Positions 1 to 64,000 of a stretch of 64,000 bases of DNA are shown one piece after another. This DNA comes from a virus (lineage: Duplodnaviria > Caudoviricetes). Numbering within the stretch: the first letter of the stretch is position 1; every line of letters starts with the position of its first letter. The position numbers were made by a program, and so were the translations under genes. The stretch is from positions 95,800 to 159,799 of IMG/VR virus record IMGVR_UViG_3300029305_004678; one strand, written 5' to 3'. The notes under the pieces were generated by a model. That model was not told the DNA's origin. It saw only the letters and a list, made by a program, of their open reading frames with translations, and did not search any database.

Positions 1-8
1 CATATGAA

Positions 9-275
9 TTATTTATCCTCCTGATCTGGATAGGTCTCATAGCTTGGACGAATTTCTGCGTACATCACTGTATTACCTTCATAATTAACTATCTCATGAA
101 TATTGAGCTCAGATTGCTCATCTTCAATATAGATATAATCAAAAGGATATTCAGGATGCGATTCCTGAAGACAAGGTTCTGTATGGACAATCTTACCATA
201 CATTTCCTCACCAATATAAGAGAAATACTTTACATGAAGTCCAATAGGACTTTTGGATTTCTGAAGGTCGCTCAT
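9..275 (-). CDS. hypothetical phage protein (88 aa)
   Basis: ORF with AAAGGAG RBS; no recognisable motif. Confidence 0.7.
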   Translation of the reverse strand: MSDLQKSKSPIGLHVKYFSYIGEEMYGKIVHTEPCLQESHPEYPFDYIYIEDEQSELNIHEIVNYEGNTVMYAEIRPSYETYPDQEDK

Positions 276-308
276 ATAAACACTCCTTTGTAATTTATTC
301 TCTTTATA

Positions 309-491
309 TTATATATTGGTGGTAGAGATTACCACACTATCATAGTTCTCTTCGTAGTAGACATCATTCCGATTGAGACATAATGTAATATCGCTTAATG
401 TTTCAAGGCCAATAGGTTTGGATCCATATCCTTCATTTTTTAGATCTGTCAGTATCTCAATCATCATATCTACAGTCAAAGCCTCTTCCAT
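309..491 (-). CDS. small hypothetical protein (MEEALTVDMMIEILTDLK...)
   Basis: AGGAGG RBS before ATG at 491; resembles neighbouring 508..675. Confidence 0.7.
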   Translation of the reverse strand: MEEALTVDMMIEILTDLKNEGYGSKPIGLETLSDITLCLNRNDVYYEENYDSVVISTTNI

Positions 492-507
492 TTTAAATAT
501 CCTCCTA

Positions 508-675
508 TTATATTCCTTTTGTATCAATAACTATTACTCCAGGATAAACTAAAGAAATATCTATAGATTCAATTCGGAGTAGTTTAACTGAACCGCAGGC
601 CGTTACGAATAACTCTTTGTCACCCTGAGATTCTTTTAATTCTTCAAGAGTTTTTATTACATCAGATATTTTCAT
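508..675 (-). CDS. small hypothetical protein (MKISDVIKTLEELK...)
   Basis: AAGGAG RBS before ATG at 675; the longer start at 735 runs through a terminator-like hairpin. Confidence 0.7.
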   Translation of the reverse strand: MKISDVIKTLEELKESQGDKELFVTACGSVKLLRIESIDISLVYPGVIVIDTKGI

Positions 676-741
676 ACTATTCTCCTTCATAATAAAAATT
701 AAAATATATGGGAGGCAACTTACGCCACCTCCCAATTATTA

Positions 742-3700
742 TCAGCAATAGCTTGCTTGAGCAGCTCTAATAGCTTCAACCTGTTCAGGTGTATATCTAG
801 ATCTACTCAATTGAACAAGAGTATTCATATTGATAATAGTATCACGTTTGTGATTATATGAGTTATTGAACATACCATCATTCTTAGAAATATACATAGA
901 ATTTCTAGGATTGAAGACATATTCTGCAGAACGTTGAAAATCTTTATTGATGATTAGCATGATGTTTACGAATGTTCACACGGGTCGTTAATCCGTGCAG
1001 TTCTCTTATGAACTTCTACATGTTTCCATGTAGGCCAGACTATATCTACATCTTCATTTATGGAGAATAAATGAAGAGCTTCCCACTTCGAACTCACTTG
1101 AGCTCTACTCCCATTTCAGGGATAGTCGTTGAACGTTCCTCATATAGAGGCTTCGCTGCTGATTAGCATATCTATATAAAGACTTAGCCTCCCAGCAATT
1201 CAAGAAGATTTCGATATAGTGTCACCACTATATAGCCCTAATTTAATTAAGGTATCTCCATCAAAGTCTGCAGCAAGACCTTCGAGTACGGCCACAGGCA
1301 TTCCCATAGTGAATCCTACAGAAATTTCTGTACAATACATTTGAAGTATTCCACCCCATAGTGTTCACGTAGGTCGTTAATCTACGTCGTTCTCTTATGA
1401 ACTGCTATATGTTTCCACATAGATCAGACTATATCTACATCTCTATACTTGGAGAAGCATAGAGAGCTTCCCACTTCGAACTCACTTGAGTTCTACTCCC
1501 ATTTCATGGATAGTCGTTGAACCTTCCTCTTATATAAGAGGCTTGGCTGCTGATTAGCATGCTCTTTTGAGTTTAGCCTTCCAGCAATTCAAGAAGATTT
1601 CAATACAATATTACTATTGTATAGCCCAGGTTTATTTAGGGATATGGTTGGATTTCTATTAATTAAAATCGGAATACCTCTATCATAGGATTTAATAATA
1701 CCTTCGATTATATTTACAATAATCGGATTAGGTTCATGCATGGATTCATAGAGCAGTTTATATGCATCATTATATCTCATGAAGTAAGACTTCTGTAAGA
1801 TATTAATAATAGTCATCTGCAATAATCCACACAAACATGGATAACTCAGAGAAACCTCATCGATTCTCTTAGAAGGGTCTGGTGCTATAACAGAACGTGC
1901 TGTAAAGTTATCACGTGTTCACATAGGATCGCAACTCCTATGCAGTTCTCTTATGAACTTCTACATGTTTCCATGCAGGTCAGACTATATCTTAATCTCT
2001 TATAAAGAGATTTTGGCATTTCGATTTAATAGGACTTACACTGGACCTTGATGCCTAACCCCATTAGCTTGGGCTCTACGTCCTTACGGACTAGTCGTTG
2101 AACCTTTCTATTTAGATAATAGCAATCTTCAAATATAGACATCCAGTATCTTGATCGATATCTGGCTCTATATTATGGATCTTACAATTCATAATATCTT
2201 CGGGGAAGTCTTTTACATCTAGATATACCTTAGTGCAAAGCTCTTTAGCTTGTTCTAGCGTTATATCTTCAGAAGCTGTACCAAAGACATCATAAATATT
2301 AATTATTTTATATTTGTATGGATTTTGTCTAACTCCCGGATTTTGGTGCTTAGCAAAATCTGAAAGAGTCATATACAACTTACTCATACATCTATCCTCC
2401 AAATAGACTTGGCTGCTGATTAGCATTATACAAATAATTGTAATATTATTTTCTCATATAAATATATAGCTATTGACATTTCTATATAAAGACAATATAA
2501 AGATATTAATATAAGAAGTAAAATTACTATTATAAAAACATAGTTTTTCTTCATATATTAAGCCTCCCAGCAATTAACCAAAAACATACTTAAAGATTGC
2601 TCTTTAAGCAGCCATTTTTACATAGCGTCCACCAAAGAGTTGTCTTATCATTAAGACTACCATAATTTTCATTATGGATTAGACTATATCTTATCCCTCA
2701 GCTTTACCTGCTAGGGATCCTCCCACTTCGGAGTCATAACTATTTATGACTCCTACTCTACTCGGTTACTTACAAGAGTTTTTCATCTTGCTACCCTTTC
2801 GATAGTCGTTGAACGTTCTCTATTATATAGAGCTTCGCTGCTGATTAGCATGCTCTTTCGAGTTTAGCCTTCCAGCAATTCAAGAGGTTATTTTCTACGG
2901 ATTTCGCCGTAGGGATCCATAAGATAACTCTAGATCCTTTCTTGCCCGAGATAATCTTAGTAATCTCTTCATAAAGCTCCATGTACTTCATTTGGAGATC
3001 AAAAAGAAGTGTATCTTTAGGCTTTTTCTTTTTACCCATTTTTGTATTATCGTCGTTGATTTGGGCTACAAGTTTTACAATCAAATAATAGATTGCATTA
3101 GTTCCCTCATAATGAAGAACACCACCATCGAGACGATAAGGTCTTAAATGAATAGTAAAAACTGGAATAGATTGGATAAAGACTTTCTCTCTATCATTCA
3201 TGATACTCTCATAGTAATCACGTTTATTAGGCTTCTTATAGAGATAATACTCCATAATTTCATCAAATCTTTCATAGAAATCGAGCATACCGATTCCAAA
3301 GAATGGTTCATCCTTTGGCCTCTTGAAGTCAATTTCATGCCCATCCTCATCCTTCTTATTGACAGGAGTAATGATGTTTTTGAAGTCTTTCTCGCCAATA
3401 AAGAATGCAATAGACATATAAAGATTAGGATGAATAATATGATAAGGATCCTTGAGTACAGGATATCCAAACATACCGAAGTTATCACCTTTAAATGTGA
3501 CCTTAGTTCCACAAACGGGGCAAGTCTCACCCTGATTAAATCTGGCCTTAAGATGACCACAATCGCAACGATATCGATTACTACCTTCATCAATATCTTG
3601 TAGGGTGGGGCCATATTTGGTTGAGAAAATACCGTTAGGATCTTTAAGATCATACTTAATAGCTTTTGGAGAACTAATTATAAAACCATCACCTGATAGT

Positions 3701-3804
3701 ACATCACTGCGACGTTCTTTATCAATATTAATTCTCTCGAGTCTGGTCTCGTAATCGAAAGCTCCCGATCGCGAGTACCTTGTATTCACTTTTATTTCTG
3801 CCAT
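742..3804 (-). CDS. rpoC: phage multisubunit RNA polymerase beta-prime N-terminal subunit (non-virion type, AR9 gp270-like), spliced from 5 exons: 3804-2932, 2648-2624, 1911-1638, 1356-1250, 968-742 (501 aa)
   Basis: Joined exons total 1506 nt in frame. Motifs: Zn ribbon CDC..CPVC, GKKGS|IRQLFGGR|YNFTARSVI, NRNPTIS|LGGILQM, catalytic ADFDGDT|LNI. Confidence 0.93.
969..1249 (-). ncRNA. group I intron 4 of beta-prime gene (281 nt)
   Basis: P1 CCUUAAU/AUUAGGG with U.G; conserved core; terminal G; splicing restores DFDGDT-L-NIML. Confidence 0.92.
1357..1637 (-). ncRNA. group I intron 3 of beta-prime gene (281 nt)
   Basis: P1 CCUA/UGGG; conserved core; terminal G; splicing restores NPTIS-L-GGILQM. 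Confidence 0.9.
1912..2623 (-). ncRNA. group I intron 2 of beta-prime gene (712 nt, ORF in the P6 loop)
   Basis: P1 GCUAU/AUGGC with U.G; same P/Q/R/S core elements; terminal G at 1912; splicing restores GGR-Y-NFTARS. Confidence 0.9.
2112..2387 (-). CDS. intron-encoded hypothetical protein (91 aa), no homing endonuclease motif seen
   Basis: GGAGGA RBS at 2395-2400; lies between Q (AAUCAGCAGCC) and R (GUUCAACGACUA) of intron 2. Confidence 0.75.
   Translation of the reverse strand: MSKLYMTLSDFAKHQNPGVRQNPYKYKIINIYDVFGTASEDITLEQAKELCTKVYLDVKDFPEDIMNCKIHNIEPDIDQDTGCLYLKIAII
2649..2931 (-). ncRNA. group I intron 1 of beta-prime gene (283 nt, no ORF)
   Basis: P1 GGAUCU/GGAUCC with U.G at the 5' splice site; IGS GUUAUCUUAU pairs with 3' exon AUAAGACAAC; core AAUUGCUGG..AAUCAGCAG..GUUCAACGACUA..AAGAUAUAGUCU; terminal G. 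Confidence 0.92.
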
Positions 3805-3833
3805 ATTTTCATAACACCTCCAAAATGCTACTG

Positions 3834-3845
3834 TATTGAATAGTT
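3834..3845 (-). promoter_or_regulatory. AACT-N6-TA late-type phage promoter upstream of beta-prime N gene
   Basis: AACTATTCAATA; motif recurs upstream of about 25 genes in the window. Confidence 0.65.
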
Positions 3846-3846
3846 A

Positions 3847-3874
3847 GAGGAGGGGTTAATATTAACCCCTCCTC
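3847..3874. repeat. perfect 28-bp palindrome GAGGAGGGGTTAAT-ATTAACCCCTCCTC
   Basis: Seen directly; no adjacent U-tract. Confidence 0.9.
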
Positions 3875-3888
3875 AATAATTTAGAGGT

Positions 3889-4161
3889 TTACTTTGCTGT
3901 ACTCTTTACAGCATCAATTACACAGTCGAGAACCTTGTCAACCTGCCGCATGACAACATTCTTAACTGTAACACCAGCTTCGGTCATTACCTGCTTGACC
4001 TCATCTGTTCTCTGAATGACCTTTTCTACTGGGCGGATGCCTTCATACTTCTGGTCATTCTCCTGGAGATATCCAAGGAGCTGAGCATCATTATCAGCAT
4101 CATAATCTTTACCAAGCTGAACTAGTGCTCTCCGGGACAAATCCTCATAACTTCTAGACAT
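3889..4161 (-). CDS. hypothetical protein (90 aa)
   Basis: CAGGAGG RBS; clean ORF. Confidence 0.8.
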   Translation of the reverse strand: MSRSYEDLSRRALVQLGKDYDADNDAQLLGYLQENDQKYEGIRPVEKVIQRTDEVKQVMTEAGVTVKNVVMRQVDKVLDCVIDAVKSTAK

Positions 4162-4187
4162 ACTTTTGTTCCTCCTGTGTGTTTTAT

Positions 4188-4706
4188 TTATATCAAAGCT
4201 CTCTTAAAAAGTTCAAGATATACCTGATGTGCAGATTTATTACCATACACAAAAGATATAGCTTTGTCACTCTTAATCAAAGCTTTAATATTAAAGAAAC
4301 CTGCCCATTCGAATTGCATACATTTATATGCAAGAGCATTTTTATATTCCTTCGACTGCTCATTATAGTTAGAAACAATAGATTTCATATATTGAACAGA
4401 AGTGAAATATATAGGGGGATCAGGATAGTCGATTGATTTAAATTGATCATTAATAAAAAGACAAAATGTCCTCATATCATATTTGATGAAGGATACATCA
4501 ATCGGTTTACCATCTTCATCTACTATAATATATATTCTAACTATGGGATACATAAAATCATAATCATCAGTATCCCATCCCATAACTTTAAGGAACTCCT
4601 CAAACTCCGTATCCTGTATATCAGCATTCTTGACATCTGTCATAGATGTAAAAATACGATATCCCACAGTATGATTATCAATAGTGCAAGTCATCAGTTT
4701 ACTCAT
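4188..4706 (-). CDS. hypothetical protein (172 aa)
   Basis: Start overlaps the upstream gene stop. Confidence 0.75.
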   Translation of the reverse strand: MSKLMTCTIDNHTVGYRIFTSMTDVKNADIQDTEFEEFLKVMGWDTDDYDFMYPIVRIYIIVDEDGKPIDVSFIKYDMRTFCLFINDQFKSIDYPDPPIYFTSVQYMKSIVSNYNEQSKEYKNALAYKCMQFEWAGFFNIKALIKSDKAISFVYGNKSAHQVYLELFKRALI

Positions 4707-5307
4707 CTTTTGTACCCCATGTCTTTCTATTGAAGATCTTGTTCAAAGATCTAGCAGCTTCACTTTCGGGAGTAAGGAACAAATAAGAGTTTGTAAGAGT
4801 TATCGTACCAGTTTCAGATAAATCTGGTACAGATTTAAATCCGAAAGGCTCAAAGAAGTTCTCAAAGTCTGCACAGAAATCACTATGCTTATTCCAGAAG
4901 TCTTCAAGACTTTCGGCATTCTGATCTCCAGGAATACAGTGGGTCACAACAATATCTGTTGTAGAAGTTCTATAGCCTTTTAAGAAATCAAGTAATAGAG
5001 AAGTAGCAATACCTTGATTTCGATAGTCTTCATGAGTTTCGATAGATACTATGTTTACAACTCTTTTTATCTTTTCGAGACCATACTTCTTGATAATATC
5101 TAGAAAGCGTAATTTAGTCAAACAATCTCCGTAATCATATCTACCATCGGTAGAATAGATCTCTAGTTTAATCTCACATCTACCAGGATCATAGACTTTA
5201 TACTTATAAATTCCGTTTTCAATAGTATGAGCAGATACTCTATGAATTCCTGGTATTTCTAAACATTTGCCAGATCCATAGAATTTTTCATTATTAGCTG
5301 TATCCAT
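4699..5307 (-). CDS. GNAT-family acetyltransferase
   Basis: Acetyl-CoA motif IETHEDYRNQGIATSLL; FFEPFGF. Confidence 0.75.
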   Translation of the reverse strand: MDTANNEKFYGSGKCLEIPGIHRVSAHTIENGIYKYKVYDPGRCEIKLEIYSTDGRYDYGDCLTKLRFLDIIKKYGLEKIKRVVNIVSIETHEDYRNQGIATSLLLDFLKGYRTSTTDIVVTHCIPGDQNAESLEDFWNKHSDFCADFENFFEPFGFKSVPDLSETGTITLTNSYLFLTPESEAARSLNKIFNRKTWGTKDE

Positions 5308-5320
5308 TATTTATCCTCCT

Positions 5321-5902
5321 TTATTTATTCTTTAAAGTGTGATTTTCATACCAATAATCTACAAACTTATTCCATGTAAGTTTTGCAGCACCACTGACAG
5401 GACTTGTATAGAGATAGGGTTCACTAAATTCCAATCCACATAGTGGTTGGATACTGTGGAATCCAAAAGGTACTAAAAACTTCATCACACTATTAAAGAA
5501 TTCCACATACTGTTCATGTGTGGGCTCTGTAGGATAATCATCCTTAGTGACAGAAGCTCTGAATAGAATAATAGTATCATCAGATTTTTCATACTCTCGT
5601 AAAAATTCCCTCATTAAAATTGTACCAGACATTTGATTTCTGAGACTTTCTTTGGTTCTGATATAGAGGATATTAATAATAGTTTTTACTGTCTTTACCC
5701 CATCATCTCCAAGAAGTCCTACGACATCATCGATCATGAAGTTTCTATTGGAGAAATTTTCTCCTTTTTTAAGATTTTCAAGATATTCCTCTGTTTTAAA
5801 GGTTTCATACTTGATTTCACATCCGGGAGCTAATGAAGGACGTGACACTCTGTACACTTCGTTTCCATCATGGAATCTAAAAATATTAGAAGTATTACTC
5901 AT
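5321..5902 (-). CDS. GNAT-family acetyltransferase-like protein, paralog of 4699..5307
   Basis: IRTKESLRNQMSGTILM; FLVPFGF; shared YL(F/Y)..P.S.AA C-terminus. Confidence 0.65.
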   Translation of the reverse strand: MSNTSNIFRFHDGNEVYRVSRPSLAPGCEIKYETFKTEEYLENLKKGENFSNRNFMIDDVVGLLGDDGVKTVKTIINILYIRTKESLRNQMSGTILMREFLREYEKSDDTIILFRASVTKDDYPTEPTHEQYVEFFNSVMKFLVPFGFHSIQPLCGLEFSEPYLYTSPVSGAAKLTWNKFVDYWYENHTLKNK

Positions 5903-5930
5903 GGTTTTCATTCTCCTTTATAAAAATAAA

Positions 5931-5961
5931 TTAGAGGTGTATGAAAATCATACACCTCTAA
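5931..5961. terminator. intrinsic terminator hairpin
   Basis: TTAGAGGTGTATGA-AAA-TCATACACCTCTAA with A/T tracts. Confidence 0.75.
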
Positions 5962-5964
5962 AAG

Positions 5965-5974
5965 TATAATATAT
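5965..5974 (-). promoter_or_regulatory. ATATATTATA early-type phage promoter
   Basis: Motif recurs upstream of non-structural operons. Confidence 0.6.
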
Positions 5975-5989
5975 ATCCATTAGAAATAT

Positions 5990-6682
5990 TTAGATGAAAT
6001 TGATAGAAGAGAAGATGCTAACAGATTCTCGCAACTCTTTACGAAGATGACGTCTAGTAGCACTCAAAGCAGAATTATATCTATTAGATTTGTCGTCAGA
6101 ATAGGTATCACCTATCGTTTTCGTAGGTTTACCATCTGCTGCACGATTTCTATCATATCTATTCCAATTTTCTCTATCTACCATATCTTTTGCTAAATCT
6201 GCTATATCTCTATCTCTACGAACAGATTTTTCAAATTCTCTTTCTTTACTGTTTTTTGGTGTACGCGGCATTACTTTCCCATATTGCATTCTATGATATT
6301 GTAATTCTCTAGCTGTTTTATATTTAGGATCCATATGAGATGTAATACCAGATCTAGCAGTCTCATGACCTCTTTGACCATGTCCTCTATCACCATAATT
6401 ATCAGAAGGATTATATTTTTCATTCTCCTGATCTTCTGCTTCTTTATCAGCATTATACTTATCCATTTTCTTTTTTAAGTATTCTTCAGCTTGCTGACCT
6501 TCAATAAGAATATGATCTTCATATAAGAAGATACCATTAGTCTCAAGAATAGCTTCACCTTTAGATCCAGGATACTGTTGACCATTGATCATAACATGAT
6601 TTTCATAAAGCTCAACACCAACAGATTCTAAGAATTCATCAGCATCAGCTTCAGTTAAAATAATACCATCATTATATAACAT
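5990..6682 (-). CDS. putative internal head protein
   Basis: Late-type promoter; several (L/I)xE sites; EGQQAEEY domain; C-terminal ESVSIFSSINFI. Confidence 0.55.
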   Translation of the reverse strand: MLYNDGIILTEADADEFLESVGVELYENHVMINGQQYPGSKGEAILETNGIFLYEDHILIEGQQAEEYLKKKMDKYNADKEAEDQENEKYNPSDNYGDRGHGQRGHETARSGITSHMDPKYKTARELQYHRMQYGKVMPRTPKNSKEREFEKSVRRDRDIADLAKDMVDRENWNRYDRNRAADGKPTKTIGDTYSDDKSNRYNSALSATRRHLRKELRESVSIFSSINFI

Positions 6683-6768
6683 TTTATATTCTCCTTTCAA
6701 GAATAAATATCTTTATTATTTCGTTTTTTTTTTGTAGAACAAAGTGGCCTAAAAGCGTCATTTTTGCT
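6681..6768 (-). repeat. leader/promoter segment duplicated at about 10147-10228
   Basis: Shared TATATTCTCCTTTCAAGA, CTTTATTATTTCGT(T)n and AAAGTGG blocks (plus strand). Confidence 0.8.
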
Positions 6769-6822
6769 CATATAATTATATATTATAATCATGAAAGAAA
6801 TATAAATAGGAGGTATTAATCT

Positions 6823-7137
6823 ATGATAAAGTTCAATCCAAAAATTATTCGAGATATTAGTAGCAACTTGAATGTAAACTATTTTGACATGTGTGGTGAA
6901 GATTTAAGCGGAGGAAAAGGAAGTCCATATCAGTGTCTTATGAACAATGATGGAAGTATTTTAATTGGAATTTTGAATACTAATAAGGACTTGGTAACAA
7001 TGCTTTTCAATGGATCTAATTATGTAAATATTAATTGCAGCGATGGTAGATATAAAGTATTCACAATGTCAAGAAGAAATGAAGGAAACTTCGAACTTGA
7101 GACTATTTTGCGCACATCTTTTGACGTCAATATCTAG
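6823..7137 (+). CDS. hypothetical protein (104 aa)
   Basis: AGGAGG RBS; ATATATTATA at 6778-6787; terminator downstream. Confidence 0.8.
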   Translation: MIKFNPKIIRDISSNLNVNYFDMCGEDLSGGKGSPYQCLMNNDGSILIGILNTNKDLVTMLFNGSNYVNINCSDGRYKVFTMSRRNEGNFELETILRTSFDVNI

Positions 7138-7144
7138 AATAAGA

Positions 7145-7180
7145 AATAATGGTCGTGATTGTTCACGACCATTATTTTTT
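7145..7180. terminator. bidirectional intrinsic terminator
   Basis: AAATAATGGTCGTGA-TTGT-TCACGACCATTATTT between convergent genes. Confidence 0.85.
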
Positions 7181-7182
7181 TG

Positions 7183-9237
7183 TTATATCAATATCAAATT
7201 ATCGAAAATGCCATAAGATTCATTTTTTCTCGTTTGATTAAATATATTATCATTTCTTTCTAGAATACGCCTGTATTCTTTTATATATTCGATCTCTTCT
7301 TTAGCATATTTCTGAATGGCATATTGAATAGATTTATTAGATTTTTCTACTTCACGTTGAATTTCTTCTGGGGTATTACATGTAGTCGTTCTAATTGTTG
7401 CTCTGTCTCCATCCATTTGAATGGTAGTCACTTCAACTGGTTTTTCGATCTTTTTATCAGAATTTACTCCAAAAGTATTCTTAATCAATTCGGCTATTTT
7501 TAAAGCTAACTTTTTAAAGAATTCTATAATTCTTTTCCAAATTTCTGCAACAATTTGAGAAGCTTTATTAAAAAATTCTTTGAGCTTATCCCATACAATA
7601 CCTTCATTCATAGGATAAATGTTGCATAGTAAATCATATTCTTCATAAAGTTCATTTAAGCTATAGAATCTATATGGAGAATTAGTCTTATACAGATATT
7701 CATCTATATAGTTTTCTAAAGCAACAAGATCATCAATGCTATCTCCAAAATACTCTTTAAGGACAGATTGAGATCCATATGTAACTTTAAAATTTTTATC
7801 TTGTGTAAGATCTTTCGGAAGTGTCCATCCTCCAGGATTACAAGATCCTATAAATACATTCTTAAACCCTTCTTCTTTTAAAGCTCTAACAATATCTACA
7901 GCTTTAACTAAATTCGATTTGGTTAAAGTAGATATAGGCTCCATAGTCCAATTAGAAGCTGCGCCATCTTTCATCGCTTTCTTGGGATCTTTTCTAGAAC
8001 CAATAACATTATATATTTTATCACATTCTACAAGCCTTTTCTTAAATTCATTTCTACCATATTCTGTAAGTTTATATTTATTATAAATTTCTACCAATAA
8101 TTCTCGTGCTCTTGTCTTTAATTCGTGTAATTTATAATCTTCCATTGAATTTGCATTTTTTAAAGAATTACAAACACTAATTAATTCTTTTGTATATGGT
8201 AAGTCCGCAGATCCTGGAATTTTATTAGATAGCTCTTTTAAGAAATTTAATACATAAGTACTAAATTTTTCTATGAGCTCTATATCATATTTTATGCTTC
8301 TAGCAGTATATGATGCATTATCAGAAGGCTCTCCATATGCATCTTTAGAAGTTGATCCATGAGCATTGACAATAGCATCGTATTTAAAAATAAGACTTAA
8401 ATTCTTAGATGGATGCTCGCAAAACTGTATATCATCATTTTCTGATAAGAATAAAACTGCTCCGCCAATTGGACGAAAATCATAATTGTTACCAGATTTA
8501 AACTTTTGTAAAAGCTTAGGATCTCGTAAGAAATCTCTTATCTTTGCAGTAGCCTCATGATTTTTATCGTCATCATCCAAATCATTTATCAGAGACTCTG
8601 CTTCAGCTTTTGATAGATCAAATAGAGCATAATTCTGTTTGAGCATAGCTGTCAAGGAATCAGTTAGACATCTATTATTTGCTATTCTAGCATTGAGACA
8701 ATCTCTTATTCCTTGTTCATTTAAGGATTCTGGGAAATACTCCTGTGTGACAACTCTAGCAGCATCTTCTTCACTCATATTATACTTTTCAATTAGATCC
8801 ATATATCTACTATATAATGCGCTATGAAGAGAAATATTAAATTGCATCTGAAATTTATTTCTAATCTTATCATTATCATGCTCATATTCAATAGATTTTA
8901 CAAATCTTCCGAATCTTTTTATGTCATTACTATATACAGATGCCATATATTCATTAAAATCTTTTACAAGATCTTGGCTATGAGTTAAAGCTTCAAGTTT
9001 TGTTTTATTAAATAATTCTGGATTGGTTTTTGCAAGAGATTCAAACATATTTCCACTAGCATATGCATTATGTTTATTTCTTCCATCGCGATTTTTAAAA
9101 TATTTCTTATTATATTCTTCCTTATCAGTTCTGCTGACAGGAGTAGTATCTTTAGGTGAGTGGCTAGCCCTATTACCAGCTCTATAGTCTATATTTCTAA
9201 ATCTTTCGACATCTTCTCGAATTGTATAAATTGGCAT
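7183..9237 (-). CDS. putative internal head protein with caspase/C80-like His-Cys dyad
   Basis: AIVNAHG and VFIGSCNPG; amphipathic helix after MNEG; C-terminal NESYGIFDNLILI; AACA-N6-TA at 9264-9275. Confidence 0.55.
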   Translation of the reverse strand: MPIYTIREDVERFRNIDYRAGNRASHSPKDTTPVSRTDKEEYNKKYFKNRDGRNKHNAYASGNMFESLAKTNPELFNKTKLEALTHSQDLVKDFNEYMASVYSNDIKRFGRFVKSIEYEHDNDKIRNKFQMQFNISLHSALYSRYMDLIEKYNMSEEDAARVVTQEYFPESLNEQGIRDCLNARIANNRCLTDSLTAMLKQNYALFDLSKAEAESLINDLDDDDKNHEATAKIRDFLRDPKLLQKFKSGNNYDFRPIGGAVLFLSENDDIQFCEHPSKNLSLIFKYDAIVNAHGSTSKDAYGEPSDNASYTARSIKYDIELIEKFSTYVLNFLKELSNKIPGSADLPYTKELISVCNSLKNANSMEDYKLHELKTRARELLVEIYNKYKLTEYGRNEFKKRLVECDKIYNVIGSRKDPKKAMKDGAASNWTMEPISTLTKSNLVKAVDIVRALKEEGFKNVFIGSCNPGGWTLPKDLTQDKNFKVTYGSQSVLKEYFGDSIDDLVALENYIDEYLYKTNSPYRFYSLNELYEEYDLLCNIYPMNEGIVWDKLKEFFNKASQIVAEIWKRIIEFFKKLALKIAELIKNTFGVNSDKKIEKPVEVTTIQMDGDRATIRTTTCNTPEEIQREVEKSNKSIQYAIQKYAKEEIEYIKEYRRILERNDNIFNQTRKNESYGIFDNLILI

Positions 9238-9303
9238 TAATTTATACCTCCAATCTTTTATCTTAATACTATGTTTTTTTTTGCAAGTAGTGTATAAGAA
9301 AGC

Positions 9304-9334
9304 AAAGGCTAGAAGACTTAACCTTCTAGCCTTT
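9304..9334. terminator. intrinsic terminator
   Basis: AAAGGCTAGAAG-loop-CTTCTAGCCTTT. Confidence 0.75.
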
Positions 9335-9341
9335 ATATAAT

Positions 9342-10148
9342 TTAAGAATGTCTCTCAATCTTTCTTCTATTCTTTTCATACTTATCTACAAGTTTTTCCC
9401 TAGTAATAACTAATTTCTGAACAAAGTCATCTCTAGTCATATAAGGGGTTAGTCTAAATACAGTCATACCCATAATATTCCAAAGAACACGGATAGGATC
9501 ATCAAATTGTCTGATAATTAAACGACCGATCCACTCAAGAGGATTATCTGCAGGAATAGATCTTGCTGCTTCAATAAGTTTATCTGTAACCTTAATAGCC
9601 TCTTCCATCAACTGCACTCTAGTATCAGGATTCTTATCCTCTTTATACTTTTTCTGAAGCTCTTTAAGCTTAGCATAATCTTCAGATTTGATAATCTTTC
9701 GCTTGCTAGCGAAAGACGCTTCATTTATAAACCATACTTCTTCGAAAATGCCATAAGATTCATTATACTTGTCAGGATGACGACGTATATGCTTAATTAT
9801 ACCATTTTTTGCATCAAACTCGTTTGCATTTAACCTAGCAACATCATCCATACTATCTCCTGCTTGTTTTTTAATCTTAGAATATTCTGGGTTATCTTTA
9901 GAACTCATAACCTTTACAAATTTATCCATATTTTGATGAAATTGACCAATACGTCTATCATTTTCTTTTTTAAATATTTCATTAGCCTTATCTCTAATCT
10001 TTTTATCATCTTCTGTACTATATTTTTCACGATTTAGAGATCTTCTTTGCTCTCTATCATCACTTGTTTTCTTATTAGCTTTAGTCTCTTTTTCTTTATT
10101 CTTCTTATAATCTTCGAGCTGTTGACCCTCAGTAATAGAATAAATCAT
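9342..10148 (-). CDS. putative internal head protein, N-terminal half paralogous to 5990..6682
   Basis: EGQQLEDYKK...KHIRRH...NESYGIFEEVWFINEAS; duplicated leader. Confidence 0.55.
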   Translation of the reverse strand: MIYSITEGQQLEDYKKNKEKETKANKKTSDDREQRRSLNREKYSTEDDKKIRDKANEIFKKENDRRIGQFHQNMDKFVKVMSSKDNPEYSKIKKQAGDSMDDVARLNANEFDAKNGIIKHIRRHPDKYNESYGIFEEVWFINEASFASKRKIIKSEDYAKLKELQKKYKEDKNPDTRVQLMEEAIKVTDKLIEAARSIPADNPLEWIGRLIIRQFDDPIRVLWNIMGMTVFRLTPYMTRDDFVQKLVITREKLVDKYEKNRRKIERHS

Positions 10149-10242
10149 TTTATTATATTCTCCTTTCAAGAGTTCTTTATTATTTCGTTTTTTTTTTGTG
10201 AGTAAAGTGGTCAAAAAGTGATGTTTTAGATGGACAAATAAA

Positions 10243-10278
10243 AAAATAAAGGTTAGCTCATGAGCTAACCTTTATTTT
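10243..10278. terminator. intrinsic terminator (palindromic)
   Basis: AAAATAAAGGTTAGCTCATGAGCTAACCTTTATTTT. Confidence 0.8.
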
Positions 10279-10281
10279 AGT

Positions 10282-11265
10282 TTAAACCCTATTAGGAATA
10301 AGGGAATATACAACTCCGATAATACTTCCGGTTGTTGTTCCACCATTTCCTCTATCAGGAATAGGACAACCATGAGCAATCTCAAGCTGAATTAGGAGTT
10401 CATTAGTACGCTTTAACTCTATAATGTTATACTCAAAACCATCTTCCTCGATTTCAGTGCCTACACTTTTAGTAGAAAATCCGAAATCTTCAGCAGCCTT
10501 AACTACAACAGCATCTATCTGAGATATAAATACTTCAAGAATTTCATGTTTCTCAAAAGATGGTGTAGTCAATTCGATTCTGGGACTGATTATGCGAATC
10601 GGTTTAGTCGATTTATCATCGACCTCAATTCCATTAATCCAAAGATCTTTGGAAAGCATAATACCACTTCTAAGCTTATGTTTATTAGGTGTATTCATTT
10701 TTCGAGTTTTAAGGATGATGTCTTTTTCAAAGTATGATACTAGATGGTCTATGAAATCAAACATACCTTTCTCAAGATAATTCTTGAATGATTCTTCACT
10801 AATCTTAGCTACATATTTCTTTGGATAATACTCTTCATAAAGATCTACTAGGAAACCTTTAAGAAGACTGACATCATATCCTGCGGTAGCATACACTCTC
10901 ATCAAATCTCCGAAAACAACAGGAATCTCTTTTAAATCAATATCGAATTGAAGGCCTTCTTCTTCATCTACAATTACATTGTTTTGAACTATGAGCACTA
11001 TTGCCTGTCCAAGTAGAGATTCTTGTTTTATAATGTCTAGAATCTTCGAGTTTCTCCACTCAATCCCGTGCAAGTACATTTTAAGTGAATTTATAATAGA
11101 TGATACTTTATCATTTATATTATCGAATGGCTTCAGCATACGATATTTGTTGAAATAAAATTGGTCTCGTTCAGATAAAGATAGTATGCTATTATAGGAT
11201 TCGGTATAGTCATATACTGATCCTCTTAGCACTTCGGATCCAATTCTTTCATTTCTTATATCCAT
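10282..11265 (-). CDS. hypothetical protein (327 aa)
   Basis: Long ORF with AAGGAG RBS. Confidence 0.8.
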   Translation of the reverse strand: MDIRNERIGSEVLRGSVYDYTESYNSILSLSERDQFYFNKYRMLKPFDNINDKVSSIINSLKMYLHGIEWRNSKILDIIKQESLLGQAIVLIVQNNVIVDEEEGLQFDIDLKEIPVVFGDLMRVYATAGYDVSLLKGFLVDLYEEYYPKKYVAKISEESFKNYLEKGMFDFIDHLVSYFEKDIILKTRKMNTPNKHKLRSGIMLSKDLWINGIEVDDKSTKPIRIISPRIELTTPSFEKHEILEVFISQIDAVVVKAAEDFGFSTKSVGTEIEEDGFEYNIIELKRTNELLIQLEIAHGCPIPDRGNGGTTTGSIIGVVYSLIPNRV

Positions 11266-11280
11266 TTTCTTATTTACTCC

Positions 11281-11643
11281 TTATAAATCCAGGTCTATAT
11301 CGAAAAGACGTTTTACATTTTGAGCTACTATAGCTCTTACATTATCTACACCTTCAAAGGATATATATTCATAATGATTACCATTTATATTTATAGGATT
11401 TCCATCTTCATGGTAGTATCCTATGAAACATCCATTAAATTCGTCATCATGAAATCCTATCATAAGATTTTTATTGGGGGCGTACTCATAACAAATGCAA
11501 ATAAAATTATTTCTATTGAAATAGAATGCCGCCTCAAGTTTATCAATGTTTCTCATAATAAATTCATAACTGAAAATTCTAGAGAAAATGGCTAAACTTC
11601 TAATATTTTCGTGAATAATTTTATCATGAAATAATGTAGCCAA
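11281..11643 (-). CDS. hypothetical protein, tandem paralog family
   Basis: IFSYEFI motif; AGGAGG RBS with TTG start. Confidence 0.75.
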   Translation of the reverse strand: MATLFHDKIIHENIRSLAIFSRIFSYEFIMRNIDKLEAAFYFNRNNFICICYEYAPNKNLMIGFHDDEFNGCFIGYYHEDGNPININGNHYEYISFEGVDNVRAIVAQNVKRLFDIDLDL

Positions 11644-11657
11644 AACAAAACCTCCTA

Positions 11658-11981
11658 TTAAATATCGAGTTCTACTTCGAATCCAAAGATATATTTTATA
11701 CTTTCCATCATTTCTTTCTTTGGAGTGTCTACTTTATACTCTTGAGTATAATAACCAAAGCATTCGCCTCTAGCTAATCCCCATACCTTTACAGCTCCAT
11801 TTCCAGAAAAGCAGAATTCTACGCACTGATTGTACTTCGTATCCGTATAGATAAGATGAATATGATACATCTTATCTGTGATGACATTGATCTGGCTTTC
11901 ATACTTTTTCAAAAATTCTTTTGAGAAAATTTTAATAAAGTCTACTAAGCAATTCGGTTTTAATGTTGTTACTTTAACCAT
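11658..11981 (-). CDS. hypothetical protein, tandem paralog family
   Basis: IFSKEFL and FSGNG motifs. Confidence 0.75.
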   Translation of the reverse strand: MVKVTTLKPNCLVDFIKIFSKEFLKKYESQINVITDKMYHIHLIYTDTKYNQCVEFCFSGNGAVKVWGLARGECFGYYTQEYKVDTPKKEMMESIKYIFGFEVELDI

Positions 11982-12000
11982 AATATCTATATCTCCTTTT

Positions 12001-12312
12001 TTAATTCATACCGAAGAAATTCTTATGAAGTAAGGTTATGAATAGATTAGGGTCTTTCTCAAATGTAGATATTTCGAACTGTTTTCTTGACATGAGTGTG
12101 CCATCTGCCAGAAGGCCGGTGAGTTCCAAGATCCCATTACCATTAAAGACAATAATAATATCTCTAATAGAACACATGGGATCACGGATATATTTTACGA
12201 TTATAGAGTATTTGGTTGGTTCGATTTTGATTTTATTAATGTGATCTTCAATAAATTCATGGCTAATAACTTTCATCATATCGATCACTGGCTCATTATT
12301 GATACTAATCAT
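12001..12312 (-). CDS. hypothetical protein, tandem paralog family
   Basis: VISHEFI and FNGNG motifs. Confidence 0.75.
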   Translation of the reverse strand: MISINNEPVIDMMKVISHEFIEDHINKIKIEPTKYSIIVKYIRDPMCSIRDIIIVFNGNGILELTGLLADGTLMSRKQFEISTFEKDPNLFITLLHKNFFGMN

Positions 12313-12450
12313 GTGGTTTCATTCTCCTTATGTATTTTTATTTTATTGTGACATGTATTATAACATCTCATATTTATACTATATAACTGTATCTGATATA
12401 AATTTCATACAAATAAATTGGGAGAAGCCTAAAGCTTCTCCCAATAATAA

Positions 12451-13716
12451 TTATTCATCAGGCAGGAATGCCTTCATAGGATCCATCTCTGTAAAATTAA
12501 GCTGATCATCGTGGAACAGTTTCATAGATAGAACTTTAAGCTTAGAAGGAATCTGAGGGGTAGATGCACCAATATTTCTAATACCTAATCTATAAAATAG
12601 ATTACCAGCACATTTATTGCAGATACCATTCTTTGCTTCGCACATGGAAGAGAATCTAATCTTAATCTTCTTACCGATAAATTTATCTTTATTCTCGGAA
12701 GTAATTTCTATCAATTCTCCATTATCCATTATTACGTAGCAATACATAATTGAGCCTATATTCTTATCAGTAACATTAACTTCTATATATCGTTTTGTTC
12801 CGCAATCAGTATCAGGATCTAGTAGAACTACATGCTGAAATGCAACGAGCAGGAGCTTCTCCCAGTATCCACCTAATTCTGTCTTTTTAGAACGAGAGTA
12901 GGGTCCAGCTGCAAGAGTATTTGCTAACTTGGAATATTCTTCTTTAGAAACTCCATCGATATAATTAGAAGTAATAATATTATAACTCTTTCTAGGATCC
13001 GGATCTTGTACAGAACCTCTCATGATAAACATATTCTTGAAGTTATTTTCAAAAGATCCACCAGCACCAGAGAGGAACATGTCCATAGCAGGATCATCTT
13101 TCATCAACTCTCTAGCATATTCGAGAAGTTCTTTACTAATCTTATCAACTACGATGACATCTCCAGCATCAATAGCAGCTTTATTCTCTTTAATAAGTTC
13201 TTCTTTTCTCTTATTTATACGCTTAGTGATAGTAAGCATATTATCAGAGTGGTTAGGTGCGAGAATACTTACATAAGGCATAAACTTCTGACTCTTTTTA
13301 CAGAAAGTTTTATAGCATTCAATACTTATCTTATCTTCTAGAACAGCATAACCGAGTTTATCGAACAATCTACCATATGCTTTCTTACTAATATTTTCAT
13401 CTACATATCCAATGAATCCAAGAAGTTCAGGGTCACTCTCAATAAAGAATTTATTGAATATAAGGCGACCTATAGTAGTTGTAAAAGGTTGCTTGTTCTT
13501 CTTCTCATTTCCATTAGAAAGAAGTCCACCATAACCACCAATTGGTACAGTGATAATATCATATGGATTAAACCACTGGTGCTTGTTAAAGTCGCCAAAT
13601 AGCTCCATAATTAAACTAGTAGTAATATCTTCTTCTTTTAATTTAACAATATATTCAATATCCTTAGGATCTGTAATCTGTTTAGAAACTCTTTTCTTTA
13701 CAGAAGTAGTAGCCAT
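12451..13716 (-). CDS. phage RNA polymerase beta-prime C-terminal subunit (virion type, phiKZ gp80-like)
   Basis: TTIGRLIFN, SGAGGS, SNYIDG, bridge-helix-like SKKTELGGYWEK, DCGT, and R-x-S-x-x-C...GICNKCAG Zn site; AACT-N6-TA at 13750-13761. Confidence 0.85.
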   Translation of the reverse strand: MATTSVKKRVSKQITDPKDIEYIVKLKEEDITTSLIMELFGDFNKHQWFNPYDIITVPIGGYGGLLSNGNEKKNKQPFTTTIGRLIFNKFFIESDPELLGFIGYVDENISKKAYGRLFDKLGYAVLEDKISIECYKTFCKKSQKFMPYVSILAPNHSDNMLTITKRINKRKEELIKENKAAIDAGDVIVVDKISKELLEYARELMKDDPAMDMFLSGAGGSFENNFKNMFIMRGSVQDPDPRKSYNIITSNYIDGVSKEEYSKLANTLAAGPYSRSKKTELGGYWEKLLLVAFQHVVLLDPDTDCGTKRYIEVNVTDKNIGSIMYCYVIMDNGELIEITSENKDKFIGKKIKIRFSSMCEAKNGICNKCAGNLFYRLGIRNIGASTPQIPSKLKVLSMKLFHDDQLNFTEMDPMKAFLPDE

Positions 13717-13816
13717 ATCAGATAAAATCCCCTTTCAAGTAAATTTAATTACTTATAAGTTCAAACTCTTAAAAATATGTAAAAAATAAAAGGGAGGCTT
13801 TATAGCCTCCCTTTAC

Positions 13817-15997
13817 TTATGCTGGTATAAGTAACCCTATCCGTTTAAACACATTATTAAGCTTATCTATCTCATCAACTGAAAGAATGTTTTCTAATAT
13901 AAGAATATTAGCACAAACATCACCAACATAATTAAATTTATGAAGAAGTAATTTAGATAGAATTTTTTCTTCATCTTCTCTAAATCCGATGCTTGTAAGT
14001 GGACTATAAAAAATATCATTGAATTCTTTCAATCCGTATATAATGACCTCAGCACAATAGTTAAACATCTGTACCGATATACTTTTAGTATTTCTATCAT
14101 GTTCCAACAAATAATCTATAGAAATACCAGATTCAATCTTATTGATTAATTCCATACAATCGTTGAATTTAATGAATCTTAAGATCAATCTATCTAGATA
14201 TGCATCATCCGCTCCAGGGAGATGGTACTGACCTGTCGCATAGAGTATCTTTTCACATACAGAAACACTATCTGGAATTTTATAAGGCATTCTCGGAGTG
14301 ATGAAATCAATAAATAAACAATAATCTTTAATAAGAATTTTATTAGCGACTTTGATCTTGTCATAATTCAAATCATCAAGATCATCAATTGTCCATCTGA
14401 TGATATCAAGCAGCTCCCTCAAATTATATATCTGATGTGGATTTATATACCTATTTATTGTACATAATCTGATTCCCCACATCAATATATTCTCTGGAAG
14501 GAGATTATTCTGATTTGTTCTCACATATTCTTTTGCTTGTTCAATAGATACGGTCAATAGTTTCATAAGAACAGGATTAGAGGATATTTCATAAACTGCA
14601 TCCTTCCATATACCGGAAGCACTATAGCCAGGAACCATGTGAGCAACTTCTTTAGAAGTTTTATGATCTCTATAAATGGCCAAAACTACTTTCTTTGCAT
14701 ATTTCGTAGTTAAGCAATCAAGTACAAAATTCAAACCATCAATATTTATCTTATCAGAAGTAATATCACTACTTATTTTAGATACAAAATTAATAGGCCA
14801 AATGTCTTTCTCATCTCTCATTTCATCTTTTGTATAATATAGGCATCCACCTTCCTCATTCTTTTTCATCTTATCAGATTTGTTCATGGTCCTACCTCCA
14901 GGAGATTTAGTATTCTTGAATAGTGGGGCATCTTTACGATATCTTGGGATATCAATACCATATCTCTTTGATACTTTAATTATTTCATCAGCATTGACAT
15001 CTCCTATACCATTCATACTCAGTAGGCTTATTCTAGATAGTGACTTTAAGTCGCATATATTTTTAATTCCATTTTCTTTAAGCCTATTTATCACTCCAGA
15101 TTTAAGATCTCCCTTCAATCTATCTATAGAACTCGATTCTGTAATAGGACTAGAAAGTTTATGTTCTTCCTCCTTCTTTTTTATGGTAGGTCTAATACCA
15201 AGAGCCAGCGCTTTTGCAATTCTGGGTTCTCCTAATATCCTAAATATATTATCTATAGCATGTTGGATGTCTTTCTCATCGCATTTCATTTTTATAGAGA
15301 TTTCTCTATATGTCATATTTTCCTTATATTTCATTACAATAAGATCAAGTTCATCACCATATACACCCATATTAGATAATACATACTCAATATTCTCTTC
15401 GAAGTTTCTAGGAAGATCTTTAATATCTTCATTCCTATTAACAGAGTATAGCCTTCTATATACATTGCTCGGATAACTGTCTTTAATAAGTCTATACATC
15501 GTATCAACTAGATTAAACTCGATAAGAGCATCTTGAGCAGCATAAGCATATTTCTTAGGAATTGCATCAGCATAGTATAAATCAATTAGATCAGAAATCA
15601 TGGTATATTGATACTTTCTATCGAGAATAGTTATCAAATCTAATGGAATAGGAAGATAACTTATATGATACCTTGTGGTATTATACGAAATCTGATAGAC
15701 TAGTTCTCCAATCTCATTTCCATAATATGCAACAGATTTTAAAAATCCATTGTTCTTTAACCTTTTCAAAGTGTTCTTAAGAATAAGAGTAAGTTCATCA
15801 ACATTAATACCATGCTTAGCAGCGATTTCTTCTAACTTGAGTTCCCCTCTGAAATAATCTACGATATAAGAATACACGGTTTTATTCACTATGAGGCCCT
15901 CTAATACTATACCAATTAAGTGCTCGTCTGCCTTAATATTTGTTATTGTCGGGTATATACATCTTATCATTCGCATTTGCCAATTTACTTGTTTCAT
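13817..15997 (-). CDS. multidomain protein with repeated sigma70 region 4-like HTH and RNAP alpha-CTD-like modules
   Basis: MTYREISIKMK HTH; SIDRL..LKSGVINRLKENGI..ICDL..MNGIG alpha-CTD signature; repeated (Y/W)PxN starts. Confidence 0.7.
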   Translation of the reverse strand: MKQVNWQMRMIRCIYPTITNIKADEHLIGIVLEGLIVNKTVYSYIVDYFRGELKLEEIAAKHGINVDELTLILKNTLKRLKNNGFLKSVAYYGNEIGELVYQISYNTTRYHISYLPIPLDLITILDRKYQYTMISDLIDLYYADAIPKKYAYAAQDALIEFNLVDTMYRLIKDSYPSNVYRRLYSVNRNEDIKDLPRNFEENIEYVLSNMGVYGDELDLIVMKYKENMTYREISIKMKCDEKDIQHAIDNIFRILGEPRIAKALALGIRPTIKKKEEEHKLSSPITESSSIDRLKGDLKSGVINRLKENGIKNICDLKSLSRISLLSMNGIGDVNADEIIKVSKRYGIDIPRYRKDAPLFKNTKSPGGRTMNKSDKMKKNEEGGCLYYTKDEMRDEKDIWPINFVSKISSDITSDKINIDGLNFVLDCLTTKYAKKVVLAIYRDHKTSKEVAHMVPGYSASGIWKDAVYEISSNPVLMKLLTVSIEQAKEYVRTNQNNLLPENILMWGIRLCTINRYINPHQIYNLRELLDIIRWTIDDLDDLNYDKIKVANKILIKDYCLFIDFITPRMPYKIPDSVSVCEKILYATGQYHLPGADDAYLDRLILRFIKFNDCMELINKIESGISIDYLLEHDRNTKSISVQMFNYCAEVIIYGLKEFNDIFYSPLTSIGFREDEEKILSKLLLHKFNYVGDVCANILILENILSVDEIDKLNNVFKRIGLLIPA

Positions 15998-16119
15998 AAT
16001 TTCATTCTCCTTTTCATATATCTGGCTTGTGGTAACCAGATATTATTATCATTTTTATAATATCTTATTAAATTAATGAAAAATACAAAAAAAAAATAAG
16101 GAATGGCAAATACCATTCC

Positions 16120-16710
16120 TTATTCTTCTTTCTTTAAAGATAATCCATGTTCTGCAAGCTTTTCTTCAAGAAGAGATACAGTAGCTTCTCCCATACTTCT
16201 TGCTTTCATGATATCTTTTCTAGTAAATTGAAGGAGATCTCCAACAGTTTCAATATTCTTATCTATACCTATAAGCCATTTGGAAGTTTCTATAGAATTA
16301 TAGAATCTCATAGGCATATGTAAGAAACAGATATCCCATTCAATAACAGGACCATTTAGAAGTCGTTCTGTTTGATCTACTCCCCTAGTTAGAATATATC
16401 TTGATAATCTATTTTGATAAAGCTTTCTGAGAGATACAGATCTGATTATACTAACCTTCTGGGGTGCAACAGATGTCTTTTTAGCAATAGCATATCTATC
16501 AATCTTATCTTTATAGAAGTAAAGCATAACTTCTTTCTCATCTTTATCTAGAGCGACATCCATAGCCTTTAACACTGTAGTCTCAAGATTTTCAGGTGTA
16601 GGTTGAGAAATACCAAAAAGATTAATGAAAAGATTCTTGGGCCATTTCCATGTACTTGTTGCAATTAATGTTTTTACTCCTTTAGAGCGTGTATCGCGAT
16701 ATTCCTGCAT
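16120..16710 (-). CDS. sigma4-like HTH plus RNAP alpha-CTD fusion
   Basis: DRYAIAKKTSVAPQKVSIIRSVSLRKL; IETVGDLLQFTRKDIMKARSMGEATVSLLEEKLAEHGLSL. Confidence 0.8.
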   Translation of the reverse strand: MQEYRDTRSKGVKTLIATSTWKWPKNLFINLFGISQPTPENLETTVLKAMDVALDKDEKEVMLYFYKDKIDRYAIAKKTSVAPQKVSIIRSVSLRKLYQNRLSRYILTRGVDQTERLLNGPVIEWDICFLHMPMRFYNSIETSKWLIGIDKNIETVGDLLQFTRKDIMKARSMGEATVSLLEEKLAEHGLSLKKEE

Positions 16711-16832
16711 GTTGCTTATTCTCCTTTTATGGTTTTATATTAATAATATATTTATTTTTCTTTTCATATTTATATTATATACCCAAATAAAGAAATACCG
16801 GGTGGACTATTGCCCACCCGGATTATTAAATA

Positions 16833-17711
16833 TCACATGTAAATATGATAGATAATTTCAATTCCTTTAGTCTGATCGATCAGAGCTTCATTGGGGAAGT
16901 GTAACTTAGTAAGAGGATGAATATCTTTGTAGTAAACACGTTCAACATCTTGACCTTCAATATTCTTTTCGGTCACAACTACAGGATATCCATAGCACAG
17001 AGACAGAGAATTGATTCGAGATGTATCTACACCAGTAGTAGCATTAAAGAAATCTCTCATGTCTTCTTTTGTAATCTTAAGAGTAATCTCGATATATGTC
17101 TCAGCCTCTTCAGTCTTAACAGAGCTCCAGATATTACCATCTACAGGAGTTCCATCAATATACTGCTGAACGAGAGTAGGCTCATTATCGAATCTCTTAA
17201 AATAATATGCAATATATTCGCCATTATTGATAAGAGTACGACCAAAATAAGATTCTCTCAATGCATCAGAGATATCATTAGTACCAACCTGATAACGGAA
17301 AGGAATCATATTCTCAGGAGTAATCCACTTAGTATAATCTACAGGATAAACCTGAGAATTTTCGGTGCCACAGCCATCTATGCCACAGCAGAACAATACA
17401 ACCTTAGGTTCTTCCTTAGTAGCTTTGGTACCATTTAAAGTTTCCTGATCATGAGAATCTACATCAGGAGTATACATAGAATTGCCAAAGATAGTATTAT
17501 AACTAGGAGAAACTTCAGGGTTGGAGATATCAAAGAGCTTTCTAGCAACTAAACCAGAACCGGAAATAATTACCTTATTTTTCAGGCCCTTAAAAATAAT
17601 CTCACCAGTTTCGAGATTCTTAATATCAATAGAAGTATTAAACGCATGGCCAGACATACTGATATTGTCATCAGTATTCATACCATCGAATATAGCCATC
17701 AGCTTATTCAT
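16833..17711 (-). CDS. putative virion structural (baseplate-region) protein
   Basis: Late promoter 17753-17764; NKVIISG, IPFRY, AYYFKRF pattern typical of jumbo-phage structural proteins. Confidence 0.55.
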   Translation of the reverse strand: MNKLMAIFDGMNTDDNISMSGHAFNTSIDIKNLETGEIIFKGLKNKVIISGSGLVARKLFDISNPEVSPSYNTIFGNSMYTPDVDSHDQETLNGTKATKEEPKVVLFCCGIDGCGTENSQVYPVDYTKWITPENMIPFRYQVGTNDISDALRESYFGRTLINNGEYIAYYFKRFDNEPTLVQQYIDGTPVDGNIWSSVKTEEAETYIEITLKITKEDMRDFFNATTGVDTSRINSLSLCYGYPVVVTEKNIEGQDVERVYYKDIHPLTKLHFPNEALIDQTKGIEIIYHIYM

Positions 17712-17766
17712 AGTATCAGAGCGCCTCCTTATAGTAATTAACTATAGTAATTTAATAATATGTTTA

Positions 17767-20763
17767 TTAAGTGGCCTTGTAGTATTTGAAGCTTAATGCT
17801 TCAAGTATGGCCGCTTCAGAGGTCATAGCTGTATCTGATGTAGTACCATTTGCAGCATGCTCTTCCATTTCTTTATATGACTTCACAATATCTGCAGGAG
17901 TTGTTACCATAGATTGAATAAGGCTCTCAGCTGCAAATTCTGTAAGTACATCATTATTGGATCTCATTGTAGGGGTATTTAATATATATGCAGATGGTTC
18001 TGCATTACCTTTAGCACTAGCGACTATAATTCTACCTTCATCATAGGATGAAACTTTATCCATATAATCGCTATATATAGACGCTTCTCCATCTTCATAA
18101 ATCCACAATCTATCAGCAATCCAAATACTGTCTACTGGAGTGATTGTAGTATTTATAGAAGGAATATCCATTAATCTTACAGTACTATAGTATCTATTGG
18201 TCAAATTTAATCCATTAATCTTATCTGTCAAATACAGAATAGTATGGGTAATAAAATTAATTATCATAGATCCCATTCTATCATGTGTGCTCATATAATC
18301 TTCATAGTTTCTGTAAACCCATGTACTAATATCAAAGTAAATTCTTTCTATAAGATTTACTCGTTCGGTATAGTTCATAGAAATAAAACTCTTACTAAAT
18401 TCTTCATATAGCTTAATAAATTCACTGCGTTGGAAGAATCTATTAAGAAGTATGTCATCTATTATTCTTATGGAACCCTCGTCACCTTTATCAGCAAAAG
18501 TATATATAGTATTGATTCCTAAGAAATGTACTTTATATGACTTATAAAAGTTGATTACTGTTGCTATATAACCCTTAACAGCATCTATACTCATAATAGG
18601 AAGATTGGAGAATAAAGCAGAGAATTCTTTTGTATCTAAATATTCTTCCAATGCATATATAATGCTGTCTATAACAGTAGCAATGTATTGATTTCTAGAA
18701 GTTTCATCAATGAAACTTTCTATTTCTATTACAATAGCGTAAAGAGAAGGATCTTTTGCTGCTAAATATGCAGAATATGTAGCATCTCCTTCCTCATCTC
18801 GATAAAAATCTCCAGTTTCAGGATTCTTATAGAAATCCATATTAAGCTTTACCGTCATTAATGCATCGTAAAGCTTTTTATAAACATTATATACTTTTTT
18901 ATTGTCAGCTTGCTGCATTCCTTTAATAAGCTCATCTCTTATCTCCATATTGTTTATATAAAGATTCATAAGAGCTTTAAAACTAGGAATAGAAGCTTTT
19001 ATAGTAGTTTCGTCATGATATTGAGTTTTATCCTCACTATCATAAACTCTTGTAGTTTCGACATAGTCATCTATTTGATCGGTAAATTTTGCCAACTGCT
19101 CTTGAGCATGGAGTGTACTACCATGATCAATTATATATCCATCCGGATAATTTGGACTGGGTATTCTCTTTGCTCCAATCTCTTCAGCCAAAACGGAAAG
19201 ATTAGCTTTAAAATTGAAACCGTTTACATACAGTACCTTACTCTGAGTGTCCATGATGGTATCTTTAACACCATTGTATTGATAGGTAAGAACTGTAAGC
19301 AATGTAAATACGTCAACTAAATCAAATTCTCTACCAGCTTCAATATAAGGTATCTTAAGAGTTATCATTCCCTCAAGATCTATATTATCATAGAGAAGAT
19401 TTAGGAAATAAGACTGCTGAGCTGATGCCTTTGCTATATCTGTAATACTATCTATTGAAATATATTTAGTTCTGGCAAGGTTAAACTCCTCTTCAAGGAT
19501 AGCTTTCATAACCTCTTCATGGTTTAATCCACCATCCCATGTAGGATCTGATAGTGTAATCTCATCATAATCTAAATAACTTCCAGCATTTCTAATATAG
19601 TCCTCGACATCATCTTCCAAAGGAAGTTTTAAAAATCTAAGAGTATATTCATCTTCAAGAATCTCATTACCATTTTCATCAGTAGATAATACATATTCTC
19701 CTGTAGACAGATCTATATTCCTATCTTTAAGCATATAATACTTAAAGATTTGAATATTATCGAATCCAAATAAGGAGCATATATCTACCATACATTTAGA
19801 AGTGGACTTAAACTTAAGAAGAGTATGCAGATTCTTCACCATAGATATTTGATATTTGAGAGGTATTTCTTCGAAGAAAGGAACACCATTAGATTCAAAT
19901 ATATATTGCACAGATCTGATATCGAATATCTCTTTTCTTGTAACAAATTCTTGTACTCTAGATATGATATCCACCATTGTTATAATGACTATTAAAACAG
20001 CAATGAAATTATCATAATAATCTGAGTTATATTTGAATGCCTCAGAGTATACAGTTCTAAGTACATAAATTTTATTATCATCTAATTTATCCCTATACAT
20101 TTTATAGATCGCATCCGAATCTATAGTGGGAATAAATATAGGATCAAATCGTCCTGCTTTACGAGACGTATAATAATCAATTCTCTTTCCACCAAGATGA
20201 CGCATATACTCTCTATTTACAGGATCTTCCTTTATCAAATCTTCTAACACACCATTTGTTTCCAATATAGCTGCTTCAGCCTTACTCATTTTATGAATAG
20301 GCTTAGACAGATCTATAGAAACATTAGAAGGTGGAATCCAATCTACAACATAATCCTCTTTACCTATTGCAGGCAAACCATTTAAAGCTCTATAATAGGT
20401 ATTTAATTCTTCATAATTTTCAATATATTCGCTTACCATATATTTTGTAAGCTCTTCTCTTCTTCCTTCTGGAACATTATTGATATTCTTCATCATAGTT
20501 TGGACACTTATTTCATCCACTATGCCTATAGAATTTAATGCTGTTCTAGAAACAGAGGTAAACATATTGAAGGTGGCTACACCATCAATACACGCTAAAT
20601 ATAAACCAGAATTTTGTAAAGACTCTAGAGTCTCGCAGTTATCTGCTAATTCCTGCATTTTTAATACAGTACCAGCAGCTAATAATTTAGTATAGTAGAC
20701 CATTTCATCTACATAAGGATTTTCTGTATATATCTTTTTTATATCGAAAGACACTGAATGCAC
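17767..20763 (-). CDS. large putative virion structural (baseplate wedge-like) protein, 998 aa
   Basis: YEELNTYYRALNGLP; LLKFKST..C..DICSLFGF; INFYKSY; CACA-N6-TA variant upstream. Confidence 0.6.
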   Translation of the reverse strand: MHSVSFDIKKIYTENPYVDEMVYYTKLLAAGTVLKMQELADNCETLESLQNSGLYLACIDGVATFNMFTSVSRTALNSIGIVDEISVQTMMKNINNVPEGRREELTKYMVSEYIENYEELNTYYRALNGLPAIGKEDYVVDWIPPSNVSIDLSKPIHKMSKAEAAILETNGVLEDLIKEDPVNREYMRHLGGKRIDYYTSRKAGRFDPIFIPTIDSDAIYKMYRDKLDDNKIYVLRTVYSEAFKYNSDYYDNFIAVLIVIITMVDIISRVQEFVTRKEIFDIRSVQYIFESNGVPFFEEIPLKYQISMVKNLHTLLKFKSTSKCMVDICSLFGFDNIQIFKYYMLKDRNIDLSTGEYVLSTDENGNEILEDEYTLRFLKLPLEDDVEDYIRNAGSYLDYDEITLSDPTWDGGLNHEEVMKAILEEEFNLARTKYISIDSITDIAKASAQQSYFLNLLYDNIDLEGMITLKIPYIEAGREFDLVDVFTLLTVLTYQYNGVKDTIMDTQSKVLYVNGFNFKANLSVLAEEIGAKRIPSPNYPDGYIIDHGSTLHAQEQLAKFTDQIDDYVETTRVYDSEDKTQYHDETTIKASIPSFKALMNLYINNMEIRDELIKGMQQADNKKVYNVYKKLYDALMTVKLNMDFYKNPETGDFYRDEEGDATYSAYLAAKDPSLYAIVIEIESFIDETSRNQYIATVIDSIIYALEEYLDTKEFSALFSNLPIMSIDAVKGYIATVINFYKSYKVHFLGINTIYTFADKGDEGSIRIIDDILLNRFFQRSEFIKLYEEFSKSFISMNYTERVNLIERIYFDISTWVYRNYEDYMSTHDRMGSMIINFITHTILYLTDKINGLNLTNRYYSTVRLMDIPSINTTITPVDSIWIADRLWIYEDGEASIYSDYMDKVSSYDEGRIIVASAKGNAEPSAYILNTPTMRSNNDVLTEFAAESLIQSMVTTPADIVKSYKEMEEHAANGTTSDTAMTSEAAILEALSFKYYKAT

Positions 20764-20915
20764 CCTCTCTCGAACTTGAATATTTAATGATATGTGAACT
20801 CAATATCCAATTAATCCTAATTAGACAACTATAGATTTATAAATCCTATATCTATAGAACTACGATAGTTTAGGATTTAACATTCTTATAATACCTATTT
20901 TGGAGGAAATAGATT

Positions 20916-21581
20916 ATGCAAGCCCATAGTAATCCTGTTCCAGGGATTGAAACATTCCAGACTAATATGAATCCAATGCTCGGAAGTCCCAATAGTACTT
21001 TTGCAATTGGATTCTATCAGACTAGAGAAAGCTTGATTGATATAGACGTATATAGAGCATTTCTTAAGAACTGTGAAATGCGCTTTAGAAGGTCTGCAAC
21101 ATATTCCAATTATAAGGGATTTCTTATAGGAATAGGCATGGACAGATGTCAGGTTCATGGATATATACATGCAGATATGGATGGTGTTGATTTAGAGATG
21201 CACCATGCAGTACTTACCCTATTTGATATATGTCTACTTATTACTGAACACTTATTAAACACTGTCGGATATGTAACGACATTCGATGTAGTACAATTGC
21301 TTAAAGAAGAGCATAAAGCACATAATATCGCACTTGTTATGCTGTCCAAGACACCACATCAGGTTTATCACGCTAACACAAATCAATTTTTCCTGCATCC
21401 AAAAATGTGTTTCGGTAAATGGCCTGTGTTGATCGAAAAATATAAGAAAGGACTGACTCAAGATGTGGCATTTAAGTTGCTCGCTTATTTGAAAAAAGCG
21501 ATAGAAGTCGAAGAAGCTGACGATGGTGGTTTATTAATATTAAGAGACAAAATTAAAGAATGGAGTGAGTATTGTGCCTAA
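20916..21581 (+). CDS. HNH-like jumbo-phage protein
   Basis: C..LEMHH...LVMLSKTPHQVYH; AACA-N6-TA at 20879-20890. Confidence 0.6.
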   Translation: MQAHSNPVPGIETFQTNMNPMLGSPNSTFAIGFYQTRESLIDIDVYRAFLKNCEMRFRRSATYSNYKGFLIGIGMDRCQVHGYIHADMDGVDLEMHHAVLTLFDICLLITEHLLNTVGYVTTFDVVQLLKEEHKAHNIALVMLSKTPHQVYHANTNQFFLHPKMCFGKWPVLIEKYKKGLTQDVAFKLLAYLKKAIEVEEADDGGLLILRDKIKEWSEYCA

Positions 21582-22014
21582 ATATGAATTAATAGTACTT
21601 GCAATTATCGCAGGAGTATTTGTAGCGATCGTAGCATCTTTGGCAATAGCTGTTGTAGTGAGCAACAACAAGTATCGGAAACGTCTTGAAAAGTTGTCAT
21701 ATTATCAGATTAACACTACTGCTAAGATAGACCAATCTATACCGGAACTTTTAGAATTAATCATCAATGAAAGCTTCAGGGATTATCAAGTAATGCATCT
21801 AGTTGCTCTTAATGAAGGATTTATTAATAGCGAACGTGAGGCCCAAATTAGGAAAGAATTGGTAAACTTGGTAACAAATAGAATTTCTAATGCCTCTCTA
21901 GATAAACTGTCCCTATTCTATAATTTAGAAAACATTGCTAATATATTAGCAGATAAGATCTATATTATTGTGATGGATTATGTTGTTAAGCATAATAGTG
22001 GAATTGCACAATAA
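21565..22014 (+). CDS. membrane protein with a single N-terminal TM helix
   Basis: Hydrophobic LIVLAIIAGVFVAIVASLAIAVVV followed by basic residues. Confidence 0.7.
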   Translation: MSIVPKYELIVLAIIAGVFVAIVASLAIAVVVSNNKYRKRLEKLSYYQINTTAKIDQSIPELLELIINESFRDYQVMHLVALNEGFINSEREAQIRKELVNLVTNRISNASLDKLSLFYNLENIANILADKIYIIVMDYVVKHNSGIAQ

Positions 22015-22027
22015 AAAAAAAAAATAA

Positions 22028-22055
22028 AGCCCATGGGAATTTACTCCCATGGGCT
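22028..22055. terminator. bidirectional terminator
   Basis: AGCCCATGGGA-ATTTAC-TCCCATGGGCT between convergent genes. Confidence 0.85.
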
Positions 22056-22866
22056 ATTTTGATGCAAAATATACAGATGCAAGCATGCTATTTAATTTAC
22101 GAAGAATACTCTCATTATGACTAATATCAAGATTGTGATATTTATCGAAATCTGTAGCATTATCTATAAAATATTCCCATCTTGCTGATATACCTGGATT
22201 GAGTTTATATTTTGATTGACTATTCAATTCTCTATAATACTCTATAGATAATCTTCTATTGATATAATTATCATGAAAGTATCCAAGCAAAGATATAGCA
22301 TCTTGAAGGAATTCTATTTGCGCACAATAGAAAAGTGTACATAAGAATTCTAGCATAAAGTTTTTATGAAGAGCTACAGCTTCATCACCAAGACCTTTTA
22401 TATCCAAAATCTCAGCGTTATCTATTCTATTACAATAATAGTAAAAGTCTAGATGTCCTATATGATAAAATGAAGTATATTTTGCTGCTTCTCTAAAAGC
22501 TACACGATCAGAGATATTCAATACCTTTACAGGTCTATTTCCAATTATTACTATAGCATCGTTTCTTATAGCTAATATTTCATGATCCTGAATGTTATTA
22601 GATTCTATAAACACCCTTCTTGCATTAGCAATACCTTGTTTAAGTATCTTAACAACTTCAGGATTAGATCCCTCAAGCTTACCTATATATATCTGCCTCT
22701 CCAGTTTCGGACATTGAGTCAAATACATATAAGTCTCCTGCGAGATCACATTAGCATCTCGAAGTACATTTATATTAGCTTTAGTTATATCGAATTCTCT
22801 AATAGTACCATCAATCATAAATTGAAGATCGGCGCGATAGTTTGTTCTTTCCCATATCTTACTCAT
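22054..22866 (-). CDS. conserved-looking phage protein with DNA polymerase palm-like motifs
   Basis: REFDITKANINVL and LAIRNDAI acidic motifs; LDIKGLGD. Confidence 0.5.
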   Translation of the reverse strand: MSKIWERTNYRADLQFMIDGTIREFDITKANINVLRDANVISQETYMYLTQCPKLERQIYIGKLEGSNPEVVKILKQGIANARRVFIESNNIQDHEILAIRNDAIVIIGNRPVKVLNISDRVAFREAAKYTSFYHIGHLDFYYYCNRIDNAEILDIKGLGDEAVALHKNFMLEFLCTLFYCAQIEFLQDAISLLGYFHDNYINRRLSIEYYRELNSQSKYKLNPGISARWEYFIDNATDFDKYHNLDISHNESILRKLNSMLASVYFASK

Positions 22867-23371
22867 AACTATCACCATCTATATTCTGGCCGTTCATCAT
22901 TCTCCATCTCATTAGATCTTGATCTAGAGCGAATAAGCCAGGAATACTAAATTCTGGTTCTGATATATACATGATATCTTCTATTTCATTTATAAGATAT
23001 GAATTATATCCATATCTCTGCTGAATTAGTTTTATTAGAGATTCTACGAATGCTATGGTATAATCATTATAAAGAATAGCTATATGCACCATAGTATCAG
23101 GCTGCATATAAACTGGTATAATGATTGACATAAATTGAGAGAATGCCATATCATTTGATAAAATGAAATTATGATAAGCTTGATCGAAATCTGTTGTAGC
23201 GCAATCTCCGGTCAAGATATCTTCAGAAATGAATTCGCTCGATGGGACTAATAAATTCAATATAGGCATTTCTGCATAGTAATGAGACAGGTTGTATTTA
23301 ACAACCTGTCTCACGCCTTTGCTCTGCAATATATCGACAGGAAAGTCCCTAATTGGTGTAAATACAATCAT
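22859..23371 (-). CDS. hypothetical protein (170 aa)
   Basis: Coupled ORF in operon. Confidence 0.8.
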   Translation of the reverse strand: MIVFTPIRDFPVDILQSKGVRQVVKYNLSHYYAEMPILNLLVPSSEFISEDILTGDCATTDFDQAYHNFILSNDMAFSQFMSIIIPVYMQPDTMVHIAILYNDYTIAFVESLIKLIQQRYGYNSYLINEIEDIMYISEPEFSIPGLFALDQDLMRWRMMNGQNIDGDSYE

Positions 23372-24024
23372 AAACCAACTAGCGGATCTACTAAGAATTT
23401 TCCACCATTGTTGTAGATCGCGTCTTTGACTATCTCAAAATATTTAGAGTAGTTTTCAAAATCTCTCTTTTCGACAATAGGATTTTCTTCATACGCCATT
23501 TTAGAGATAGCTGAAGGATGAATTGGAAGCGGTGGATGCTTCATCATAAAAGTAGCATAATCGATAATATTTGCATTATAAAGCTTTGCCAAATCAAAAG
23601 GAATCATTTCCTCTAGAATATAAGGCTGAACTTTACCTTGAATTCCCAAGACCAAACCAAAATATCTATACAGATAATCGATAAGCATCTTTGGAAATTG
23701 CATATTCATCTCGTCCCTACCAAACATAATTCCTATAGGGATCTGATTTAGTGCTGCGGCAATAATAATACTTATGAAAGGATCTGCTTCGGGTGTCTGA
23801 AGGTAGTAATAATAAATGCCTTCAGCATCAGCATAATTCTTATCAAGTTCCATTTGGATAGCTTCATACGGAGGTAATAATGCACCTGCCGTAACTATTG
23901 CCGGATGTGTGGAAAATTTAGGATGAGGTTCTTCTACAACGTAGATAACTTTTCCTCCAGTAAATGTGAAGGATTCGAACTCATCTTCTCCGATTACCCA
24001 CATATTAATTGGATAATTGGCCAT
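23368..24024 (-). CDS. hypothetical protein (218 aa)
   Basis: AAGGAGG RBS; coupled ORF. Confidence 0.8.
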   Translation of the reverse strand: MANYPINMWVIGEDEFESFTFTGGKVIYVVEEPHPKFSTHPAIVTAGALLPPYEAIQMELDKNYADAEGIYYYYLQTPEADPFISIIIAAALNQIPIGIMFGRDEMNMQFPKMLIDYLYRYFGLVLGIQGKVQPYILEEMIPFDLAKLYNANIIDYATFMMKHPPLPIHPSAISKMAYEENPIVEKRDFENYSKYFEIVKDAIYNNGGKFLVDPLVGL

Positions 24025-24045
24025 AGAGTTATCCTCCTTTTTAAA

Positions 24046-25539
24046 TTACTTAGAAGCTGGAATATGAACAGTCTTGGGAGACTTACGCTCACGCCGCTTA
24101 TTGGAAGTTGCATCTGCTTTAGCATTAGCTTCCTTAACCCAGTCAGGAATTTTATCTTCAGGAATATCTTTCATAGAAACAAACTTCTTGTTTCTCATTG
24201 CCTGTACTCTTCCACTAGGGTGAGGAATGAATCTAAGATCATCTAATTCTTCCTGAACTGTAGCATCTTCTTCATCAGCTACAAAATCTTCAGATGAAGT
24301 GGATTCATCATCTTTAGATTCTTCGTTTTCCAAATCATGAGGATTTGCACACTCTGATTCATCTTCCTCGGAATCAAAAGCATTCTCATCTTCCATATTA
24401 TCTGTATTTTCGATCTTGGTTTCTACTTCTTCCTCGGAATCAAAAGCATTCTCACCTTCTGTATTATCGGTATTTTCAACCTCGGTTACCGATTCCACTT
24501 CAGAGGTTATTGCAGTTTCATCTTTGGTTGGAATAATGATTTTTCCATTATCGATGATGGTCTCCTCTACGGGAGGAGTAGTTACAATAGAAGTCTCATC
24601 AATTTGCTCATCAGACTTCTTAGAGATTGCTCCACCTTCCAGAACAGCATGAAGTCTCTGCTCTCCGATAGGCTTCTTAGGCGGTTGCTGTTTTGTGATC
24701 GTATCATCCATAGGAATAGGATCATATACGACCTCGTTGCCTCTAACTAATTGAACTTTCATACTATAGCCTCCTTTAGCTATTATCTTTTTGTTATCGG
24801 GGGTATCATCTCTTAAATCTACTGCTAGATATATTTTTCCGCATCTGTTACAGACAAGATGATTAAAACCACTATTGTAATCAATTTCACCGTTACAGAT
24901 GCAGTTAAAATCTTGAAGATATTCATTACAATATAACTTCTTTCCATCCAATTTATACACATATGGATAGTCAAGAAGTACAGGTCCATGGCCTATACGA
25001 ATACCCCAATTCATGAAATATTTAGTTCCAACATCTTCTACTACATACTTACCAAGAAACTTAGTTACAAGTATATCAAAAACGTCAGATGCTATTTCTT
25101 TGAATTCTCCAATATTCTTTATAGGAATAACACGTTCAGCAAATCCTACAGTACCACATGGAGATATACAAAACATTTTAGATACATATGGCTTCAAGAA
25201 AAACTGATTTTGATACTCCATTGGATTGTCTTGCATTCCAACTCTATCTACAGCAATTTTTACCAAGAAACTTGTATCTTCATAGAATGAGTATACTACT
25301 CTATTAGTACCTGCTGCGAAACGTTTAAAGCCTCTAGCTCTCATAATATTATCAATCATCTTGTATTTCTCTCTAATTTTACCAGCGAGTTTTACAGATG
25401 TCGCAATTTTTCTAAGAGCTTCGATATCTTGTGGAGAAAGATAGAATGTCATAGGATATGGTAGACATATTCTTTCGAAATGATCTTCCATTGGAGACAT
25501 TCTTTTTGCTTTAAGAATATCTAATACATCTATTGCCAT
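24046..25539 (-). CDS. protein kinase-like protein with Zn finger and acidic tail
   Basis: AAGTNRVVY, LVKIA..DNPME, EDVG..MNWG, LLDYPY; C..CNG...CNRCG. Confidence 0.65.
   Translation of the reverse strand: MAIDVLDILKAKRMSPMEDHFERICLPYPMTFYLSPQDIEALRKIATSVKLAGKIREKYKMIDNIMRARGFKRFAAGTNRVVYSFYEDTSFLVKIAVDRVGMQDNPMEYQNQFFLKPYVSKMFCISPCGTVGFAERVIPIKNIGEFKEIASDVFDILVTKFLGKYVVEDVGTKYFMNWGIRIGHGPVLLDYPYVYKLDGKKLYCNEYLQDFNCICNGEIDYNSGFNHLVCNRCGKIYLAVDLRDDTPDNKKIIAKGGYSMKVQLVRGNEVVYDPIPMDDTITKQQPPKKPIGEQRLHAVLEGGAISKKSDEQIDETSIVTTPPVEETIIDNGKIIIPTKDETAITSEVESVTEVENTDNTEGENAFDSEEEVETKIENTDNMEDENAFDSEEDESECANPHDLENEESKDDESTSSEDFVADEEDATVQEELDDLRFIPHPSGRVQAMRNKKFVSMKDIPEDKIPDWVKEANAKADATSNKRRERKSPKTVHIPASK
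24362..24477. repeat. in-frame direct repeat (~50 nt, 66-nt period) encoding ENTDN(T/M)E(G/D)ENAFDSEE
   Basis: Copies at 24362-24411 and 24428-24477. Confidence 0.85.
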
Positions 25540-25575
25540 AATTACACCTCACTATTTTATAGAAGTACTAGACAT

Positions 25576-26742
25576 CTACTCTTGATCTCGACCAATAGAG
25601 TTTATAAATCTTTGTCGAGCAGCTTCTAGTCTATCTGCTATAAATCCTGGTGGCTTGATATCATAGGTGCCAGTAACAGGATTATAACTAAAGCTAGAAG
25701 ATATAGATGGATCATGCTGCGGGCTTACAGGCATTCCATTAGGCAAAATACCATTTCTAGATGCAAATCTATCTATAGCATTAATCTGAGATTTTGTCTG
25801 TATGCCATTAGATTCAAGAAGTTTTCTTCTAAACTCCTGAGCATTATAGAGTGCTTTAGCATTAGAACCATATTGTTGCATTCTCAACAAACGAGTCGAA
25901 TAATCTGCATAAATAGGTCCTCCGGCATTATTCATGAAATACATGAAAGATTTATCATCGAATAATCTTTCAGGAGCATTTTGATATATGAGCTCGAATA
26001 CTTTTTCTTTTTGAAATTGCTCTCGACTCATTATATCCGCCATACGCGCAACTGCATCGTTAACTTGAGCATTCTGATGAGGATCGATTACTTTTGTCTT
26101 TTTGACTTCTGTAATTTCTTGATCCCCTCTCATAAGGACAACTTTCATAGGATTATGAGGCCGAACTTCATATAAAGAACTCTGAATTTGCTCTGGTCTA
26201 ATTATATCAAATGTAGCCTCACACTGCTTAGCTTCTTCTTCTGTTCTACCAAGTCCTTTACTTACTATTCTAGACATTGATTTATAAAGAAGCTCATCAT
26301 TCTTTAGCTGATCATCATAACTCAGTCCATTAGCAACTGCATTATAATAGACAGCCCTAGACGCATCATCCATATACATAGGATTAGGTCCACCCATTAA
26401 ACCATAGCCCATATATGATCCATAACCCATATAAGGGTTACTATAGTTTTGGAATGCAGATTGGAATCCAGAATTATAGCCTCCAACTAAATTATTTTGT
26501 GGTGCAAATGAAGTTGGATAATATGCTTGTTGCTGGGCTCCTGCTTGCATTACCATATCTTTTGGAGATGGGTATGGAGTGGAAAAGCCGGTACTACTTT
26601 GTACCGGCTGTGTTTGAGTGCTGATTTGTGGTTGATTGCCAAAATATACTGGCATATTTCCTACACCTTGCGGAAGATTATTCATCATCGCCTGCACTGT
26701 AGGGGAATTGATGTTTAGCATGGAATCTCCTCCTGCTTTCAT
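25576..26742 (-). CDS. hypothetical protein with Q/P/G/Y-rich N-terminus
   Basis: Long ORF; GTATATTATA at 26754-26763. Confidence 0.8.
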   Translation of the reverse strand: MKAGGDSMLNINSPTVQAMMNNLPQGVGNMPVYFGNQPQISTQTQPVQSSTGFSTPYPSPKDMVMQAGAQQQAYYPTSFAPQNNLVGGYNSGFQSAFQNYSNPYMGYGSYMGYGLMGGPNPMYMDDASRAVYYNAVANGLSYDDQLKNDELLYKSMSRIVSKGLGRTEEEAKQCEATFDIIRPEQIQSSLYEVRPHNPMKVVLMRGDQEITEVKKTKVIDPHQNAQVNDAVARMADIMSREQFQKEKVFELIYQNAPERLFDDKSFMYFMNNAGGPIYADYSTRLLRMQQYGSNAKALYNAQEFRRKLLESNGIQTKSQINAIDRFASRNGILPNGMPVSPQHDPSISSSFSYNPVTGTYDIKPPGFIADRLEAARQRFINSIGRDQE

Positions 26743-26776
26743 ATTTTCATAAGTATAATATACGATTAATTATACT

Positions 26777-27379
26777 TTAAGCATTAAACCTTATATCTAT
26801 AATCCATTGTCTATATTTTTCAATTATCCTCCGTGTATCATAAAGTTTAATCGTCTCGTGCGTTAATGGAGTAGCTGTACCCTCAAGCCTGAATGTATTT
26901 TCTATGAGAAGATCAAATAAACATACAATATCTGATTTAGCATCATTGCCAGCAAATTCGAATAAATTCAATATTTGTTCGAATACCTGAGTTATATGTC
27001 TTGTAGAATTTACAAGAATTTCATCTCTTATTCTAGAAGTAGGATAACTTCTCTTAATTTCACAGATTATAATATACTGAATTTCTTCAGCCAATCCAGA
27101 TGCCCAAACAGAGTTATCGATATGCTTATTTAAAAGAGCATTAATTTGATGAAGATATTGCATAGTAGGATTTTCAGACTTAGACTTTTGATTTTGTTCT
27201 ATATTCAATATATACTTAAAAGGCCTAGATAGTATTCTGAATTGATCTTCAAACTTGGCTTCAGCAGCTTTCTCGCATTGATCATGAATAACAATTTTAC
27301 CTTCTGTCTGTATTCCTTTATCACTAGTATCTCCATTTAATGTAGATGTGGTTCCTGTGCAATTATATGGTCTTTTCAT
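26777..27379 (-). CDS. hypothetical protein (200 aa)
   Basis: ATGA overlap with RNase H gene. Confidence 0.75.
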   Translation of the reverse strand: MKRPYNCTGTTSTLNGDTSDKGIQTEGKIVIHDQCEKAAEAKFEDQFRILSRPFKYILNIEQNQKSKSENPTMQYLHQINALLNKHIDNSVWASGLAEEIQYIIICEIKRSYPTSRIRDEILVNSTRHITQVFEQILNLFEFAGNDAKSDIVCLFDLLIENTFRLEGTATPLTHETIKLYDTRRIIEKYRQWIIDIRFNA

Positions 27380-28107
27380 TGATTATATCCTCCTTTAAAA
27401 TCGTGTCTACTCACAATAGACGTTTTATCAATACATCTAATATACTGGTGAAGCATATTAGCTCTAATAGAGAACTCGATCGGATAGTTGAGTTCTAGTT
27501 CAGCATATGGAACTATTTGTCCTGTAGATAGATATACCTTTACAGCTTCTCTAGTCATTTTATCTACCATATCATTGCAAATACAAAAATATGGCATATC
27601 TAAACCAAGAGCTTCTGGAGTACATTTATTAGCTTTTATAAAAGATGATCTTGCCTTATCCATAGATATTTTACCTTCATTTACATGACCGCGTTGATGA
27701 TAGAACTCGATATGTAAATTGTTTTCTACAATGATATTAAAAATATCTATAAATCTCTGTTGATTTGCTACAGGTTGACCACTACTCGATACTAGAGTAC
27801 CATCTGATTTGATATTTGCTATCCAGTTTTTCATCCAATCTCTTAATCCATATAAAGATATTTTTGAATCAGAGAATAATCTAAATATGGCCCCAGGATA
27901 AATTTGTCTTAATCTTAGTGCTTCCACTATACCTATCCATATTGCCAATATCTCCGCAGAATTATTAGTAGCATTTAGCTGTATAATCATTCTTTTACTG
28001 ATTTCATATACTTGATTCGAATTATCTTGACATGTAATATAGCAACCTCCACATGCTACCTTTTTATCTAAATCAATAGATGCATCACAAAATAGATTAA
28101 TTACCAC
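27376..28107 (-). CDS. rnhA: ribonuclease HI
   Basis: LFCDAS, TNNSAEILAI, FSDSKIS, HQRGH, NDMVD catalytic motifs. Confidence 0.9.
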   Translation of the reverse strand: MVINLFCDASIDLDKKVACGGCYITCQDNSNQVYEISKRMIIQLNATNNSAEILAIWIGIVEALRLRQIYPGAIFRLFSDSKISLYGLRDWMKNWIANIKSDGTLVSSSGQPVANQQRFIDIFNIIVENNLHIEFYHQRGHVNEGKISMDKARSSFIKANKCTPEALGLDMPYFCICNDMVDKMTREAVKVYLSTGQIVPYAELELNYPIEFSIRANMLHQYIRCIDKTSIVSRHDFKGGYNQ

Positions 28108-28185
28108 ATTTTCACCTTCTTATAGATAATTTTATTTTGTTGTTTCCAAAGATATAATATCTAACCAATAGGAGTATTACAAAAT

Positions 28186-28218
28186 TGATTGAGGTAGTGG
28201 ATTTCTCCACTACCTCAA
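28186..28218 (-). terminator. intrinsic terminator after 28250..28870
   Basis: TTGAGGTAGTGGA-TTTC-TCCACTACCTCAA. Confidence 0.75.
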
Positions 28219-28249
28219 GACAGAAAGGAATGAAAATTATGAAAAAGAC

Positions 28250-28870
28250 TTACTTTGCCTTCTTGGCCTTCTTAACTGCCTTCTTCTTGGCAACGACCAT
28301 AGCGACATCGCCAGACTGCAGTTCCTTAGCAACCTTACGAGCCTTGCCAAGCTTCTTGGCAGCCTCGCACTCCTCAGGAGCCTTACCACACTTAGCTTCC
28401 AGCAGAGCCATCTCAGCCAGGAAACGGAAGTTCTCAGCGCTAATAACAACAGCGACCTGATCAGCCTCAACGCCATTACGATTTGCGATATCCTCGATAA
28501 CGTTAGCGGCATGGGGCTCATGAGCTTCAACAGCCTCGGGAGCGGGAGCTTCACCAGGTTCGACCTCTTCAGCTTCAGCAGCCAGCTTCTCGCCCTCATT
28601 CTCCATAACAGCGATAACAGACTCCAGAGTAATCAGATACTTGGCCTTACCATAAGTATTGGTAGACTCCAGCATAGCAACAGCTTCAGCAACAACGGGA
28701 ACACCACCATTAGTGGTCTTATCTTCATCCTTGACCTCTTCGATATTATTGGTCAGAATGTCTTCCATATCATCAATGACTTCCTTAACCTCGTCACTGA
28801 CCTTGGGATCCAGCAAATCCGCAGCAGCAGCCTCAGACAGCAGCTTGCGGGGATGGGTAGAAAACAACAT
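28250..28870 (-). CDS. putative abundant head/scaffold-associated protein with basic C-terminal tail
   Basis: Late promoter 28933-28944; biased C-ending codons; LxE sites; KKKAVKKAKKAK end. Confidence 0.6.
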   Translation of the reverse strand: MLFSTHPRKLLSEAAAADLLDPKVSDEVKEVIDDMEDILTNNIEEVKDEDKTTNGGVPVVAEAVAMLESTNTYGKAKYLITLESVIAVMENEGEKLAAEAEEVEPGEAPAPEAVEAHEPHAANVIEDIANRNGVEADQVAVVISAENFRFLAEMALLEAKCGKAPEECEAAKKLGKARKVAKELQSGDVAMVVAKKKAVKKAKKAK

Positions 28871-28998
28871 TTCTATTTCCTCCTTATATTTTTGGTTATG
28901 AATTGATCAATTCCGAAAATTGTATGGAATTTTATTTATATGTTGTAGTTAAAAACTATTTAAATCGACCATATAATGGACGATTTATGATAAAATGA

Positions 28999-29739
28999 TT
29001 AATTTTGGGCGTTCTTTTCATCAAATATTTCTTTTATACGGCCTTTTACCATACCTATAATATCTTCTGTCTTTGGCATATTATATGCTCCGGACATATC
29101 CATATAAATATAATTAGTAGACAGAAGTGTTTTAGCATCATCGCTATTATATACTTCTGTAGCTTTTTCAATATGCTCCAACACCTCTATCTGTTCTGGG
29201 AGCATATAGGGCTGATATCTAGATACAAACTCTTTATAGTATCCTAAAACAGCAGTTGTAGGAACAAATAAATATTGGGCATGAACTAACTGATGAACAG
29301 TTTCTGCAAGAGGAATAAGGCCTACCATTAAATTATAATGAAGATACATTACTTCCTTTGCTACATACTCTTCATCAAGAGGTTCATTGAATGCAACTCT
29401 CTTATTGTAGACAATAATACAAATATCATACAAACTAAGAGGCTCGTGATGTATCTCGATATGAATTTTAGTACTATCTATATTATTCACATTGGAGTAG
29501 AAAGCGCATTGATTCATATCCATATACTCTCTTAAGTAGCTTACCATAGCTTTATACTCGAATGATGTGCGTACACATTTCTCTATGGCTTGCATATATT
29601 TTTTAAAAGATTTTTCATCATTAAGATCAAAGTCATAAAGGTTATATTCTGGAATATCCCGCATTTCTATAACTGCAGGTGGTGCTTCCAACTCATACCC
29701 TTTTACAATACTATCGGGATCTCTCACAAAAATCACCAT
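28999..29739 (-). CDS. HNH-like protein, paralog of 20916..21581
   Basis: IEIHHEPLSLYDIC...VGLIPLAETVHQLVH; AACA-N6-TA at 29744-29755. Confidence 0.6.
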   Translation of the reverse strand: MVIFVRDPDSIVKGYELEAPPAVIEMRDIPEYNLYDFDLNDEKSFKKYMQAIEKCVRTSFEYKAMVSYLREYMDMNQCAFYSNVNNIDSTKIHIEIHHEPLSLYDICIIVYNKRVAFNEPLDEEYVAKEVMYLHYNLMVGLIPLAETVHQLVHAQYLFVPTTAVLGYYKEFVSRYQPYMLPEQIEVLEHIEKATEVYNSDDAKTLLSTNYIYMDMSGAYNMPKTEDIIGMVKGRIKEIFDEKNAQN

Positions 29740-29815
29740 CCTTTAATCCTATGTTAACCTAAATCAAGCAACTGAGAAAGGTAGGAAGAATTTAATCTTC
29801 CTACCTTTATAATGT

Positions 29816-31216
29816 TTAGGTTGCAGACTGAAGTCCACCAGCAGCCGCTTCTGCTTCCATCTCTTTATCGAGACCGGCAGCCTTAATATAATCCTCCTCA
29901 GTAATATCAACAACCTCTTCAGCAGTCTCGAGATCACCGAGATAGAATGCAATATTGTGAGCGCACAGTAGCTTCGGCTTAATATACTCCTGACAGGCTT
30001 CCTTGGAGGTAAAAGGAGATACAGATCTCCACCAGTCACCAATCTTTGTAGCATAGAAACGAATCTCAGCCTGAGCTGCAGAGTCTTCTCTCAAGTCAAG
30101 GAACTTAAGCAAGCTCTTGAATGTGAATGTCATATAAATCTTCCGACAGATGGTATTATTGGGCAGATATGCTCGGGCATCTTCACGCTTCAGGGCATAA
30201 TTATTACCAGTAATAGCCGGATTATTCAGCTGCTCATATACAGAACCCATAGCTTCACCAATCTCCTGAAGTGTCAAGTGCATAAGGGGACTAGAAGAGC
30301 CAAAACGAACAGCATACTTATGAGTATCGTCATATTTAGATACATACTTAGCAGGAGAATTAAAAGCACTCTTAGAATAATCTACATAGCGCTGAGACTC
30401 CTGAGTGATGCCGTTTCTATGACGGCATAGCTGCTGAGTGATAATACGGCTCATATTCTTGAAGTTGATTGTAATACTCAAGAAGGGAAGCAGATCATAG
30501 ACCTTCAGCATGGGGACAATTTCTGGATCGATAGCCCAAATCTTTTCAACTAGCTTATTCATAGAATCCATAGATACAACATCGAACTGATCACAAGATT
30601 CTACGTTAAGAGTAGAAATAACATCAGCTTCATTGATCATAGGATCGACATTCATAAATCCATCGATATCAATCAAGCCAAGCTTACCAATATCTGCAAA
30701 TGCTGCAGAATTAGAATATACCTTCAGTATACCTGTAATGGCTTTAAGAATTACATTATTGAGATCACTAGTTTCTCTATAGAGATCTGAGTAGCCTCTC
30801 AGAGAACCACCAATCAGCAGATGGAATCCATCGCCATTCTTAGTAGTATGAGACCAAGTACTCAAATAATCACACTCCGTTAAGAATGTAACAAGATCTT
30901 CTATGTAATTCATAGGGACGCGGAAATAGGTAACAAAATTGGAATGCTCCATGACAGAAGTATGACCAACACGAACACGCTTAGCAACATATTCTGCCTT
31001 ATCAGCATACTCTTCAGGAATGGGCTTATCCCAACAGCATGCAGAAGTCTCTGCACAAATTCTCATTGCATCATTCATAGCAACAAATGCAGCATAAATA
31101 CTACCATTCTTTACAGTAGATTCAGCATTAGCTTTTTTGCTACTGACACTTGTTTTGATCTTACCAAGAAGACCAGTATCAACCAACGGATTAGTTTCTT
31201 TTTTAGCCATTTTCAT
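29816..31216 (-). CDS. thyX: FAD-dependent thymidylate synthase ThyX (extended form)
   Basis: GHTSVMEH; SRIITQQLCRHR..ITQESQRY; EDARAYLPN; LR...AQAEIR. Confidence 0.92.
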   Translation of the reverse strand: MKMAKKETNPLVDTGLLGKIKTSVSSKKANAESTVKNGSIYAAFVAMNDAMRICAETSACCWDKPIPEEYADKAEYVAKRVRVGHTSVMEHSNFVTYFRVPMNYIEDLVTFLTECDYLSTWSHTTKNGDGFHLLIGGSLRGYSDLYRETSDLNNVILKAITGILKVYSNSAAFADIGKLGLIDIDGFMNVDPMINEADVISTLNVESCDQFDVVSMDSMNKLVEKIWAIDPEIVPMLKVYDLLPFLSITINFKNMSRIITQQLCRHRNGITQESQRYVDYSKSAFNSPAKYVSKYDDTHKYAVRFGSSSPLMHLTLQEIGEAMGSVYEQLNNPAITGNNYALKREDARAYLPNNTICRKIYMTFTFKSLLKFLDLREDSAAQAEIRFYATKIGDWWRSVSPFTSKEACQEYIKPKLLCAHNIAFYLGDLETAEEVVDITEEDYIKAAGLDKEMEAEAAAGGLQSAT

Positions 31217-31400
31217 TTTCCTCCATTAAACAAACTTGCCAATTTACATATAAACAATTTCTAAACCAAATAAGAAAATTGCCTTTATACTTATCAAAAG
31301 GATAGTTTTTTATGAATCTAATAACCTCTGGAATATATTTCCATGGTCTATTATACCATAATTCTTTTAAATAGTTGTGTTTATACTTTCTTTTATTCAT
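31203..31400 (-). CDS. small hypothetical protein
   Basis: AGGAGGTG RBS; overlaps thyX start. Confidence 0.6.
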   Translation of the reverse strand: MNKRKYKHNYLKELWYNRPWKYIPEVIRFIKNYPFDKYKGNFLIWFRNCLYVNWQVCLMEENENG

Positions 31401-31428
31401 CCATCTTCACCTCCTAAAAATCTGATGA

Positions 31429-32199
31429 TCATGAATTTGGTTTCGGTGACATATCGATATTATATCCACATTCCCTCATATCAATAGCCTTTTGAACTCC
31501 ATCAAGAACATCTTTAAAGATATCTTCTTTTGAACGAATATTAAGATTTTCATCTAAACATTCTATGATTACTGGGATGATGTCACAATCTTCAAGAATA
31601 TGAGATTTGAAGAATTTATTTGTTCTATCCCATACTGTAGCCATAAAATCAACATCAGATTCATTAAAATCCTTACCAGATTTATTGTTTAAAATATTGA
31701 GATATGTTTGTCTATCTCTCATTCTAAACCACACCAGTATCGTAGGTAATGGATTACCAAACTTCTCTTTCTCTTTAATAATATCATCTCTTGTAATACA
31801 TTCTCCATTATCCGGATTATAAATAGCATTTGAGAGAGAATATCTATCAAATACGAAGCATGCAGAAGGAATTCTGCGAATATCAAGATTTGTCAGTTGA
31901 ATATTTCTATATGGATAAAATTGATTCCAGAAATGAAGTCTATCTATGGAATAAAAAGAGCATACTGCATCGCTGTAGTTAGCTCTAAGTCTTGCAGAAT
32001 TAATTTTATTGTCTAGATATTCTTTCACCATAAAACAAGAAGATTCATTATATCTAGGAAATGATGCCGTTATAAGGCCTTGTTTACTTTCTTTAGGGTA
32101 TGTACACTTTAAGTAATCTACAAATCGTTTAAAGTTTGTCTCTTTAAAGGAACAATCGAGTCCTTCAAACGCTATAATTTCTCCTCTCGGAAATTGCAT
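31429..32199 (-). CDS. tmk: thymidylate kinase-like protein
   Basis: IIAFEGLDCSFKET P-loop variant, SFPRY, DRL, VFDRYSLSNAIY; AACT-N6-TA at 32239-32250. Confidence 0.8.
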   Translation of the reverse strand: MQFPRGEIIAFEGLDCSFKETNFKRFVDYLKCTYPKESKQGLITASFPRYNESSCFMVKEYLDNKINSARLRANYSDAVCSFYSIDRLHFWNQFYPYRNIQLTNLDIRRIPSACFVFDRYSLSNAIYNPDNGECITRDDIIKEKEKFGNPLPTILVWFRMRDRQTYLNILNNKSGKDFNESDVDFMATVWDRTNKFFKSHILEDCDIIPVIIECLDENLNIRSKEDIFKDVLDGVQKAIDMRECGYNIDMSPKPNS

Positions 32200-32310
32200 A
32201 TTTTTTAACCTCCTAAATATTTGGTATTTATTAGGATGTATAAAAAAGTTTAAAATGCTAAAAATAACACACATTTGTATATAATATTAATGAAAGGAAA
32301 GGTGATTTAA

Positions 32311-33120
32311 ATGACTATTGAAGAATTTAATCATTATTCAGCTATGGCAGAAAGAGTATTTGCTTTTATGAATGGTAAAGTGAATATACTCAATTCTAAT
32401 TGTCATCTGATAATAGATATGTATGATTTTGTAACTAATACAAATGCTGGTACTAGATATCCAAATTATATTACTCTATTCATAGGAACTATAATTGATT
32501 CGTATAATGAGAGAAAATATTCTAATATAATTAATAGAAATGATTATATTGGTACTTTGCTCTCCTGGACTTTATGTCATGAGCTTCACCATGCAGATCA
32601 ATTAATATCTATGATAATGTATAAAACACCAGAATATAAAACAATGGTTGAGGAGCAGGTAGATCAAGCAAGTCATGATTGGGTATTTTTACATTCTGAA
32701 GAATTATCTGCAATAGGCGGATTTAATTGCTCTATAAGAAAGCTCACTTCTCCATTTCTTAATGGTAATACTAGTTATAAGAGAGCATCTATTCAGCAGT
32801 ACTATTTACAGACTATTGCTAATATAATTATTAGAGATCTAGATGTATTTTATTCTATTAAACCATTTACTGATGATGATCATTCTAAAAATATAGTGCT
32901 CGTATTTAATGGAATAGATGAAGTTACTATAAAGAGTAATGGTAGATATATAGAAGACAGTATCCATTTATTTAATGATCTAGTGTATAAGTATGCCGGA
33001 TATTATGATACGTATAGAATAGATATAGATGAGTATCGTTCTACGGATGGATCTTCTACAACTATTATGAAGATTAATATATCCAATCCTTTATGCAATG
33101 CAATGGTTTTTGCTAAATAA
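32311..33120 (+). CDS. hypothetical protein with HExxH metallopeptidase-like motif
   Basis: TLCHELHHADQ...E. Confidence 0.55.
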   Translation: MTIEEFNHYSAMAERVFAFMNGKVNILNSNCHLIIDMYDFVTNTNAGTRYPNYITLFIGTIIDSYNERKYSNIINRNDYIGTLLSWTLCHELHHADQLISMIMYKTPEYKTMVEEQVDQASHDWVFLHSEELSAIGGFNCSIRKLTSPFLNGNTSYKRASIQQYYLQTIANIIIRDLDVFYSIKPFTDDDHSKNIVLVFNGIDEVTIKSNGRYIEDSIHLFNDLVYKYAGYYDTYRIDIDEYRSTDGSSTTIMKINISNPLCNAMVFAK

Positions 33121-33201
33121 ATTTACCCCTGCCAAAAATCTGGCAGGGGTATAATATTAAACCAACCTTATATTAATCTAGTTTATAGAGGTGAATGATA
33201 T

Positions 33202-33735
33202 ATGAATCATTATGAAATTACCAGAATAAATAGATTAGATGAAGTTTTAATAGACACTTTATTTAATTTTTTAAAAGCTGATTGTAATTCTTATATTAAC
33301 CTTGAAAAACAGGTCTTTGAAGAATGTGATATCTATGTTTGTACTTCACATAATGACCCTGTTAAGAATATTCGAGGTATTATCGGAATTAGAAGGACAA
33401 CTATGGATAAAATAAATGTGCATAAATTGGAATACTATTGTCAATCTCATGGAGTCTTATACTCTATAGAATTTATGCATGTTTTCGATATGTATTCTCA
33501 TGACATTCAGAAAAAGGCTCTTACAGATATGATAGGCATTGCGGTTAACGACAAAAATGATGGATTTACATTCTTTGTTCCCAAGTGTCCTGTAGCCAAT
33601 ACTGATCCGATGTATTACGCTTTAATGGATAATAATTTTAAACTATATCCCTATCTTCAAAATGGAAGCCCAATAGTGATGTTTATGAGATCTCCTAAGA
33701 CTGGAGATAATTTTAATTATAAATCATGCAAATAA
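33202..33735 (+). CDS. hypothetical protein, possibly degenerate GNAT fold
   Basis: RGIIGI..YSIEFMHV..ALMDNNF pattern; AACC-N6-TA at 33164-33175. Confidence 0.45.
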   Translation: MNHYEITRINRLDEVLIDTLFNFLKADCNSYINLEKQVFEECDIYVCTSHNDPVKNIRGIIGIRRTTMDKINVHKLEYYCQSHGVLYSIEFMHVFDMYSHDIQKKALTDMIGIAVNDKNDGFTFFVPKCPVANTDPMYYALMDNNFKLYPYLQNGSPIVMFMRSPKTGDNFNYKSCK

Positions 33736-33742
33736 AAAGGCA

Positions 33743-33775
33743 AAAGGTCTAGAGTATTTCTACTCTAGACCTTTA
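33743..33775. terminator. bidirectional terminator
   Basis: AAAGGTCTAGAGTA-TTTC-TACTCTAGACCTTT. Confidence 0.85.
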
Positions 33776-33781
33776 TTTTTT

Positions 33782-34315
33782 TTACTTCACCCAAGAGGGG
33801 CAAGGAGCGTGTACACGAACACTTTCATGTGCGGGAACAGTTGTTGCAGTCTTGGAATAGCGATCAGACCCATCATCATTAACCCCAACCTTCTGAGGAT
33901 ACAGACGAGTGCTTGCATCTACCTTCTTCAAGCTCAGAGAAACATCAGACTTTTCACGAGCTCCAAGAGGAAGCTTACGACCAGTCTGCAGATAGGTATT
34001 AACAAACTCTTTAGAGATGTTAACCATAGCAGTAGCCTCGCCCTTACGGACAGCATAACCTTCCATCAACTGGGTTGCTTCAGCCATAGGAACTTTAGCA
34101 GCATTGGAGATAACAGATGCACACATAGCACGGAAATCTTCTGCGGGAGAATAAGTACCCTCTACTCCATCTTTACCATAGATAGATACAGAATACTTAT
34201 CATCACTAAGCATTGCCTGCATAATGCGAATCTCATCCTTACGAGAAGAGCTTACCTGAGATAAACCAGTAGAAATCTCATCAATAAGACCCTTTACAGT
34301 AATATTTTCGCTCAT
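33782..34315 (-). CDS. hypothetical phage protein (177 aa)
   Basis: AAGGAGG RBS; biased codons. Confidence 0.8.
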   Translation of the reverse strand: MSENITVKGLIDEISTGLSQVSSSRKDEIRIMQAMLSDDKYSVSIYGKDGVEGTYSPAEDFRAMCASVISNAAKVPMAEATQLMEGYAVRKGEATAMVNISKEFVNTYLQTGRKLPLGAREKSDVSLSLKKVDASTRLYPQKVGVNDDGSDRYSKTATTVPAHESVRVHAPCPSWVK

Positions 34316-34368
34316 AGTAGTTTCCTCCTTGTTTAAATAAACATGTTTTAATTATTATGAAAAGCTTA

Positions 34369-34548
34369 TTAAGCCAATTCATTATTTTTAGTCTTATCAT
34401 CAAAAAAGATAATAGGTTCTACTAACCTTGCGGGTTTACCCTTTTCGGCTATGTAATTATTTATCTCTTCTGGTGTTGCGCTTGCAAGAAATTTAATAAA
34501 ATCTTGCTTTGCTATTATTGGTTTATTATTTTTAGAATCTTTTTTCAT
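34369..34548 (-). CDS. small protein missed by the ORF track (59 aa, MKKDSKNNKPIIAKQDFIKFLASATPEEINNYIAEKGKP...)
   Basis: Translated by hand; AAGGAG RBS; fills the intergenic gap. Confidence 0.7.
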   Translation of the reverse strand: MKKDSKNNKPIIAKQDFIKFLASATPEEINNYIAEKGKPARLVEPIIFFDDKTKNNELA

Positions 34549-34733
34549 ACTAAAAATCTCCTTATACCGGATTATGTAATAGTATATACATAATTAAAGG
34601 TATACATTTCTAAACCTATTGAAATCAATAACTTTAGAAAAGCTTCTAGTTACTCAAATGTAAATAGCTCTGTAAAGGTTAACTTGGGAGCATCTTAACT
34701 TATAAATAAGAAAATAAAGGAGTTGATATCCTT

Positions 34734-37379
34734 ATGAGAATGATGGATGAACTTAAACCTCTATTTTTATATTCTGCCAATAAAAAGGTCTATGTTCCTA
34801 TAAATGAGAAAGATAGAAAGAAGGGATCTGCTATACTTCTATTAACCCCGAGTATGGAGGTTAGTAGTCAGCTTATGAGACTTCCGTATCTTATAAATCC
34901 AATGATCTATAGATCTTTCTATATCGATAGGAATGTAACGGCATATATAGAAAATGTACCAGAAGAGGTACTTAATTTTGATCCTGTTGAGGAAGAAACT
35001 TTGTCCGAAACTATGATTAGTGCATTCGGAGGAAAAACTAAGATCAAATTTGAAGATGGAATATCTATGATGGATATGAGATATCTTAAAAAGATATATA
35101 CTTCCAATCTTGTTAAAGACTATGCAGCTCTTTTAGGACTCTCGAAAATTCCAGAGGAAATTAATGTTAAGGTATATCCTAATATTAGAGCTCTTAGGGA
35201 GAGTTATAACGGTAAGTCTGATAAGGATAAATTATATTACTATGTAAGAGATTCGCATATTTGCGTGGTAAGTTCTATGGCATATGATGAGAGATTAATG
35301 TATGGCCCTTATGATATGTATCTTGCTTCTGCTCTTGCAAGTTGTATAATGGCATCTTATAATATAGATCTTAGTGCTAAAATTGTTTACGCAATAGCAG
35401 CAAATGTGTCCGGATTATCCAATTGGGATAAGGAGAATAATGGTCAAGTAGATTTTGGCGATGAAAAGAAAATACTAAAAGTTATTAATAGAATGACAGA
35501 GGTTGAAGGCTATCGTGGTATAACCAAATATATTAATACTGCAGATATAAGAATATTTACCAAATTTATTATTGGTAATGATATTATGGCTTTTCGTAAG
35601 ATATTCTCAGAGGGTCTAAGCTACTCTGAAAGACAGAGATTGCTCCCCTCTCAATTTGGTATACCAGATAAAAGGAAGTATCCTATACATGATGAAGAGC
35701 ATGTAAGATTAGCAATAAAAATGTTTAATTCTTGCGATGCTGATGAGGAAAAAGAATTAGCTGAAAATATAATCAAACAGATTAAGAAATTTGGTATGAC
35801 AGATATTAGAGTTAGTGCATCTAATAGATTTAGAAGTTATTATACCAAATCTAAAATCTATAAATACACTTGCGCTAAATCTGAAGTGACAAAGGAATCT
35901 GCTATAGAAGATAATCCAGAATGTTCAAACTTTGATGATGTACAGAAGATTTGTTCTTCTCTTACTCAAGATGAGTTAAAGAGAATTACATTCAAAAATG
36001 AATATGAGAATTCTCCTTTTATAATTAAGAGAATTATCCATAAAGTAGATGGGAATCCTGCAGGATTTTTAGACGTGTATAGATTCCCGTCTTCTCCAGG
36101 AATTGCTCAAATTACTTTAGCAGTTTCGAATGATTATAGAGATATGGGTATAGCCAGTTCTATGGTTAAAGAAATGCTTGGATGCGATCTCGGCATAAAG
36201 CATGGATTTAATACATATTATTGGACTGCTCATGATGATAATTTAGCATCTCAGTATTTGGCAAGAAACAACGGATTTGAAGATACTGGTAATAAGGATG
36301 TATATGGAAGAAAGATTTTTGTGAAATATCTAAATAAAGATATGGCGGCTCCTAATATTCTTCCTTCTCATATTACTCCAGATAGTAGATTTGAAAGTGG
36401 CCTATATAATACAGATAATATGATTATTAGTGAAAACATGGCTATCTTCACAGAAGGTGATGAAAGTATGTATTCTAATAAGCTTAGAAAATATCTGTAT
36501 AGTGAACGCCTTAAAAATAGTAGAGAAGTTATGAAGTATTATGAGAGTATGAAAGTTCTTAATCCTGAAATCACTAAAATGTATCCGAGAATAGAGATGT
36601 ATAAGGGATTAAATCTTTTTGTAGATCTTTCTTACTATCATGGACTATTTCTCAAGAATATTCAGTTCAAATTAGATAAGGCCGTTAATTTCTATTTTGA
36701 ATTCATTAATCGTCTTATAAATAATAAAGAATTGAATGCTTCTTATAAGAAACAGACAATATTTATTCCTATAGATCCAGGTGTATGGCCCGCACAGCCT
36801 ATGAGTGACTTATACGACTTTAGGAAAAATCTAAATCCAATTTCAATTATCTTGCGTCTTATACGTACCAATCCTGAGGCTCTCAGGAAGGCATGGGGAG
36901 ATAAAGATATAATTTTTGTTGGTACTAGAGGATATTTTAAGGTCGATTTTAAGACATTCGATATGAAAAATCTTCCTAGATTCAAAATCAATCTTAGAAA
37001 GCTCACTTCAACTGAACCTGTTGTAGATGATTTCGAAATAGATGATGTAGTAGATGATGATAAAGCTTTTGAAAGAAGTGATTCGAAAAATACCCATACA
37101 AATAAAGCTATTGCTATAAGAATGATAGATAGAGCCGAAAATGAATTGGGTATAAAGATTGATGATGTAAGTGGAATATCTGCAGATAAAAATGCGGATA
37201 CAAATTCCAACCACTTACAGATAACTTCTAATCCTATTAAGCTATCTAGCAGTGGTAAGAATTGTAATGTAATTATTACAATAGACCCTGATGGTCCTGA
37301 TGGATATGACGCTATGCTTAAAGGAGCTATAAGCAACATCAATAAAATTGGTGTATATTGTATGCCAGAATCTAATTAA
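34734..37379 (+). CDS. large late multidomain protein with DUF6582-like and GNAT domains
   Basis: ERQRLLPSQFGIPDKRKYPIHDEEHVRLAIKMFN; LAVSNDYRDMGIASSMV...NLASQYLARNNGF; AACT-N6-TA at 34697-34708. Confidence 0.7.
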   Translation: MRMMDELKPLFLYSANKKVYVPINEKDRKKGSAILLLTPSMEVSSQLMRLPYLINPMIYRSFYIDRNVTAYIENVPEEVLNFDPVEEETLSETMISAFGGKTKIKFEDGISMMDMRYLKKIYTSNLVKDYAALLGLSKIPEEINVKVYPNIRALRESYNGKSDKDKLYYYVRDSHICVVSSMAYDERLMYGPYDMYLASALASCIMASYNIDLSAKIVYAIAANVSGLSNWDKENNGQVDFGDEKKILKVINRMTEVEGYRGITKYINTADIRIFTKFIIGNDIMAFRKIFSEGLSYSERQRLLPSQFGIPDKRKYPIHDEEHVRLAIKMFNSCDADEEKELAENIIKQIKKFGMTDIRVSASNRFRSYYTKSKIYKYTCAKSEVTKESAIEDNPECSNFDDVQKICSSLTQDELKRITFKNEYENSPFIIKRIIHKVDGNPAGFLDVYRFPSSPGIAQITLAVSNDYRDMGIASSMVKEMLGCDLGIKHGFNTYYWTAHDDNLASQYLARNNGFEDTGNKDVYGRKIFVKYLNKDMAAPNILPSHITPDSRFESGLYNTDNMIISENMAIFTEGDESMYSNKLRKYLYSERLKNSREVMKYYESMKVLNPEITKMYPRIEMYKGLNLFVDLSYYHGLFLKNIQFKLDKAVNFYFEFINRLINNKELNASYKKQTIFIPIDPGVWPAQPMSDLYDFRKNLNPISIILRLIRTNPEALRKAWGDKDIIFVGTRGYFKVDFKTFDMKNLPRFKINLRKLTSTEPVVDDFEIDDVVDDDKAFERSDSKNTHTNKAIAIRMIDRAENELGIKIDDVSGISADKNADTNSNHLQITSNPIKLSSSGKNCNVIITIDPDGPDGYDAMLKGAISNINKIGVYCMPESN

Positions 37380-37388
37380 AAAAAAAAA

Positions 37389-37420
37389 TAACCGCTAGGG
37401 TATAAATCCCTAGCGGTTTA
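37389..37420. terminator. bidirectional terminator
   Basis: AACCGCTAGGG-loop-CCCTAGCGGTT. Confidence 0.85.
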
Positions 37421-37426
37421 ATTTAT

Positions 37427-39199
37427 TTACTTTTCGTATACGTTGTGCATAGCAGTAGGAACAATAAACTGATTGCATGTACCCATTATGGTAATAATCT
37501 TAGATACGGTATCGAGAATAACGATATCAGACTTTATAGATGTCTTAACGTTATCTGTCCATACACATTCTCTAATATTATAGATTGTACCATAGCTCAT
37601 ATAATGAGAGCAGAGGTCTTCTATAGCTGTATCAGCATGAGGATAGACCCCGTTGCCAACTCCTGTACCAGAATACAAAATGTCAACAAGATTAGAATAT
37701 GCATTCTCGATTTCAAACAAGATCTTATCATGCAAGCTAAACGGCTTGGCATTTTCAAGGCACTTATTATCCTCTTCAGCAATATAACGAACATTATTTG
37801 CCATATTTCTAATAGCGATAGATGCAGACATGTTGGCTCCTAAGCCTACACCATTCTGTGCAGCAGAGCGAATATTCAAAACAGCATCTTCAACCAGATC
37901 ACGAACGGCATCACGATCAGCCTGAGTAATACCACCGACAAATAATTCTACCATGTTAGATTTCAGAGAATGAAGACGACGTTTTAATGTACCAACTTCA
38001 CGAATATCTCCGCCATCGGCAACATTAATAGAAATCTCGCTTTCTAAGAAGTTTACAAGATTATTATAAAGCTCGCTATAAGATCCGTCTTCATTATACA
38101 TCTTGCTAGGCCTAATAAATGTAGTCTTATCGGAGTAAGAGATAACCTTATCACAATGACCAGCCCAGTTAAAGATAGTATTAGGAGTGGGGGCTACTCC
38201 CTTTTCAACATCCTGCTTATAAATCTTAGCATCAATATATTTACGAATCATTTTAGATCCGCACATACGAGCAAGATCAACAAGCTGCTCAGGCTCATGA
38301 AGATTGACAATAAGACAAATGGGCAATTTATTATTAGTAGGCATTTGTTCCATAACAGATACCAAGCTATCAATTGTTGCACACAGATCCTGAGAGATAG
38401 TGGGAGCAAAGATGACAGTAGGAATCATGCTATCCCAATCCTGCTGATTAAACGGCATAATAATATTACGAGAGATAATAGAATCCAGATATACTGCCAT
38501 TTCCTGAGTATCTACAGGATGCTCGAAGAAATATACTTCAGGATTAGGAACCTCTACAGAATTATTCTTGGTATTGGTAATATAGCAGGAATTGGCAAAT
38601 CCACTATTAAGTGTCATACCATTATAACTCTTAATAACAAACTCTTCACCAGTGGAAGGTGTTACATCGATAAATACAGAATTGCCAAATTCATTATAAA
38701 TATCCTGCAGTGTTTTGGATACGAACTCATTACCATTAGTAGAAATCATAGCAATGTCGTATACATCTTTTAAAGTAAGATCTGTAGCAGATTCCTTGAT
38801 CTTATCAGATATCTCTTTAACAACTTCTTCAAAAGTTCTAGTAATCTTAGAAGGATTATAACCTTCCTTTTCAAGATTAATAACAGCTTCAAGAATAAGA
38901 GAAGACAGAATTACTGCAGATGTAGTACCATCACCAACTGTCTTAACAATATGGCGAGTAATAGATTCAATATCGTCTTTGATAGACTGCTCGATAATAC
39001 CATTATAATGTAAAGCACCAATAATAGTATGACCATCTTTTGTATATCTAGAAAGTGCATTTTCTTTCTTAATACATGCATTAGAGCCATTAGGGCCAAA
39101 AGAGTTTACCAAAATAGAAGACAACTCTCTAAGAGTTTTGCTCTGAATCTTTCTAATGGTATCTTTTGTAACCACGTTATTAGAAATCAGTGTAGACAT
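37427..39199 (-). CDS. groEL: phage GroEL-like chaperonin
   Basis: SFGPNG, YTKDG, VGDGTTSA, VGG...DLVEDAV, GVGLG. Confidence 0.92.
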   Translation of the reverse strand: MSTLISNNVVTKDTIRKIQSKTLRELSSILVNSFGPNGSNACIKKENALSRYTKDGHTIIGALHYNGIIEQSIKDDIESITRHIVKTVGDGTTSAVILSSLILEAVINLEKEGYNPSKITRTFEEVVKEISDKIKESATDLTLKDVYDIAMISTNGNEFVSKTLQDIYNEFGNSVFIDVTPSTGEEFVIKSYNGMTLNSGFANSCYITNTKNNSVEVPNPEVYFFEHPVDTQEMAVYLDSIISRNIIMPFNQQDWDSMIPTVIFAPTISQDLCATIDSLVSVMEQMPTNNKLPICLIVNLHEPEQLVDLARMCGSKMIRKYIDAKIYKQDVEKGVAPTPNTIFNWAGHCDKVISYSDKTTFIRPSKMYNEDGSYSELYNNLVNFLESEISINVADGGDIREVGTLKRRLHSLKSNMVELFVGGITQADRDAVRDLVEDAVLNIRSAAQNGVGLGANMSASIAIRNMANNVRYIAEEDNKCLENAKPFSLHDKILFEIENAYSNLVDILYSGTGVGNGVYPHADTAIEDLCSHYMSYGTIYNIRECVWTDNVKTSIKSDIVILDTVSKIITIMGTCNQFIVPTAMHNVYEK

Positions 39200-39220
39200 A
39201 TTGGTTGTTCTCCTTTCAAT

Positions 39221-39889
39221 TTATCCTTTAGGATCATTTATTTCTTCTGAGAATGCAGATATTATTTGAATATCATGTATATCTCCTAGACTAATAATTA
39301 GTTCAGGCTGTAGTTTGGTAATGTCATTTTCTATAAAATTCTCTCTAAAATTAAGGATAAGAACACTCTTGGGTTCATTGAGTTTATACATAAGAGCGAT
39401 TTTATAGTTACCACAAATTAATCTACCATACTTACTCATATCTATTTCATCTGGATTTCCAAATTCTATATAAGCATCTGGCAGAATTTCTTTTATAAAA
39501 TTCTTTTGAGCTTCATTACTACATCTAACTGCAGTTTTTATTATTCCATCTCCAGCCTTTTTATAAGCATTGATAAGTACGCACATTTGGGTTAGACAAG
39601 CATATTTCTTTTTTAAGATTTCATTTTCATATTCCTTGTAAATAGAACTAAGAGTCGTAACCCAATTTTCTTTCATTTCAGAGTTTACAATCATAGATGA
39701 AAATACATCTTCTACACCATAAACTCTATGAAATTTCATACTATCTAAGCTAGTATATAATAATTTATGCTTATCAAAATTATCTAAAGCAATATCTCTA
39801 AATTCATCTCTCATCCAATTAATAGCAGTTATTTCCGGATCAAGAATGGATGAGAAATCAAATAAGATAGAATTAAAACCTTTTGCCAT
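39221..39889 (-). CDS. hypothetical protein
   Basis: GAGGTG RBS before MAKGF; ILFDFSSILD start is weakly HAD-like. Confidence 0.7.
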   Translation of the reverse strand: MAKGFNSILFDFSSILDPEITAINWMRDEFRDIALDNFDKHKLLYTSLDSMKFHRVYGVEDVFSSMIVNSEMKENWVTTLSSIYKEYENEILKKKYACLTQMCVLINAYKKAGDGIIKTAVRCSNEAQKNFIKEILPDAYIEFGNPDEIDMSKYGRLICGNYKIALMYKLNEPKSVLILNFRENFIENDITKLQPELIISLGDIHDIQIISAFSEEINDPKG

Positions 39890-39955
39890 TATATTCACCT
39901 CGAATACAAAAAAGAAAGGTTGACCACATAAGCGATCAACCTTTCTATATATCAA

Positions 39956-40756
39956 TTACTCAATATCTTCAAGACTGGCAGTACCATAGGCAACACCAGA
40001 GGAATAACTGGAATTGTTGGATCCACCATTATTTCCATTGAAGTAAGAGTTATTATTGTAGCGGCGCTGACCGCCACTAGAACGGTTGGTCTCAACGCCA
40101 AGAGCTGCTGCAATAGAATCAATCTTATTCTCTGTGCGAGCTGCAGAGAACTTACGCTGATCCATGACAGTAAATGCTACAGCATTTGTAATAGCCTTAT
40201 AGTACTCTTCGAGAACAGTAATTACCTGCTCGATTTCAATTTTCTGATAATCTTCATAAACCTTAGTAAAGGATTCTCCGATATATCCACGAATGGAGAA
40301 GTGATAGTCACGCTTAAACTCATAAGCGAAACTTGCTGCAACTTCACCATTATCATTTACTTTACGAATAGTGAGTACATCAGCATTCTTTCCATATTCG
40401 GCGCCATTAGAAATACTAATAGCGGCCTGACCGGAAGGAACGCCAGCGCCATTATATGCAACAGGATTCTGCAGATACTTCTTCAATTCATCTGCAAGAA
40501 TACGAGCTTTAGTATGAGACAGATAAATAGTAATACCATTATCCATATCAAACTGAACTTCATCAGTTCCAGTATTCTTTCGAGGGAAGATTCCAATACA
40601 TAAATTGTTCTTCCAGAATCTGAATGTGAGGCAAGTAGGATCAATTGCAGATTCTGCATTATTCATACGATAAGCAGAATACACAGTGGGATCGAACACC
40701 TTAGACTGGTTTCCAGTGGTGTTGCTGGGGTTATTGTAGGTATTTCCGAGAGACAT
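39956..40756 (-). CDS. putative single-stranded DNA-binding protein
   Basis: Beta-rich core, G/N/S-rich linker, acidic C-terminus LEDIE; AACA-N6-TA at 40781-40792. Confidence 0.5.
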   Translation of the reverse strand: MSLGNTYNNPSNTTGNQSKVFDPTVYSAYRMNNAESAIDPTCLTFRFWKNNLCIGIFPRKNTGTDEVQFDMDNGITIYLSHTKARILADELKKYLQNPVAYNGAGVPSGQAAISISNGAEYGKNADVLTIRKVNDNGEVAASFAYEFKRDYHFSIRGYIGESFTKVYEDYQKIEIEQVITVLEEYYKAITNAVAFTVMDQRKFSAARTENKIDSIAAALGVETNRSSGGQRRYNNNSYFNGNNGGSNNSSYSSGVAYGTASLEDIE

Positions 40757-40813
40757 GGTTTTTTCCTCCTTTTATAATCTTATTCGATTGTTTGCTAGGC
40801 ATTTAAGACTTAT

Positions 40814-42301
40814 TTAGAGAGCATCAATTACATCATTTACGAGCAATTGCATACTATCATATCTTTTAAAAATACCACCATTGGCTACTACTCTTGCACC
40901 AACAGCATCAACAGATTTTGCAACTTTTGCACCAGTTGTTTCATCATTATAAATAAGAAGCATGGTTTTACCAGGTAATGTAATAGCAGATTCTACTGCT
41001 TCTACAAAGGAATAGGGACCAGATTGTTCAGGAGTAATGACAAACAAATTAATACGAGCTGTAGCTTTGACTTTGTCTTCCTTCAAACGACATTCATCAG
41101 TCCATTCCTCAACAACGGGATTGAAGAGTTCAATATCTTCTTCTCCAATATAGGAATTTTTCCAATATTTAATAAATCTCTGTCTCCATGTATCTTCTCC
41201 ACAAGTTCCTCCAAGGAAAATAGTATTAGATAACTTAGCCTTTTCCTGTTCTTTAGCTGTAGTGAAGATAAGATATTTAGTGGAGAATCCAGATGCGTGA
41301 ACATGACCTCCACCTCCGAATTTAGCAGCAAATGCACTACAATCAAAAGTGGAAGATTCATCAGAATATACAGAATAACTCCACATACCAGTCTTTCCAG
41401 AATAATGGAATAAGATACATGCGGGATATTCTTTAATCTTATGCTTAAATTCCCAAGAATTATCTCGACCATTTTTACAAAGGAATTTAACACCATCACG
41501 TTCCCATTCAAAGCAATCTCCTAACTCAGAAGAATATTTAGAATGAATATACTTATGAATATGACGGCCATTCTTAATCAAATCGCCCACACAATTAGGA
41601 TTACTATTAAGATTTTCATAGAAATTATTGAAAATTCTAGTATCCCTATTATCAGCATCAGGTTTGGTAAACCTTGTATCACAGGCATCAAAAGCCAATT
41701 TAAGAAGATCGCTATTAGTATTTAACTTTTTCCAGCAATCAAAATCATCCACATGGTATAACCAACGAGGAAGAGTAAATTCGTAGTCATACCATTTGTA
41801 TGCAGGATGACTTTCAGACTTGATATTGCGCTTGCTCATAATTAAGCAGATTGTGCCGTTCTTATATTCTGCTTCAATGTTATAAAACTCATCTTCAGAA
41901 GTGTTTCTGATATCCATTAGATCTTTCTGAGGGATATGTAAATATGCATATGCTAATGCAGCACCACATGCACAAGTAGAAACAAAATAGGTGAGGTTAG
42001 AAGTACGCTGAAGTTCTTCTTTATGCTTGGCGATAGTCTGAAGGGATGTAGCATGATGGTCAATCCAAGTAACACTTCTAGCAGTCTTACAAGTATTGAT
42101 TAATTTACTATAATCCCCTTCAGAAATGGAGACATCTACGATGAATACATCATCTTTTTCCGTATGTTTATCAAAATTATCCCCATAATTTGTAGGGATG
42201 TATCCATAAGGTGAATCCTCAATCATATCAGGCTTATTACGATGGATTACATAAGCTGCACTCTTTCCATCCATATCAGTATGATGATAACAACAAAGCA
42301 T
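40814..42301 (-). CDS. DHH/DHHA1 phosphoesterase fused to nucleoside 2-deoxyribosyltransferase-like domain
   Basis: HTDMDG, IVDVS, WIDHH, GGGGHVHASGF; C-terminal IFLGGTC..WR..FNPVVEEW..E..SFVE. Confidence 0.85.
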   Translation of the reverse strand: MLCCYHHTDMDGKSAAYVIHRNKPDMIEDSPYGYIPTNYGDNFDKHTEKDDVFIVDVSISEGDYSKLINTCKTARSVTWIDHHATSLQTIAKHKEELQRTSNLTYFVSTCACGAALAYAYLHIPQKDLMDIRNTSEDEFYNIEAEYKNGTICLIMSKRNIKSESHPAYKWYDYEFTLPRWLYHVDDFDCWKKLNTNSDLLKLAFDACDTRFTKPDADNRDTRIFNNFYENLNSNPNCVGDLIKNGRHIHKYIHSKYSSELGDCFEWERDGVKFLCKNGRDNSWEFKHKIKEYPACILFHYSGKTGMWSYSVYSDESSTFDCSAFAAKFGGGGHVHASGFSTKYLIFTTAKEQEKAKLSNTIFLGGTCGEDTWRQRFIKYWKNSYIGEEDIELFNPVVEEWTDECRLKEDKVKATARINLFVITPEQSGPYSFVEAVESAITLPGKTMLLIYNDETTGAKVAKSVDAVGARVVANGGIFKRYDSMQLLVNDVIDAL

Positions 42302-42427
42302 AATTAAATTCTCCTTTTAAATTTATTTTTATGATAATATTTTTATTATCTCAAATATAATATATTATTACTTTTAAAGTTATAGAAGGTATTAATTACA
42401 AAATTTAACTTACAAATAAGAGGTGAA

Positions 42428-42814
42428 ATGATTATGGATTCTATTATAAATTTTTATGATAATATGGATCTCAGATATCCTGAAATAGGAATAGCTATGC
42501 AACAAATAGATAGACTTAACCCTGGTGAGGTAAAATTTATAATCCCTGTATTAACTCCAAATATGGATAACTCTCGTTTAATTGAATCTAAGATTCATCA
42601 AAATAAAAGTAGTCTAATGAATAAGAATAAAAATATAGAAATAGAGACATTGAGCGTAAGTAATTATATTACTATTAAGATTCCGAGAGAGGTATGCTCT
42701 ATGTTCTATATTGCAGATGACGATAGGTTTATACCAAGTGGATCTAAATGGATAATAGTATTTGTCGGAGGAGATATTACCAAACCAAGAGTTATAGCAC
42801 CATATACAGAATAA
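42428..42814 (+). CDS. putative baseplate hub/spike-associated small protein
   Basis: IPSGSKWIIVFVGGDITKPRVI OB-like motif; late promoter 42407-42418. Confidence 0.5.
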   Translation: MIMDSIINFYDNMDLRYPEIGIAMQQIDRLNPGEVKFIIPVLTPNMDNSRLIESKIHQNKSSLMNKNKNIEIETLSVSNYITIKIPREVCSMFYIADDDRFIPSGSKWIIVFVGGDITKPRVIAPYTE

Positions 42815-42820
42815 AAATAA

Positions 42821-42853
42821 AAACAGCTAGAGATTGAATCTCTAGCTGTTTCT
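42821..42853. terminator. bidirectional terminator
   Basis: AAACAGCTAGAGA-TTGAA-TCTCTAGCTGTTT. Confidence 0.85.
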
Positions 42854-42933
42854 TTTTGATATTACATGCTAAGGAGAAAGATAATCCGAAAAACGAATTA
42901 AAGAAAGAGGTTTATGTAATATCATTGATATAG

Positions 42934-44106
42934 TTAATATCTATTTTCGACTATATCAGGATAGTTGACAAAGAGACCATAATTCTTATTCTTGTAGACA
43001 GTTGTAGAAGAGAGCTTATCACGAAGCTGAACGAATTTATCCATAGCCTGATCCCACTTAGCCTTTTCCACATCATCACAATCGGGAGAATTACGATATT
43101 CATCTATAATGGCAATATTGGTATTGATCTGACGCATAAGATAAAGAGCATCATTCTCATCCTCAACATTTCTAACCTGCATATTCAGTTCATAGTAAGA
43201 ACTATCGATAGTACGCAGATTATTAATGCGATGCTTTCTCATCTTTTCGCGCATCTTAATACGCACAGTTTCCATTGTACCAGATGCTTCTAAGATAGCA
43301 TCATCATCAATTCTGTTAATTCTACGAATCACATTATCAATTTCCATTTTCTCTAAACGAGATCCAGTCAATTGCTTGGCTCTGCCAAGAGTCTTCAAAG
43401 AACCAATTCTACGAATACGGATATTCTTATAAAGAGACAATGTCCAACCAAATGTAATGAATTTGCTTATCTCACAATTCTCATAGAGTTTGATATTATT
43501 CTTACTTATCTTAGAATATGCACTATAAAGCTCATCTCCATGATTATGCATAAAGCAGAATTCATCGCCTGTAATCTTAGAAGGATCGGATTCATAAAAT
43601 AGAGATGCACTCTTGGACAAATAATCCTTTAATCCATATGCTAAGATTTCCTTATAATGAATGGACTGTGTAACCTTAATATGCTCTTTATTAGAAGCAA
43701 GATATGCATGTAAAGCGTCTCTAGCATTCTCAATAGGCTCAGATGTTCCTATCAAATGGCTTACCTCATACATAATGATTGCCATAATCTCAGCAGCACT
43801 CAAGGCCATAATAGGATCAAGAAGCTTAGAATCAATCTCCATAAGATACTTAGTAATGCGCTGAGGTTCATCATCTACGAGATAATCATAAATATCATCA
43901 GCATCGATAACAGGAATGAGTTTGATGCCGAAGAACATTTTGTCTGTATTTGTGGTAAAGAGAACTTCTTTACAAGTAGAATCTTTAAAGAATTTGTTTA
44001 ATTCATTCTTTAACATAGCAAGATTCTCGCTGGTTGCTGTACCAGATGTGATCATATTTGTTAAAGCTTCAGTAAAACCACTGAAATCATAAAGGATCTT
44101 TTCCAT
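42934..44106 (-). CDS. putative head structural protein
   Basis: Follows the capsid gene; late promoter 44141-44152; ILEAS site. Confidence 0.6.
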   Translation of the reverse strand: MEKILYDFSGFTEALTNMITSGTATSENLAMLKNELNKFFKDSTCKEVLFTTNTDKMFFGIKLIPVIDADDIYDYLVDDEPQRITKYLMEIDSKLLDPIMALSAAEIMAIIMYEVSHLIGTSEPIENARDALHAYLASNKEHIKVTQSIHYKEILAYGLKDYLSKSASLFYESDPSKITGDEFCFMHNHGDELYSAYSKISKNNIKLYENCEISKFITFGWTLSLYKNIRIRRIGSLKTLGRAKQLTGSRLEKMEIDNVIRRINRIDDDAILEASGTMETVRIKMREKMRKHRINNLRTIDSSYYELNMQVRNVEDENDALYLMRQINTNIAIIDEYRNSPDCDDVEKAKWDQAMDKFVQLRDKLSSTTVYKNKNYGLFVNYPDIVENRY

Positions 44107-44167
44107 TATAAATATCCCTCCATTAAGAGTTTTAAAATCTTACTTAATAGTTGGAAGTATAAAAGAT

Positions 44168-44196
44168 TGAGGAGAGCTCCAAGTAGAGCTCTCCTC
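44168..44196 (-). terminator. terminator after major capsid gene
   Basis: GAGGAGAGCTC-loop-GAGCTCTCCTC. Confidence 0.8.
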
Positions 44197-44215
44197 GTTA
44201 TTTACACAGAAGGAA

Positions 44216-46003
44216 TTACTTCAGCAGATTAAAGTCACTCATGTACTGACCGCCGATGGGATCCTCATTGGGAGCGATCTCGGTCAGACCAGTGGGATGC
44301 TTAATCTGGATACGACCCTGAACAGGCTGATACTCGACGAACTTCCAGCGTTCGAACGCATGGATAGCGGGCAGAGCAGGATTGTTCATGTTACGGATCT
44401 CGTTGGAAACGTACATCTGATAGTCGTAGATGCGGTAAACAATACGGTTGGTATTGCGGGGGCACAGAACGATGATCAGATTGTTGTTACCACGCAGCTT
44501 ATCGGAAGAGATGAACTGATAGACGCGCTTGTCGGAAGTAACGACGGTCTTAACGAAGTCCAGCTCAACAGGACCGATATTGGAAGGAGTCTGGTAGGTG
44601 TACTCGGTAGGAGTAATCTTACGAACCAGCTCGGGAGCACCAAAGATGGTGACAGTCATGTTGGGATCATTCAGGACCTGGAACATGCCAGTGGTGACAG
44701 AATCCAGGAAGTCCATGAAGGTCTTATAACGCCACTCGACGTGGTCCAGAGCGTAGCCCTGACGAGGAGCGAAGTCGAAAGTGGTAGCGATCTTGTTAGA
44801 AGCAGGCATAGTCATGAAAGAGTTATCCAGATGCTTCTTGATCTCGCCATCCTTGTACTCACCCAGAACAGTCTTCATCAGGGACAGAATCTTGGACAGC
44901 TGGTTAACATTGTACAGTGCACCCAGATCCTTGACTTCCTCGGGAGAGACAGTGGTGTTAACAGGGATAGCAGAACCGATTTCAACGATATCGGTATTAA
45001 CCTTCCAGCGGACAGAGCAGGTCTTGACCATAGCGCTGGAGGTATCCAGACGGGCGCTCAGACGAACGGCAGAAACCAGACCAGTGGAAGCAGCCAGCAT
45101 AAACTTGTTGTTCCGCATGTAACCGGTAATAACGTCCTTCATAACGACAGTCTTGGTGGTATCAGCAGCATCGCGAGCAGTCAGCTGGACTTCTTCGACG
45201 ATAGCGCGATCGATCTCACCATAAGAGGGGGCAAACTTCAGGTTGACGGGCATCCAGAAGTCGTACTGACCTTCAGCATCAACAGGCAGGCCAGTTTCGG
45301 GGTTGATATCGCCAGCAGCCAGGGTCACGCCAGTAACCTTAACAGCGGAGATATAGGTATCGATGGACAGGTTGTCACCATCAGTACCACCACAAGCCAG
45401 CAGAACGTCGGTCTGGCCGTCGGTCTGGGGCAGGGTCAGCTCAAGAACATGATAGGGAGCGGTAGCGGCGATAGCATCGCGGATCCGATACTGTTCCTTG
45501 AACATATCGATCTCTTCACCCTCGGGAGTAACCAGAATGCGCTTCTCCATGGAGATGGTGAACTTGGGCTCACGTGCAACGAACTTGGGAATAGCACCCT
45601 TGTCGAAGACGTTGTTCATCATGATATTCTTGTGCAGGGGGAAGGTCATACCGATAACAGGGTTAGCGGCAGCCAGGTTGGTATGCTCGTTGATAGCGTC
45701 CAGATCGTTCTCGAACTGAGCTTCAGCCATCAGGCGAGCATCTTCGGCCAGTGCGGCAGCATGGCCAGGATCGGTCTTAGTGAACTCGTTCTGATCGAAG
45801 CAATTTTCGACATAGAAGTTCTTCAGAGCGTTACGGGTTGCGGGCAGCATAAGGGCCTTATGAGGCTCAATGAACAGGTCAACACCTTCGTGACGAATCT
45901 CATTGGCGCACTCACGGAAGCTCTCTGCATATGCATGAAGGGCATCATAACCATAATGATTACCCATCGATACAGTAGACTTGCGATTACCAACAATAGG
46001 CAT
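44216..46003 (-). CDS. major capsid protein precursor
   Basis: 595 aa; strongest codon bias in the window; late promoter 46083-46094; own terminator; position in the head module near protease and terminase. Confidence 0.8.
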   Translation of the reverse strand: MPIVGNRKSTVSMGNHYGYDALHAYAESFRECANEIRHEGVDLFIEPHKALMLPATRNALKNFYVENCFDQNEFTKTDPGHAAALAEDARLMAEAQFENDLDAINEHTNLAAANPVIGMTFPLHKNIMMNNVFDKGAIPKFVAREPKFTISMEKRILVTPEGEEIDMFKEQYRIRDAIAATAPYHVLELTLPQTDGQTDVLLACGGTDGDNLSIDTYISAVKVTGVTLAAGDINPETGLPVDAEGQYDFWMPVNLKFAPSYGEIDRAIVEEVQLTARDAADTTKTVVMKDVITGYMRNNKFMLAASTGLVSAVRLSARLDTSSAMVKTCSVRWKVNTDIVEIGSAIPVNTTVSPEEVKDLGALYNVNQLSKILSLMKTVLGEYKDGEIKKHLDNSFMTMPASNKIATTFDFAPRQGYALDHVEWRYKTFMDFLDSVTTGMFQVLNDPNMTVTIFGAPELVRKITPTEYTYQTPSNIGPVELDFVKTVVTSDKRVYQFISSDKLRGNNNLIIVLCPRNTNRIVYRIYDYQMYVSNEIRNMNNPALPAIHAFERWKFVEYQPVQGRIQIKHPTGLTEIAPNEDPIGGQYMSDFNLLK

Positions 46004-46121
46004 AATATTTATGCTCCTTTCTTACTAAGCTTAATAAAATATAGAGATTGTATCTGTAAATACGTCACAAGGGACAATATTTTACCATGATGTTATAATT
46101 CCTTGAATTGTAAGGACTAAA

Positions 46122-46778
46122 TTAATCCTCGTTTTTGTTAATTTCTTCAAGAATTTTACTTATTCCATTCAATGTAGCAAGGAATCTATTATAATTTATA
46201 TAATTCTCAGTATAAGATTTAGTTTTATATACAGACTGCATATAATCTGTAATCATTTTTCTTAATTTAGACAAATTATTAGATACATATTCAACAACAG
46301 GAACATCCTTTGCATCTAGAGCTATATTGTTTATTCTCTGTACAATTTCAGTTGTCATATCAAACATTGCTAAAAATTGAGATTTGAGCTCTTTATGCTT
46401 TATATCTAATTGCTCTGGTGTTAAATTTGAATAGATTTCCTCTTCTTTTTCTTTAATCTCATCAACCTTTTCCTCAGGTTGATTTTGATCAGAAGTTTGA
46501 GGATCTTGACCAGGATCAGGCTCGGTAGAGGGATCTTCAGCAGGATTTATATCCTGTAGAGTATCTCCACCATTCTGAGATTGTTCGCCCTGATCTTGCT
46601 GATTAGAATTCTGTTCTGGATTTTCAGCAGGTTGTTCCAATCCCTGTTGATCCTGCTGCTGTTGCTCAGGCTCTTGAGCAGGTTGCTGCTCCTGTACTTG
46701 AGGCTGCTGTGCGTTAGGATCTGGCTCGGTTTCAACTTCTCTGAAAATGCCAAATTTAGCTGCAAAGAATCCAGCCAT
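46122..46778 (-). CDS. Q/E/P-rich protein with helical C-terminus (possible scaffold)
   Basis: AGGAGG RBS before MAGFF; late promoter 46803-46814. Confidence 0.55.
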   Translation of the reverse strand: MAGFFAAKFGIFREVETEPDPNAQQPQVQEQQPAQEPEQQQQDQQGLEQPAENPEQNSNQQDQGEQSQNGGDTLQDINPAEDPSTEPDPGQDPQTSDQNQPEEKVDEIKEKEEEIYSNLTPEQLDIKHKELKSQFLAMFDMTTEIVQRINNIALDAKDVPVVEYVSNNLSKLRKMITDYMQSVYKTKSYTENYINYNRFLATLNGISKILEEINKNED

Positions 46779-46867
46779 AGGAATACCTCCTATCATTTTA
46801 ATTATTTGAATGTTGCACGATCAAAAAGAAAATGGGAGAGTTAGTCACTCTCCCATTATTTTATTTA

Positions 46868-49321
46868 TCAATCTGCTTTAGAATCGTAGTATTTCTGGCC
46901 AAAGTTTACCTTCATCTTATATTTAATACGTTGTAGCTGACGTTCAAGATTTCTCTGAATAGATAAAAGTTCTCTAAGAGCTTTCATATCGTTCTTGCTT
47001 TCAGCAATTTCAATATATTTCTTACAGATTTTCAACTCTATTTCTATTTCATCGATAACCATTTGTCGTTCCTTGGCTTTAAATTTAGCGCTACAACCAA
47101 TATATCCAATAAGAGAAATAACAGCAGCAGCAATACCATATACTGCAGTGCCAGTGGCTAAACCTATAGATCCACCAATAGCTGCAATAGATAAGCAAAT
47201 CTTAATAACCTTAGATGCAGAAGGTAAGAAGGTTCCTTTGACAACAGCTTCTCTGTTATCATTTGTTAGAGCTCTTTCTACTCCCTTTGTAAGATTGTTT
47301 ACAGCAGCATCAAGATTTTTAGACATAGATCTTTCTCTATCATTAGCTTTTGTCATGGCATTCTTAAGTTTCATAGAAGCCATTCTAAGAGTATTTAGGA
47401 AGGATGCCTCTAGCATAGATCCCCTATTGTCTTCCATATTATTAATAAGAGTACAAATAGCAGAATTTGCTTCTAAAATACACTCAGCATTTAATATAGC
47501 CTCATTCAGATTTTCTGTTTCAGGAACAGGATCTGTATTCTTTAATATATTAAAAGAAGTATTCAGATTATCAACAGCAATATATTTATCTATAGTAGTA
47601 TCAAATTCTTTTGTTCCATTATCGATATCTTCAATAGAATCTCTAATTGCTTTAGTTACAGTGTCTTTATAGAATGCGCTGGGGAACTTGGCAGCAGCCG
47701 TAGCAATATTGACTATATCATCATTAGCTATCTTACCAAATCTTATCAATCTATAAATAGTATCTTCATTAAGTACATTATTCTTAACCCCAATATGCTC
47801 ATATTCTTTTTCGAGCATATTAGCGATTTTATTAATAAGAGCTTCATTTACAAACCACTCATCATCCTGTTTCTCGGTACCAAGATCATCAGGGTCAGGA
47901 TGGTCTTCATTGCCATCAAATAGATCATTATAGTAATTTTTAATCTTGTAAGATGCTTCAGTAAGAGTTTCGATATATTTCTCAAGTCTTTCTCTGGTTT
48001 GTTCATCTTTAGTGGAAGCAAGCTTAGCCTTAGAGCTTTCTATTTCTTTATTGAAACAGATTACCATTTGTTCTACTTCTTTTCTTTCAAGACTTAGAGT
48101 GATACATCTATCTGCTATATAACTTACAGCCATAAGAACAGGGCCTATTACAGGTACGGTTGCAGATCCTATAATAAAGAAAGATCTTATCCATCTGAAG
48201 AATTTTGGTGTTTCTCCAACTATATTAGATACATTCTTAGAATACAATCTGGTAACCAAATTCTTAAGCTTATTGTTTTTTGTAGCATCATCATTTAATT
48301 CTTTTTTCTTAAAATCTGCAAATATTTTATCAAAGTCTACTTCATCCGTTTTAGTATTCATAGTCTCCGTAATATGAATACAATAATTCATTACAGATTC
48401 ACTTATACTAGGTTTAGTATCCTCTTCAGGTTCTTCTTCCATAAGAATATCGATATTCTTAGTATCTTCATCTTTATCAAAGAATAAAGTAGTTTCGATA
48501 ATCTCCCTACATGCAGATATTCCATTTTCCTTAAAAGCAAAATATTCTACAGCAGCTTCTAGAATATCTTTTCTTTCATAATCGATAGTATTGGATTCAA
48601 ATCCATACCATGCAGTTTCTATTACTGTATTAAATTTAATATCTGTAGGCATATTGTATGTATCAATAAATCCACATAATTCTACTACAGTATCATAAAC
48701 ATCATTTTGTCTAGTATTCTCATTAAAGAGCATCTCTAAATTGAATCTTTTAGAAATTCTATCATAATTTTCGAGAACTCTATCGCAATGAGAATAAATA
48801 AACAAGCTATCATACATAGCTTGATATGCTTCATTTGCAACCTCATCGGCCTGATGACTAACATGAACAGTACTTCCGGGAGGAGTATATAGCTGGCCTG
48901 TGGAAGTGAGAGGAGAAGTAATAGAGGTTTGTAGGTTTTCTTGAGATTTATGGATATAAGAAGTATTACCAGCTTTAGACTTGGTTTTGCCAAGCCGTCT
49001 ATGAATAAGATGTAGTGTCTGCATAGCATCTCTAACCTTAGGCATAACCTCATTATTTACAAATCCAGCCATTTTCTTGGAAATACTCATACTTCCTTGC
49101 TCAAGTAGTGCATCGTATAATTTCATATAATATCTAAATGGTATGTCGGAAGAAGATTTAGCCATACTCTCTATAAGTCTTACTATATCTTGAGATCTTC
49201 CGGATTTAGAAAGAGCATTAGCACTTTCTATAAAGGTAGTATTTGAAAGTGTAGATTCAGATTCTAATTCGCGAAGACCATTAATTCGTCTTTGCATATC
49301 ATGGATTGTAATCATTCTCAT
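46868..49321 (-). CDS. large putative head/virion protein (817 aa)
   Basis: Late promoter 49353-49364; xxE processing-type sites; two hydrophobic segments followed by coiled coils. Confidence 0.6.
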   Translation of the reverse strand: MRMITIHDMQRRINGLRELESESTLSNTTFIESANALSKSGRSQDIVRLIESMAKSSSDIPFRYYMKLYDALLEQGSMSISKKMAGFVNNEVMPKVRDAMQTLHLIHRRLGKTKSKAGNTSYIHKSQENLQTSITSPLTSTGQLYTPPGSTVHVSHQADEVANEAYQAMYDSLFIYSHCDRVLENYDRISKRFNLEMLFNENTRQNDVYDTVVELCGFIDTYNMPTDIKFNTVIETAWYGFESNTIDYERKDILEAAVEYFAFKENGISACREIIETTLFFDKDEDTKNIDILMEEEPEEDTKPSISESVMNYCIHITETMNTKTDEVDFDKIFADFKKKELNDDATKNNKLKNLVTRLYSKNVSNIVGETPKFFRWIRSFFIIGSATVPVIGPVLMAVSYIADRCITLSLERKEVEQMVICFNKEIESSKAKLASTKDEQTRERLEKYIETLTEASYKIKNYYNDLFDGNEDHPDPDDLGTEKQDDEWFVNEALINKIANMLEKEYEHIGVKNNVLNEDTIYRLIRFGKIANDDIVNIATAAAKFPSAFYKDTVTKAIRDSIEDIDNGTKEFDTTIDKYIAVDNLNTSFNILKNTDPVPETENLNEAILNAECILEANSAICTLINNMEDNRGSMLEASFLNTLRMASMKLKNAMTKANDRERSMSKNLDAAVNNLTKGVERALTNDNREAVVKGTFLPSASKVIKICLSIAAIGGSIGLATGTAVYGIAAAVISLIGYIGCSAKFKAKERQMVIDEIEIELKICKKYIEIAESKNDMKALRELLSIQRNLERQLQRIKYKMKVNFGQKYYDSKAD

Positions 49322-49445
49322 ATTTACACTTACCTGCCTTTTATGATTAATTTATTTATAAGTTAGAGCCTAATTAATAGAAACCAGGATCAATTAGAAA
49401 AAAAAATAAGAGAGAGCCATATAGCTCTCTCTTATATAGTTTATA

Positions 49446-50213
49446 TCAGAAAGGTAATTTGTCTTCTTCAAAATGCTTAACCATAGGAAGAGTATGAATG
49501 CATTTAGAATCTGCTACCTTTTCCAATTTCTTATTTTCTTCAATTCTAGGACAAGGATTAGCAGACTGATCTTCAATATGGTTTATAATAGCATTATACA
49601 GCATATCTTCAGCTTTAGTAACAGCAGAGATATTTGCCATAGGAACTACCAGTGCCTGAGGGTGGCTTCTGGGGCCAATAACTACAGGGTTGGTTACAGG
49701 GCCGAGATCAATAATCTCATCATTACTATTCATTGCAGCATGGCGCAAACCATTATTTTCTGTAAATGTAATAACGGTATCAACAGGAAGAGTATCATCA
49801 CTACCACCAAACTCCATACCATACATAAAACGTCCAGAAGCCGGATTAGTTACTCCATAACCAAGTTTGTTATCCTTAGTACATACATAAGAATCTGGTG
49901 CACCAAAACTTCTACCCATATATCTAATTAGCCGAGTTGTATCTTCCAAATGTCCAGCCATATATTCCACATGGCTGTCGAGATTACCCCAATATTTATC
50001 AGGTATACAAATCGGCTGAGCATTAGAATGTGCACCAAAGCATTCAACACACGTTACAGGAATAGCATAGGGACGATTGGGATCATAGCCATTATTATCG
50101 CCATTAATGGCTGTAGGAATTGCAGGATGCATTTCTACAATAGTAACCTCATTTTCATGGTTATTATCGCAAGTACATCCATTAGGATTTTTGCATTTGT
50201 GATTCTTTTTCAT
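49446..50213 (-). CDS. hypothetical protein (255 aa)
   Basis: AAGGAG RBS; GTATATTATA at 50310-50319. Confidence 0.75.
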   Translation of the reverse strand: MKKNHKCKNPNGCTCDNNHENEVTIVEMHPAIPTAINGDNNGYDPNRPYAIPVTCVECFGAHSNAQPICIPDKYWGNLDSHVEYMAGHLEDTTRLIRYMGRSFGAPDSYVCTKDNKLGYGVTNPASGRFMYGMEFGGSDDTLPVDTVITFTENNGLRHAAMNSNDEIIDLGPVTNPVVIGPRSHPQALVVPMANISAVTKAEDMLYNAIINHIEDQSANPCPRIEENKKLEKVADSKCIHTLPMVKHFEEDKLPF

Positions 50214-50324
50214 GTCAATTTCTCCTTTAATATTTTTAATGAGTACACTACAAATGCTCTCATTTATTTTATTGTGGAGAATTAGATTAATTTGTAATAT
50301 ACTCGTGAATATAATATACGTCTA

Positions 50325-50422
50325 TAAAAAGATATGAGTCTAGTGCCTAAAAAGACACTAGACTCATTTTACGAAAGGAAATTTCAACCATGCCAAACCA
50401 AATATCCACCATAATTCAGCTC
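50325..50422 (-). ncRNA. candidate small RNA (~95 nt) with anti-SD/anti-start segment
   Basis: AACA-N6-TG at 50422-50433; terminator AUGAGUCUAGUG/CACUAGACUCAU plus U-tract; contains UUUGGCAUGGUUGAAAUUUCCUUUC. Confidence 0.55.
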
Positions 50423-50444
50423 AATGATATGTTAAGATGATTAA

Positions 50445-50686
50445 AACAAAAATTATTACAGATGCTGATCAGGCATCTGTAATAATCCGGATCTTGTATA
50501 AAAGATCCTTTCATCATTATACTCCATAATCATTTCGCCTCATCTCTTTATTGTGTTCTCCACGCACAATAAAGAATGAAAGAGTAATCTGAAAAATATA
50601 CAGGCTCACCACTTCCTATATATTTTAAAAAGTATATATCTCCCAAGCCCTGAATGTCTTGCTCAATATATCGTGATTACTCTCTT
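50445..50686 (-). ncRNA. candidate structured RNA (~240 nt)
   Basis: AACT-N6-TA at 50686-50697; stems AGAGUAAUC/GAUUACUCU, UCUUUAUUGUG/CACAAUAAAGA, GGAUCUU/AAGAUCC; terminator AUUAUUACAGAUGC/GCAUCUGUAAUAAU-UUUU. Confidence 0.55.
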
Positions 50687-50752
50687 ATACATAAGTTTAA
50701 TATTTTTTATTTAATAAAAAATAAAAGGCCCCTTTCAGAGCCTTTTATCATA

Positions 50753-51505
50753 TTAGTGTTTAACCATTGTGCGTTTAAAGATATTGATGCATTGTACACA
50801 AAGTTTATTTACCATATCTTCAGATATATTTAGTTCCCTTGAAATATCATATGCCGGGAGATGCTTCTTAAACCTCAAATCAAATGCTTCTACCATCTTG
50901 GTTGCATAATCAATTTTATCGGGATTATGCTTAATAATCGCATCAAGATGCTTAGTAATTATGCTATCAAATTCAGGATAGATTTTATCATATCCTTTAT
51001 GAGTTCCAAATACCAATATATAAATATTGAGAGGATAACTCATATAAGTATATTTATCTTTATTAGATGTCAATTTAGCGGTCTGAAGTTGCTTAATTCT
51101 AATTCTTATAGCACCTTCAGATCTACCAGGAAGCAATTCCATCAGTTCTTTACTAATTTCCATATTATGCTTTCTTATCTGATAATCTTCTTCCTTGGTC
51201 CATGCAGAAGGACCTTTAATCTTTAAAACTGAAGCGCGATTTTTAATAGCATACTCGCTTCTATTCGGTAGCATATCTATTACCTTAACTCCAATTTTAG
51301 GATAGTGCTTTCTAAGGATATCTTCTTCCTCATTTGTCCAATCAGAAACAGTTTTGCTGATATGAACTCCTAACTTATTTGCACGTCCCATAACAGATGC
51401 CTTGGATCTATTAGGAAATAGATCTGTGATTCTAGATCCCATAGTCTGATAGTTATCCAGGATAAGCTGATCTTCCTCTTTTGTGAAAAACTTATAGTTG
51501 CCCAT
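50753..51505 (-). CDS. Myb/SANT-repeat DNA-binding protein with C-terminal sigma4-like HTH
   Basis: Three (F/W)TxEE(D/E)xx(I/L)...PxRS repeats; YPLNIY..FG; LPAYDISRELNISEDMV. Confidence 0.75.
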   Translation of the reverse strand: MGNYKFFTKEEDQLILDNYQTMGSRITDLFPNRSKASVMGRANKLGVHISKTVSDWTNEEEDILRKHYPKIGVKVIDMLPNRSEYAIKNRASVLKIKGPSAWTKEEDYQIRKHNMEISKELMELLPGRSEGAIRIRIKQLQTAKLTSNKDKYTYMSYPLNIYILVFGTHKGYDKIYPEFDSIITKHLDAIIKHNPDKIDYATKMVEAFDLRFKKHLPAYDISRELNISEDMVNKLCVQCINIFKRTMVKH

Positions 51506-51673
51506 GATTTCATTCTCCTTGTCATTAGTAGTTGTGGTTTTTGTCTACTCATATTTATAATATATTTTCATATAAGATAAGTTTCACATTTGTATAAATA
51601 AATTCAAATAGCCTAAAGCAATCAAATTAGCCAACATATCGATAATTGAATTAAAATTCGGGAGGTTTATATT

Positions 51674-52513
51674 ATGTCTAATAAACCAACTATTGGTTTT
51701 GTCATTCTGGAAAGTGCTCCTATTGAAATCCCCCAGGCTAAGGTTATTTCCGATACTGGCAAGAGAGTTCTTGGAGAGGGTATTATCCAGACTGCAGAAG
51801 AAGAAAATCGTAACGGCCGCTGTTATTTACAGCCCGATCTGCTTAGAGAAATTAACTGTCCTCGTACTATTGAGCTCTTAAGTACTGGTAATATGCTGTC
51901 TGAGAATGGCCATCCTATGGACACTTCTATGATGCGTCAGCAGACTATTGATCCTAATAACACTGTTGCTCGCTTTACCAAGATTTGGATGGATGGTAAT
52001 AATGTCATGGCTCAGTTCAAGGGCACTAATAATGAAAAGGGTGAAGAGTTTGATCAGGATCTTCGCGAAGGTGTTCTGCCTAGCTGGTCTTTGAGAGCTC
52101 TTGGTTCTTTAGAGAATCTTCATGGTCGTAATGTCGTTAAGAATCTGCGCGTTATTACATGGGATAGGGTTATTTACCCGTCTCATCCTCATGCTTATAC
52201 CACTAGATTAGTCACTGAGTCTGGCACTATTAGTACTGAGATTGAAATAGAGCGTATAAATAATAATGGCAGATTGATTCCTATTACAAATGAAAGTGTT
52301 CTTTCCTACATTAAGAGCGAGTCTGCAAATATTAAGTCTTTACTGAATCAGATTGACTTTATGTATGAATCTTCTACCCTGATTGACGGTGGTAGCAAAG
52401 TGCAGCTTGTTGCTAAGACTGGTGACATTTTTGTTGTTAATCTGGAGAATCATATCCATAATGAAATTGAAGGTTTCTGCTTAGAAATGGCTAAAGCGAT
52501 GTCTAATAAGTAA
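51674..52513 (+). CDS. prohead core protease (T4 gp21-like)
   Basis: ENRNGRCY, ENGHP, WSLRALG, ITWDRVIYPSH; late promoter 51633-51644. Confidence 0.9.
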   Translation: MSNKPTIGFVILESAPIEIPQAKVISDTGKRVLGEGIIQTAEEENRNGRCYLQPDLLREINCPRTIELLSTGNMLSENGHPMDTSMMRQQTIDPNNTVARFTKIWMDGNNVMAQFKGTNNEKGEEFDQDLREGVLPSWSLRALGSLENLHGRNVVKNLRVITWDRVIYPSHPHAYTTRLVTESGTISTEIEIERINNNGRLIPITNESVLSYIKSESANIKSLLNQIDFMYESSTLIDGGSKVQLVAKTGDIFVVNLENHIHNEIEGFCLEMAKAMSNK

Positions 52514-52522
52514 AAAAAAAAT

Positions 52523-52549
52523 AAGAGGGAGTCGAAAGACTCCCTCTTT
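52523..52549. terminator. bidirectional terminator
   Basis: AAGAGGGAGTC-GAAA-GACTCCCTCTT. Confidence 0.9.
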
Positions 52550-52551
52550 AT

Positions 52552-53040
52552 TTATTGCCATTCCGGATTAATGAGCAGATAGGTATCGATAAATGAAAAT
52601 GCCAGATCAAGAGACTTCTTCACAGAGAGCTCTTTATGATCTCGCCTACAAATAAGATACTTACCGATATCAAATGGCTGAATAAACATTCCTCTATAAG
52701 CAATTATCTGCAGTTTATTAATAACTACAGGAAGGATGCAATATTGAGCTTTCTTTCTGCCATGTTTATAGATATCAAGAATCATGCTATGCCCGACATT
52801 GTCAATATCTTTGTCGCTCCTTTTAAACGTGATAATTCCCTTAAATTCATCAGATACACTCTCATCAGTCATACCACCATAGAGAATATTAAGGGGATTA
52901 CTAACGTCCTCGAATGCTTCCTCAAAAGATTCATAAATAACATCAGTACTATCAATTTGTTTAACAGAACCATCATCATTGAATCCGGCAGAGAACAATC
53001 GCTTACCAACGATTACTTCATCCTCATCAATCTGGATCAT
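52552..53040 (-). CDS. hypothetical protein, paralog of 53027..53584
   Basis: AAGGAGG RBS; QYCILPV...AYRGMFI. Confidence 0.7.
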   Translation of the reverse strand: MIQIDEDEVIVGKRLFSAGFNDDGSVKQIDSTDVIYESFEEAFEDVSNPLNILYGGMTDESVSDEFKGIITFKRSDKDIDNVGHSMILDIYKHGRKKAQYCILPVVINKLQIIAYRGMFIQPFDIGKYLICRRDHKELSVKKSLDLAFSFIDTYLLINPEWQ

Positions 53041-53584
53041 ACTCTTCCTCCTTTTCTGTCTGCATTCCAATTGCTTTCATGTACTCAATAAAGTTATTGA
53101 TATTATTGAGCAGAACACTGATTGTATTAGCTGCCGGAATGGGAAGATCATCTCCAGTATAACTGATCGCTACATATTCATTATCGATGCCATACTCAGG
53201 ATCTTCAACTATCCTTCCAGTTATATAATAGCCTCTATAACAATACCGATCAGAATCTGCATAATGATAGATAGGATAAATCATATATTGATATAGAAGT
53301 ACGAATTCGCTATCGTGATCTTCAGATTCATATCCACGGATCTCATACTCAGCTCTACCAGAACACTCGTCGATGTCGATAAACCTATGGGCCCAACATT
53401 CAGACTCGGCTTGTTTAGATATTACTGCATAATCATGATTAAGGATTTTATCCAAAGCCTTGCTACAGTTGTTTTTATCCTTATAAAGCTTAGCCTTAGA
53501 GCTGATAAAGGGCCTTGAACTATTCATCATATAGGAGCGACGAATAAAGGTATATGCTATAGGTTTTTTCAATTCTGTATTCAT
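53027..53584 (-). CDS. hypothetical protein (185 aa)
   Basis: QYMIYPI...CYRGYYI; coupled ORF. Confidence 0.75.
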   Translation of the reverse strand: MNTELKKPIAYTFIRRSYMMNSSRPFISSKAKLYKDKNNCSKALDKILNHDYAVISKQAESECWAHRFIDIDECSGRAEYEIRGYESEDHDSEFVLLYQYMIYPIYHYADSDRYCYRGYYITGRIVEDPEYGIDNEYVAISYTGDDLPIPAANTISVLLNNINNFIEYMKAIGMQTEKEEEYDPD

Positions 53585-53937
53585 TTTCTATTCTCCTCCA
53601 ATTTGATAAGCCATCTCTCGATCTCAAATGTGTCATGATCGTGATTAGCGATTCCTCCAAACTGATTGAATTTAGATTGTGCTCTTCCAAGCATATAATC
53701 ATGGAAAGCAAAGCTACCAATAGCTTGGTAGCTTGATTTACTTTTCCATTCTCTAATAAATTCTTCTTTATCGCAAAGAAGATAAGATACTGCAGATGCA
53801 TATCTGTTATATACAGAAAATGCAACGAAGTAGACATCATTATAAGCAATGAAGTCGTTATGGCCTAAGATATCTACAACCCATCCGTGTCGTCTGAATA
53901 GATCGATATAGGTCATTGCTCCTTCTTTGATATCCAT
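53581..53937 (-). CDS. hypothetical protein (118 aa)
   Basis: Coupled ORF with RBS. Confidence 0.7.
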   Translation of the reverse strand: MDIKEGAMTYIDLFRRHGWVVDILGHNDFIAYNDVYFVAFSVYNRYASAVSYLLCDKEEFIREWKSKSSYQAIGSFAFHDYMLGRAQSKFNQFGGIANHDHDTFEIERWLIKLEENRK

Positions 53938-54584
53938 ACGTTACCCTCCTTAACATCGCAATCAAAATAAATACATTCAGGGAGGTTAAAAGTATCAGAC
54001 AGATACTTCTCTAGTTTTGCTACTGCTCCATGTAATGTATTAGATACCCCAACTACTCCGTCTCTAAAATCACTCAGAGAAATGGCATAATAAAGACCCT
54101 CGAAATAGCTTATGAAATAAGATCCTTCATTACTGATATCACAATCTACTTCACTAGCCTCATAATATTCGTATTTATCACGATCGCTGTCATCAAAAAC
54201 ATATTCCTGAAGATCTATATATGTGCTCATAAAGATCAGGATGGTATTATTATAGAATTCATCATCTTCATCTGTATACTTCTGCCAGTCATCGGAAAAA
54301 TGATATCTAATAAATCCATAAAGTCCATCATCGCTTTCATCATAAGACACCCGGCTCTTATCAAAGTTTTCGATGATAGAAATCTTAGGAGTATAATCTC
54401 CCGTTGTAATGAGACGGTATAGAACTTTAAGCATATTCTTAGATAACGTGAGAGCATATACATAGTCATCTACAATAGCATTGACAGCCATAACCACATT
54501 CCAATTAAAAATTGGGTCAGTTTTTTGGTTTAGAAATACGTGTTCTTGTATTACTACTGGCCTTAAAAAGTTTATTTTTGGCAT
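53913..54584 (-). CDS. acidic hypothetical protein (223 aa)
   Basis: First gene after ATATATTATA at 54636-54645; AAGGAGAATGAAA leader. Confidence 0.8.
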   Translation of the reverse strand: MPKINFLRPVVIQEHVFLNQKTDPIFNWNVVMAVNAIVDDYVYALTLSKNMLKVLYRLITTGDYTPKISIIENFDKSRVSYDESDDGLYGFIRYHFSDDWQKYTDEDDEFYNNTILIFMSTYIDLQEYVFDDSDRDKYEYYEASEVDCDISNEGSYFISYFEGLYYAISLSDFRDGVVGVSNTLHGAVAKLEKYLSDTFNLPECIYFDCDVKEGNVWISKKEQ

Positions 54585-54743
54585 AGTTTCATTCTCCTTT
54601 TATTTTGATACTTGAGTATCATATTATTTCATATTTATAATATATTATCATTCATTTCTCTAATTACCATTAGCTCGAATAAGGGGTATAGAAGTCAACT
54701 TATAATTAATATCTTTGCTACTCATATGAAAGGAGGAACTTCT

Positions 54744-57324
54744 ATGGCTATTATGTATGGTCAAACTCAGACCACAGTGTATTATCATATGAGTACAACC
54801 AATAAAAGTTTTCTAGAAGTACACAGATATCTTAAAGATGCTGGTATAGAAAACAATAGATTTATGCTAGTTTTATTGGATCCTGATCTAGCAAGAATAG
54901 ATCCATATGATCCTAATTTAAGTGCTATGATGAAGACTAAGGTTCTTAGAGAGTGTATCTTTAACCCTTGGTACTTCTTTAGAGAAATAGTACGAATTCC
55001 AGATTCTGGCCAAGCTACAGGTGTTAAATTTGAGCTCTCTAGAGGTAACCTTGCATTAATTTTTGCCCTAATGCTTAACTTGAATACATTCTTAGAGATG
55101 CCTCGTCAGACTGGTAAGACTATGTCTAGTCTTTGCTGGTATTTGTATCTGTTTAATTTTGGCACAGCCAATGCTGAAATGAGCTTCCTTAATAAGAAGC
55201 TTGATGACTCTAAATTAAACTTACAGCGTATTCGAGAACTTAGAGCATTATTACCTTCTTGGCTCAAGATGGATCAAGCATTTGCTCCTGATGGATCTAG
55301 AATCAAGGGTAAGAATAACGTTGAGACATTACAGCATCCTGTAAATAATAACCGTATCAGAACCGTTGCTTCTGCAAGAAATAAAGTTGCTGCAGCTAGC
55401 CTGATGCGTGGTCGTACAACTCCGATTATCTATATCGACGAGTATGGCTTTATTCAATATAACTCCATTATTTATACTAACATGGTTCCTGCATTTAATA
55501 CTGCTTCTCAGAATGCTAAGAGAAATGGTAGTCCTTATGGAATGCTGGTTACTACTACTCCTGGTATGCTTACTACAGATGAAGGCGTAGAAGCTTTCAA
55601 TATGAAGGAGAATGCTACTCCCTTCAGTGAAAGATGGTATGACCTTACCAAGGAACAGATTTATGATATCGTCAATAGTAATACCAACTCTAACTTTATT
55701 TACATTAAGTATACATACCAGCAACTCGGTAAGAGCGAACAGTGGTTTAGAGATCTCTGTATTACAATGCGTAAAGACTGGGATGCAATCCGTCGAGAAG
55801 TTTTGCTTGAATGGTCTAATTCTTCTGAGAACTCTCCTTTCAGAGCAGAAGATTTGGATACTATTAAGGGTCTACTTAAGCATCCTATCAATACAGTGCT
55901 TCTTCTCAATAAGTATGAACTCAAAATTTATGAGAAGATTAATATGAAGTATCCGCCCATTATTGGAGTTGACGTCTCTGGCGGTTATCAAAGAGACTCC
56001 TCTGCAATTACTATAATTGATTCTTTCAGCACAAGAGTAACAGCAGAGCTTAATAGTAATTTTATATCAACCCCAGAACTAGCAATGGTAATCCATGACA
56101 TTGTTTCAAAATGGATGCCTAATGCAGTAGTAAATATCGAACGAAACGGCGTAGCTTATACAGCAATCGCAGCATAAAGAGTGATCTTTATGTTTCAAGG
56201 TGTTAATTGCTATGAAGTGGGTTAAGAGCCTTACTCACCACAACGTGATCTGTAAAGATGAGCGTGATGGTTGCGAAAGCATAAAAAAGTAGTAAGGATG
56301 AATACAAGGTTAAATCCTAAATATTCACTGACAAGTCCATGTATAGCAGCGAAATATCTTATAAGAATACCACATCTTATAAGATAAACGTTCAACGATC
56401 ATCTCTTGACGAGAGAGTAGAACCGCAAGCTAATGGCGGAAGAAAAATCCCGTTCTAACGGCTGTTTAGAATGACAAATGATCTGCACAGGTTCTGTAAT
56501 GGAACTGCTTGGAATGAGCCAAGGTTATTGGAGTTGCGTCCAGTAATAAACAAATGGGTTTCGGCGCGTCAGTAATCGCGCGTCTTTTACAGACTTCTAT
56601 TAGAAAGAATCTATTCTATACTATAAAAGATAAAGTTATCGAAGAGAGAATAGTTGGTGCTGCGATACATAAACGCACTCAAAAGACTAAAGTATATGGC
56701 TCCGATTCTACAAAGGCAGAACGCGAGAACCTAATGGAAATTCTGAGAGACCGTGTTGAATATCATAAAGATAAGATTATATCTCCTACAATTTATGAAG
56801 AATTATGCGGCCTAGAGGTTAAGAAGAATGGTAAGATTGAGCATTCGAGTAATACTCACGATGACCAGGTATTCTCTTGGCTGTGGGGATTGTTCGTATA
56901 TTACAACGGTGGAGATTTGATGAACAATTGGGGTATCACAAAGAGGGTGCTCCGTACAGATGCTGATCTTGAAGAGGCTGTTGTAGATATACATGAAGAT
57001 AATGAAGAAGTTGTTACCGATCTTGATGTAAGCGATAATGAAGAAATCCAGCAAGCTGTTCAAGCAATGGAAAATGCTCCTGGTAAACTTCTTTATGAAG
57101 ATTGGATGCGTCAAGAGCAACAAAAGGACGAAGAATGCATGACAAGATTGCTATCTGATAAGGCTGTACAAAAATCTATATCTGATAGGTATAAAATGAT
57201 GATACCTCAGATGTCTTCACAAGTGCAAACTATTCCTAATGAAGTATTTGATAACTTCTATAATGATGAAGATGAACAACCATACTCTGTATTAGCCGGT
57301 AATCTTGCTCAATTCATAAAATAA
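54744..57324 (+). CDS. terL: terminase large subunit, spliced from 54744-56150 and 56557-57324 (~724 aa)
   Basis: Walker A MPRQTGKT, Walker B IYIDE, TTTPG, nuclease IGVDVSGG..DSS, NIERNG|GFG, HDDQV; late promoter 54697-54708. Confidence 0.92.
56151..56556 (+). ncRNA. group I intron in terL (~406 nt, no ORF)
   Basis: P4 UUGCUAU/AUAGCAG; GUUCAACGAUCAU and AUGAUCUG (P7); terminal G; exact junction may shift by 1-2 nt. Confidence 0.85.
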
Positions 57325-57331
57325 AAAAAAA

Positions 57332-57363
57332 TAAGAAGGTAGAGTTTTATCTCTACCTTCTTA
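57332..57363. terminator. bidirectional terminator
   Basis: TAAGAAGGTAGAG-loop-CTCTACCTTCTTA. Confidence 0.8.
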
Positions 57364-57585
57364 TTCTTCTTCTTTATCATCAGGATATGGAATGGGAAGG
57401 CCTTTATACTTTGCAATAGCATTATAGATCTCTTTATACAGATCTCCTTCCGTATCGGCATATACATTTTCAATAGTAGACGTATCAAACTTACCAATCC
57501 ACATATTGCGATGATCATCATTAATGAGACGTACTATAAATTCATCAATAACTCTAGTCTTAATTAACAAAACCTGTCCCTCCAT
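57361..57585 (-). CDS. small hypothetical protein
   Basis: ORF with ATATACTATA early-like motif upstream. Confidence 0.6.
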   Translation of the reverse strand: MEGQVLLIKTRVIDEFIVRLINDDHRNMWIGKFDTSTIENVYADTEGDLYKEIYNAIAKYKGLPIPYPDDKEEE

Positions 57586-57696
57586 TCTTTTTATTTATTA
57601 TAAAGTTTTTAAATCTCCTCATTATCACATCTATAGTATATATTTAAAAATGTTAGATATAGCTATTTCAACATTTATTTAAAAGGAGATGATATA

Positions 57697-58461
57697 ATGC
57701 CACCTAATAAGATGAATGCGCTCCTTGATAAATTAGAGCGTAGATTAGGCACTAGACAATTAAATCTCCCTGATTATCTTACAAAAGATAATTGGGCTAA
57801 AGTTATTATAGAAGATACACTAGACACTTTCAGTAGATATTTCCCTAATTCTATGAAAGTACTTTTAGATCTTTCCCAAAGAAATGCTCAAGGATATTAT
57901 CTTATTGATGAACATCTTGCTGATAATATTGAAGTTATTGGAGTTAGGGATATAGATTGGTCTTTATTCTCTAAAGATAGTCTCCGACTTCAAGAGGCTC
58001 AGGGTTATGGAACTTATGATTTCATGACCAATCAATATGGACTCGATGATGTCATGCTCCTGCAGATGAGAGCTGACCATATGTCGCTATTTAATAACCA
58101 GATCTATGTGGAGTTTAAGCCACCCAATATGATAAAGCTTTCTACAGTTACTGGAGCTGATATAACTAGAGGTATGAATACTTTTCCTGTAGATCTTCTT
58201 ATTAAACATGCTCCCAATCTAATGACAATTCCTGCCACTATGATGGAAACCTTAGAGGCATTGGCAGAGGCCGATGTTGCTAGATTCCTTTACGAGGAAT
58301 TGAAGTATTATGATGGCCTGGAGACTGTTTATGCAAATATAGATCTTAAATTAGGAGATCTTGAGTCTAAAGCATCTACTAGAGGCGATATTCTTGCAGA
58401 GCTAAAAGATTCTTATGTATCTGCGGCCAATAGTAATCAACCATTGATGTTTACAGTATAA
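57697..58461 (+). CDS. putative neck/head-completion virion protein
   Basis: Late promoter 57670-57681; near terL; LERRLG, TLDTFSRYFP, LAEADVA. Confidence 0.55.
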   Translation: MPPNKMNALLDKLERRLGTRQLNLPDYLTKDNWAKVIIEDTLDTFSRYFPNSMKVLLDLSQRNAQGYYLIDEHLADNIEVIGVRDIDWSLFSKDSLRLQEAQGYGTYDFMTNQYGLDDVMLLQMRADHMSLFNNQIYVEFKPPNMIKLSTVTGADITRGMNTFPVDLLIKHAPNLMTIPATMMETLEALAEADVARFLYEELKYYDGLETVYANIDLKLGDLESKASTRGDILAELKDSYVSAANSNQPLMFTV

Positions 58462-58505
58462 AAGAAAATGAGGATAGGACGTTTGTCCTATCCTCTAAGT
58501 TTTCA

Positions 58506-58856
58506 TTAGATTGAATGCTTTGAATGGTAGTTCATAATAATATGACTAGCCTTGTTTACCTTGATTGCATAATGGTCATCACAAATAATACGAACACATT
58601 TTGAAGATCTATTTTCAGGAATAGAAGCAATAGGCTTTATGTATTTAGAAGTATCGTATCTATTATCGACTGTTAACTCTTGTAAACCATCTTCATAGTT
58701 TAAAGAATTGTAATTGCAGTCTAACAAAAGATGACGTAATTCATCATCTTCTATTATCATGTCTACAAATACCTCTCCTTTAAAAGTCACTTCTTCCATA
58801 TGAAAAATTTTATGCATTTCAAGAAAAGTTCTAAATCTACTCAATATAAACTCCAT
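58506..58856 (-). CDS. hypothetical protein (116 aa)
   Basis: GAGGAG RBS. Confidence 0.7.
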   Translation of the reverse strand: MEFILSRFRTFLEMHKIFHMEEVTFKGEVFVDMIIEDDELRHLLLDCNYNSLNYEDGLQELTVDNRYDTSKYIKPIASIPENRSSKCVRIICDDHYAIKVNKASHIIMNYHSKHSI

Positions 58857-58875
58857 ATCTCCTCTGCGCCTTTCT

Positions 58876-59538
58876 TTAGAAAACTATATTTAATATTCTA
58901 ACTAGATCTAATAGATCTGATATAGTAGAACTAGGCAATATCTTTAGATCTAAGTTATCATATTCCAGTTCATCAGGAGTAGGTTCTCTTTGAAACATGT
59001 GTTTTATGAGAATTGGCATATACTCCTTTATACCTTCGAGGCGTAATATAACAATATCCATACCATTTAATGGATTCATTAAATTAATTCCGATATCCTT
59101 CGTAACGTTAAAAGTCCAAGGTCTATTGGGATTATAATGAGCCAATGGCTTATTAGGATTCTTTGCTATATATTTACTCATAGCATATGGTGTTATAGAT
59201 GATGGTGTAAACATGACAAAACTTGCTTTTATTCCACAAAAGTTTAAATATTTGATAAGATAAGCAGAATACTTATCGTAGAAAATATCTTGAACTTGCG
59301 CGTAGTTTGCCATAGTAATTATATTTACACCATATAATCTTATAACCATCTGCTTTGTCATTTCTTTTAAAAAATCTTTATTTAAATGTTGAGCAGATAT
59401 AAGGTTTGGTTGGCCATCTTCATTTTCTCCATTATATAATGCTATATCTGCAGTATTTACCATTCGATTAGCCAAATAATCTATAGCTATATCCTCATCA
59501 TCTTCAGTAAACATGGGATGAATATATGTATAATCCAT
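58876..59538 (-). CDS. hypothetical protein (220 aa)
   Basis: AGGAGG RBS. Confidence 0.8.
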   Translation of the reverse strand: MDYTYIHPMFTEDDEDIAIDYLANRMVNTADIALYNGENEDGQPNLISAQHLNKDFLKEMTKQMVIRLYGVNIITMANYAQVQDIFYDKYSAYLIKYLNFCGIKASFVMFTPSSITPYAMSKYIAKNPNKPLAHYNPNRPWTFNVTKDIGINLMNPLNGMDIVILRLEGIKEYMPILIKHMFQREPTPDELEYDNLDLKILPSSTISDLLDLVRILNIVF

Positions 59539-59542
59539 TCTA

Positions 59543-60325
59543 TTATCCTCCTAATGCACTTATATTATTTTTTGAATTCTTTGGAGTGACAACTCTTCCG
59601 GTTATACCTTCAGCTCCACTCTTAGATTCTTTATTATAATTATAAGATTGTTGAGGTACATCCATTACGAATCTATTTGTACCAAGTTCTGGTCTTTCTA
59701 GATAATTTATCATAATGGTTGCAGCTTGATACATATTGAAGCATGAGAATACATAATATAATCCCATAAATCGATCTAAATCCATATCTACAAAAGATGA
59801 ATTATCGCCTATATACATTCTTATGCCAGGTTCTTTATCATCATTAGCTATACCTTTATCTATTATTGTAGGTACAAATGTTATAACCTTCTGCATAGGT
59901 AAATTTGATATAGTAAACTCTGGAATAGGATTAGTTATAATAAGTTTACCTTTATTTCTTGCAAAAAGGTATTTAAATTCTTCAGAAGTGAACCAAGAGG
60001 TTACGACATCTAAAGCGCGTTTAAATATCATATACTCTTGAGCTCCAATTCTTATAAATGCTTTATTTCCATTATCATCTTTCTGAATATTCTCTATAGA
60101 AAGATAATAATCAAAACTTCTTTTGATTGTAGCAACTGTAGGAATATCATTACACTTAGAAGGATATTCATATTCTTTATGAAAATGATATCTCTTTCCA
60201 TTCGCCACCTTGGAAAGAGATACATTAAATTTTAATACCACATTCGGACCTAATGCATAAACATCATCCGATATTTTATCTATCTTAAAGAACTCAATAG
60301 GTTCTTCTAGAACTCTTTTTGCCAT
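59543..60325 (-). CDS. hypothetical protein
   Basis: GAGGAG RBS before MAKRV; AACT-N6-TA at 60348-60359. Confidence 0.8.
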   Translation of the reverse strand: MAKRVLEEPIEFFKIDKISDDVYALGPNVVLKFNVSLSKVANGKRYHFHKEYEYPSKCNDIPTVATIKRSFDYYLSIENIQKDDNGNKAFIRIGAQEYMIFKRALDVVTSWFTSEEFKYLFARNKGKLIITNPIPEFTISNLPMQKVITFVPTIIDKGIANDDKEPGIRMYIGDNSSFVDMDLDRFMGLYYVFSCFNMYQAATIMINYLERPELGTNRFVMDVPQQSYNYNKESKSGAEGITGRVVTPKNSKNNISALGG

Positions 60326-60415
60326 GTCTATTCTCCTCAAAATAGGTTACTATAGAGTTGTAGAGTTTATACAAATCAAAAAAAAAAAGATGGGGAGGAG
60401 TCTCCCCATCTTTTA

Positions 60416-62242
60416 TTAATTCTCGCTAGTATTAGCGGCATTAGAAGAGGATGTTTCTGTAGTGGCTTCTGTCTCTACTTTATCCTCATTCTGTTTCTTA
60501 TTGGATTTCTTGCTTCCGCTCTTTGTCTTCTTTTCCTGCTTAGGAGTTTCGGCTTCCTGAGCGGTATCAGAAGAAGCTGTATCTGCAGGCGGATTATTGG
60601 GAGAGTGGACAAACACCTGGGCGCCGGTCTTAAAGGTGATCTCGGTAGGAATCGTATTTACGATAGGTCCGTTGAATGTCACAGGTACATTGACATTGGT
60701 CAGGACGAAGGTTCCACGATCCTTATCGTAAGAATCATCCTTGAACTCGAATCTGGAACCAGGTGCCATTGCAATAGCTTTGTCGAATACACCGGCAGTC
60801 AAAGCCTTTACCAGACGGTCCTGAACTGCCTTGCGGCGCTCACCGTTCATCAACTTGGTGGGCATAGTGCTCAGATCAACGATCTTATTGAGCTTGCGAT
60901 ACTGCTGGGTGTACATACCGCGACCATCAAGCATAGTGATACCTCCAACGAAGATCTTTTCGAACATTTCTTCATTGAAGTTATACTTATTCTTATTGAT
61001 CTTGTCATTGATCTGGATAGCGTATGCAGGCATATCTTCAAACCCATTCAGAACGATGCCTGTGAACAACTTGGGTCTACGATCGATGATATTTCCGGTA
61101 TCGATCGTAAAGCTCTTGAGTTCATTGAAGATATTCGTCCCATCATTGAATGCATAGCACAATACCATGCCAGTCTGAATCATGGGATTTGCAGCATAAC
61201 CCAGCATTTCCATCTTAAGCTGGATATGATGCTTCAATGCGATTCTCTGGATTTCTCCAAGATAGGGAAATGCTGCAATCAGCAAGCTGTTGTCGTACAA
61301 CTGTTCAGAAGGCTTATCCGGAATATGAGGTGTCTCCTTCTGAATGATATCAGGATGCTGATCACGAATAACCTTATTGTGCTTATTCGGATCAACGAAG
61401 GGTTGAGCGATATTTGTATTGCTTACCTCTACATGATCCGCTTCAGCTCTGGGAGGCTTGGGAGTAATGACCTTGGGAGGTGCATCCACTCGATGAATGG
61501 GGGGCTGCTGAGGTGTTGTCATAGGCTGATTAACAATGGGCTGCTGAATAGGGGGAACATTTATCTGAGGTGTTCCCGAGGGAACATTCATCTGATGTGT
61601 TCCCATAACGGGTTGCTGTACAAATGCAGAATTCTGCATCACAGGCTGCTGCCCAGGGAATACCTGAGGCTGATTGAACATATTGTTCTGATCACTCACA
61701 GATGTCTGCTTAAGAAGACTAGGTTCTACTTTTTCTTCAACAGTCATATCCATGTCAAAATGGATACCACCAATGTTGATACCCTCGACAGGGTTCTGGC
61801 CATTCTGCTGATTGGCAGAACAGATATCGCCTACAATGGGATCGTTATTGTTTTCCATTTTTTCTGCACCGGGTTCTTCTGCAGGTGCTTCCTTAGAAGC
61901 GGCGATAACTTCTTCGGATTCTTCGGCTACAGGATCCTCAGAAGTACTTGTAGCTTCAGTATTTTTCTTACCAAATACTTTGGAGAAAATATTCTTCTTT
62001 TCCTTCTTAGTATCGGTAGCGGGAGCTTCCTTGACACTAGTCTCGGTAGCGGTTGTTGTTGCAGCATTGTTATTATTAGAGACACTATTAGTCTCCTTGG
62101 CTTCGCAATTTGTACCGGCTGCACGGTTCACGCGATCTCTACGCATCTTATCGACATGTTTTTCAATGTCGAAAGTTCTGTCCATCCACCAATATCTCAC
62201 GGCATCGGTGAAACGGACTCCGTAGTACTTACTCTTTGCCAT
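60416..62242 (-). CDS. large protein with disordered T/E/A- and Q/P-rich regions
   Basis: AAGGAGG RBS before MAKSK; strong codon bias. Confidence 0.8.
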   Translation of the reverse strand: MAKSKYYGVRFTDAVRYWWMDRTFDIEKHVDKMRRDRVNRAAGTNCEAKETNSVSNNNNAATTTATETSVKEAPATDTKKEKKNIFSKVFGKKNTEATSTSEDPVAEESEEVIAASKEAPAEEPGAEKMENNNDPIVGDICSANQQNGQNPVEGINIGGIHFDMDMTVEEKVEPSLLKQTSVSDQNNMFNQPQVFPGQQPVMQNSAFVQQPVMGTHQMNVPSGTPQINVPPIQQPIVNQPMTTPQQPPIHRVDAPPKVITPKPPRAEADHVEVSNTNIAQPFVDPNKHNKVIRDQHPDIIQKETPHIPDKPSEQLYDNSLLIAAFPYLGEIQRIALKHHIQLKMEMLGYAANPMIQTGMVLCYAFNDGTNIFNELKSFTIDTGNIIDRRPKLFTGIVLNGFEDMPAYAIQINDKINKNKYNFNEEMFEKIFVGGITMLDGRGMYTQQYRKLNKIVDLSTMPTKLMNGERRKAVQDRLVKALTAGVFDKAIAMAPGSRFEFKDDSYDKDRGTFVLTNVNVPVTFNGPIVNTIPTEITFKTGAQVFVHSPNNPPADTASSDTAQEAETPKQEKKTKSGSKKSNKKQNEDKVETEATTETSSSNAANTSEN

Positions 62243-62338
62243 TTTTCTGGCCTCCTTAAATAAATGATATAGATGAGAAATATTTCTCATCTATTCATAA
62301 TTATATTATATCTTTAAACTTATTTTATTTAACGAAAA

Positions 62339-62370
62339 TACCCGTAGAGAGCATTATCTCTCTACGGGTA
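62339..62370. terminator. intrinsic terminator
   Basis: TACCCGTAGAGAG-loop-CTCTCTACGGGTA. Confidence 0.8.
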
Positions 62371-62374
62371 AATA

Positions 62375-63895
62375 TCAGTCCTTTATATCAAATTCTATTG
62401 GTTGCTCTAATTTAGATCTTTCAAATAGTATACTTTGATGTCTACTATCTAATTCACTATCAAGCATACGAACTTCAAGACATTCTGTAGCATACTTCTT
62501 AAATACAGGTTTCTTAAAATCATAATATGATTTTGTATAAAGAAATCCATTATCTACAATATCCTTATATATTGTATCAGCATCTCTAGTTCGTCCAAAC
62601 GTTTGTTGAGCTAGCACTCTGGATTTAAAAGGTTCTGCAAGATTTACAGTTTCTACAAGACCTTTTATATCCATAGCAGCTCCAGCAGATTTTGTAGTGC
62701 TTAGAATTATCTTTCTTTCTAGTTGTTCAGCTTTCTTTTCTGCTGGAATAATACTGGTATATATACCAACCTGATTAATCAGTTCTGGAAAATGCTCATA
62801 TATCCAATTTCTTACATATAAGATTGCATCATTAGTTCCTATATAGAATAAATGTTTTCCTGGTTTCTTAATAGCCATAGTAACCAGTATTGTGAGCAAT
62901 TTTTGGAAGTTCTCATTCCTCACAATGTAATCCGTATATGCTATTCTATTAAGTCCATAATTATTCTTACATCTAGATACTTCAATCGGAGTTGGATTTG
63001 AGTTAAATCTTATACCTACATATTTCGTGTGAGGATCTACATCTCTATTAAATAGATCTATAGATGGTACATTTTTGAAGTATAAATTGAATATTGCATT
63101 TTCTTTCATATCACTTCTACCAGGTGTAGCCGTAAGATAATATGTGACATTAGTATTGGTATAGCAATCTATCTGAAACATATTATCAAAATTTAAATGA
63201 GCTTCATCATAGAATTTGATACCAATTTGGCAATATCTAAAGAAATCTGTTATTTTATTCCATCCTTGGCTGTCTCCTATGCTTCTAATAGTAGAGTGAG
63301 TAGAAAGAATAACTTTATACTTAGTCATATCTCTATTATATAATTTCATAAGAGATGGAGCTCCAGATATCATATATATTTCTTCTTCTTTAATATCTGT
63401 ATACTCCATAAAGAACTTCTTCCACTGGTCTAGCCATCCTATACTATCAGTTATAACTATAGATCTAATTCTTAAGAATGCTGCTACAGCTATAGCACAA
63501 TATGTTTTACCTTTACCAGTATTTAGATTAACAGACATCATGGTAGCGTGCTCATTACGGAAATACTTATCCATACTAAGCATAAACTTTATAGCCTCTT
63601 TTTGATCTTCATCCCTTGGTTTATATCTAAGCATAACCTCTCCAATATCACCAATAGGATCTACTGTGCTATCTATTATAGGCTCTACTTGAAATACTCG
63701 TTCTAAAAAACCAATATTAATACCTCTTGGAAGCATTAATACTTTTCTTTCTTTATCATAAAGCATTCCTTTTGGAAATCTTTTATGATAAGTCATATCA
63801 TAAATAGAGAAGGTCTTCTCTACAATAGGACAATCTCCCATCATATAATCTGTAATTTCTATATGGGTACGATATATAATGATTTTTGTCATCAT
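62375..63895 (-). CDS. superfamily 2 DEAH helicase (UvsW-like)
   Basis: NTGKGKT, YDEAH, LTATP, GAAMDIKGL, QTFGRTR; AACT-N6-TG at 63905-63916. Confidence 0.9.
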   Translation of the reverse strand: MMTKIIIYRTHIEITDYMMGDCPIVEKTFSIYDMTYHKRFPKGMLYDKERKVLMLPRGINIGFLERVFQVEPIIDSTVDPIGDIGEVMLRYKPRDEDQKEAIKFMLSMDKYFRNEHATMMSVNLNTGKGKTYCAIAVAAFLRIRSIVITDSIGWLDQWKKFFMEYTDIKEEEIYMISGAPSLMKLYNRDMTKYKVILSTHSTIRSIGDSQGWNKITDFFRYCQIGIKFYDEAHLNFDNMFQIDCYTNTNVTYYLTATPGRSDMKENAIFNLYFKNVPSIDLFNRDVDPHTKYVGIRFNSNPTPIEVSRCKNNYGLNRIAYTDYIVRNENFQKLLTILVTMAIKKPGKHLFYIGTNDAILYVRNWIYEHFPELINQVGIYTSIIPAEKKAEQLERKIILSTTKSAGAAMDIKGLVETVNLAEPFKSRVLAQQTFGRTRDADTIYKDIVDNGFLYTKSYYDFKKPVFKKYATECLEVRMLDSELDSRHQSILFERSKLEQPIEFDIKD

Positions 63896-64000
63896 TTATC
63901 ACCTCAATTAATAGTTAAAGATCCTATATAAACCTAAAATGGGCCAATTAGACAAAAAAAAAAAGAAAAGCACCCGAAGATGCTTTTCTTTTCTGGTACC

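Follow-up and report, generated by a model that had tools for sequence, protein, structure and literature searches.

The question raised by this locus is how a phage RNA polymerase subunit can be encoded in a region that a plain open reading frame (ORF) list splits into pieces of 319, 81, 46 and 72 aa. The window, the whole 64,000-nt stretch of DNA that was analysed, belongs to a 160 kb contig, only ~65% complete, of a giant, uncultured relative of Bacillus phage AR9 from the gut. Joining five exons on the minus strand, from position 3804 to position 742, yields 1506 nt that encode 501 aa and a stop codon, and it is only once the exons are joined that the motifs GKKGxIRxLxGGRxNF, NRNPT and DFDGD are intact and in frame. 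We consider it very likely (probability of about 0.9) that this gene encodes the N-terminal half of the beta-prime-like catalytic subunit of a non-virion ("late") multisubunit RNA polymerase (nvRNAP), is the orthologue of AR9 gp270, has been invaded by four group I introns and is spliced as read here.

Exons 1, 3, 4 and 5, like exon 2 on the minus strand, were assigned by homology. Exon 1 (2932 to 3804, 873 nt) supplies codons 1 to 291, from the ATG at 3804 to the ending GKKGS, and matches phrog_2987, "RNA polymerase beta subunit", in the PHROG search (1.2e-19) as well as chain d of PDB entries 7S00/7S01, the AR9 nvRNAP beta-prime (1.3e-11), with phiR1-37 g274 and AR9 g270 as its tblastn matches. 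Exon 3 (1638 to 1911, 274 nt) covers YNFTARSVI through NRNPTIS and 2 nt of the codon that follows, and matches phrog_2987 at profile positions 320–385 (2.8e-11), residues 247–336 of 7S01_d (1.9e-9) and phiKZ gp55 (7OGP). The catalytic Asp triad is carried by exon 4 (1250 to 1356, 107 nt), which extends from GGILQMYC to AADFDGDT plus 1 nt, matches phrog_2987/2986 and keeps its place in the colinear alignment to phiR1-37 g274; the phrog_2987 matches in exons 1, 3 and 4 fall in profile order. Exon 5 (742 to 968, 227 nt including the TGA stop codon at 744–742) encodes the C-terminal 75 aa and is colinear with the C-termini of phiR1-37 g274 and of relatives. Searched one by one against Pfam, the exons gave no match, the assignments coming from the PHROG and PDB sequence searches.

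The joined product supports the same identity. Its best relatives of solved structure in the PDB sequence search are the AR9 nvRNAP beta-prime (7S00/7S01), followed by phiKZ gp55 (7OGP). Against the intron-less g274 of Yersinia phage phiR1-37, a beta-prime N-terminal subunit, it aligns over residues 42–477 (E 3e-54, 31% identity), colinearly and with no gap at any of the four junctions, and in the intron-less IMG/VR relative L007 a single frame matches product residues 1–498, again colinear across all junctions. The stop codon lies 75 residues past DFDGD, an end that is colinear with phiR1-37 g274; phage beta-prime subunits share a split site, with the polypeptide ending soon after the double-psi beta-barrel (PMC7598289). 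Full-length homology, the catalytic, Mg-binding (N)ADFDGD motif with the beta-prime motifs NRxPT and GKxG...RxxF, and the end position thus all agree with a jumbo-phage nvRNAP beta-prime N-subunit. A preliminary description of this DNA had read a beta-prime gene of 501 aa with four inserts, had named colinearity with intron-less homologues and a covariance-model search as checks, and had expected gene callers to fragment the gene; this reading is borne out by the colinearity, by the ribozyme-model matches and intron-minus alleles described below, and by the ORF pieces given above. The practical value of the result lies in annotation, as gene callers would return four to five fragments and overlook the late RNA polymerase's catalytic subunit, a gene that the exon coordinates repair.

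Introns 1 (2649 to 2931, 283 nt), 3 (1357 to 1637, 281 nt) and 4 (969 to 1249, 281 nt), all on the minus strand and without an ORF, match the full length of Rfam model RF00028 (positions 1–253) with 95.4, 84.6 and 95.8 bits, respectively (E 1e-21 to 1e-25), exceeding the gathering score of 50 bits that served as the threshold for group I. Intron 2 (1912 to 2623, minus strand, 712 nt), which consists of a core with insertions in the P5 and P6 loops, scores 26.8–38.5 bits and falls below it. The 5' splice sites of introns 1 to 4 read UCU, GCU, CCU and CCU, the last exon base being in every case a U that is paired to G in the predicted P1, and the last intron base is a G in all four (positions 2649, 1912, 1357 and 969). 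The U.G P1 helix and terminal G that the preliminary description had placed at every junction are therefore present throughout, and the four junctions span 406 nt of the spliced coding sequence (nt 873–1279), close to its estimate of about 410 nt. P1 is formed by GGAUCU/GGAUCC in intron 1 and GCUAU/AUGGC in intron 2, each with its U.G pair, and contains only 3 exon base pairs in introns 2, 3 and 4. P10 comprises 6 bp in intron 1, 4 bp in intron 3 (ACCU/GGGU), 3 bp in intron 4 and only 2–3 bp in intron 2; P10 is dispensable in some introns (PMC10136302). Two other classes of insert were considered and rejected: inteins, as every frame of the inserts is interrupted by stops and the inserts fit a ribozyme model, and group II introns, for which there were no such matches.

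From these features a splicing route can be proposed. The gene would be transcribed as one precursor, in which each intron would fold into its ribozyme core, bind guanosine and cleave after the U of its own P1 U.G pair, with exon ligation helped by P10 and the terminal G. The predicted outcome, whatever order the putative splicing events may follow, is a 1506-nt mRNA translated into the 501-aa protein with all motifs intact. Exon 2 (2624 to 2648, minus strand) has 25 nt that encode IRQLFGGR and the first base of a Tyr codon, restoring a motif that is uninterrupted in phiR1-37 and in relatives L004, L007, L011 and L016. Positions 8–13 of intron 1 form a perfect P10 with its first 6 nt, and the P1 of intron 2, of 5 bp, is built from its last 3 nt and 2 nt of the intron, so that the double role proposed earlier for this micro-exon holds at the level of base pairing. 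Recognition of exon 2 would accordingly be shared, with intron 1 reading the 5' end through P10 and intron 2 the 3' end through P1. Skipping it would shift the reading frame; because the similarity between introns 1 and 2 is only 56% and their guide sequences differ, inclusion is expected over skipping. Experiments with tandem Tetrahymena introns likewise associate dissimilar introns and guides with exon inclusion (PMC10136302). A second micro-exon candidate, of 18 nt, was observed in the same genome.

The distribution of introns in relatives bears on whether the arrangement has a regulatory function. The same gene contains no intron in L007 and phiR1-37, one in L004, L016 and AR9, two in L015 and at least four in L008 to L010. 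The exact splice sites around INRNPT and DYDGD(T) in L008 and L010 are ambiguous. The relatives' introns are inserted at different nucleotides, and L004, L011 and L016 are uninterrupted at sites 1–3. The introns of L004, L011, L015 and L016 were not detected by RF00028 even at permissive thresholds and were recognised by core motifs and junction reading. In the present phage, nine group I introns could be detected on the 160-kb contig, and all of them sit in two genes of one enzyme, the nvRNAP, with four in the beta-prime N subunit gene and five in a gp226-like specificity-subunit gene.

This concentration could point to a regulatory timer, which the preliminary description had proposed for the four splicing events here; with the five in the specificity-subunit gene added, the introns would have been co-opted to delay or gate assembly of the late polymerase and hence time the early-to-late switch. 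However, intron numbers of 0, 1, 2 or at least 4 at differing sites are typical of selfish insertions that can be dispensed with, mobile introns usually land in conserved, essential motifs (reviewed in PMC12908238), and since the contig is ~65% complete, introns may also lie elsewhere in the genome. A timing role is thus unsupported and very unlikely; because intron number varies among relatives, the introns are better regarded as dispensable, variable passengers than as a conserved regulatory device. Seen together with the relatives, the active-site codons for DFDGD are an insertion hot spot, where no fewer than five distinct insertion points fall within 16 nt across phages.

The low RF00028 score of intron 2 is due to insertions of 130 nt in the P5 loop (2427 to 2556, minus strand) and 287 nt in the P6 loop (2114 to 2400, minus strand). 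MAFFT on the raw introns misplaced the 5' half of this intron; the four introns were therefore aligned after both loop insertions had been excised by coordinates. With the insertions removed, the intron 2 core shares 56–69% identity with introns 1, 3 and 4, and the P7 strands and all other core blocks are invariant in all four introns. Its exact limits are marked by an intron-2-less allele in sequencing run X2, where one contig joins an exon-2-like 25-mer straight to exon 3, exactly at 2624|1911. Given the 3 exon base pairs in P1 and the 2–3 bp of P10, the efficiency with which intron 2 would splice is uncertain. Its sub-threshold score, two insertions, weak P1 and short P10 might even suggest a decaying gene, in which at least one intron, most likely intron 2, no longer splices and the copy is a pseudogene. 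However, the five exons share a single open frame in which no catalytic motif is broken, the core blocks are invariant, the same layout recurs with few substitutions in other samples, and no second copy of the gene was found, in a search that covered relatives and with a contig ~65% complete, all of which makes decay highly improbable.

The P6-loop insertion of intron 2 contains ORF91 (2112 to 2387, minus strand; 91 aa, beginning MSKLYM), which has a GGAGG upstream. Seven homologues share 45–90% identity with it, and three of these have translated intron-core sequence at their ends and are therefore housed in the same kind of intron. ORF91 had no Pfam or PHROG match, a pattern scan of IMG/VR revealed no relatives, and a protein atlas returned only sub-threshold clusters of "hypothetical protein". 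Its AF2 model (pLDDT 82) gave no credible fold match, with E values of at least 0.46 in Foldseek against the PDB and VIA Z scores of at most 3.5. ORF91 is thus a conserved cargo protein and not a recognisable homing endonuclease, although a novel nuclease is possible. As introns 1, 3 and 4 are ORF-less and ORF91 has no nuclease domain or fold match, no homing endonuclease was identified in the four introns. The P5-loop insertion includes a 42-aa hydrophobic ORF (2426 to 2554, minus strand), a candidate coding sequence taken from the ORF list only.

The same intron–exon 2–intron layout is present in contigs from three independent faecal/gut runs, including one from a different study and year, with contigs X1 rec5, X3 rec21 and X6 rec29 running from intron 2 through exon 2 into intron 1. 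Exon–intron borders are crossed with 0–5 differences by single contigs of X1, X3 and X6, for example over 2306–2706, 2403–3064 (exon 2) and 1001–1471 (exon 4). The chance that an assembler stitched foreign introns into the gene is negligible: the introns do form a repeat family (57–82% identity) and the region is strongly fragmented in the Logan contigs, but the copies are too divergent to collapse, the bridging contigs cross the borders almost unchanged, and independently assembled relatives show the same kind of architecture. Together with the X2 allele, these contigs provide natural intron-plus/intron-minus allele pairs, a resource for the study of intron spread without homing endonucleases.

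As to how the introns spread, introns 3 and 4 are 81% identical, have the guide sequence GGGCUAU in common and follow similar targets, AUAUCCCU and AGAUACCU, suggesting that one is probably derived from the other and was inserted ectopically where the target matched the guide, through reverse splicing or illegitimate homing. A wider and more speculative model would have an endonuclease-free intron lineage of this clade of uncultured AR9-like gut phages multiply within and between nvRNAP genes by such guide-directed (reverse-splicing-type) insertion, as introns 3 and 4 suggest, with the P6 loop serving as a general cargo slot for an HNH endonuclease, the conserved 91-aa protein, a tRNA-Leu(UAA) gene or a tRNA-like element. 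We regard this model as doubtful, if conceivable. If it were true, intron excision would, besides maturing the polymerase mRNA, supply functional RNAs and proteins. The tRNA-like insert in the L004 intron received no call from ARAGORN.

Among known systems, the closest is the AR9 gp270 gene, whose product (7S00/7S01 chain d) is orthologous to that described here by the best PDB and tblastn matches. That gene, too, is interrupted by a group I intron within the catalytic DxDGD motif, and the AR9 introns belong to the same lineage, sharing the core and the 3' tail. However, the AR9 gene has one intron rather than four, located after DYDG, 7 nt upstream of the position of intron 4, and this intron encodes the HNH endonuclease g271, whereas introns 1, 3 and 4 are ORF-less. 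A second AR9 gene, g189, encodes the beta N-terminal subunit of the virion RNA polymerase and is annotated in GenBank as six joined pieces with five group I introns; five to six RF00028 matches lie within 2.9 kb, with one inter-intron gap of at most ~51 nt. It differs in being another subunit of another polymerase and in that one of its introns carries an HNH gene. The preliminary description had called the intron density high, which is only partly right: with AR9 g189 at a comparable level, such density does not stand out in this phage group.

The micro-exon also has counterparts. According to PMC10136302, which summarises Landthaler & Shub (1999), orf142 of Staphylococcus phage Twort contains three group I introns, with a 23-nt exon between two similar IA2 introns. 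Like the present gene, it codes for a phage protein, is interrupted by several group I introns and has a micro-exon, of almost equal length, that has to serve the introns on both sides; it differs in having three introns rather than four, and in that the two introns around its micro-exon closely resemble each other and exon skipping takes place, whereas those flanking exon 2 are 56% alike with different guides. A 34-nt exon lies between two group I introns in the Coxiella burnetii 23S rRNA gene, which is an rRNA gene with fewer introns, and the DNA polymerase and terminase genes of Bastillevirinae are essential genes with several introns, up to three, again fewer per gene (PMC10136302, PMC11878797). 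The intron density and the micro-exon are therefore not new, as AR9 g189 and Twort orf142 already show such architecture, and the known picture of how such genes are expressed is left unchanged; to these systems the present gene contributes a naturally occurring, well-documented example of a 25-nt exon with group I introns in tandem around it.

The IMG/VR viral contig analysed here is 159.8 kb long (completeness estimate ~65%), and the window is its final 64 kb; positions 742-3804 carry a gene whose coding sense is on the minus strand. In a plain list of ORFs, a 319-aa ORF from 3804 is followed by separate downstream ORFs of 81, 46 and 72 aa, the fragmentation in gene calling that the preliminary description had anticipated. 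Three of the ORF pieces match PHROG family 2987 ('RNA polymerase beta subunit'), and they do so in profile order (46-282, 320-385 and 404-427). On the minus strand, exon 1 (3804-2932), exon 2 (2648-2624, 25 nt), exon 3 (1911-1638), exon 4 (1356-1250) and exon 5 (968-742) join into a single open frame of 1506 nt (501 codons plus stop), and the intervening introns 1 to 4 measure 283, 712, 281 and 281 nt. All four junctions fall within nt 873-1279 of the spliced coding sequence, a 406-nt span, and the exon and intron coordinates first read from the sequence were all borne out. A perfect GC-rich hairpin (3826-3876), most simply a terminator, separates the start of this gene from the upstream gene (3889-4161, minus strand); its likeness to the Rfam family 'ssNA-helicase RNA' is weak and sub-threshold (22 bits, E 0.78).

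The proposed group I identity was recovered with the Rfam group I intron model RF00028 (gathering score 50 bits), which gave three full-length matches between the gene pieces (95.4, 84.6 and 95.8 bits; E 1e-21 to 1e-25) and a partial fourth match, to intron 2. Placement of the junctions is backed by three concordant, independent lines: colinearity, natural intron-free alleles and ribozyme rules. The predicted spliced protein aligns over residues 42-477 with the intron-less g274 of Yersinia phage phiR1-37, a beta-prime N-terminal subunit (31% identity, E 3e-54), and the expected colinearity was found, the alignment being gap-free at all four junctions; the shared motifs are GKxG..IR..L.G.R.NF over junctions 1 and 2, INRNP.I..G over junction 3 and AD.DGD.LN over junction 4. 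Among IMG/VR relatives, L007 matches residues 1-498 in one frame, and no insert breaks the gene at sites 1, 2 or 3 in L016 or in the closest relatives, L004-6 (75% identity in exon 1). A Logan contig from sequencing run X2 runs from an intron-1-like 3′ end through a diverged 25-mer encoding IRALFGGR straight into exon 3 at 1911 and represents an allele with intron 1 and without intron 2, joined exactly at the predicted position. All four 5′ splice sites are preceded by a U paired to G in the predicted P1 hairpin, formed by GGAUCU with GGAUCC in intron 1, GCUAU with AUGGC in intron 2, and CCU with GGG, extended by AUA with UAU, in introns 3 and 4. Each of the four introns ends in G, and possible P10 pairings measure 6, 2-3, 4 and 3 bp in introns 1 to 4, respectively. 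No other in-frame junction is possible at site 2 or at site 3, in the latter case because the shifted frame meets a stop codon.

Among solved structures, exons 1 and 3 match chain d of 7S00/7S01 (AR9 non-virion RNAP beta-prime) best and phiKZ gp55 (7OGP) next, and tblastn matches AR9 g270, annotated 'non-virion RNAP subunit, beta-prime N-terminus'. Its end lies 75 residues past DFDGD in the spliced protein, as in phiR1-37 g274, and an end after DFDGD is the split site common to phage beta-prime subunits (PMC7598289). By these relationships and its end at the common split site, the predicted gene product is the catalytic N-terminal beta-prime subunit of the late-gene polymerase of AR9-type phages.

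The observed facts fit ordinary group I self-splicing, in which four independent ribozymes would act on a single precursor. Nucleotides 1-6 of exon 2 would pair with intron 1 as P10 and nucleotides 23-25 would form the exon strand of the intron 2 P1; these stretches are distinct, so the two roles could be served without overlap. If exon 2 were skipped, the reading frame would shift. Introns 1 and 2 have different guide sequences and are 56% alike, and in tandem Tetrahymena constructs exon skipping is suppressed by differentiated splice-site recognition elements (PMC10136302), from which we infer that exon 2 is probably included. Introns 3 and 4 have 81% identity, a common guide (GGGCUAU) and similar preceding targets (AUAUCCCU and AGAUACCU), suggesting that insertion at a guide-matching site may have produced one of them from the other.

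Intron 2 scores only 26.8-38.5 bits against RF00028 because of two insertions: the P5 loop is enlarged by 130 nt (2556-2427) and the P6 loop by 287 nt (2400-2114). Without both it measures 295 nt and has 56-69% identity to introns 1, 3 and 4; all four introns share the invariant blocks AAUUGCUGG, AUGCUAAUCAGCAGC, GUUCAACGACUA, AGAUAUAGUCU and GGAAAC, and introns 2, 3 and 4 have the same 3′ tail. The P6-loop insertion contains a 91-aa ORF preceded by GGAGG, with seven homologues (45-90% identity), three of which start or finish in translated intron-core sequence and are therefore located in the same intron type. This ORF has no match in Pfam or PHROG, and its AlphaFold model (pLDDT 82) has no credible fold match (Foldseek E >= 0.46, VIA Z <= 3.5). 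It is a conserved cargo protein, with no sign in sequence or model of homing endonuclease identity. The P5-loop insertion holds a candidate 42-aa hydrophobic ORF, putatively coding.

Intron number in this gene differs between relatives. L007 and phiR1-37 have none; L004-6 have one (DFD/GD, the slash marking the insertion point), as do L016 (AAD/FDGD) and AR9 gp270 (DYDG/D, with HNH); L015 has two (INRN/PT and AAD/FDGD); and L008-10 have at least four, including GG/RYNF, and a short exon with INRNPTIA. That exon, INRNPTIA(YG), is intron-flanked and roughly 30 nt long (L008 ~8060-8095, L010 ~8755-8790; predicted limits approximate); the same gene in L008 and L010 has at least four interruptions, and one intron beside the short exon includes an HNH-like ORF. 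Insertion is concentrated at the DFDGD active-site codons, an intron hot spot with at least five distinct insertion points within 16 nt across the compared phages: AAD/FDGD (L015/16), DFD/GD (L004), DYDG/D (AR9), DYDGD(T)/ (L008/L010) and DFDGDT+1/ (window 1250-1268). Mobile introns repeatedly enter the most conserved codons (reviewed in PMC12908238), and these points are the signature of repeated independent invasions.

The preliminary description had proposed that four splicing events could act as a timer on the early-to-late switch. Rfam and core motifs detect nine group I introns on the contig, and all of them do lie in two genes of one enzyme, four in the beta-prime N gene and five in the gene homologous to the 'non-viral RNA polymerase specificity subunit'; however, the contig is incomplete, the varied insertion points argue against a conserved regulatory role, and relatives manage without the introns. 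A timing function is thus unsupported and very improbable.

The specificity-subunit gene lies outside the window (contig ~22463-26774, minus strand; 1464-5775 of L003, another part of the contig), with five RF00028 matches. It is a homologue of the AR9 gp226 type (phrog_25005), is intact in relatives L019/L020 (531 aa), and one of its introns encodes a 369-aa HNH endonuclease (L003 2581-3687). A candidate 18-nt micro-exon (YTGNIG; L003 4101-4118, contig 25100-25117, minus strand), shorter than the 25-nt exon 2, lies between two group I introns (RF00028 matches 4119-4381 and 3871-4099), its limits set by frame, terminal G, preceding U and an alignment with the intact homologue. A tRNA-Leu(UAA) gene whose CCA is encoded (L003 4959-5046, contig 25958-26045, minus strand) was called by ARAGORN and by Rfam (54.8 bits) in the P6 loop of another match (4724-5305), on the same strand as its intron and in the same loop as the 91-aa ORF of intron 2; a literature text search found no paper on intron-borne tRNA genes in phages. 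The sole intron of L004 (IMGVR_UViG_3300029305_005724) also carries a ~137-nt tRNA-like element in its P6 loop (~7363-7499), with acceptor stem, T arm and CCA end and an over-long middle, called neither by ARAGORN nor by Rfam.

An assembly artefact is rejected, since the introns are only 57-82% alike and single contigs from three runs, one (X6) from another study and year, span the critical borders with 0-5 differences each (among them 2306-2706 and 2403-3064, running from intron 2 through exon 2 into intron 1, and 1001-1471, from intron 4 through exon 4 into intron 3).

A beta-prime N gene with four group I introns and a micro-exon is the structure supported by the sequence comparisons, although the unusual intron density first attributed to it was not upheld. 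The annotation of AR9 g189 (virion RNAP beta) joins six pieces, and the gene has 5-6 RF00028 matches in 2.9 kb, two of which (L021, KU878088.1 149146-155764; matches 12224-12483 and 12013-12172) enclose an exon of at most ~51 nt. Three group I introns and a skippable 23-nt exon occur in Twort orf142, Coxiella 23S rRNA has a 34-nt exon with a group I intron on either side (PMC10136302), and genes of the Bastillevirinae have up to three introns (PMC11878797). Given these precedents, neither the density nor the micro-exon is new in kind, and the AR9 g189 introns share their 3′ tail (AGUUCAUAAGAGAAC-hairpin) with introns 2-4 described here.

What the first reader, a model, noticed from the sequence alone, without database searches (positions are those of the whole stretch)
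50325..50433. Standalone late small RNA with an anti-RBS/anti-AUG seed: candidate phage sRNA shut-off system
A late promoter (AACATATCATTG) and a strong terminator bound a ~95-nt unit with no convincing ORF. Its middle, UUUGGCAUGGUU-GAAA-UUUCCUUU, can form 12 bp (one G.U) over AACUAUGCCAAA and 8 bp over AAAGGAGA in the start region of the early gene at 54584. Together with the UTR elements at 28223, 42868 and 44204, this suggests a set of late-expressed antisense RNAs aimed at translation starts of early phage or host genes. I do not know of such a system described for this phage group.
Basis: partly seen in the sequence, partly recalled or inferred. Interest (0 to 1): 0.8.

Follow-up and report, generated by a model that had tools for sequence, protein, structure and literature searches.

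The report
Conserved late small RNA, jumbo phage
An uncultured AR9-like giant phage and its relatives keep a gene for a roughly 97-base non-coding RNA whose open middle mirrors ribosome-binding sites, so it is probably a translation regulator, but the specific target first proposed is not conserved.

Summary
Window 50326-50422 (minus strand) is a discrete unit. It has an AR9-type late promoter (AACA-N6-TG), a 5' hairpin, a ~27-nt open stretch (GGCAUGGUUGA plus a CU-rich tract) and a strong terminator.

Ten distinct variants occur in syntenic contigs. There the unit is 87-98% identical, while the flanking genes are 50-75% identical. Both helices keep pairing through compensatory changes. Abundant G.U pairs place the RNA on the minus strand. 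No ORF is conserved on either strand; the plus-strand MPNQ... frame shifts and shrinks to 7 codons.

It is the 3' member of a tandem pair. Upstream lies a ~242-nt highly structured RNA (50445-50686). A covariance model of that RNA finds it next to the prohead protease gene in more distant phages. Each of these is followed by a late-promoter RNA with the same layout and a CCUUUC tract. A third lineage has only the second RNA.

The proposed pairing with the 54584 start region is real (about -25 kcal/mol, best of 123 start regions). However, that gene is replaced by an unrelated one in two relatives, a non-start site scores better, and a four-genome ortholog test finds no conserved target.

Best reading: a new phage sRNA family with generic anti-ribosome-site character; mechanism unproven. 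This scan has noted similar late anti-SD RNAs in other AR9-like phages.

The parts
50326..50422 (-). sRNA B, the finding: predicted ~97-nt late non-coding RNA
   Evidence: Runs from the promoter-defined start G50422 to the U-run after the terminator. It is 87-98% identical in relatives whose flanks are 50-75% identical. Structure: 97.5% of cells paired, 9 pairs changed on both sides, 0 of 500 shuffles as high. No Rfam match.
50422..50433 (-). AR9-type late promoter AACA-N6-TG; predicted start at G50422
   Evidence: Matches the consensus in PMC5312081. The motif class is enriched upstream of late genes here. AACAT and AATA(G/A) are conserved in relatives.
50395..50422 (-). 5' hairpin B1: 9-bp stem starting at +1, with an invariant UGGUGGA in the loop
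   Evidence: One compensatory pair and six pairs that vary through G.U/A-U/G-C exchanges. Many G.U pairs make the helix specific to the minus strand. It is the minimum-free-energy fold in relatives.
50368..50394 (-). Unpaired seed region: invariant GGCAUGGUUGA, then a CU-rich tract (UUUCCUUUC)
   Evidence: Invariant block in 10 variants. All tract changes are C/U or A/G transitions. Predicted single-stranded. Pairs with start regions better than shuffles do.
50334..50367 (-). Intrinsic terminator of sRNA B
   Evidence: Eight of 11 stem pairs show compensatory changes and 100% of cells are paired.
50445..50686 (-). RNA A: upstream ~242-nt structured non-coding RNA of the same tandem module
   Evidence: Fold z-score -7.1 for the folded stretch 50325-50700, which spans both RNA A and sRNA B. 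99.7% paired with 9 compensated pairs in the close clade. With distant homologues, 33 compensated pairs against 8.6 in shuffles (the alignment was fitted to the model). Model R2 finds it beside the protease gene in L148/L149/L005 (57 bits) and L007-L009 (38.8 bits).
50686..50697 (-). Weak late-promoter-like site AACT-N6-TA for RNA A; start A50686 is inferred
   Evidence: One base off the consensus; 4.7 bits. Conserved in all 9 full-length relatives. Helix P1 begins at +3.
50450..50488 (-). Terminator of RNA A
   Evidence: Compensatory changes at 3 stem pairs in the close clade and at 8 of 16 once distant homologues are added.
50720..50749 (-). Terminator of the upstream early Myb-like gene (50753-51505)
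   Evidence: An early promoter motif gives a predicted start at 51550.
50304..50319 (-). Early-promoter-like site GTATATTAT-N6-G for the downstream gene 49446-50213 (inferred)
   Evidence: One mismatch to the AR9-type early motif. Conserved in relatives.
54577..54607 (-).
   Evidence: Pairing confirmed. The gene is absent from this position in L132 and L133.

Best explanation
Window 50326-50422 (minus strand) is a gene for a ~97-nt non-coding RNA, sRNA B. The phage's own late (non-virion) RNA polymerase transcribes it from an AR9-type promoter, and an intrinsic terminator ends it. It is the second RNA of a conserved two-RNA late module; RNA A is the first. The module lies beside the prohead protease gene in a clade of uncultured AR9-like jumbo phages.

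The RNA has a 5' hairpin, an unpaired stretch carrying CAU plus a CU-rich tract that resembles the ribosome's anti-Shine-Dalgarno tail, and a terminator hairpin.

Most likely mechanism (inferred, not shown): late in infection the open stretch base-pairs with the Shine-Dalgarno/start-codon region of one or more phage or host mRNAs and blocks ribosome loading.

My odds: a real late non-coding RNA gene, about 0.85. Acts by pairing with translation start regions, about 0.4. The 54584 mRNA is its selected target, about 0.1.
For: - Conservation peak: 87-98% identity over 50680-50381, against 50-75% in the flanking genes.
- Ten distinct variants with an invariant GGUUUGGCAUGGUU.
- Both helices are supported by compensatory changes; 0 of 500 shuffles match and slid controls collapse to 27-44% paired.
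- G.U-rich stems fit only the minus strand.
- The promoter fits the AR9 late consensus, and that motif is enriched before late genes in this genome.
- No ORF is conserved on either strand.
- The seed pairs with start regions much better than shuffles do.
- Diverged lineages (L004, L006 and L007 types) have, at the same place, a late-promoter RNA with the same layout: 5' hairpin, unpaired pyrimidine-rich stretch with UUCCUUUCA, CACCUUUCUU, ACCUCC or CAUGAUUUCUCCUUUU, then a terminator.
- Preference for start regions over internal mRNA windows is strong in two of four genomes (p=1e-14 and 2e-21) and weak in this one (p=0.037).
Against:
- No conserved target. The 54584 gene is replaced in relatives.
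- No orthologous top hit across WIN, L132 and L133.
- The four-genome ortholog test is null (p=0.26).
- No extended complement exists elsewhere in the 160 kb held.
- Preference for start regions is absent in the L007-type genome (p=0.58) and, against shuffles, weak in the L004 type.
- Any CU-rich RNA will pair with purine-rich start regions.
- The window's own promoter copy is a weak match.
- Only 65% of this genome and about 15 kb of the close relatives are available.
Confidence: 0.5

Rival explanations
1. Protein- or ribosome-binding decoy. The unpaired pyrimidine-rich stretch and the conserved hairpin loops bind and titrate a protein that recognises pyrimidine-rich or structured RNA. This could be a host factor or a phage protein; candidates such as Hfq or ribosomal protein S1 are named from memory only. 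mRNA pairing would not be involved. RNA A may act as a partner scaffold.
For: Loops of RNA A (AAGUGGUGAG, CGUGGAGAA) and of B1 (GUGGUGGAU) share GUGGWG. The B analogues are long U/C-rich unstructured RNAs, especially the L006 type. No conserved mRNA target was found. The invariance of GGCAUGGUUGA has no identified RNA partner.
Against: The GUGGWG loop motif is not kept in distant homologues. GGA and SD-like motif counts in RNA A are unremarkable, in the top 8-10% of genome windows. No candidate protein was identified.
Confidence: 0.2
2. One reading: sRNA B is a late antisense shut-off RNA aimed at the early gene at 54584, and at other early AAGGAGAAUGAAA leaders.
For: The 8 + 12 bp pairing is real and is the best of 123 start regions. 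Early genes share an AAGGAGAAUGAAA leader. The 2-nt longer spacer unique to the window's copy fits this leader's spacing (inference).
Against: The target gene is absent from the syntenic position in relatives that keep the seed. A better-scoring non-start site exists, at -30.0. Early-type leaders score only marginally better than the rest (p=0.052). The ortholog test is null.
Confidence: 0.1
3. A DNA-level or purely transcriptional element: tandem terminators and promoters that insulate two early genes, or an origin or packaging signal, with no functional RNA product.
For: Three terminators in 540 bp lie between two early genes.
Against: The most conserved parts are loops and unpaired stretches, not the terminator stems, which vary with compensation. 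G.U pairs imply RNA-level selection on one strand. The predicted starts coincide with the first base of helices.
Confidence: 0.05
4. A plus-strand micro-ORF (MPNQISTIIQLNDMLR) with its own ribosome-binding site is the real feature. Alternatively, the locus is a type I toxin-antitoxin pair.
For: The plus strand reads as a good SD-spacer-ATG. L006 and L007 types also have short plus-strand ORFs behind SD-like sequences (read).
Against: The frame shifts among close relatives and stops after 7 codons in L035. The L004 type has no start codon at that place. The peptides are unrelated between lineages and have no membrane-spanning stretch. No plus-strand promoter motif was seen. G.U pairs would become C.A mismatches on the plus strand.
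Confidence: 0.03

Closest known systems
Trans-acting base-pairing sRNAs of low-GC Gram-positive bacteria with C/U-rich seeds that cover Shine-Dalgarno sequences (RsaE/RoxS, S. aureus RNAIII); named from my own knowledge
   Same: Small size; a stem-loop, open seed and intrinsic terminator layout; a pyrimidine-rich unpaired seed complementary to purine-rich ribosome-binding sites.
   Different: Phage-encoded and read from a phage-polymerase late promoter. No sequence or Rfam relation. The seed is UUCCUUUC plus CAU, not UCCC. No validated or conserved target.
c4 antisense RNA of phages P1 and P7 (Citron and Schuster 1990, as reviewed in PMC12197685)
   Same: A phage-encoded small RNA that pairs around a ribosome-binding site of a phage mRNA and blocks translation.
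   Different: c4 is processed from the transcript it regulates, belongs to temperate phages and serves immunity. Here the RNA has its own promoter and terminator in a virulent-type jumbo phage, and its target is unknown. No Rfam hit.
Late non-coding RNAs of virulent phages: PAK_P3 ncRNA1 and ncRNA2, and phiKZ ncRNA candidates (PMC10914365); late-promoter antisense transcripts of AR9 (PMC5312081)
   Same: Abundant or promoter-defined late RNAs without ORFs in lytic and jumbo phages; function unknown.
   Different: The PAK_P3 RNAs lack their own start sites and arise by 3' UTR processing. The AR9 cases are antisense to genes. This RNA is a stand-alone intergenic gene with comparative support but no expression data.

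Membership tests
AR9-type late transcription unit | Promoter AACA-(6N)-TA/G, with the last base as the start | tested here: met
   AACATATCATTG at 50433-50422. Consensus from PMC5312081. The motif is enriched before late genes in this genome.
AR9-type late transcription unit | Transcript observed late in infection with a 5' end at the predicted base | not testable with these tools
No isolate exists.
Trans-acting anti-SD base-pairing sRNA | Conserved unpaired seed flanked by a stem-loop and an intrinsic terminator | tested here: met
   The same layout appears in three diverged lineages.
Trans-acting anti-SD base-pairing sRNA | Complementarity to a target start region that is conserved or covaries across relatives | tested here: not met
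   The 54584 gene is replaced in relatives. There is no shared top hit. The ortholog test gives p=0.26. Coverage of the close relatives is only about 15 kb.
Trans-acting anti-SD base-pairing sRNA | General bias of the seed toward translation start regions | tested here: inconclusive
   Strong against shuffles for the window's seed. Across four genomes it is strong in two, weak in one and absent in one.
Any Rfam family (including C4, RsaE, 6S, CsrB/RsmZ, tmRNA) | Covariance-model match at or near the gathering score | tested here: not met
   Searches return only noise. ARAGORN finds nothing.
CsrB/RsmZ-type CsrA sponge (considered for the A+B module) | Many GGA motifs displayed in loops, well above background | tested here: inconclusive
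   RNA A has 6 GGA against 3.0 +/- 1.9 in genome windows, which puts it in the top 10%. Several sit in loops, but the loops are not kept in distant homologues.
Type I toxin-antitoxin or small protein gene | A conserved small ORF on the opposite (or same) strand | tested here: not met
   (frameshifts; 7 codons in L035). (no ATG in the L004 type). The MIMEYNDER ORF of RNA A is lost in the L007 type.

The most novel reading that the evidence does not exclude
AR9-like jumbo phages of gut and rumen Bacillota carry a conserved two-RNA late module beside the head protease gene. Its second RNA imitates the ribosome's anti-Shine-Dalgarno tail plus the initiator anticodon. It acts as a global RNA-level switch that withdraws early-type leaders (AAGGAGAAUGAAA) from translation once the late polymerase is active. 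This would be a temporal class switch made of RNA rather than protein.
Probability: 0.15. Interest if true: 0.8.

Novelty: new member of a known kind. Interest (0 to 1): 0.5.

Why it matters
Post-transcriptional control in jumbo phages is almost unexplored, and AR9-like phages run their own transcription machinery. A stand-alone small RNA gene read from a late promoter, kept under stronger constraint than its neighbouring protein genes and paired with a second, larger structured RNA, gives two uncatalogued RNA families with clear comparative support.

It also gives a concrete hypothesis: RNA-mediated masking of ribosome-binding sites late in infection. If true, it would add an RNA layer to the early-to-late switch of a phage group so far explained only by two RNA polymerases. 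If the RNA is instead a protein decoy, it points to an unknown host or phage RNA-binding target.

Tried and rejected
- blastn of the 2.2-kb region against GenBank phages: no match.
- Single-protein locus searches with the two flanking genes in IMG/VR: nothing.
- A 15-mer scan of IMG/VR: 78 hits, all chance; nhmmer found the element in none.
- Two-block patterns for RNA A in IMG/VR and JGI metagenomes: 0 hits.
- Two-block pattern for sRNA B: 6 metagenome hits and 1 genome hit, all chance by model R1; 0 viral hits.
- Model R1 in the phage's own genome: the second hit is the 3' end of an ORF plus its terminator, not a paralogue. R1 did not find the diverged B analogues; they were found by synteny.
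- AATCATCNWAAC as a shared promoter box: not enriched.
- Exact AACATATCATTG as a repeated motif: not enriched as a 12-mer; only the degenerate AR9 motif is.
- A-B intermolecular pairing: no better than shuffles (p=0.2-0.7).
- Terminase leader as a conserved target: 12-14 bp in some genomes but only about 7 bp in the L133 type, and not significant in the ortholog test.
- The perfect 16-nt anti-leader box of the L006 type: no matching start region in that genome.

Full report
**Setting.** The window is the last 64 kb of a 159.8-kb IMG/VR viral record judged 65% complete. Its major head protein is about 22% identical to those of Bacillus phages AR9 and PBS1 and of Listeria, Staphylococcus and Yersinia jumbo phages. 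It encodes a T4-type prohead protease, a large terminase subunit, a chaperonin and ThyX, and it carries group I introns.

The finding lies in a 539-nt gap (50214-50752) between two minus-strand genes. These are a Myb-like regulator (50753-51505) and an unknown 255-aa protein (49446-50213). The gap holds three minus-strand terminator-like hairpins, against 1.5 expected in the whole 3-kb scan.

**Observation.**
- AACATATCATTG (50433-50422, minus) matches the AR9 late promoter consensus AACA-(6N)-TA/G, whose last base is the start site (PMC5312081).
- The degenerate motif is real in this phage. 54 of 214 occurrences fall in the 11% of the genome that is intergenic (p=8e-9), typically 30-60 nt before structural genes such as the protease. 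The phage's own extended consensus is AACATnnnAATAA.
- The window's copy is a weak match (6.4 bits). The relatives' copies are better.
- The AR9-type early motif ATATATTAT-N6-G occurs at 21 places. These include sites before the Myb-like gene and before the gene at 54584.
- The claimed 12-bp and 8-bp pairings to the 54584 start region exist.

**Conservation.** Homologues of the 255-aa neighbour (55-67% identical) led to syntenic contigs from Logan, ENA and JGI assemblies.
- In a 5.8-kb multiple alignment, identity to the window is 50-75% in the flanking genes and 77-92% in the protease gene.
- It is 87-98% across 50680-50381, the highest in the neighbourhood.
- The conserved DNA splits into two units, each ending in a hairpin plus U-run.

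**sRNA B (the finding).** With the start placed by the promoter rule, the RNA begins at G50422 (A in most relatives), and a 9-bp hairpin starts at +1.
- On ten distinct sequences, 97.5% of cells pair in the two helices.
- Nine pairs show changes on both sides, against 2.4 in shuffles (0 of 500 reach it).
- Sliding the partners drops pairing to 27-44%.
- The terminator stem is compensated at 8 of 11 positions.
- The 5' hairpin varies mostly through G.U/A-U/G-C exchanges and is rich in G.U. That fits only a minus-strand RNA.
- Between the helices lies an unpaired stretch with invariant GGCAUGGUUGA and a CU-rich tract. All changes in that tract are transitions.

No ORF survives comparison.
- The plus-strand MPNQISTIIQLNDMLR frame is shifted by an indel in all relatives.
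- It ends after 7 codons in L035.
- Minus-strand ORFs are likewise inconsistent.

Rfam and ARAGORN find nothing.

**RNA A and the wider family.** Upstream, 50445-50686 folds into a multi-helix RNA.
- The fold z-score is -7.1 for 50325-50700, which spans both RNAs.
- 99.7% of cells are paired, with 9 compensated pairs.
- A covariance model of it (R2) finds significant homologues directly beside the protease gene in IMG/VR relatives that share 75-79% protease identity: 57 bits in L148/L149/L005 and 38.8 bits in L007-L009.
- With these included, 33 of 76 pairs carry compensatory changes, against 8.6 in shuffles. The alignment is fitted to the model, so this leans toward the structure.
- The short MIMEYNDER ORF in RNA A is not kept in the L007 type, so RNA A is non-coding too.

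Immediately downstream of RNA A in the L004 and L007 types there is again an AACA-N6-T[AG] promoter. In L006, where RNA A was not detected, the same promoter sits at the same place. In all three it is followed by an RNA with a 5' hairpin at +1, an unpaired pyrimidine-rich stretch and a strong terminator.
- These analogues have diverged beyond the reach of model R1.
- All keep a CCUUUC-type tract: UUCCUUUCA, CACCUUUCUU plus ACCUCC, or UUUUCCUUUCAU plus CAUGAUUUCUCCUUUU.
- Three of the four lineages keep an upstream CAU.
- More distant phages (50% protease identity or less) lack the module.

**Targets.**
- The window's seed pairs with 123 SD-bearing start regions much better than shuffled seeds do. 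The mean is -13.7 against -9.6 +/- 0.8. Fourteen regions score -18 kcal/mol or lower, against 0.9 expected.
- The 54584 leader is the best of them (-24.4), but it is closely followed by four others.
- A genome-wide scan gives a better site inside a coding region (-30.0).
- In L132 and L133 the syntenic early gene is an unrelated protein with a different leader, although the seed is unchanged.
- No orthologous site recurs among the top hits of WIN, L132 and L133.
- I fetched three complete relatives, called genes, paired orthologues by reciprocal best hits and scored each genome's own B RNA against its own start regions. The best ortholog group has mean z -1.46, no better than permuted orthology (-1.31 +/- 0.25, p=0.26).
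- Bias toward start regions over internal mRNA windows is strong in two genomes, weak here and absent in one.
- Pairing between A and B is at shuffle level.

**Reading.** The RNA gene is well supported. The generic anti-ribosome-site character is supported in part. The specific target is not supported. I rate a real late ncRNA gene at about 0.85, action by pairing with translation start regions at about 0.4, and the 54584 mRNA as the selected target at about 0.1. A protein or ribosome decoy is the main rival.

Notes from this scan report similar late-promoter anti-SD RNAs in at least eight other AR9-like or jumbo phage genomes. I treat these as leads, not as evidence.

**Limits.** There are no expression data. 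Only 65% of this genome and about 15 kb of each close relative are held. Gene calls and start sites in my scripts are crude. Duplex energies ignore intramolecular structure.

Noticed in passing
window 50445-50686 (-): A ~242-nt highly structured late RNA (RNA A) lies directly upstream of the finding. It has strong covariation and homologues beside the protease gene in diverged phages, no Rfam match and no conserved ORF.
   Followed up: yes
window 1016-1259, 1405-1647, 2660-2941 (-): Three group I introns score well above the Rfam gathering score (85-96 bits) within 2 kb.
   Followed up: no
window 5902, 12312, 15997, 16710, 42301, 51505, 54584 (gene starts): Several of these genes lie behind the AR9-type early promoter motif (marked E) and share a near-identical leader, AAGGAGAAUGAAA-N2-3-AUG. 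Genes 12312 and 15997 have the leader but no detected early motif. Genes behind late promoters mostly use AAGGAGG. So there are two classes of ribosome-binding context.
   Followed up: partly
window 53913-54584 versus L132:2642-3418 and L133:2954-3736: The early gene next to the terminase gene is replaced by an unrelated 258-260-aa gene in close relatives. The early promoter upstream (GATAATATATTATAAATATG) is kept, which suggests a swappable early-gene cassette.
   Followed up: partly
window 54700-54750 (+); L132 and L133 equivalents: The terminase leader GCTACTCATATGAAAGGAGGAACTTCTATGGCT is nearly invariant in three genomes. That is unusually conserved for a 5' UTR.
   Followed up: partly
L006:5551-5728 (-): The B analogue of this lineage is 178 nt and has two anti-start boxes. 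One is a perfect 16-nt complement of an idealised leader, AAAAGGAGAAAUCAUG, yet no such start region exists in that 221-kb genome.
   Followed up: partly
A CCUCUUUCU-like tract is partly kept.
   Followed up: partly

Follow-up and report, generated by a model that had tools for sequence, protein, structure and literature searches.

Organization of the locus

The stretch of DNA analyzed here (the window, 64,000 nucleotides) covers positions 95,800 to 159,799 of the IMG/VR virus record IMGVR_UViG_3300029305_004678, a record of 159.8 kb that is about 65% complete and has a G+C content of 33%. The stretch was found in DNA runs from animal gut or faeces metagenomes, and its terminase (TerL) and prohead protease show 30-39% identity to those of the Bacillus jumbo phages BpSp, Goe21 and AR9/PBS1, of Takahashivirus, and of Staphylococcus jumbo phages. 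Judged by these sequence similarities, the source phage is an uncultured giant gut phage and a relative of Bacillus phage AR9. A region adjoining the head-protease and head-gene cluster contains a gap devoid of genes, which is flanked and occupied by the following features.

50753-51505, minus strand: Myb-domain (Myb-like) early gene, upstream flank of the gap
50214-50752: gene-free gap of 539 bp between two minus-strand genes
50720..50749, minus strand: intrinsic terminator of the Myb-like gene (terminator scan), 5' boundary of the RNA locus
50686..50697, minus strand: late-type promoter P1, AACT-TATGTA-TA, with a predicted start at A50686, two bases before the closing stem of RNA-1
50445..50686, minus strand: RNA-1, predicted, about 242 nt (conservation, covariation, covariance model)
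50533-50456, minus strand: 25-codon ORF (MIMEYNDER...) overlapping the 3' half of RNA-1
50422..50433, minus strand: late promoter P2, AACA-TATCAT-TG (AACATATCATTG), with a predicted start at G50422
50325..50422, minus strand: RNA-2, predicted, about 98 nt (covariation, late promoter P2)
50303..50318, minus strand: early promoter of the 255-aa gene, TATATTAT-N6-G (motif list), 3' boundary of the RNA locus
49446-50213, minus strand: gene for a 255-aa protein of no known family, downstream flank of the gap

The two flanking proteins each have 10-12 clusters at 44-67% identity in a large protein collection, and the contigs fetched from these clusters provided a set of 11 related contig sequences from animal-gut metagenomes, nine of them full-length homologues; alignment A5 comprises 11 sequences. 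The gene order in the relatives is constant (protease, Myb gene, a gap of 519-540 bp, 255-aa gene), and the RNA locus lies at the same position in every related contig that spans the gap, the RNA being a direct neighbor of the 255-aa gene wherever one contig covers both. Contig L011 has no Myb gene, yet the gap (571 bp) and its contents are retained. At L011:2930-3500 the RNA locus abuts the divergent protease gene, and RNA-1, RNA-2 and promoter P1 are all kept. Because L011 maintains both RNAs without the Myb-like gene, the Myb-like protein is not an obligatory partner of them. In some relatives (L004:2942-3496 and L005:4420-5229), a papain-like (Peptidase_C1) gene that the window lacks separates the 255-aa gene from an 817-aa gene. 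The assembly of one sample has a break precisely where the Myb-like gene terminator is located, at the 5' edge of the RNA locus (end of L012, start of L006), which probably reflects strain variation in the assembly graph.

A covariance model was built for RNA-1 and run on the phage's own record, the relatives, cultured phages and Bacillota genomes. It detected a single copy in the phage's own record (282 bits) and one copy per related contig covering the gap (270-288 bits). No RNA-1 homologue was found with this model in the five cultured AR9-like phages AR9, Goe21, BpSp, S6 and SA1, and in AR9 the gap is missing from the syntenic place next to the protease gene. The model gave no match in 151 sampled Bacillota genomes either, a small sample that proves little on host origin. 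Relatives of the gap and of its flanking proteins were also absent from IMG/VR and the JGI metagenomes, searched with two DNA patterns and a protein profile, and GenBank phages yielded neither a DNA match to the gap nor a match to the flanking proteins. A 20-mer of a Paenibacillus genome that matches the locus was discarded as a chance match because the RNA-1 model finds nothing in that genome. As far as these sequence searches reach, the RNA-1 family appears so far confined to an uncultured gut clade that consists of the source phage and about ten diverged relatives.

Conservation and strand of the RNA locus

RNA-1 had been described in the first-pass annotation as a structured RNA of about 240 nt belonging to no catalogued class. 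The mean pairwise identity of RNA-1 among the 11 contigs is 0.894, with a minimum of 0.860, and that of the RNA-2 body is 0.85, whereas the adjacent 255-aa gene shows mean identities of 0.71 (protein), 0.729 (DNA) and 0.544 (third codon positions). The terminators and promoter leaders around RNA-1 and RNA-2 have identities of 0.62-0.72. The identity of RNA-1 is far above that of the adjacent genes, and therefore the constraint at the nucleotide level must be much stronger on RNA-1 than on those genes. The locus is among the most conserved stretches between these gut phages and encodes no protein. The conserved block does not end at 50445 and extends about 120 nt further, to approximately 50325, taking in a second promoter and a terminator that covaries.

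The wobble pairs of RNA-1 are 72 G.U versus 1 A.C, and the consensus energy of the sense strand (-71.7) is lower than that of the reverse complement (-58.5). The large excess of G.U over A.C indicates that the folded molecule is the minus-strand RNA. The small ORF is located on this strand as well, which identifies the minus-strand transcript as the RNA concerned.

When Rfam 15 (4227 models) was scanned at the gathering threshold, no family matched the locus, and the only matches in the window were three group I introns located elsewhere. With the search restricted to 50150-50800 and relaxed to E values of up to 10, only chance-level scores of 15-25 bits appeared, compared with thresholds of 36-141. 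No tRNA or tmRNA was detected with ARAGORN. Taken together, the conservation, the covariation described below, the G.U excess and the lack of an Rfam match bear out the initial description.

Secondary structure of RNA-1

The minimum free energy (MFE) of RNA-1 is -73.8 kcal/mol, compared with -49.4 +/- 4.4 kcal/mol for dinucleotide shuffles (z = -5.6). Pair counts were taken from the RNAalifold consensus on the 11 sequences of alignment A5, which contains 76 pairs in eight helices, with 99.5% of 766 cells being standard pairs. The main elements of the predicted fold, all of them on the minus strand, are listed in 5' to 3' order.

50580..50684: 5' domain, three-way junction (MFE in 9/9 homologues; double changes in helices P2 and P3)
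50684-50675 with 50589-50580: helix P1, closing stem GAGAGUAAUC/GAUUACUCUU
50671-50665/50640-50634: helix P2, double change at one pair
50661-50644: inner hairpin P2a, invariant loop AYUCAG
50626-50615/50604-50593: helix P3, invariant loop AAGUGGUGAG, three double-change pairs
50545..50575: hairpin hp5, 11-bp stem, loop CGUGGAGAA, 100% paired in 11 sequences
50507..50543: 37-nt purine-rich segment AUGAGGCG...GAUGAAAGG (alignment A5)
50489..50508: hairpin hp7, 7-bp stem, loop UUAUAC, 100% paired
50450..50488: hairpin hp8, 16-bp stem followed by U5 (terminator scan; covariation)

The elements that had been read from the single sequence are all present on the minus strand: the closing stem, the long hairpin whose loop contains GGAGA, the small hairpin and a final hairpin with a U run behind it. 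The homologues added a covariation signal. Compensatory double changes were observed at nine pairs (19 cells), a number that none of 500 shuffles reached, and only 0-1 double-change pairs were left when the pairing partners were slid by 1-3 columns. These changes are distributed over five helices (P2, one; P3, three; hp5, one; hp7, one; hp8, three), while helices P1, P2a and hp6 are invariant and provide no covariation signal. The covariation is drawn from 11 sequences that are all about 90% alike, which is why most RNA-1 pairs never vary. In hp5, one pair goes from U-A to C-G and to U.G, and in hp7, A-U, G.U and G-C alternate at two pairs. The three pairs of hp8 change from U-A to A-U (five sequences), from A-U to G-C (four sequences) and from A-U to G-C (one sequence). 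The contigs from four DNA runs contributed only three extra variant sites in RNA-1, one of which turns a U.G pair of helix P3 into U-A, the other two falling within the variable linker of the junction where it meets the 5' edge of P3. Helix-preserving covariation restricted to one strand is the general mark of a structured non-coding RNA, and together with the strand-specific G.U excess it makes it very likely that the RNA-1 locus encodes a functional non-coding RNA.

The 5' domain had been drawn as a rod of about 105 nt, a shape that the homologues do not support. The unconstrained MFE structure in 9/9 full-length homologues is instead a three-way junction formed by helix P1 and two hairpins, at -25 to -30 kcal/mol versus -7 to -14 kcal/mol for the rod, which is therefore 14-19 kcal/mol worse. 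In addition, 92% of the cells in the second helix of the rod are paired, three broken ones falling on a single pair, and the junction covaries better.

Several parts of RNA-1 are frozen, namely the loop of P2a, the P3 loop AAGUGGUGAG, the hp5 loop GUGGAGAA, the 37-nt linker and the top of hp8, where the upper stem and the loop C[C/U]GAUCA, which includes a GAUC palindrome, are invariant. The 37-nt segment is identical in 11/11 sequences except for 0-2 extra A residues after GGCG. It contains five AUG triplets, three Shine-Dalgarno (SD)-like motifs and the start of the small ORF, and five ATG in 37 nt are reached by only 0.1% of the genome windows. A weak A-U hairpin (50533-50513) may form inside this segment. 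The aligned homologues hence show a constraint in which the stems vary with pairing kept, and the loops, the internal loops and the linker are fixed in sequence. A loop-loop contact between P2a (UCAG) and hp8 (CUGA) was considered and rejected, as the variable bases do not co-vary in alignment A3.

Words resembling GUGG(A/U)G are located in the loops of P3 and hp5 of RNA-1 and of the first RNA-2 hairpin, and the stricter form of this motif, whose frequency in the genome is 0.15 per kb, is present twice in RNA-1. The sharing of this word by three short loops hints at a common binding partner.

Given these features, the possibility that the conservation reflects a DNA element, such as a replication origin, a packaging site or a protein-binding array, can be weighed. 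The proximity of the head-protease and head-gene cluster, the GATC palindrome in hp8 and the assembly break at the gap edge in one sample would be consistent with it. Nevertheless, the G.U to A.C asymmetry (72:1 in RNA-1 and 50:0 in RNA-2) is meaningless for duplex DNA and hence argues against such an element, as do the compensatory changes in five RNA-1 helices and the promoter and terminator motifs framing both units, so that we consider a DNA element extremely unlikely.

Promoter and terminator motifs

AR9 uses early promoters of the form AAATATATATTAT-N6-G and late promoters of the form AACA-N6-TA/G, with the last base being the transcription start; its 5' UTRs reach up to 491 nt, and its continuously expressed genes have both an early and a late promoter (PMC5312081). 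In the genome studied here, TATATTAT-N3-ATGAG lies in front of many genes, the two genes on either side of the gap among them. The late motif AACA-N6-T[AG] is found 42 times in non-coding DNA versus 19 expected, typically 15-30 nt before a ribosome-binding site, as in the case of the protease gene. When sites lying 0-35 nt before a ribosome-binding site plus ATG were counted, they accounted for 32/100 of the AACA sites and for 16/101 of the AACT-N6-TA sites, compared with 4-10% for control patterns. By these motif statistics, AR9-like motifs of both kinds, early and late, are genuine features of the genome.

The first-pass annotation had assigned RNA-1 a late promoter and a terminator of its own, and both motifs are present, although each with a reservation. 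Promoter P1 deviates from the canonical sequence by having AACT instead of AACA, and its fifth position is C in most relatives (their form being AACTCATATATA); it is thus a one-base variant of the consensus, a plausible promoter predicted from its motif. It is conserved in 9/9 full-length homologues, L011 included, and it resembles AACTTATAAATAAG, one of the 16 AACT-N6-TA sites counted above, which is located in front of the polyprotein gene at 34734, a late gene. Elsewhere in the genome the exact words upstream of RNA-1 at promoter P1 do not recur, and only the degenerate late motif is shared. Promoter P2 reads AACATATTAATA in the relatives, a full match to the consensus, with TAACAT invariant in 12 sequences. 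A late-unit promoter of the AR9 type is therefore found before both RNAs: at promoter P2, and at promoter P1 in a one-base variant that also precedes late genes in this genome.

With regard to the terminator of RNA-1, the stem of hp8 is A-U rich beside the U run, unlike the other terminators in the window, and hp8 is possibly an atypical terminator by its sequence. Because of this A-U-rich base, termination at hp8 may leak. The invariant top of the hairpin suggests, on sequence grounds, a role beyond termination. After hp8 there is an invariant AAUCAUC-N-UAACAU sequence that includes promoter P2. At the 5' boundary of the locus, the relatives have a hairpin of different sequence at the place of the Myb-gene terminator.

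The word AATCATC precedes both late promoters in the relatives, 1-2 nt before AAC, and in the window it is present only before promoter P2 (50440-50446). It is not part of the general late-promoter profile of the genome, and it may be the site of a shared regulator, if the recurrence of the word is a guide. Outside the window, at G000:C1:47436 (plus strand), a late-type promoter, AACATAAAGGTA, is followed immediately by a short hairpin with GUGGAUGGAUCAC and a T run. A further very small late RNA, whose loop word looks like those of RNA-1, may be encoded there.

RNA-2, the second unit of the conserved block

The part of the conserved block located beyond 50445 comprises RNA-2, whose elements are given below, all on the minus strand.

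50423-50394: 5' hairpin, loop (G)UGGUGGAU, with G-C/G.U/A-U exchanges
approximately 50398-50370: anti-SD/anti-AUG seed, predicted to be single-stranded (pairing scan)
50366-50335: terminator and U run, nine double-change pairs, stem rewritten between relatives

RNA-2 is 98.4% paired, with ten double-change pairs and 50 G.U versus 0 A.C. Its seed pairs with the start regions of the phage genes at a mean of -12.7 kcal/mol, compared with -8.1 +/- 0.7 kcal/mol for shuffled seeds (about 4.5 better), and genes with early promoters score best (-14.2 and -16.4, in groups of only 12 and 4 genes). When the whole 362-nt block was scanned in 24-nt windows against 120 start regions, the RNA-2 seed was the only segment that surpassed its own shuffles, with a difference of -3.2 kcal/mol. 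In RNA-1, no 24-nt window paired with the 120 start regions better than its own shuffles, and the lack of an antisense segment argues against a base-pairing role of RNA-1 and in favor of its being recognized through shape and sequence. At unrelated places elsewhere in the genome, there are three perfect 14-mers complementary to RNA-1 (raw count). A long-range helix between RNA-1 and RNA-2 proposed by RNAalifold on the joined sequence was rejected, since pairing of the RNA-1 linker with the seed is no better than that of shuffles (z about -0.5). Antisense to RNA-2, at 50391-50441 on the plus strand, there is a 16-codon ORF, MPNQISTIIQLNDMLR, with a good SD sequence. In the relatives, an indel of 1 nt puts it out of frame beyond codon 8, and thus it is not conserved as a protein.

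The presence of this seed next to RNA-1 raises the question of whether the two RNAs work as a single read-through riboregulator of about 360 nt, in the manner of RNAIII or SR1, in which RNA-1 would stabilize or deliver a 3' anti-ribosome-binding-site seed that silences mRNAs, perhaps early ones, late in infection, and which might also encode a short peptide. Both parts belong to one conserved block, the A-U-rich base of hp8 beside its U run may let transcription through, and the seed, the only such segment of the block, performs better than shuffled seeds and best on early-promoter genes. However, RNA-2 is preceded by a late promoter of its own, which in the relatives matches the consensus perfectly, no antisense segment is present in RNA-1, the linker-seed pairing does not exceed that of shuffles, and the difference between early and late genes rests on 12 and 4 genes. 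We therefore consider a single riboregulator fairly unlikely.

A second reading is that the block is a long structured 5' leader that adds late expression to the 255-aa gene and controls read-through or translation in cis. The long 5' UTRs and the double promoters of AR9 (PMC5312081) are compatible with this reading, and so is the position of the RNA beside the 255-aa gene in every contig spanning both. Nevertheless, two hairpins with U-run stops lie between promoter P1 and the 255-aa gene, and the terminator is followed by a conserved early promoter that belongs to this gene. Moreover, the whole sequence of the second terminator changes between relatives while the upstream RNA is invariant, which makes a conserved anti-terminator pairing impossible. 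A leader acting in cis is, accordingly, quite unlikely.

The small ORF within RNA-1

The 25-codon ORF raised the alternative of a structured leader plus a peptide, and in the extreme case the locus would be an mRNA for a peptide of 17-25 residues (MIMEYNDER...), with the structure being merely its leader. A GAGG motif is located 4-6 nt before the AUG, residues 1-17 are nearly identical in 11/11 sequences, and synonymous changes are found at codons 14, 16 and 17. The C-terminus, however, is not maintained: the ORF has 17 codons in 5/11 sequences, owing to a stop at codon 18, and 25-26 codons in five others, and it is frameshifted in L010 (lengths among the homologues: 17, 25, 26 and 30 codons). 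The ten variable sites are distributed 2:3:5 over the codon positions, with changes that include I/V/T, Y/C and S/P, and 8/10 of them are paired stem positions in hp7 or hp8. Codons 1-9 contain none of these sites and hence no synonymous change, compared with a third-position identity of 54% in the next gene, and the 140 nt upstream of the ORF are equally conserved. A second frame (MMKGSF...) is conserved no better.

The truncation, the frameshift and the pairing of the variable sites indicate that, in terms of frame and synonymy, RNA-1 is not a small-protein gene. Codon-level conservation of the small ORF, which by the first-pass annotation would have refuted its own reading of the locus, was not found. 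An mRNA for the peptide is thus very unlikely; a dual role as RNA and peptide is possible.

Comparison with known systems and proposed role of RNA-1

Of the known kinds compared, neither a 6S-like rod nor a GGA sponge of the CsrB type nor a small-protein gene agrees with the RNA-1 features that were tested. 6S RNA and Ms1 are similar to RNA-1 in size (about 180-300 nt), in being highly structured and in acting in trans, and the timing deduced for RNA-1 would suit a 6S-type decoy made late against the early (virion) polymerase. Nevertheless, 6S RNA is a long rod with a central bubble that resembles an open promoter, whereas RNA-1 is a three-way junction followed by separate hairpins, and no 6S model matched at E values of up to 10, so that the suggestion of a 6S-like decoy finds no support. 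The CsrB/RsmZ sponges share with RNA-1 several hairpins with similar purine-rich loops and invariant loops on covarying stems. CsrB-type RNAs carry the motif A(N)GGA in 7-22 loops, whereas the loop motif of RNA-1 and RNA-2 is GUGG(A/U)G and is found in only three or four loops. The several GGA motifs that had suggested a CsrA-type sponge are present, but they are not enriched (seven versus about 4.4 expected from the genome frequency in 366 nt, with 3/7 in predicted loops), and the sponge is not supported either.

Staphylococcus aureus RNAIII and Bacillus subtilis SR1, which combine a long multi-hairpin structure with a short ORF and an anti-ribosome-binding-site segment, would be the closest models for RNA-1 and RNA-2 if these were one transcript. 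They differ in that here the ORF is not conserved, the seed belongs to a separate unit with its own promoter, and there is no Rfam match. The pRNA of phi29 is also a phage RNA with a three-way junction; RNA-1 lies close to head genes, and its palindromic loop could allow it to self-associate. On the other hand, the phage type is different, there is no match to the Rfam pRNA model, and the two junction loops of RNA-1 have at most three complementary bases, as judged by eye.

The jumbo phages 201phi2-1 and phiKZ produce small RNAs derived from intergenic regions and 5' UTRs, of unknown function, one of which is conserved across genera with a conserved fold (PMC11512511). Like RNA-1, these are short units without a coding sequence that extend from promoter to terminator, in giant phages with their own RNA polymerases (PMC11512511). 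They differ from it in lineage, host and promoters, they have no sequence relation to it, and they were seen as transcripts whereas RNA-1 is known by comparison only. The AR9/PBS1 late units nested in early operons (PMC5312081) follow the same grammar as the locus described here, with early TATATTAT-N6-G and late AAC(A/T)-N6-TA promoters, and in both cases late monocistronic units lie between early genes. The AR9 units, however, are mostly protein genes or antisense RNAs (PMC5312081), and RNA-1 has no AR9 homologue.

On balance, RNA-1 probably represents a new family of late, trans-acting phage RNAs that likely bind protein, with its transcription, timing, ends and partner action being deduced from sequence comparison. 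Late in infection, the non-virion RNA polymerase would start at the AR9-type late promoter AACT-N6-TA, as its motif suggests, and would stop, perhaps partly, at the long hairpin hp8 and its U5. The transcript would fold, according to the covariation, into the three-way-junction domain and three further hairpins, together with the invariant 37-nt segment. The conservation pattern argues that RNA-1 would act in trans and be recognized most likely by one or several proteins, as a scaffold or a decoy. Transcription may also continue into the adjacent RNA-2, whose seed is antisense to ribosome-binding sites. The locus as a whole would therefore be a late regulatory RNA cassette nested between two early genes.

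A bolder version of this proposal, which we regard as unlikely, is that RNA-1 is the RNA half of a phage-specific ribonucleoprotein switch. Produced late by the non-virion polymerase, it would use the frozen loops and the 37-nt segment, which resembles a start region, to bind and neutralize an early protein of the phage or the host, while RNA-2 would mask ribosome-binding sites, so that the two-RNA cassette ends the early programme. Such a switch could be directed at the virion RNA polymerase, at the neighboring early protein of 255 aa, whose fold is novel, or at 30S subunits engaged in initiation. The gene programme of giant phages that have their own RNA polymerases is largely independent of the host, and to our knowledge almost nothing has been established about RNA-level regulators in them; we know of no phage that shuts off its early programme with dedicated structured RNAs. 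If RNA-1 and RNA-2 did close the early programme, this would represent a new mode of temporal control. With 242 nt, clear helices and invariant loops, RNA-1 is a compact and tractable object.

The 255-aa protein and other features of the window

The 255-aa protein encoded next to the RNA locus has no sequence match in Pfam, PHROG or PDB. Distant relatives were found, and the deeper alignment raised the pLDDT of the structural model from 37 in the first model to 73. No structure in PDB or BFVD matches the fold of the latter model (Foldseek E above 0.1), and the best Z obtained with VIA-align is 2.5. The Atlas look-alikes of the protein score below 0.8. The adjacent 255-aa protein thus provides, by family or fold, no candidate for a protein partner of RNA-1.

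Two islands of high G+C content, 44001-46000 (49%) and 60001-62000 (41.5%), stand out from the overall 33% and coincide with long genes encoding proteins of 595 aa (44216-46003) and 624 aa (60416-62290). The 595-aa protein has no Pfam match, and on the strand opposite each of the two genes there is an open frame of nearly full length. Finally, the three group I introns of the window are located within 2 kb of each other on the minus strand (1016-2941), with Rfam scores of 85-96 bits.
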